A stretch of DNA of 17,809 nt from Candidatus Iainarchaeum sp. (lineage in GTDB: Archaea; Iainarchaeota; Iainarchaeia; Iainarchaeales; UBA10191): NCBI GenBank assembly GCA_030649735.1, contig JAUSFL010000045.1:1-17809 (forward strand), given 5' to 3'. Each line of letters opens with the position of its first letter. The stretch's first letter is position 1. The notes beneath the pieces were generated by a model that was not told the origin of the DNA, made no database searches, and saw only the letters and a program-made list of their open reading frames with translations. A program made the position numbers and the translations under genes. Of the stretch, positions 1-17,809 are shown piece by piece.

Positions 1-527
1 CAGATTCCTGGGTCGCCAGTGTAGCTTCTGTGGCAAAACCTGTTTTGTAAGTTTGTGGGGTCATTGTGGCTTATCTCTGAAAGCCAGAAGTATTGGTCTG
101 GATAACAGTTTGTGACAGGCCATGCCGCAGTGTTTTGGCAGGTCCAATAATTTGTTCCGCTTACGGCAGAGTTCAAATAGTTTCCGCCGGTATCAAAATT
201 TGCAAGTTGTACTGTAATATTATTTTCTTTAGCATACTGTAAAAAGCCATACAGTCCTTGCATGTCTGTGGCTTCATAAGTTCTTTGCATTTCTGAAGGC
301 GCATACCATGAAGGACTCCAGCCAAGGACTCTTGCGAATTGCATGTGCGTACTGTCAAGAAGAGGCCTGATTCTATAGTCTGTCCAGTTTTGGAAGTTTG
401 TTGAATTAACATTCCATCCGACTCCCTTAAAATTGTGCGTTGGGCTTGCAAAATTGATGCTTACAGTAACGCCGAACGTGACGGGCAAAACCAGAAGAAA
501 AGCCAAAAGCAATATTTGTAATTTCAT
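1..527 (-). CDS. Secreted putative glycoside hydrolase (clan GH-A/TIM-barrel-like), 5' part only; runs off the window edge
   Basis: Not in the ORF track. Translated by hand from ATG at 527, it is open to position 1: MKLQILLLAFLLVLPVTFG-VTVSINFASPTHNFKGVGWNV...MQFARV...MQGLYGFLQYAKENNITVQL... It has a Sec-type signal peptide. 'V.I.F....HNFKGVGWN' resembles the first barrel strand of GH30/GH39/GH5-like enzymes. The family assignment is an inference. Confidence 0.7.
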   Translation of the reverse strand, partial: MKLQILLLAFLLVLPVTFGVTVSINFASPTHNFKGVGWNVNSTNFQNWTDYRIRPLLDSTHMQFARVLGWSPSWYAPSEMQRTYEATDMQGLYGFLQYAKENNITVQLANFDTGGNYLNSAVSGTNYWTCQNTAAWPVTNCYPDQYFWLSEISHNDPTNLQNRFCHRSYTGDPGI

Positions 528-532
528 TCTTT

Positions 533-566
533 TTCAATTAGTTTCTTTCAAGATTTATACTTTTCC
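533..566 (-). promoter_or_regulatory. BRE-TATA promoter of the partial GH gene
   Basis: The minus strand reads GGAAAAG-TATAAAT about 30 nt upstream of ATG 527. It is nearly identical to the element at 2361-2394. Confidence 0.65.
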
Positions 567-597
567 CTATGGAATTATTCAAGTGGTTTTAAAATGG

Positions 598-2358
598 CTA
601 GCAGTTTGTCCCGATTTTGTCTGCTGCTGCCTGCAAGTCTGCAATGTCGACTGCGCTGTCGCCTGCGATGTTAAAAGCCAAATCATTTTCATTGATTGCT
701 TTCACTATCCTGGTGAGGTCCAGGATGTTGATTGTTCCGTCTTTTTTTGCGTCAGGACAGGCGCTTGTTGGGACAATAATGCATTGCTTTTGAATATCGC
801 ATTTTTTTCCAGCGCCGCAAGAAGCCCCATTTGCAAGGCTGCTGCAGTTTTCTGCAGTTTGGGGCAGTGCGGTTATTCGATTGCTTGCAAGAATGAAAGC
901 GCCAACTCCATGAGCGTCATTTTCTGCTTTTGGCCTGGTCAAATAAAAATCTGCGGTGGAACCAACGCTTGTTCCGACGCAAATGTCGGTTATTACAAGC
1001 AGGTTGCTTGAGTTAACGTATGCTTTTCCCCCAAGCCCTTTCCATCCATTTTGCATTGTTTGCGAAAATACTGAAGAAGGCAAGTATCCTCTTTCAATTG
1101 ATTTTTTCAAGCCGTAAACAAACATTGCGCTTGCTGATGTTTCTATCCAGTTTCCTTGCAGGCTTGGTTGGTCAATTATTTGAAACCACAATCCTGTTTT
1201 TGGGTCTTGAAAACTTTTAAGCCCGTCAGCCTGCTTTCTTAAAATTTGCAGCAATTGCGCCCGTTTTGGATGGCTTGCTGGAAGATAATCCAAGAATTCA
1301 ATCAATCCCATAAAATACCAGCCATTGGCCCTGCCCCACTTGATTGGATAGTTTGAACTGTCGGAGTCTTTCCAGCCATGATACAATAATCCCGAGCTTG
1401 GGTCTTGAAGCCTGTTTGCGTGGATTATGAACTGGTTTGCGCCTTCGTCAAAATACCTTTGTTCTCCAGTGTCTTTTCCAAGCCTGCCCATTGGAGGCCC
1501 GATCATGAACATTGTGTCGCCCCATAATTCTCCAGGAACGTGCTGGACTCCGCCATCTCTTGTTTTGGGCATTGCCCAAATGTAATTTTCTGCAATTTGT
1601 TTTGCAGCGTCCAAATACTTGCTTTCATGGGTTTCTTCAAAAAGAAACAGTATTGGCAGAATTATTGCATCCATGTTTACGTGCAATACTGCAGTGCCTG
1701 TTATTATTGGGCTTGTGTAGATTTCTGGATCAATCCAATTTCTTATGTAATTGAAGTATTTTTGGTCGCCAGTGTTTTTCCAAGTCCTTTCCAGGCCGTA
1801 AAGCATTAGCGCGTTTGGATAGCCGTAATTTGGAGCGGGGTTTGGAATTCTAGACATTAAAGAGTCTGAAACCATTTTGTATAGTTCGGAGTCTGAAATC
1901 AATTGTGTTTTGTCAACGACAAAAATGAAATAGTTTATTTTAATGCTTTTTTTTGGTATTGAAACAGTTCCTGCAGGAAAGTCCTTGAACATCAATGTCA
2001 TTTGCCCGCTGTTTGAAGCGCCAGCATCTGTGACATTAATTATTGCGTTAGTGCTTTCCCACCCAGTAAAAAAAGCCTCCCTAGTGTCCCAAGCCAAAAA
2101 AACCCTCACTGGCGCGTTCACGTTAAAGCTGACAGCGCTTGTTGTTGCAGGATCTGCTGGAGTTTTGATTGCCTTGTGATTTTCAAGAAAGTAAGGAATT
2201 TCTGAAGTTATTGCATAAGTTCTGTCAATGTAATATTCGCTTCCTTTTCCAAGGCCTGCTTCAATCAATTGCAAATTTGAGGGCTGGACTGCTGTTATTG
2301 AAACAGCTGCTGAAAACCCGGCAAAGAAAAGCAGGAAAACCAAAAGCGCGAGCTTCAT
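598..2358 (-). CDS. Secreted GH105/GH88-family unsaturated glycuronyl hydrolase (YteR/YesR-like) with N-terminal beta-rich module, Cys-rich linker and C-terminal dockerin-like domain
   Basis: Signal peptide MKLALLVFLLFFAGFSAA. GH105 motifs: NMD, LWGDTMFM (cf. WxDxxxM with the catalytic Asp), LLYHGW, WGRANGW, GLWFQIID, NWIETSASAMFVY, DICVGT, HGVGAFILA. The C-terminus has two Ca-binding-type loops, DAKKDGTINILDL and NIAGDSAVDIADL. Confidence 0.9.
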   Translation of the reverse strand: MKLALLVFLLFFAGFSAAVSITAVQPSNLQLIEAGLGKGSEYYIDRTYAITSEIPYFLENHKAIKTPADPATTSAVSFNVNAPVRVFLAWDTREAFFTGWESTNAIINVTDAGASNSGQMTLMFKDFPAGTVSIPKKSIKINYFIFVVDKTQLISDSELYKMVSDSLMSRIPNPAPNYGYPNALMLYGLERTWKNTGDQKYFNYIRNWIDPEIYTSPIITGTAVLHVNMDAIILPILFLFEETHESKYLDAAKQIAENYIWAMPKTRDGGVQHVPGELWGDTMFMIGPPMGRLGKDTGEQRYFDEGANQFIIHANRLQDPSSGLLYHGWKDSDSSNYPIKWGRANGWYFMGLIEFLDYLPASHPKRAQLLQILRKQADGLKSFQDPKTGLWFQIIDQPSLQGNWIETSASAMFVYGLKKSIERGYLPSSVFSQTMQNGWKGLGGKAYVNSSNLLVITDICVGTSVGSTADFYLTRPKAENDAHGVGAFILASNRITALPQTAENCSSLANGASCGAGKKCDIQKQCIIVPTSACPDAKKDGTINILDLTRIVKAINENDLAFNIAGDSAVDIADLQAAADKIGTNC

Positions 2359-2360
2359 GC

Positions 2361-2394
2361 TTCAATTAGTTTTTTCAAGTTTTAATTCTTTTCC
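2361..2394 (-). promoter_or_regulatory. BRE-TATA promoter of the GH105 gene (probably a short-leader or leaderless mRNA)
   Basis: The minus strand reads GGAAAAG-AATTAAAA about 25 nt upstream of ATG 2358. It matches the element at 533-566. Confidence 0.6.
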
Positions 2395-2409
2395 TGGACT
2401 TGCGGCCTG

Positions 2410-4821
2410 TCAGAACAGCTTTGTTTGCTTGCCGCCGTGCTTTAGGTCTTCTACAGTGTAGCCTAGCTCTTGCATTATCCGCTCTACTGCAGGAAGAACC
2501 TGATTCATTATGTAGTAGTCTGCGTCGTAGTTTCCTTCCTGCACAAACTCTTCGAGCTCTGCCTTTTCTGAAATGCTTTTTCCGCTTCGAGTAATAATGT
2601 AGCCTACAATTGTTCCGACCTCAATTTTCACGCCTTTCTTTCTTGCCTTCAATGCTGCGGAGACTTGAGGGTTGATAATGTCGTATTTTTCCAAAGGCTT
2701 TTGGATTTCAGAAAAAACCACAAGCTCTTTTTTCGGGACTTTTCCTTCCTTCAAATCTGTAATTCTTTTCTTCACTATTTGCGCGGCCTTTTCAGGATTT
2801 CCTTCCTTCAAAACTGCTTCAATGACTTCCTTTTGCGTTTGCTTCGCAATATTTGACCAATCCCTGCGCACGTACTCAAAGCCGACAATTTTCAAATTGT
2901 CCTTGTAATCAATCAGCGCATAGCGCTTTTTTGCAGCCTTGTTGCCTGACTTTTGCATCACAAAAATTCCGCGCTTGTAAAAATTCTCCAGCTCCAGTTC
3001 CATTGGCTTTGGAACTTCTTTGTTCACTTTTTCAACAAATTTTTCCAAATCCTCGCGCGTTTTCTTGCCTAGCTTGAGCATTGCGGAGTCAGTGTCTCCG
3101 TAAATCACTTCAAACCCGTCCTGCTCTGCGCGATGCATTGTCTGCTTTATGTAATGCCTTGTCCATGCAAGTATTGAATTTCCGCATTCCCTGCAGTACC
3201 AGCGGCTTCTTGGATACCCCAAGTATCCAAAGAAGGAATTCAGCACGATTTTGAAGGCCCATTGCTTTGCAAAAAGCAAATCGTAATTCTCATCGCTTTT
3301 TTTTGCTTTCTTGAACTCGTTCTTGAAAGCAAACCTTTGCTTTAGAACCTCTGCCAAGTTGCGCGGTATAAAGCCTTGATTTTTTTCGCAAAAGTAATGG
3401 CCTGTTGGAGAAACATTCTTTCCTGAAGCGCATTCCTTGTGCTCGCAGTCTATTGTTTCCGGAGAAACATTGTGCGTGATGATTATTGTAGGGTGAAAGC
3501 TTCGGAAGTCAATGACTGCAATGTTTTCGTGCAGTCCGTGAGTCGGCTCGCGCACAAAAGCGCCTTCAACTTCCTGGCTCATTCTTTCAGTGACAGTGCT
3601 TTCATGCGGCTTGCTTGGAACAATAAGATTTTGCTCAAAGCTTTTGATGATGAGCAATTGCTCAACCAGCATTCCGCCAGTAATGCGCGAGGCGTCATAA
3701 AGCGTCAATCTTCCAAGCCTGCAGACTTCAATGCTTAATGGAAGGTATTTTTGCACTATTTCAAAAGCGGCTTGCGAGTCTTCAAGATTGTATTTTGCAA
3801 GGGCTTCAATTCCTTTCTCGCCTTCCCAGACTTCTTGAATGTTTTTGAAATCAAATTTGTCCTTTGGCTTTCCAAGAAGCGCTGCGCTGACTGACTCCAA
3901 GTCGTACTTTATGAGGTTGATTACTTGAAAGCGCGTGAGAAAAGCGACCATTTGGTAAGCGTCAAGGTGCTGTACTCCCTTGAGCCTGAATGCGGTGTCC
4001 ATTCCTTTGCGCGAAGCCGAAGGCTCTGTTTTGTCGGAATTGATTTTGAAATCAACCCCGTTGATTTTGCACCTTTCCTTAATGTATGGAAAGTCAAACT
4101 GGTCTCCATTGTAAGTGACTATGATGTCTGGCTCCAGGAGCTTTAATTCCTGCACGAATGCTTCAAGCATTGCCTTTTCGTTCTGCATTATTTTGCAGAA
4201 CTCCAGCTTTGCGAGCTTTTTCTTGTAGGAAAAGACCTTTGAGTAGTCCTTGCCAGCGACTGAAATCATCATTATCGGGTCTTTTTTCGCGCTTGAGAAT
4301 TTTCCCGGAGAGTATGTTTCAATGTCAATGCTGTAAATCTTGAACTTGCTTTTCTGCAGTTCTTTTGCCTTGGCGCTTGTTGCGTTTCCTTCCTTGTCGA
4401 GTTCTATTTCAATCATGTTCATTGGCTGGAGCGCGTTGTTTATCAAAAACCTTTTTGAGAAGGGAATGTCATACTCTCTTTTTTCCAAGACTCCTTTGAC
4501 GTGCTTTATTTCTTCGCGGCAAGCCATCAAGTCCGAGACTTTGCTAAAATAAATTTTGAAGGCGTTCTCTGCATTCTCGAATTCCATTCTTTCTGCAGCC
4601 AGGATTTTTGCCGCCTTTTCCCCGAACTCAATTTCCAAAAGCTTTTTTTCAGTCAATGAGCCGTCAGTCAGTATGTAAAAGTATGGCTTGAAGCTTGGGA
4701 ATTCAAAATGTTTTATCCCGCTTTCAGTCCTTAAAAAAAGCCTTATTACTGAAGCGTTTTCAGTGTCCTTATAGTCTGCATCAAGCAGAATTCCCTCAAT
4801 TTTTCCAGCGCCAAGACGCAT
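2410..4821 (-). CDS. polB: Archaeal family B DNA polymerase (PolB3-like) with 3'-5' exonuclease and C-terminal PIP-like motif
   Basis: Exonuclease motifs: ExoI DIETY, ExoII YNGDQFDFPY, ExoIII YNLED. Polymerase motifs: A DFRSFHPTII, B KIVLNSFFG, C YGDTDS, plus KKRY and GFEYVRRDWS. N-terminal uracil-pocket-like motifs are DADY, FKPYFY and EYDIPF. The C-terminus is QTKLF. At 803 aa it has no intein-sized insertion. Confidence 0.97.
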   Translation of the reverse strand: MRLGAGKIEGILLDADYKDTENASVIRLFLRTESGIKHFEFPSFKPYFYILTDGSLTEKKLLEIEFGEKAAKILAAERMEFENAENAFKIYFSKVSDLMACREEIKHVKGVLEKREYDIPFSKRFLINNALQPMNMIEIELDKEGNATSAKAKELQKSKFKIYSIDIETYSPGKFSSAKKDPIMMISVAGKDYSKVFSYKKKLAKLEFCKIMQNEKAMLEAFVQELKLLEPDIIVTYNGDQFDFPYIKERCKINGVDFKINSDKTEPSASRKGMDTAFRLKGVQHLDAYQMVAFLTRFQVINLIKYDLESVSAALLGKPKDKFDFKNIQEVWEGEKGIEALAKYNLEDSQAAFEIVQKYLPLSIEVCRLGRLTLYDASRITGGMLVEQLLIIKSFEQNLIVPSKPHESTVTERMSQEVEGAFVREPTHGLHENIAVIDFRSFHPTIIITHNVSPETIDCEHKECASGKNVSPTGHYFCEKNQGFIPRNLAEVLKQRFAFKNEFKKAKKSDENYDLLFAKQWAFKIVLNSFFGYLGYPRSRWYCRECGNSILAWTRHYIKQTMHRAEQDGFEVIYGDTDSAMLKLGKKTREDLEKFVEKVNKEVPKPMELELENFYKRGIFVMQKSGNKAAKKRYALIDYKDNLKIVGFEYVRRDWSNIAKQTQKEVIEAVLKEGNPEKAAQIVKKRITDLKEGKVPKKELVVFSEIQKPLEKYDIINPQVSAALKARKKGVKIEVGTIVGYIITRSGKSISEKAELEEFVQEGNYDADYYIMNQVLPAVERIMQELGYTVEDLKHGGKQTKLF

Positions 4822-4868
4822 AATTTTTAAAGCCCCTGTTCCTATTCTAATAAGAAGAATTTTTAAGT
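4822..4868. promoter_or_regulatory. Compact divergent promoter region between polB and the coiled-coil gene
   Basis: About 50 nt of AT-rich spacer between divergent starts, with TATA-like TTTTTAAA (about 4824-4831) and TTTTTAAG (about 4860-4867). Confidence 0.4.
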
Positions 4869-4875
4869 GAATTCA

Positions 4876-5400
4876 ATGGTTCATCAAAGGCCCCAAAGGG
4901 CTCAAGAACAGTCAAGTGGCAGTTCGCAAATTGCTTCAGGCAGTTCTGTGTCTTCAGGCTCTAGTTCTGGACAGGTTTTTTTAAAAGACCTCGCGGCTGA
5001 CGTAAAGGCATTGAATTCTTCAATTTTGCTCTTGAGCCAGAAAATGCAGTATGTGGTAAGGAACGAGAAGATTTTGGGAAGAAACCTTCTGGTTTTGAAC
5101 AAGAAAATCGAGGAACTCCAGAACAGGAAGCCTTCGGATGAAGGCGGGGCTTCGGCAAAGGACACGCAGGCCTTAAAGCAGGACTTGGAAAACACCAGCA
5201 CTGAATTGACCCGCCTAGGCCACAGCATGATTGAAGTAAGGGATGCTTTAGAGCAGGTGAAATTGAATTATGCAAAGTCCGAGGACTTTAAGGAATTAAA
5301 ATACGTGATTGACGCAATAAATCCTTTAGAGTTTGTAAGCGTAAAACAGGTTGACGCTTTGATTGAAAGGAAAATCCAGGAAGCCTTGAAGAAAAAATGA
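4876..5400 (+). CDS. Hypothetical coiled-coil protein with Ser-rich disordered N-terminus
   Basis: The ORF track starts at GTG 4867, but ATG 4876 is more likely. Heptad-rich segments are LKDLAADVKALNSSILLLSQKM and LKQDLENTSTELTRLGHSMIEVRDALEQV. It has no TM segment and fills the gap between polB and the Zn-ribbon gene. Confidence 0.8.
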   Translation: MVHQRPQRAQEQSSGSSQIASGSSVSSGSSSGQVFLKDLAADVKALNSSILLLSQKMQYVVRNEKILGRNLLVLNKKIEELQNRKPSDEGGASAKDTQALKQDLENTSTELTRLGHSMIEVRDALEQVKLNYAKSEDFKELKYVIDAINPLEFVSVKQVDALIERKIQEALKKK

Positions 5401-5422
5401 AAATCTGCAGATAACCGCTAAT

Positions 5423-5674
5423 CTAATCCTTATAGCTTAAGACTTCTTTTTCCACAACTTTTCTTGACTTGCATTTTGGGCACATTGGCAAAAGGCCTTG
5501 CTTGAATTTTCCGCCGCACTGCGGGCAGCCGATAACTGCCGGGCTGTCTCTTGGAATCAACTGGATGTAATCGCATTTTTCGCACCTGTAAAGCACTGCC
5601 TGCTTTAGGTCTCCGTGCGTTGCGTTGAATTCATTGCCGCATTTTTGGCATTTGAAGATTGCGGTTACTGCCAT
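5423..5674 (-). CDS. Small double zinc-ribbon protein
   Basis: Four CxxC pairs (CQKC, CEKC, CPQC, CPKC) in 83 aa. A GAGGGAG Shine-Dalgarno-like sequence lies upstream, and the start is 2 nt from the preceding stop. Confidence 0.85.
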   Translation of the reverse strand: MAVTAIFKCQKCGNEFNATHGDLKQAVLYRCEKCDYIQLIPRDSPAVIGCPQCGGKFKQGLLPMCPKCKSRKVVEKEVLSYKD

Positions 5675-5676
5675 CT

Positions 5677-6399
5677 TTAACTCCCTCTTGTTTTTTTGAT
5701 TGAATCCTGCCTTTTTTCTATCAAGTCAAAGAATTCAGGCATTGAAGCGGCTTCTTTCCAGCTAAGGAATGACAATTCAGTCAATTTCCTGCCAAGCTTT
5801 ATTTGGCCTGTTTTAACTCCTGATTTTAGGAAAGCAATCACATTGGCCGGCAATTTGTTTTTTTCAACTCTTGGGTTTAGCTTGTCCAAATTGCCAATGT
5901 CACTGAGTATTGACTTTTGGCTGAACAAACGCCTGTGAATTTTTTCTTGCGCGGAAGGATTTTCGTTAATCCATATTTCAATAATTCCTTTTTCAATCCT
6001 TACTGCGCCAGTAACTGCGATTTTGCTGCGCTCTCTTGTCGGATGCACTATAAATCGCTTTCTGGAACCAAAAAGCAGCATTCTATTTCTGCCGGAAAAG
6101 CTATCCAAAGGGTCCTGGTTGTATTGAAAAGAATTCAGCCATTTGTGAATTTCGCTTTCGCTCCGGTTTTTTGTTACTGCATCTCCTCTTGGCATTTCTT
6201 CCCATCTTAGTCTTTTGTATTGCCTTCCTTTTTCATCAGTCCTTGCAAGCAGGCGGGGCTGTTCTAAAGAATGCGAAAGCCTGAATTGCTCTGGCCGCGA
6301 GTAAACCTTGAATGGAGTCACGCTTGCCTGCGGAACGCTTTGGGCTATTTTTTTGAGCTTTTTTAACCCAAAAAGCTTGTTATACTGTCTGCTTGGCAT
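5677..6399 (-). CDS. Hypothetical basic (Lys/Arg-rich) protein
   Basis: A 240-aa ORF packed between its neighbours with 4-nt and 2-nt gaps. I recognise no motif. Confidence 0.75.
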   Translation of the reverse strand: MPSRQYNKLFGLKKLKKIAQSVPQASVTPFKVYSRPEQFRLSHSLEQPRLLARTDEKGRQYKRLRWEEMPRGDAVTKNRSESEIHKWLNSFQYNQDPLDSFSGRNRMLLFGSRKRFIVHPTRERSKIAVTGAVRIEKGIIEIWINENPSAQEKIHRRLFSQKSILSDIGNLDKLNPRVEKNKLPANVIAFLKSGVKTGQIKLGRKLTELSFLSWKEAASMPEFFDLIEKRQDSIKKTRGS

Positions 6400-6403
6400 T
6401 TTT

Positions 6404-7963
6404 TCACTTGCCAGTTCGGAATTCCGAAATTGTCGGGCGGAATAGAACGCGGTATTGCTTTCTGTTGGACAATTTCATTCCAACGTCGTTTTGCATGATG
6501 ATTCCGAATTCTGACTCGATGTTTTTCATCAATTCGTCATCCAAGTCTATTTCCCTGGTTACTGAAACAGCGAAACCGACTCCGTAATCCTTTAATTCTT
6601 TCAGTGAATTCGCAAGGCTCTTGAAAGAGCCTGTTTTGTAAAATTGCGAGAGCTTTTGTATTTCCGGAATGAAAATCATTGACTTTGGCTGCTTGGATGT
6701 CCCTTTTTCCTTGTAGAACAAGAGCATTTCCTTGACAATGGCTTCAATCAAGAGCATTGCCTGCCTCATGTCAAGCCCTGCAATGCTGATAATGCTTGCC
6801 CTTCCGATTGCGCGGACCCAGTTTTTCGAGATTTCTTCCATGTTGTTTTTTCCGTCAAAAAACTTTGGATACCTTAATTGAATCAAGTTTAGAGTGCGGA
6901 TTGCCTTCATTTTTTGGTAGGCCGTGATTTCAGTCGAGAACTCCATTTTTTTGACTGCTTCGCTGATTTCTTGCATTGAGCCTGCGTTTGCTTGGGACAT
7001 TGTCAAAATTATTATTTTTCCGGGCGGAAGGCTTGAATTAATTCCGAACAATTCCAAAAGCCCTTCAGGGCTTATTGCAGAAACATTGGCCTGCACTTCA
7101 GTGCATGGGTTGAATTTTCTTGCGGGAAATCCGATTGGCTCTATTTCAAGCTTGAATTCCTTAAGTTTTTGCTTTTCAGTGCTTGCAAAGCCAATGCCTT
7201 CAAAGTTTTCATTCCAGTCAAAAATCACTGAAGGCACGTTGGAAAGAAGCGCGCCTTCAATCAATACTTGCATTGTGTGATTACGGTTTGTTTCAGTCCC
7301 GTCAAAGATTGCGCTCCTTAAAAGGAGGCTTAATGGCTCTTCAACTGCCTGCCCTTCCCTGGTGACTCCTAAAGTGACTTCTCCCGCAACAATTCTTGTT
7401 CCCGCGTTTTCCTGCATTGTTGCTTGCGCGCTTGAAGACATTGAGCTTGAGGCGCCAGAGTGGTAGTTTGTTGCAAGGCTTGGCAAAAGCAAAGGATAAG
7501 TGAAAAATTCTTCTTTAATGTCTGCTGGAGTTTCCTTAAGTTCTGTAAGCTTCAAGTCGTATGCTTTTGAAACGTCTTTTATCATTTCACTGCTGGTTTT
7601 GAGCTTTAAGAGTAGCGAGTCAGTGTCAAGCATTACTGAATCTTCCTTCCAGTCCGCATAGCTTGTTCCGCTGCCGACTGCCAAAAACTTCAAGGTTCTT
7701 TTGGAATCGTGCTTTGTCAATACTAGGAGCTCGCGCGGCAGTGTTTCTGAAAAAGTCTCAACGCTTCCTGAAGCAAGGTATATTTTGTAGAATTCTGAAA
7801 TCAGGCCTTTCACTTGCCCGTTTTCAACGTCAAAGATTGCGACCATTATGATGCTTTCTGGATTGCTGTAAAGCTGGACTTGGAATTTCTGGAAACTTCC
7901 TTCAAAAAGCTTTTCCCAAGGCCCGGAGCCAATGCGGAACATTTCAACCATGTTCAAAACCAC
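6404..7963 (-). CDS. HerA/FtsK/VirB4-like (DUF87-type) P-loop protein, predicted catalytically inactive, with unknown N-terminal domain
   Basis: The HerA-type scaffold is recognisable: VTLGVTREG, SAIFDGTETNRNHTMQVLIEGALLSNVPSVIFDW (Walker A region), MIFIPEIQ (Walker B region) and LKELKDYGVGFAVSVTREIDLD (cf. EGRKYGVGLxxATQRPxDL). The start may be ATG 7951. Confidence 0.75.
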   Translation of the reverse strand: MVLNMVEMFRIGSGPWEKLFEGSFQKFQVQLYSNPESIIMVAIFDVENGQVKGLISEFYKIYLASGSVETFSETLPRELLVLTKHDSKRTLKFLAVGSGTSYADWKEDSVMLDTDSLLLKLKTSSEMIKDVSKAYDLKLTELKETPADIKEEFFTYPLLLPSLATNYHSGASSSMSSSAQATMQENAGTRIVAGEVTLGVTREGQAVEEPLSLLLRSAIFDGTETNRNHTMQVLIEGALLSNVPSVIFDWNENFEGIGFASTEKQKLKEFKLEIEPIGFPARKFNPCTEVQANVSAISPEGLLELFGINSSLPPGKIIILTMSQANAGSMQEISEAVKKMEFSTEITAYQKMKAIRTLNLIQLRYPKFFDGKNNMEEISKNWVRAIGRASIISIAGLDMRQAMLLIEAIVKEMLLFYKEKGTSKQPKSMIFIPEIQKLSQFYKTGSFKSLANSLKELKDYGVGFAVSVTREIDLDDELMKNIESEFGIIMQNDVGMKLSNRKQYRVLFRPTISEFRTGK

Positions 7964-7974
7964 TTTTTCCTTCT

Positions 7975-8015
7975 AAAGAATATTTAAATATGGGTTCTCC
8001 TATTATTAATTAGTT
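7975..8015. promoter_or_regulatory. Divergent promoter with palindromic TATA box
   Basis: A perfect 12-bp palindrome, ATATTTAAATAT (7980-7991), lies between divergent genes and gives TTTAAATA on both strands. On the + strand it is preceded by purine-rich AAAGA. Confidence 0.55.
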
Positions 8016-8044
8016 TTTTGTTAAAAAAGGAGACGGTTTTTCGA

Positions 8045-8581
8045 ATGGTTGACAGCTCTGTTGTTTTAGGAACAGTAAAAAACATGATTGAATCAGGCCT
8101 GAATGACGACATCATCAAGGAAACCTTAAAGGACATTGGCTTGAGCGATCCTGAAATCCAGGATGTTTTAAGGCAGGCGCACGGCCCTAATGTTGAACAG
8201 CCCGCCCCAAAAAGGCCTCAAACTCCAAAAAAGCCAATTGAAGAAAATCCAACAGAGCCAAACCCTGTTGAAAGGCCAGGGCCAATTGTTTTTCCAGAGC
8301 ATGATAATGCATTGGACAATGCAAGCGTGCATAACGCAATTTCTGAGCTTGGCTCTAAAGTTGATGACTTGAAGGAACGCGTTGACAGCATCAACACTTC
8401 AGCGCCGTTGGGAAATTCAGGCAATTTTGAAGGAGCCGCGGGCTTGCAGTCAAGGATTGACACAATCTCTACAGACATCAAGGAATTAAAGGCTGGAACC
8501 AACGCTCTAGTGGACTTGATGAAAAAAATCCTTGAAACAGACAGGGATGTTCTGCTCAGGCTTGAAGGGAAGAAGAAATAA
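8045..8581 (+). CDS. Hypothetical protein: small N-terminal helical domain, Pro-rich linker, C-terminal coiled coil
   Basis: ATG 8045 has AGGAG upstream (the track starts at TTG 8018). The N-terminus has a G-x5-I-x3-L-x3-G pattern (SGLNDDIIKETLKDIGLSDPEI), followed by a PAPKRPQTPKKP linker and the heptads LQSRIDTISTDIKELKAGTNALVDLMKKIL. Confidence 0.8.
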   Translation: MVDSSVVLGTVKNMIESGLNDDIIKETLKDIGLSDPEIQDVLRQAHGPNVEQPAPKRPQTPKKPIEENPTEPNPVERPGPIVFPEHDNALDNASVHNAISELGSKVDDLKERVDSINTSAPLGNSGNFEGAAGLQSRIDTISTDIKELKAGTNALVDLMKKILETDRDVLLRLEGKKK

Positions 8582-9061
8582 TTATTTTTTATCATCTTTT
8601 TTGAAAATTTTGTTAAACCCGTCAATGAAATTTTTGATTCCTTTTGCAGTCCGGGAAATCGGGTAAGGATTGGATAGTTTTTCCCCGTCTTTTGCAAGCA
8701 ATGCCTCGGCGCTTTTCTTGCCCGCAACTTTCAGGTTTTCTTCCCAAAACTTTATTCCAATATCGCCTTTCATTTTTGCGGCTTCGACTTTTTTCCATTC
8801 GTTTTCCAATCCTTTGCGTAAGCTGTGCCCGCCTTTTTCAGCATGCTTTTTTGTCCCCTGCCAGAAAAAATGCAAAAAAAGCACTCCGGCAGCGAGAGCG
8901 CAAATTATTCCAGGCAATGCCCAGCCTGAAAGAAGGAAAGCAGCGCCTAATCCTGCAAACAGCACGAAAAGCACGAACTGGAAGCTGTTCATGAAGTATG
9001 CGAGAATTATTATGAGAAAGAATCCAATCAGGAGAAAGTTTTGCAATTCAGAATCAAGCAT
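8582..9061 (-). CDS. Membrane protein: about 3 N-terminal TM helices and a charged amphipathic soluble tail
   Basis: Residues about 9-67 are hydrophobic, followed by a Lys/Glu-rich tail. The ATG directly abuts the upstream TGA (TGAATG). Confidence 0.82.
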   Translation of the reverse strand: MLDSELQNFLLIGFFLIIILAYFMNSFQFVLFVLFAGLGAAFLLSGWALPGIICALAAGVLFLHFFWQGTKKHAEKGGHSLRKGLENEWKKVEAAKMKGDIGIKFWEENLKVAGKKSAEALLAKDGEKLSNPYPISRTAKGIKNFIDGFNKIFKKDDKK

Positions 9062-9412
9062 TCAATAACCGCCCATTCCGCCTTCGCCGCCAAGGCCTTC
9101 CAGGCCTCCGTACATGTCTTGGCCGCCCATTCCAAGGCCGTAAGGGTCTTGGGCCTGCGGCTTTTTTTTCAAGGAAGAAAGCACTGCGACAGCAATTAGT
9201 ATTATGAGGATTGGGAGAAAATACTCTTTTAGGCTTCCGCTAGAGCTCATGAACAAAAAAACAGCGACTGCTATGAGGATTATTGAGCTAACCAGCGACC
9301 TCATGGTGATTAAAAGCACCGCAATTATTACAAAAACAATCCATGTTTGCTGCATTTGGAAAGCCAGGAAAACCAGCAATATTCCAACAAGCAGGTTGAA
9401 AGAGTCCATCAT
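9062..9412 (-). CDS. Small membrane protein (3-4 TM) with Gly/Met-rich C-terminal tail
   Basis: Residues 6-79 are hydrophobic, then KKKP and the tail GLGMGGQDMYGGLEGLGGEGGMGGY. The start is 10 nt after the upstream stop, with GAGG. Confidence 0.85.
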   Translation of the reverse strand: MMDSFNLLVGILLVFLAFQMQQTWIVFVIIAVLLITMRSLVSSIILIAVAVFLFMSSSGSLKEYFLPILIILIAVAVLSSLKKKPQAQDPYGLGMGGQDMYGGLEGLGGEGGMGGY

Positions 9413-9422
9413 TCCAAAAGCC

Positions 9423-9683
9423 TCATTTGTTTATTGTCGGAAGTTTTTCGAAAATTTCCTTCCCAAAAGTCGCGAAAATGAACAATGCCACTCCAATCCA
9501 AATCAAGTCCGGGTTAGTGTAGAATGTAATGTAGGAAATGACTATTGCGAAGACTATCGCGAGCTTTGCGCTGCCAAGATTGTTTTTTGCCCAGGAGAAA
9601 ATCCACACGAAAGTGAAGATTGCCAAGGCAATCCAAATGTTTCCCCAAATGTCCAAAATTGCTCCAAACAAATGCAACACCAT
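9423..9683 (-). CDS. Small membrane protein (about 3 TM), paralog C
   Basis: Hydrophobic 86-aa ORF carrying S-x5-LG-x3-L-x9-Y (IFSWAKNNLGSAKLAIVFAIVISY). Confidence 0.85.
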   Translation of the reverse strand: MVLHLFGAILDIWGNIWIALAIFTFVWIFSWAKNNLGSAKLAIVFAIVISYITFYTNPDLIWIGVALFIFATFGKEIFEKLPTINK

Positions 9684-9704
9684 AATTATGTTTATTCTTT
9701 TGAG

Positions 9705-9720
9705 TGTTTAAACCTTTCCC
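9705..9720 (-). promoter_or_regulatory. Internal BRE-TATA promoter
   Basis: The minus strand reads GGGAAAGG-TTTAAA (TATA at 9712-9707), about 24 nt upstream of ATG 9683. This is typical leaderless spacing. Confidence 0.6.
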
Positions 9721-9736
9721 AATTGCCAGCCCTTGC

Positions 9737-10051
9737 TTAGCGAAACCTGGTTCCAACACCCCACATTATTACGCTTCCAAACCCGACTCCTAAAAGGATT
9801 TGGAAAACAAACAATGAACTAGTGACTGTAAGCCATTTTATCACGAGAAAGTAAATCAAGATTCCAGTGAACAAGTAAGTCAGGATTCCGTCGCCCAAAT
9901 AGCCCCTAACTGTGGACCAGATTATGAAAACCATTATCAACGCGAACAAGTACTTTGCCGCTGGAAACACTGTAATTATCAAAGGCGGCAATAGCAAAAC
10001 TGCCGCAAATGCAATGAGAATGAAAATTATGACATTTCCTTTGGAGTTCAT
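9737..10051 (-). CDS. Small membrane protein (3-4 TM), paralog B
   Basis: Hydrophobic 104-aa ORF with the motif IWSTVRGYLGDGILTYLFTGILIY. The start overlaps the upstream stop (TAATG at 10053-10049). Confidence 0.85.
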   Translation of the reverse strand: MNSKGNVIIFILIAFAAVLLLPPLIITVFPAAKYLFALIMVFIIWSTVRGYLGDGILTYLFTGILIYFLVIKWLTVTSSLFVFQILLGVGFGSVIMWGVGTRFR

Positions 10052-10455
10052 TAACGGCCTCTCTTTAGCAGTCCTTGAAGCATTCCGATTGCCTGATGGC
10101 TTGCGTGGTGGGCGTGCTGCAATTGCTTTTGCCTTTCCTTGACGTCAGTGCCTAAAACATCAGGCCGTTCTTCCCCTTGCTGTTGCTGCTGGCCTGGCTG
10201 GCCCGCGGTTATGAAGAAAAAGTCAACGAATAGTGTTGAGACTCCGGCCATTAACAGCGTGTAAATCATGAAGGCGCCTATTGAGATTGCTGGAATCAGT
10301 ATGAAAACCACGTAAAACATCACTATAATCAGGATTATTGAAAGCAGTCCTTTGCCCAAGTGGTTCAGGATAAAGCTTATTATTGAAATCATTATGAAAA
10401 CTTGGATTACAAAATACATTTCTTCGAAAAAACCCAGGATTATTGGCTCTAGCAT
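10051..10455 (-). CDS. Small membrane protein (about 3 TM) with Gln/His-rich tail, paralog A
   Basis: Residues about 14-82 are hydrophobic, with the motif IISFILNHLGKGLLSIILIIVMFY. The tail contains QQQQQ and HAHHASH. Confidence 0.85.
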   Translation of the reverse strand: MLEPIILGFFEEMYFVIQVFIMISIISFILNHLGKGLLSIILIIVMFYVVFILIPAISIGAFMIYTLLMAGVSTLFVDFFFITAGQPGQQQQQGEERPDVLGTDVKERQKQLQHAHHASHQAIGMLQGLLKRGR

Positions 10456-10489
10456 TTTTGGAAAACCAAAGAAGTAGAAGTGTTTTAGG

Positions 10490-10505
10490 CTTAAAAAGCA
10501 TTACT
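10490..10505 (-). promoter_or_regulatory. Putative BRE-TATA upstream of the membrane-protein cluster
   Basis: The minus strand reads GTAATGC-TTTTTAAG in the 53-nt gap upstream of ATG 10455. Confidence 0.4.
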
Positions 10506-10508
10506 GCC

Positions 10509-13500
10509 TTAGCCAATGCAGTTTTGGCCTGCAACCAGGCTTTTGCTCAGTCCGGAAATGCTTCTCTTGCTTCCTGCCTGTTCAAAAATAGTTTTTGGAT
10601 TCCACCAGAACCTTGTCCGAACTCCAGTGTTTGTCACGCAAACCTTGCCTTGCTTTACAAGCTCGAAAACATCCTCGACTGTAGCAATGCTGTTGTTTAT
10701 GTTGTTTTTTTCCATTGTTGAAATTCCATTCAATGCAACAACGCTTCCGTCAGAATCCGGAGTGTATAATGAAAAGCCGCTTGTTGGCTGCATTGTTCTT
10801 AGCGAATACTGGCTGCTTTTTGGAGTGTAAAAGATTGTCCTCAAGTAATTGTCGCCGCTTAACTCAATTTTTTGCCAATCCACTGTGTAAAGGGTTTCCC
10901 AGTTTGCGACATTGTCAAGCGCGTTTGCTTTCCTGTCTGGCTTTTCGTCAAAAGCCTGTATTAGAGGCAGTCCGCTGAAGTCATAGCAGTTTCCTCCAGC
11001 GCTCCACAGCGCTAAGGAATTGCCTACAACTTGCGGAGTGTTTCCTTGCATTAAAGTGTAGAAAGCCCCGAAAGGCTCTGTGCTTTTTTCTTTTGCCGTA
11101 ATCTTCATCATTGTTGGAGTCGCCAGGTTTGGCGAGAACTCCATGCTTTTTTCAGTGTTTGAGCTTGTTTGAATGCTTAGTAAATTTCCTTTCCTTGTAA
11201 TGTCGTTGTTCAAGTTTTGCAAATTGTCTTCAAACCTTGTGTTGACTGTTCCCAAAGAATTGCTTCCCGCATCTGGCGAGGTTTTTGCGGAAGTTAGGGA
11301 ATTGTCAATCACTATGACTTCATCCTGGTTTACAAACTTCACTCCATACCCTTGCCTGTTGTAAGAACTGCCTTCCAAGCCAATGTTTCCATTCAATGGC
11401 ATGCTGTAGAATGGCGAGTTTGGAGTCGGCTCCTTGATTAAGTAGAATGTTATCGCCATTGCTGCTTTTGGGCTGTTGTTTCCGTCAAACAGCCTCCAGT
11501 CGTCATTGTATACTGCCGCAATGTTCACTTTGTATCTTCCGGCGCTTCCAAGCTTGTCTGAATCAAAATACTTGTTTGTGAATTTCAGCCTGTTTGCGTC
11601 AAGGAAGTATTTCTTGAATCCTTGCGCGTCATCCTTGAAGAATTGCGGCGCATCAGCCAGGCTTTCCCTGACATAATAGTCCACAAAGTCTTTCCTGAAG
11701 TCCATCGTGTAAGCGTCCCTCATGAGCAATGCGTCAAAGCTGAACATTTTTTCCAGCGAAACCTTGTCGGTTATTGCTGTTGTTGGATTGACTCCTGCGT
11801 TAAAGCCGCCGGCAGTGTCAATAAAGCGCATGATAATGCTTTTTCCGCCGGAAAAGTCTGTTGTCCTTAGCATTTCGCAGTCTGTTTGGTTGATGAAGTC
11901 ATTGTATTCTGCGATTCTTTCAAGAATAAACATTGCGAGAAAGACATTGTTGGTGTCAACTTTGACTCCGCTTCCAGCGTCTGTAAGATTGGATACAACT
12001 GCGTAGCCTGCCGGTGAAAGCGATAATGGGCAGTCTAAAGTGATTTCTGAATTTGGCTGCATGGTTGTTGGCAAGTAAGTGCATGTTGCGCTTGTGGCGC
12101 TTCCATTCATGAGGCGCACTTGAGAATTCAACTGCACTGTTGCCGCAGTCAATGTTCCATTCTTGATAGTGGTTTTTACCACAACGTCATTGCTTTGGTT
12201 TGTTGAATTGTATGTCGTCTGCTGTTTTATTATTGACTTGATGTAAACGCTGTTTGCGTCTATTATCCTGCTTGCCATGGAATTCCCGTCATAGCTGGCG
12301 GTTTGCTGTGTTGACTGGTCTATATTGGTTTCAGGGCATATGTTTTCGAAGTAATTGTTTGCCCTGTAAAAGTCATCCAGGAGTTTTATTCTTTTGCTTA
12401 ATGCAATTGACAATTGCGTGGCGTCGCAGTAAACTCCGTTAGGGTTTTCTGCATCGCAGGTGTCATAATTTATTCCAGAACCATCAGTCCAGCTCCAGTC
12501 AAGCTTTACTTTAGGCAGGCTGCCGTCTCCAGTCCTTCCAAGCAGGCTAGTGCTTGAGCAGTCTAAAGTGTCAAACTGTATTTTTGGCAATTGCTGCCTT
12601 GTCTCTTGAGTTTTCACCATGATGTGGAAGCTTTCAGACCTGATGGTTGTGGTTTCTTCGCACTTAATGTAGTAATTTCCAAAATCGCCGTCTGCGCCGC
12701 AGTTTACACTTGCTTTTCCTTTATGCGTGGCATCGCCGTGAATGTGTTCAGTGGCCTTGACTGTCAAAATTTCATAAATTGGGTCTGGCTTCACGATTCC
12801 TTCATTTTCCAGGACAACTCCGACGCTTTGAACTCCGTCAGTTGTATCCCTGATGTCAAAATTCCAGGATGCCTTGATTTTGTCGTTTGTTGTAATTATT
12901 TCTTGGGCGTCTGGCGGCAAATAACGGTCATAAGTCTTGTCCATTGTTCCAGAAAGATTGATGATGTAATCATTCAGGCTGTTTGTTTGGAAAGTGTCTG
13001 CGCAGTCTGTCCCGCCAAACCCAAAAGCCATAAGAATTGCAATTACTATTGCGATAATAACTACGGCTATAATGCAAATCCAGCAGACTGTTACCAGGCC
13101 CACTGCAAATGTTGCCCAGCCTGCTGCCGCCGTTGTAGCGGCAGCCGCGGTTGCTGCTGTTGAAATGAACATCATTGATCCTGCAATAAGCCCCACTCCG
13201 GCGCCAATTGCCCCATACCCTAAATAATTAGGGTCTGTTGAGGCTTCGCCCCAAGCGCACATGTTTGCTTTCACTTTGACTGACTCTTCCAAAAGCCTGT
13301 TGTATAATGTTGTGGAGTCTTTGGCTCCTTGGCCCAGCATTATGAAATTGTACTTGTCCATGTAGAATGCCTTTGTTTCTTTAGGCTCTACAATTACCGG
13401 GAAGTCAATGAGTTTTTGCCAGCTTCTTCCAGGAACTTTGGCTTCAACTGTTATTCCGTAATATCCAGGCATGCTTTGCCTTCTGACAGTGATTTCCTTG

Positions 13501-16500
13501 CTTGTGTTGATTACTGCGGTAGTGCTCCAAGGGCTTACTTCAATGCCGCCTTCTTTTGTTCCGCCGCGGCAATTAACGTTTTTTGCGTCATTTTGGCAGA
13601 ATCTGAACTGCACTTTAGTGCTTTCTCCGCATTTTGAAGTGTCTATCGTGAATGTTTTTTCATCCTCGCCTTTTGCAATCCTTACTCCAGTGTCGCTTCC
13701 TGGCTCGAATTGCACGCATTCAGTTAAAGTGGTCACTAGAATGTTTGCGTTGATTGGATTGCTTGCCCCGACGCTTTTCATTCCTGAAGTTGTGGGAGTT
13801 GAAGCGTCAAATTCCACTTTGAATTTTGCTTCTTCGTTCAAATGGCCTTGGGTTGGGGCAAAGCTGATCATTGAGTAATATTCTGCCTCTTCGCTTGGCC
13901 GTAAAGTGTCAAATAGCGTAATCCACTCGCCATCCCTCAAAATTTCAGAGGCAGAAGCCCCTGTATTTGGGTCTGTTACAGTGACTTGCACGTTTCCAAT
14001 GGGGTTTCCTATCCAAGTAAGCCTTGCTTTCAAGTACTGCACTGGAATATTGCTTCCTTCGACTTGGCAATTGTTCAAAATAGTGAATTCCTTGGTCGTC
14101 AGGTTCTCTTGTGTCATTGACTGCCAGTCTTTCAGGCTGATGTTAATGCAGCCAGTGTCGTCAACGCTTGGCCCGACTGAAATGTTTGCCTTGAATGGAA
14201 GGTTGAAAGCCCAGGTTTTTCCCAAGGAATCATTGGAGAACTCCAAATGCAATTGCCCGTTGACTTCTTTTTCGTCTTCAAGGATCGCGCTTGGAGAAAC
14301 CGCGGCCTTCATTGTGAGGCTTTTGGTTGAGTTAGGGTCTATGTAATAATTTCCAATCAATTGGGCAAGGTAATTGTTCATCAAGTCTTCATCCAGGAAT
14401 CCGCCAAAGCGGCCGGTAATGCGCGCGTTCGAAAGGTATAATTCAATTGGCACTTTGTTGTTTGCTATTGTTGTAACTTCCTTGCTTGTGCGGTTTTTCA
14501 AATTCAAGCTTGCCAATAGCGAGTCCGGGTCAAACTCTAAAATGTTCTCGTCGATTTTTATTTCTTCAACAGCGCCTGCAAAGTCTTCCTTTTCTGCCTC
14601 AATCCTGATTATTGTTCCAGGGCTGCTTGATGGAATAGTGAATGACGCAATTCCAAGCCTGCTGGTTTTTTTGCTTCCTATGAGGGTTTCAGTCCTGTCA
14701 GGCGCTATTTTGGTTGCCTTGACTGTCGCGTTTTCCAGCACGAAGCCCTTGTTGTCTTTAACTATTGCGTTAAAGTCATTGGTTGTGAAAGCCCCGAAAA
14801 AGTCAGGAATTATTTCCAGGGAAAGCTGGTTCTCTGATTTGACGCTGAATGAAATTTCCTTAGTAAATACCACTGCATCTCTCGCAATCAATTTTACAAC
14901 AAAGCTTGAACTGCCTGTTTTTTTAGGCTGGAAGCGCAAGAGCATTTTCACGCTTTTGTTTTCACGCATGTCCTGGATTTGAATTTCCGGAATCTTGAAT
15001 GCGTTAAAGCCGGAGTTTGAGACTGGAATCCCGTTCGCGTTAGTGAAAGTGTATTCCAAAATTTGCAAGACATCGCTTGTAGTGCTTCCTTCATCTTCAG
15101 AATTCACGAACTGGAAGCGCGCGTTGTTTTCTGTCCCGTAAACTGTCTGGGAAATGTTTGATATTTCAAAGCTCATTGTGTAAGCCTGGAAAACCTTCAA
15201 ATTGTAAGGCCCTGTAATGTTGAGTCTTTCTGACTCGTCATAAACCCTGTCGTTGTAAAAGCAGAACCCGCTTTCATCATCGCATAATGCCGGCTTTCCC
15301 TCATAGAACGGCTGTTCTTTGGTCAATGCATAAAGAGATTGCACGCTGCCTGACTCCAGCGCAGTCCCAAGCCTTTGGTCTTCCGGAGTCCTGATGATTT
15401 CTCCATTGTCTTTTCCAACCCACGCGCGGTAATTGAAAAGCAATGCAGTGCCTGGAGTAATGTCATTGCGCACTTTGATTTCAGCGTCAATTAAGTAAGT
15501 GGTGTTTGATTTAGGGCTTGTAAATGTCGCGTTAACCCATTTGAAGTCTGAATTTGTCAAAGAGTCAGGGCTTGAGTCAATGTCAGAGCCATTGTCCGGA
15601 TTCCATGTAGTGCCCTTGAGTGCAGTGATTTCCGGAGAGAAAATATTCCTTTGATAGACCGGGTCGTTTTCCAGAATGCTTCCCTTTTCCTTTCCGCCGG
15701 TCATTATGAAAAAGCCCGCTGTTTGGGGATTCAGGCTTGCTGGAATGTCAAGCTTTAATCTGACAACATACCTTTCCCCGGCCTTTAATTCGTTCTTTCT
15801 TGTCGCTCCATCAAGCCCGTAAATTCCTACAATGTCAAACTGGGGATTGCCGCCTGGAATTGTCTTCTTCAAGACTGCGTTGATTGTTATTGTCTGGCTT
15901 TTCAGAATCTGGTAATAGCTTGAAACAAGGCTTGAATATCCTTCAGCGCTAACTGTGGCGTAGACTTTCTTGTCTGCCTTGAAAGCAAAGTCAGCGCTTC
16001 CAGTTTCAGGGCTTGTTTCCAAAGCGCAGGCAGTTCCATCAGGCTTTGGGCATTCCTTTCCTGACTCTGTCTTGAATTCAACGCGCGCGTTCGCGATTGG
16101 CAATCCTTCCTCGTCTTTTACAATTACTTTCAGTATTCCTTCCCCGATTTCCATCCGGACTGTTTGCTTTGCGGGAATTTTTGGCTCAATGCTGAATGGG
16201 TTTGAAGAATCCTTTTTTTCAGCAGGGTATTTGAAAGCGCGCAAAAAATACTTTCCCCGCTTTAAGTTCGAGAATTTTGCAACTCCATTAACGTCAGTGA
16301 CTGCAGGGTTTTGCGGCGCCAAAAGCTGCGTGTCTGCATTATAGATTGAAACTTCAGCATTTTCGACCGGAAGAGAGTCTTCATCAAGCACTGTTGCCTC
16401 TAGCTTTCCGCAATTGCTTGCCGAATCAAGGCATTTTTCCAGTCGCGCAGTGAAAGCATTGGTTTGCTGGCTTGAAAAATTAAAGTCTTGCTCGAAGGCA

Positions 16501-17630
16501 AGGTAGTCTTCCTGGCCGACTTGAATTGTGAAAGTTCCATACTCAAACAATGCCACATTCTTGTCAGAATTATTGTCTGTAGTGAATTTTGCCGCAACAA
16601 TGCCGTTCTTTGATGTTATTTTCACGCTTGCGCTTGAAACCCGCAAGTTTGATGCCGCGTCAATCACGCTTATTTGGACAAAGCCTTTTGTCTGCCTTTT
16701 TGTCGTGGCGTTAAGGCTGATGTATTCTCCAACAAGCTTTTTTGAGTCAGTCCTTGCGCTTTCAAACCTTCCGCTAGAGTCAGTGACTGTCGCATAATAT
16801 TCTGTTTTTTCAACATTGCCAAATTCTGCAATTCCGTCAACAGCGTCCTTGCTTCCCCTTTCAGTGTTTTCAGAATCATGCAATACAATTGTGAATTTTT
16901 CCTTGATTACCAGTCCTTCAGCGTCAAGAACTTTCACAATGACTTTTCCTTTAGGCACTTCAATTTCTGAAAGATTGATTATTGACTCGCCAGTCCTTAA
17001 AGTATAGCCGTTCACGCTTTGAAAGTTTTTCGCGCTCACGTCAGCCTTCATGACTCCGCAGCCTGCGGGCACGTTGATTGAAACTTGGCCTTGGTCTGTG
17101 GTCATTGTCGAAGGGCTTGGAACAACTGTGGAATTCGAGCAGCTTAGCTTTATTGAGACTTCAGTCCCTGAAAGCGATTCGTTGTTCTCTTTTGCAATCA
17201 TCAGGTTTATTTTCGTCAATTCGGGGATTTTTGGCTTTGACAGGACAATTTCAATCATTTTGCTTTTCTTGTCCGCAATGAATTGCTTGGAAAAATTGTC
17301 AAAGCCGTTCCTTGAAACACTCACCTGTATTTTTTCATTGGGCTTTACGCTGAATGATTTTAAGGCGCCGCTTGCATTGGTTTCGCTTGTTAAAGACTGG
17401 CTTCCAATCATTAACTGAACTGGCTGTCCCGGAACCAAAAGATTGTTTTCCGTCTTCACTGTAATTTTGACTTCGTACATTTCAGGCGACAGTGCAGGCA
17501 TTACCACAAAGAAAGCAATCAGGACAAGAATGACTAAAATGAGCAGAAGGAAAACAAAATGCGGAATTCCCCTGTCGTCAAGCCAGTCTATAATCCCGTA
17601 ATAAATGTCTTGAAGTCCCATTAGAATCAA
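10509..17630 (-). CDS. Giant (about 2,370 aa) membrane-anchored surface protein with tandem carboxypeptidase-regulatory-like/Ig-like beta-sandwich domains and an internal hydrophobic segment
   Basis: Uninterrupted 7.1-kb ORF; the likely start is ATG 17621. It has an N-terminal TM helix (FVFLLLILVILVLIAFFVVM) and repeated V.V.D..G.P(V/I).NA.V modules. It is beta-rich and Cys-rich with many N-x-S/T sequons, and has a 75-aa uncharged stretch at aa 1467-1541. Confidence 0.92.
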   Translation of the reverse strand: MILMGLQDIYYGIIDWLDDRGIPHFVFLLLILVILVLIAFFVVMPALSPEMYEVKITVKTENNLLVPGQPVQLMIGSQSLTSETNASGALKSFSVKPNEKIQVSVSRNGFDNFSKQFIADKKSKMIEIVLSKPKIPELTKINLMIAKENNESLSGTEVSIKLSCSNSTVVPSPSTMTTDQGQVSINVPAGCGVMKADVSAKNFQSVNGYTLRTGESIINLSEIEVPKGKVIVKVLDAEGLVIKEKFTIVLHDSENTERGSKDAVDGIAEFGNVEKTEYYATVTDSSGRFESARTDSKKLVGEYISLNATTKRQTKGFVQISVIDAASNLRVSSASVKITSKNGIVAAKFTTDNNSDKNVALFEYGTFTIQVGQEDYLAFEQDFNFSSQQTNAFTARLEKCLDSASNCGKLEATVLDEDSLPVENAEVSIYNADTQLLAPQNPAVTDVNGVAKFSNLKRGKYFLRAFKYPAEKKDSSNPFSIEPKIPAKQTVRMEIGEGILKVIVKDEEGLPIANARVEFKTESGKECPKPDGTACALETSPETGSADFAFKADKKVYATVSAEGYSSLVSSYYQILKSQTITINAVLKKTIPGGNPQFDIVGIYGLDGATRKNELKAGERYVVRLKLDIPASLNPQTAGFFIMTGGKEKGSILENDPVYQRNIFSPEITALKGTTWNPDNGSDIDSSPDSLTNSDFKWVNATFTSPKSNTTYLIDAEIKVRNDITPGTALLFNYRAWVGKDNGEIIRTPEDQRLGTALESGSVQSLYALTKEQPFYEGKPALCDDESGFCFYNDRVYDESERLNITGPYNLKVFQAYTMSFEISNISQTVYGTENNARFQFVNSEDEGSTTSDVLQILEYTFTNANGIPVSNSGFNAFKIPEIQIQDMRENKSVKMLLRFQPKKTGSSSFVVKLIARDAVVFTKEISFSVKSENQLSLEIIPDFFGAFTTNDFNAIVKDNKGFVLENATVKATKIAPDRTETLIGSKKTSRLGIASFTIPSSSPGTIIRIEAEKEDFAGAVEEIKIDENILEFDPDSLLASLNLKNRTSKEVTTIANNKVPIELYLSNARITGRFGGFLDEDLMNNYLAQLIGNYYIDPNSTKSLTMKAAVSPSAILEDEKEVNGQLHLEFSNDSLGKTWAFNLPFKANISVGPSVDDTGCINISLKDWQSMTQENLTTKEFTILNNCQVEGSNIPVQYLKARLTWIGNPIGNVQVTVTDPNTGASASEILRDGEWITLFDTLRPSEEAEYYSMISFAPTQGHLNEEAKFKVEFDASTPTTSGMKSVGASNPINANILVTTLTECVQFEPGSDTGVRIAKGEDEKTFTIDTSKCGESTKVQFRFCQNDAKNVNCRGGTKEGGIEVSPWSTTAVINTSKEITVRRQSMPGYYGITVEAKVPGRSWQKLIDFPVIVEPKETKAFYMDKYNFIMLGQGAKDSTTLYNRLLEESVKVKANMCAWGEASTDPNYLGYGAIGAGVGLIAGSMMFISTAATAAAATTAAAGWATFAVGLVTVCWICIIAVVIIAIVIAILMAFGFGGTDCADTFQTNSLNDYIINLSGTMDKTYDRYLPPDAQEIITTNDKIKASWNFDIRDTTDGVQSVGVVLENEGIVKPDPIYEILTVKATEHIHGDATHKGKASVNCGADGDFGNYYIKCEETTTIRSESFHIMVKTQETRQQLPKIQFDTLDCSSTSLLGRTGDGSLPKVKLDWSWTDGSGINYDTCDAENPNGVYCDATQLSIALSKRIKLLDDFYRANNYFENICPETNIDQSTQQTASYDGNSMASRIIDANSVYIKSIIKQQTTYNSTNQSNDVVVKTTIKNGTLTAATVQLNSQVRLMNGSATSATCTYLPTTMQPNSEITLDCPLSLSPAGYAVVSNLTDAGSGVKVDTNNVFLAMFILERIAEYNDFINQTDCEMLRTTDFSGGKSIIMRFIDTAGGFNAGVNPTTAITDKVSLEKMFSFDALLMRDAYTMDFRKDFVDYYVRESLADAPQFFKDDAQGFKKYFLDANRLKFTNKYFDSDKLGSAGRYKVNIAAVYNDDWRLFDGNNSPKAAMAITFYLIKEPTPNSPFYSMPLNGNIGLEGSSYNRQGYGVKFVNQDEVIVIDNSLTSAKTSPDAGSNSLGTVNTRFEDNLQNLNNDITRKGNLLSIQTSSNTEKSMEFSPNLATPTMMKITAKEKSTEPFGAFYTLMQGNTPQVVGNSLALWSAGGNCYDFSGLPLIQAFDEKPDRKANALDNVANWETLYTVDWQKIELSGDNYLRTIFYTPKSSQYSLRTMQPTSGFSLYTPDSDGSVVALNGISTMEKNNINNSIATVEDVFELVKQGKVCVTNTGVRTRFWWNPKTIFEQAGSKRSISGLSKSLVAGQNCIG
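15860..17470 (-). repeat. About six tandem diverged beta-sandwich (CarboxypepD_reg-like) protein repeats
   Basis: Repeat starts: ITVKTENNLLVPGQPVQL, LMIAKENNESLSGTEVSI, VKVLDAEGLVIKEKFTIV, ISVIDAASNLRVSSASVKI, ATVLDEDSLPVENAEVSI, VIVKDEEGLPIANARVEF. A seventh copy (AIVKDNKGFVLENATVKA) lies near 14770. The repeats are visible only at protein level. Confidence 0.7.
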
Positions 17631-17686
17631 TTCTGTAGGTTAAAAAACAGATTAAATTAAGACTTTTTAGTATTAAAATGTTGTCT

Positions 17687-17809
17687 TTATTTAATGCATT
17701 CTGATTCTGCGCTTTTTTCATTGCCTTCAATTGATTGGATTATTGGGGTTGGATTCCACCAGAACTTCTGCTCAAGCCCTGTTCCAGAAACGCAAACAGT
17801 CCTGTTCCT
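17687..17809 (-). CDS. 3' end of an upstream gene sharing the giant protein's C-terminal motif (partial)
   Basis: Not in the ORF track. Hand translation gives RNRTVCVSGTGLEQKFWWNPTPIIQSIEGNEKSAESECIK*, with the stop at 17689-17687. This matches the giant protein's GKVCVTNTGVRTRFWWNPKTI...NCIG*. Confidence 0.85.
   Translation of the reverse strand, partial: RNRTVCVSGTGLEQKFWWNPTPIIQSIEGNEKSAESECIK

Follow-up and report, generated by a model that had tools for sequence, protein, structure and literature searches.

A 17,809-nucleotide stretch of DNA from Candidatus Iainarchaeum sp., a tiny archaeon of groundwater (contig JAUSFL010000045.1; the whole stretch is referred to as the window) encodes a giant membrane-anchored protein that carries, near its middle, 75 consecutive uncharged residues between two cysteines. 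The locus raises the question of what this segment is, and which membrane, if any, it enters. A preliminary description of the DNA had suggested a disulfide-closed hydrophobic loop that is held far from the N-terminal anchor and enters the membrane of another cell, a host or a partner. The question bears on how DPANN archaea build their envelope and come into contact with other cells, and the family to which the protein belongs takes up a remarkably large share of genomes as small as these.

The giant protein, its family and its neighbours

The giant open reading frame lies on the minus strand at 10509..17630 and, when read from a TTG at 17630, encodes 2373 residues. The database protein P0002 is identical to it and has 2370 residues, with an ATG start at 17621, three codons downstream; the residue numbers of the preliminary description may be offset by +3 with respect to the deposited protein. 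After its N-terminal anchor, the protein has an N-terminal half of Ig-like/prealbumin-like type and then a compact C-terminal body. The anchor, which the preliminary description had also claimed, was located at residues ~21-49 (17484..17570, minus strand), with a Kyte-Doolittle maximum of 3.7 and an insertion-scale sum of about -7.8. It may be noted that this sum, like those given below for the loop (-6.4 and +2.3), is a simple hydrophobicity sum and approximate. A short acidic tail precedes the anchor and is kept across the family; in 72 of 105 relatives, the charge is greater ahead of the helix than behind it. The C-terminal body (residues 1544-2373; 10512..13001, minus strand) has a fold predicted with confidence and is better conserved than any other part of the family. 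It contains many invariant cysteines, which are even in number and have the spacing of local pairs, unlike CxxC metal sites. No Pfam family matched the body, and an ESM Atlas search with residues 1545-2373 gave no usable match. For the giant protein as a whole, NCBIfam gave nothing meaningful, and the matches from a PDB profile search were confined to the Ig-like domains of the N-terminal half.

A sequence search returned 39 relatives with lengths of 1657-3100 residues, the strongest non-identical one at E 1e-134. When the search was widened, 553 representatives were obtained at E<=0.001, 294 of these at E<=1e-30. Judged by its full-length similarity to these proteins, its length and its conserved C-terminal body, the window protein is a member of an unnamed family of Iainarchaeum/Diapherotrites giant envelope proteins of ~2300-2500 residues, which NCBI names 'carboxypeptidase regulatory-like domain-containing protein'. 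The overall composition of the family is acidic (K+R 9.0%, D+E 13.4%). Its C-terminal domain is present in 187 of 215 genomes of the phylum, mostly in several copies per genome, and is near-universal in the order; up to about seven copies of ~7 kb each are found in genomes of 0.6-1.5 Mb.

Downstream of the giant gene, five genes for small multi-helix membrane proteins (134, 104, 86, 116 and 159 residues) occupy 8582..10455 on the minus strand, and four of the five are syntenic across the order. A HerA/FtsK-like protein of 519 residues with degenerate Walker motifs is encoded at 6404..7963 (minus strand) and is likewise syntenic with the giant gene. Over 73 loci, many of them incomplete, tm104 was found at 55, tm134 at 43, tm86 at 42, tm116 at 38, the ATPase-like gene at 28 and polB at 23; every one of these genes is present in the window. 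The gene cluster is a stable chromosomal feature: of the 58 high-quality genomes from the phylum, 55 have it. A viral or mobile-element origin was ruled out by this stable, order-wide synteny with polB together with the PHROGs search, which was blank for the giant protein as well as for the genes around it. In the HerA-like protein and 15 relatives, the Walker A site is GGxxxxRxH-like and lacks GK[S/T], while hhhhP[E/D] stands where Walker B is expected; the combination of GxxxxGK[ST] with an acidic Walker B is absent from the window protein. Its sole family signal was a weak DUF87 match (E 2.8e-6), and a PDB sequence search with it gave no match. Upstream of the giant gene lies the 3' end of a tandem paralog (17687..17809, minus strand), cut by the contig end. 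This fragment is identical to the end of a 2791-residue giant with a long loop on another contig, C47.

The uncharged segment and its bracketing cysteines

The statement that residues 1467-1541 contain no charged residue was borne out. The run is 75 residues long, and the longest other uncharged run in the protein is 31 residues. When the giant protein was shuffled 2000 times, the longest uncharged run averaged 27.5 residues and never exceeded 56, so that the observed run is not due to chance. The region 13002-13259 on the minus strand (residues 1458-1543) comprises Cys1458, nine residues, the uncharged stretch and Asp1542-Cys1543. A C-terminal sorting signal was ruled out, since the segment lies within the protein and another 830 conserved residues come after it.

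All the parts that had been described, namely a glycine-zipper-like part, an Ala/Thr run, a GW and a hydrophobic helix, can be read directly in the sequence. The helix-1 candidate (residues 1470-1493; 13152..13223, minus strand) is Gly-rich and marginally hydrophobic, with a Kyte-Doolittle 19-mer maximum of 1.65 and a sum of +2.3, and has GxxxGxxxG spacing at G1476/G1480/G1484. It is followed by an uncharged linker (residues 1494-1506; 13113..13151, minus strand), in which the Ala/Thr run spans residues 1494-1503 and leads to G1504-W1505; this would be the turn of the proposed hairpin. Helix 2 (residues 1507-1540; 13011..13112, minus strand) is strongly aliphatic and membrane-helix-like, with a 19-mer maximum of 3.52 and a sum of about -6.4. 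At its start it carries a CxxC motif, C1516-W-I-C1519 (13074..13085, minus strand), which is often CPxC in relatives; a CxxC occurs within the loop in 24 of 85 mapped relatives.

AlphaFold2 prediction of residues 1218-2373 gave a confident, compact, beta-rich body (pLDDT 83.7, pTM 0.76). The loop exits between a beta-strand ending at residue 1456 and another starting at residue 1547, in agreement with the beta-strand-like flanks noted earlier, and beta strands continue after Cys1543 (model strands 330-338 and 358-392). Residues 1471-1540 were left unplaced (pLDDT <50), with a helix only at residues 1517-1535. The model thus retains the picture of a loop emerging between beta-strands, but neither helix 1 nor a hairpin was predicted, which counts against a hairpin. 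Prediction of a three-copy complex of residues 1381-1620 scored 0.00 against a mark of 0.42 and was taken as 'no answer'.

The upstream bracket of the loop is Cys1458 (13257..13259, minus strand) and the downstream bracket is Cys1543 (13002..13004, minus strand), which stands in a conserved ending of the (D/E)-D-P-C type, here T-D-C. Among 110 members, both cysteines were aligned in 81 and neither in 17, while 11 had the upstream and one the downstream cysteine only. When the 11 were inspected by eye, each had a cysteine 1-4 residues off the expected downstream position. Judged by this alignment, Cys1458 and Cys1543 are conserved in homologs and are gained or lost together, as the pairing suggested in the preliminary description would have it, and the loop site is probably stapled by a disulfide.

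Variability of the loop and sidedness of its flanks

The loop between the bracketing cysteines is the sole strongly length-variable site of the family. It ranges from 21 to 556 residues, with a standard deviation of 115 residues as compared to <=17 elsewhere in the protein, and it lies between two conserved beta-rich blocks, in the window protein as in its relatives. Three classes of loop were recognized: short and membrane-helix-like, to which the window protein belongs; short and Trp-rich, without a hydrophobic helix; and long and rich in Ala/Thr/Ser, flanked at each end by glycine-rich helices. Among 87 giants in the 73 loci, 12 loops were short and non-hydrophobic, and in such loops Trp is 7.4x background. 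The last 30 loop residues are depleted of Lys (0.34x) and Arg (0.09x) and enriched in Gly and Ile. Paralogs within one genome, often in tandem, carry quite different loops, and in a related variant from another groundwater metagenome the differences fall precisely in the stretch from one bracketing cysteine to the other. One sharply bounded site evolves freely while the remainder is conserved, and its content is always of a membrane-interacting type. No natural split forms starting at helix 2 were found; where database entries are shorter, they are fragments at the end of a contig or were called from an internal Met. Full-text literature searches and the passages covered of PMC6393860, PMC4158269, PMC5898192 and PMC5905446 gave no account of the loop or the gene cluster of this family.

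The preliminary description had placed both flanks of the loop outside the cell. In 22 of the 85 relatives with both flanks mapped, the loop has no hydrophobic 19-mer, and some of these loops are 21-46 residues long. Because such loops are too short and too polar to span a bilayer, the two flanks must, judging from these relatives, lie on the same side of the membrane, and an even number of crossings is required. To this extent the claim stood. The argument from sequons proved weak for the C-terminal side: in 31 long-loop relatives, the observed/expected ratio was 1.24 for the N-terminal ectodomain and 1.02 for the C-terminal body. Since the body itself is not enriched, sequon density is no side-of-membrane marker for the long loops.

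Charge was examined in 30 loops of >=100 residues. The mean net charge per 15 residues was -1.7 before helix 1 and -0.2 after it; at the last helix it was +0.57 on the inner side and -2.43 on the outer. In 24 of the 30, the inner edge was more positive than the outer edge. This pattern around the terminal helices weakly fits a hairpin within a membrane, with acidic outer ends. Against such a hairpin, the middles of the long loops are net acidic (462 K+R and 650 D+E), and the charge bias in the relatives is modest. The Trp-rich short loops have the composition expected for contact with a membrane interface, which suggests that the loop-bearing face of the body adjoins a membrane in all paralogs.

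Placement of the loop and comparison with known systems

We give about an even chance to the reading in which the loop is a two-helix hairpin in the membrane of the cell itself, where it would serve as a second anchor; both the hairpin and the identity of the membrane are inferred. This placement is preferred because helix 2 comes close to the N-terminal anchor in hydrophobicity, and a segment of this kind would be expected to enter the producer's own membrane during export. In this family, which is specific to Iainarchaeum-type DPANN archaea, the C-terminal body has a conserved, Cys-bracketed insertion site between two beta-rich domains that tolerates almost any length. In the window paralog it would be filled by a marginal glycine-zipper helix and a strongly aliphatic one, joined by an uncharged Ala/Thr turn. 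During a Sec-type export the aliphatic helix would partition into the cell's own membrane and draw the marginal helix in; both large domains would remain outside, and the C-terminal body would be pinned to the surface by this anchor besides the N-terminal one. The order-wide synteny with four small polytopic membrane proteins also speaks for this placement. On the other hand, the proposed cytoplasmic turn has no Lys or Arg, which is unusual for a constitutive hairpin, and helix 1 alone would not insert. The extreme variability of length and sequence is also more often a mark of surfaces that are exposed and under selection than of anchors, and an anchor at this site is dispensable, as some paralogs are without any hydrophobic helix. 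If the loop is an anchor only, it is still a useful marker for the classification of paralogs.

The hydrophobicity of helix 2 bears equally on the original proposal, that of a disulfide-closed loop displayed outside, which at cell-cell contact inserts into a host or partner membrane in the manner of a fusion peptide or a pore-forming hairpin. With helix 2 comparable to the protein's own anchor, the producer's membrane should capture it during export, and helix 1 (+2.3) is marginal; nothing was found that points to a foreign membrane, and we consider this reading doubtful. The loop is wholly uncharged, its first part is Gly/Ala-rich as in fusion peptides, and AlphaFold2 leaves it unpacked against the body. 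It is also the single hypervariable site of the protein, differing between close relatives like a cassette, and its short versions are Trp-rich like membrane-interface loops. All this would suit such a role, and in the passages covered of PMC5905446 a part in cell-cell interaction is proposed for large membrane-anchored Diapherotrites proteins. Yet the protein shows no shielding amphipathic helices, heptad repeats or cleavage motif, beta-rich sequence follows the loop, and searches of Pfam, NCBIfam, PHROGs and PDB sequences gave no similarity to a toxin, translocator or fusogen. Paralogs of one genome with quite different loops, and a stable chromosomal cluster in nearly all high-quality genomes, also argue against it, as does the free-living habit ascribed to some members of the phylum in the same passages. 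Should the loop enter a foreign membrane, it would add a new type of element to those known for archaeal cell-cell interaction. Rather unlikely, in our estimate, is a broader version in which the site is a swappable membrane-active cassette, filled by a hairpin that spans the bilayer, by a Trp-rich wedge at its interface or by a long helical arm with glycine-zipper ends. Displayed by different paralogs, these would together enable a tiny DPANN cell to seize, deform or bridge the membrane of a neighbour, and the hairpin of the window paralog would be released from, or shared with, its own membrane at contact sites. If true, archaeal cell-cell bridging would gain its first candidate for a membrane-insertion device.

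Two further placements would put the loop outside any bilayer or reduce it to one crossing. The loop could be a protein-protein interface, in a hetero-oligomer of tandem paralogs or with the small membrane proteins, or else a plug that binds lipid or glycan. Glycine-zipper helices are classic helix-helix packing motifs, several paralogs of differing loop class occur per genome, often in tandem, and the small membrane-protein genes are conserved next door; but a variation of 21-556 residues is unexpected for a conserved interface, and an aliphatic run of ~22 residues would sooner be met in contact with lipid than inside a protein. We consider this placement very unlikely. Still more improbable is that helix 2 crosses the membrane alone and leaves the 830-residue C-terminal body in the cytoplasm, where it could contact the HerA-like protein encoded by the cluster. 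The weakness of helix 1 and the lack of sequon enrichment in the body would agree with this. Relatives without a hydrophobic loop helix must, however, hold the body on the side of the N-terminal ectodomain; the co-varying bracket cysteines would fall in different compartments; and the body cysteines, being invariant, even in number and with the spacing of local pairs, are not of the CxxC metal-site type. A fragment of ~240 residues provides a defined experimental handle for distinguishing surface-layer anchors from contact devices.

The hairpins of alpha pore-forming toxins and type III secretion translocators consist of two uncharged, Gly/Ala-rich helices with a short turn that enter a bilayer, and in this the proposed hairpin of the window protein resembles them. 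Those proteins are exported soluble with the hairpin shielded, or through dedicated secretion systems, whereas the carrier in the window has a membrane anchor of its own and no shielding helices were seen in it. Fusion peptides and loops are Gly/Ala- or Trp-rich and uncharged, often lie close to disulfides, and are carried on a large ectodomain; composition and display are shared with the window loop. Helix 2 is far more hydrophobic, however, beta strands rather than heptad-repeat helices follow Cys1543, no basic cleavage motif precedes residue 1467, and there is no sign of a trimer.

Closer to an own-membrane hairpin are the glycine-zipper families PF13488 (Gly-zipper_Omp), PF13441 (Gly-zipper_YMGG) and PF05433 (Rick_17kDa_Anti). 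SlyB/Pcp-type lipoproteins carry glycine-zipper two-helix membrane hairpins. Like the window loop, the hairpins of these families are short, Gly-rich and uncharged with GxxxG spacing, and they act as an accessory membrane anchor, as is proposed here. The window loop did not match the three models; its matches to family models were sub-threshold and of a composition type (e.g., MgtC, 18.6 bits against a cut-off of 31.4), and the loop of the relative P0086 matched glycine-zipper models weakly (E 0.0035 and 0.04, below curated cut-offs). The proposed window hairpin differs from these families in being internal to a 2373-residue archaeal protein, bracketed by cysteines, with one strongly aliphatic helix and no lipoprotein context. 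At the level of the whole protein, a comparable case is known within the phylum. Candidatus Forterrea multitransposorum (Diapherotrites) has clustered large (>1,800 residues) membrane-anchored proteins with a proposed role in cell-cell interaction (PMC5905446). The Forterrea passages of that paper are silent on a mid-protein hydrophobic or variable loop. By their description there, several of these giants are encoded next to one another and account for several per cent of a ~1-Mb genome; like the window family, they are giant membrane-anchored proteins of this phylum with neighbouring genes.

The uncharged segment and the protein that carries it

The longest ORF of the window extends over 17630–10509 of the minus strand and encodes 2373 amino acids counted from TTG. 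Its start (window 17621–17630, minus strand) may be this TTG at 17630 or an ATG located three codons further on. P0002 (2370 aa), a database protein identical to it, starts at the ATG, and hence the residue numbers of the preliminary description, which are retained here, may be shifted by 3 with respect to the deposited protein. Window 13002–13259 corresponds to residues 1458–1543 of this giant protein. A 75-residue segment devoid of charge had been described there, and it was confirmed: residues 1467–1541 contain no Asp, Glu, Lys, or Arg, as against 31 residues for the next longest run in the protein. When the giant was shuffled 2000 times, the longest uncharged run was 27.5 residues on average and 56 at most; the segment is not a product of chance.

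Within the uncharged run, a Gly-rich stretch (helix 1, residues 1470–1493; maximum Kyte–Doolittle (KD) value for a 19-mer, 1.65) is joined by an Ala/Thr linker ending in Gly-Trp to an aliphatic stretch (helix 2, residues 1507–1540; maximum 3.52) that has C1516-W-I-C1519 at its start. The bracket cysteines, Cys1458 and Cys1543, stand on either side, and the variable filling between them is referred to as the loop. The N-terminal anchor of the giant lies at about residues 21–49 (KD for a 19-mer, 3.7). A CxxC motif where the aliphatic helix begins (window 13074–13085, minus strand) was found within the loop in 24 of 85 mapped relatives; it reads C-W-I-C here and often C-P-x-C elsewhere, and its role could lie in redox chemistry, metal binding, or the capping of the helix.

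In the N-terminal half of the giant, Pfam recognized only Ig-like and prealbumin-like domains (e.g., CarboxypepD_reg at residues 410–467 and Big_1 at residues 949–1007), and the picture was the same for 21 full-length relatives. The last ~830 residues matched no Pfam family in the giant or in these relatives. A word-indexed search with residues 1300–1750 returned 39 relatives of 1657–3100 aa; the named ones are entered as 'carboxypeptidase regulatory-like domain-containing protein' or 'hypothetical', and belong to Diapherotrites and one Micrarchaeota. An exhaustive search with residues 1218–2373 yielded 553 cluster representatives at E ≤ 0.001, and 294 at E ≤ 1e-30. A relative is encoded on 197 stretches of species-representative genomes. 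The 73 loci retained are nearly all from Candidatus Iainarchaeum; Ca. Iainarchaeum andersonii and one complete genome are among the sources. Of 215 genomes of the phylum, 187 gave a match to the C-terminal 457 residues of the giant (55/58 high-quality genomes; 69/79 genera), with 1–7 matches per genome; among these 215, a few families outside the order of the window gave no match.

The genome of the window (1.28 Mb, 51 contigs, 92.7% complete) encodes another giant, 2791 aa in length, on contig C47 (L077 19–8394, minus strand). The window ends within the 3' end of this gene (17687–17809, minus strand), and the final residues of the second giant are thus also encoded there (17690–17809), so that the two giants are tandem neighbours. 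At the corresponding site, this paralog has a loop of several hundred residues that is rich in Ala, Thr, and Ser and has Gly-rich ends; the downstream bracket cysteine seems to be missing.

A variable loop between conserved cysteines

The two blocks flanking the loop were located by profiles, and in 85 proteins both blocks reached the loop. Loop length in these proteins ranged from 21 to 556 residues (median 87), and 22 of the 85 loops had no 19-mer of KD ≥ 1.6. Along the full-length alignment, this site was by far the most variable in length, with an SD of 115 residues compared to ≤ 17 elsewhere. Among the 87 giants of the 73 loci, 36 loops were short and membrane-helix-like (KD ≥ 2.2), 11 short and marginal, 12 short and non-hydrophobic, and 28 were of ≥ 200 residues; tandem paralogs within one genome carried loops of differing classes. 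Trp was enriched 7.4-fold in the nine loops of ≤ 60 residues. For all loops taken together, the first 30 residues were enriched in Trp, Gly, and Ala, and the last 30 in Gly and Ile, the latter being nearly free of Lys and Arg. Long loops have Gly-zipper-like helices at both ends and usually terminate in (D/E)-D-P-C.

Contigs from other groundwater metagenomes, which could derive from paralogs, were compared at 80% likeness, and one ~97% identical relative was collinear through the loop. A further metagenome run, X3, contained a collinear contig together with a variant whose contigs match the flanks but cease matching exactly at 12998 and 13236, between the two cysteines; the loop may have been replaced there in a close variant or a paralog. 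The C-terminal body has another zone of very low sequence conservation, residues 1761–1920 (window 11871–12350, minus strand; majority-residue fraction about 0.21–0.25), which showed no length variation and may be an exposed beta-sandwich domain.

Cys1458 and Cys1543 were each conserved in at least 90% of sequences when the C-terminal halves of 47 relatives were aligned. A cysteine was present at both loop ends in 82 of the 85 proteins, and was one position off in the remaining three. In a profile alignment of 110 proteins, 81 had both cysteines, 17 had neither, 11 appeared to have the upstream one only, and one had the downstream one only; each of the 11 has a cysteine 1–4 residues from the expected downstream position. 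The two cysteines are thus gained or lost jointly, as would be expected of a disulfide. From this pattern we infer a Cys1458–Cys1543 disulfide. Conservation and co-variation likewise support a putative disulfide-bracketed loop with outward-facing flanks.

Residues 1218–2373 were modelled by AlphaFold2 with 48 sequences (mean pLDDT 83.7, pTM 0.76). In the model, this region is a compact, confidently folded body save for three low-confidence stretches. The largest of these, model residues 254–323 (residues 1471–1540), had a pLDDT of 23–46, with a helix drawn at residues 1517–1535 only. The chain exits into the loop through a strand (model residues 231–239) and a short helix beginning at C1458, and re-enters at C1543, where there is again a short helix, and through a strand (model residues 330–338).

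Gene neighbourhood of the giant

Downstream of the giant gene and on the same strand are five genes for small multi-helix membrane proteins of 134, 104, 86, 116, and 159 aa (8582–10455, minus strand), the first four being termed tm134, tm104, tm86, and tm116. Past these lie a coiled-coil gene on the opposite strand (8018–8581, plus), a HerA-like gene of 519 aa (6404–7963, minus; weak DUF87/HerA match, E 2.8e-6), and then polB; another coiled-coil gene is at 4867–5400 (plus, also opposite to the giant). Across the order, the recurring arrangement is giant, tm134, tm104, tm86, tm116, coiled-coil gene, HerA-like gene, second coiled-coil gene, and polB. Among the 73 loci, many of which are truncated so that the counts are lower bounds, tm104 was present in at least 55, tm134 in at least 43, tm86 in at least 42, tm116 in at least 38, the HerA-like gene in at least 28, and polB in at least 23. 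The 159-aa gene was seen at 4 of the 73 loci, and the 240-aa and 83-aa genes at none.

The four small polytopic membrane-protein genes and the two coiled-coil genes matched no family in Pfam, NCBIfam, or PHROGs, and no neighbour of the giant gene had a meaningful PHROGs match. The HerA-like protein and 15 relatives from syntenic loci lack a canonical Walker A motif (no GK[S/T]) and have Pro-Glu/Asp at the Walker B position. Its family consists of Diapherotrites entries only, named 'hypothetical', and a PDB sequence search returned no relative. The HerA/FtsK-like protein is possibly a pseudo-ATPase retained in the role of a structural partner. A glycoside hydrolase family 88 protein of 586 aa (598–2358, minus strand) carries an N-terminal extension of ~170 aa with no family match; at other loci, its gene showed no synteny with the giant-gene cluster.

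Membrane topology and likeness to known systems

Some relatives have polar, Trp-rich loops of 21–46 residues that are unable to cross a bilayer, and hence the conserved blocks flanking the loop share one side of the membrane. Most likely this is the outside of the cell, as had been proposed, since a signal-anchor-like helix precedes the N-terminal part, which contains Ig-like domains and is enriched in sequons for N-glycosylation, and since the C-terminal body has many invariant cysteines, even in number. In 72 of 105 relatives, the 15 residues preceding the anchor were less acidic than the 15 following it. The flanks had also been called rich in sequons, and this was borne out for one part only. 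In 31 long-loop relatives, the observed/expected ratio was 1.24 for the N-terminal ectodomain, the observed count being reached in 0 of 200 shuffles, but neither the C-terminal body (1.02) nor the long loops (0.99) showed enrichment over the shuffled expectation.

With its flanks on one side, the loop of the giant crosses the membrane either not at all or twice. When literature values for per-residue insertion were summed, helix 2 scored −6.4, the N-terminal anchor −7.8, and helix 1 +2.3. Segments of the helix 2 kind are expected to exit the translocon sideways into lipid during Sec-type export, and a weak helix next to them can enter as well. Since helix 2 scores close to the anchor, it would leave the translocon laterally into the producer's own lipid, where the marginal helix 1 could be co-inserted alongside it to give a hairpin in the producer's membrane. 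Long-loop relatives, whose loops have acidic outer ends and neutral to slightly basic inner edges in 24 of 30 cases, weakly favour such a hairpin. However, no basic residue occurs in the proposed turn, the family is acidic as a whole, AlphaFold2 predicted no hairpin, and the variability of the site is like that of an exposed surface. On balance, the loop of the giant most likely serves as a second anchor, of the hairpin type, in the membrane of the cell itself, and the loop site is most likely a free-evolving, membrane-interacting cassette used by the family.

It had been suggested earlier that the uncharged segment inserts instead into a foreign membrane, that of a host or partner. We consider this unlikely. 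The loop resembles toxin hairpins and fusion peptides in composition only; those of their defining features that could be tested were absent from the giant, and the proposal found no support. The one mention of comparable giant proteins that we came across in the literature is a sentence and a figure legend in PMC5905446, on clustered membrane-anchored proteins of >1,800 aa in Candidatus Forterrea multitransposorum (Diapherotrites), for which a role in cell-cell interaction is proposed there. Glycine-zipper Pfam models gave no match to the loop of the giant, and matched one relative below the cut-off. The likeness to glycine-zipper membrane hairpins lies in the helix 1 motif of the giant and in the end helices of the long loops.
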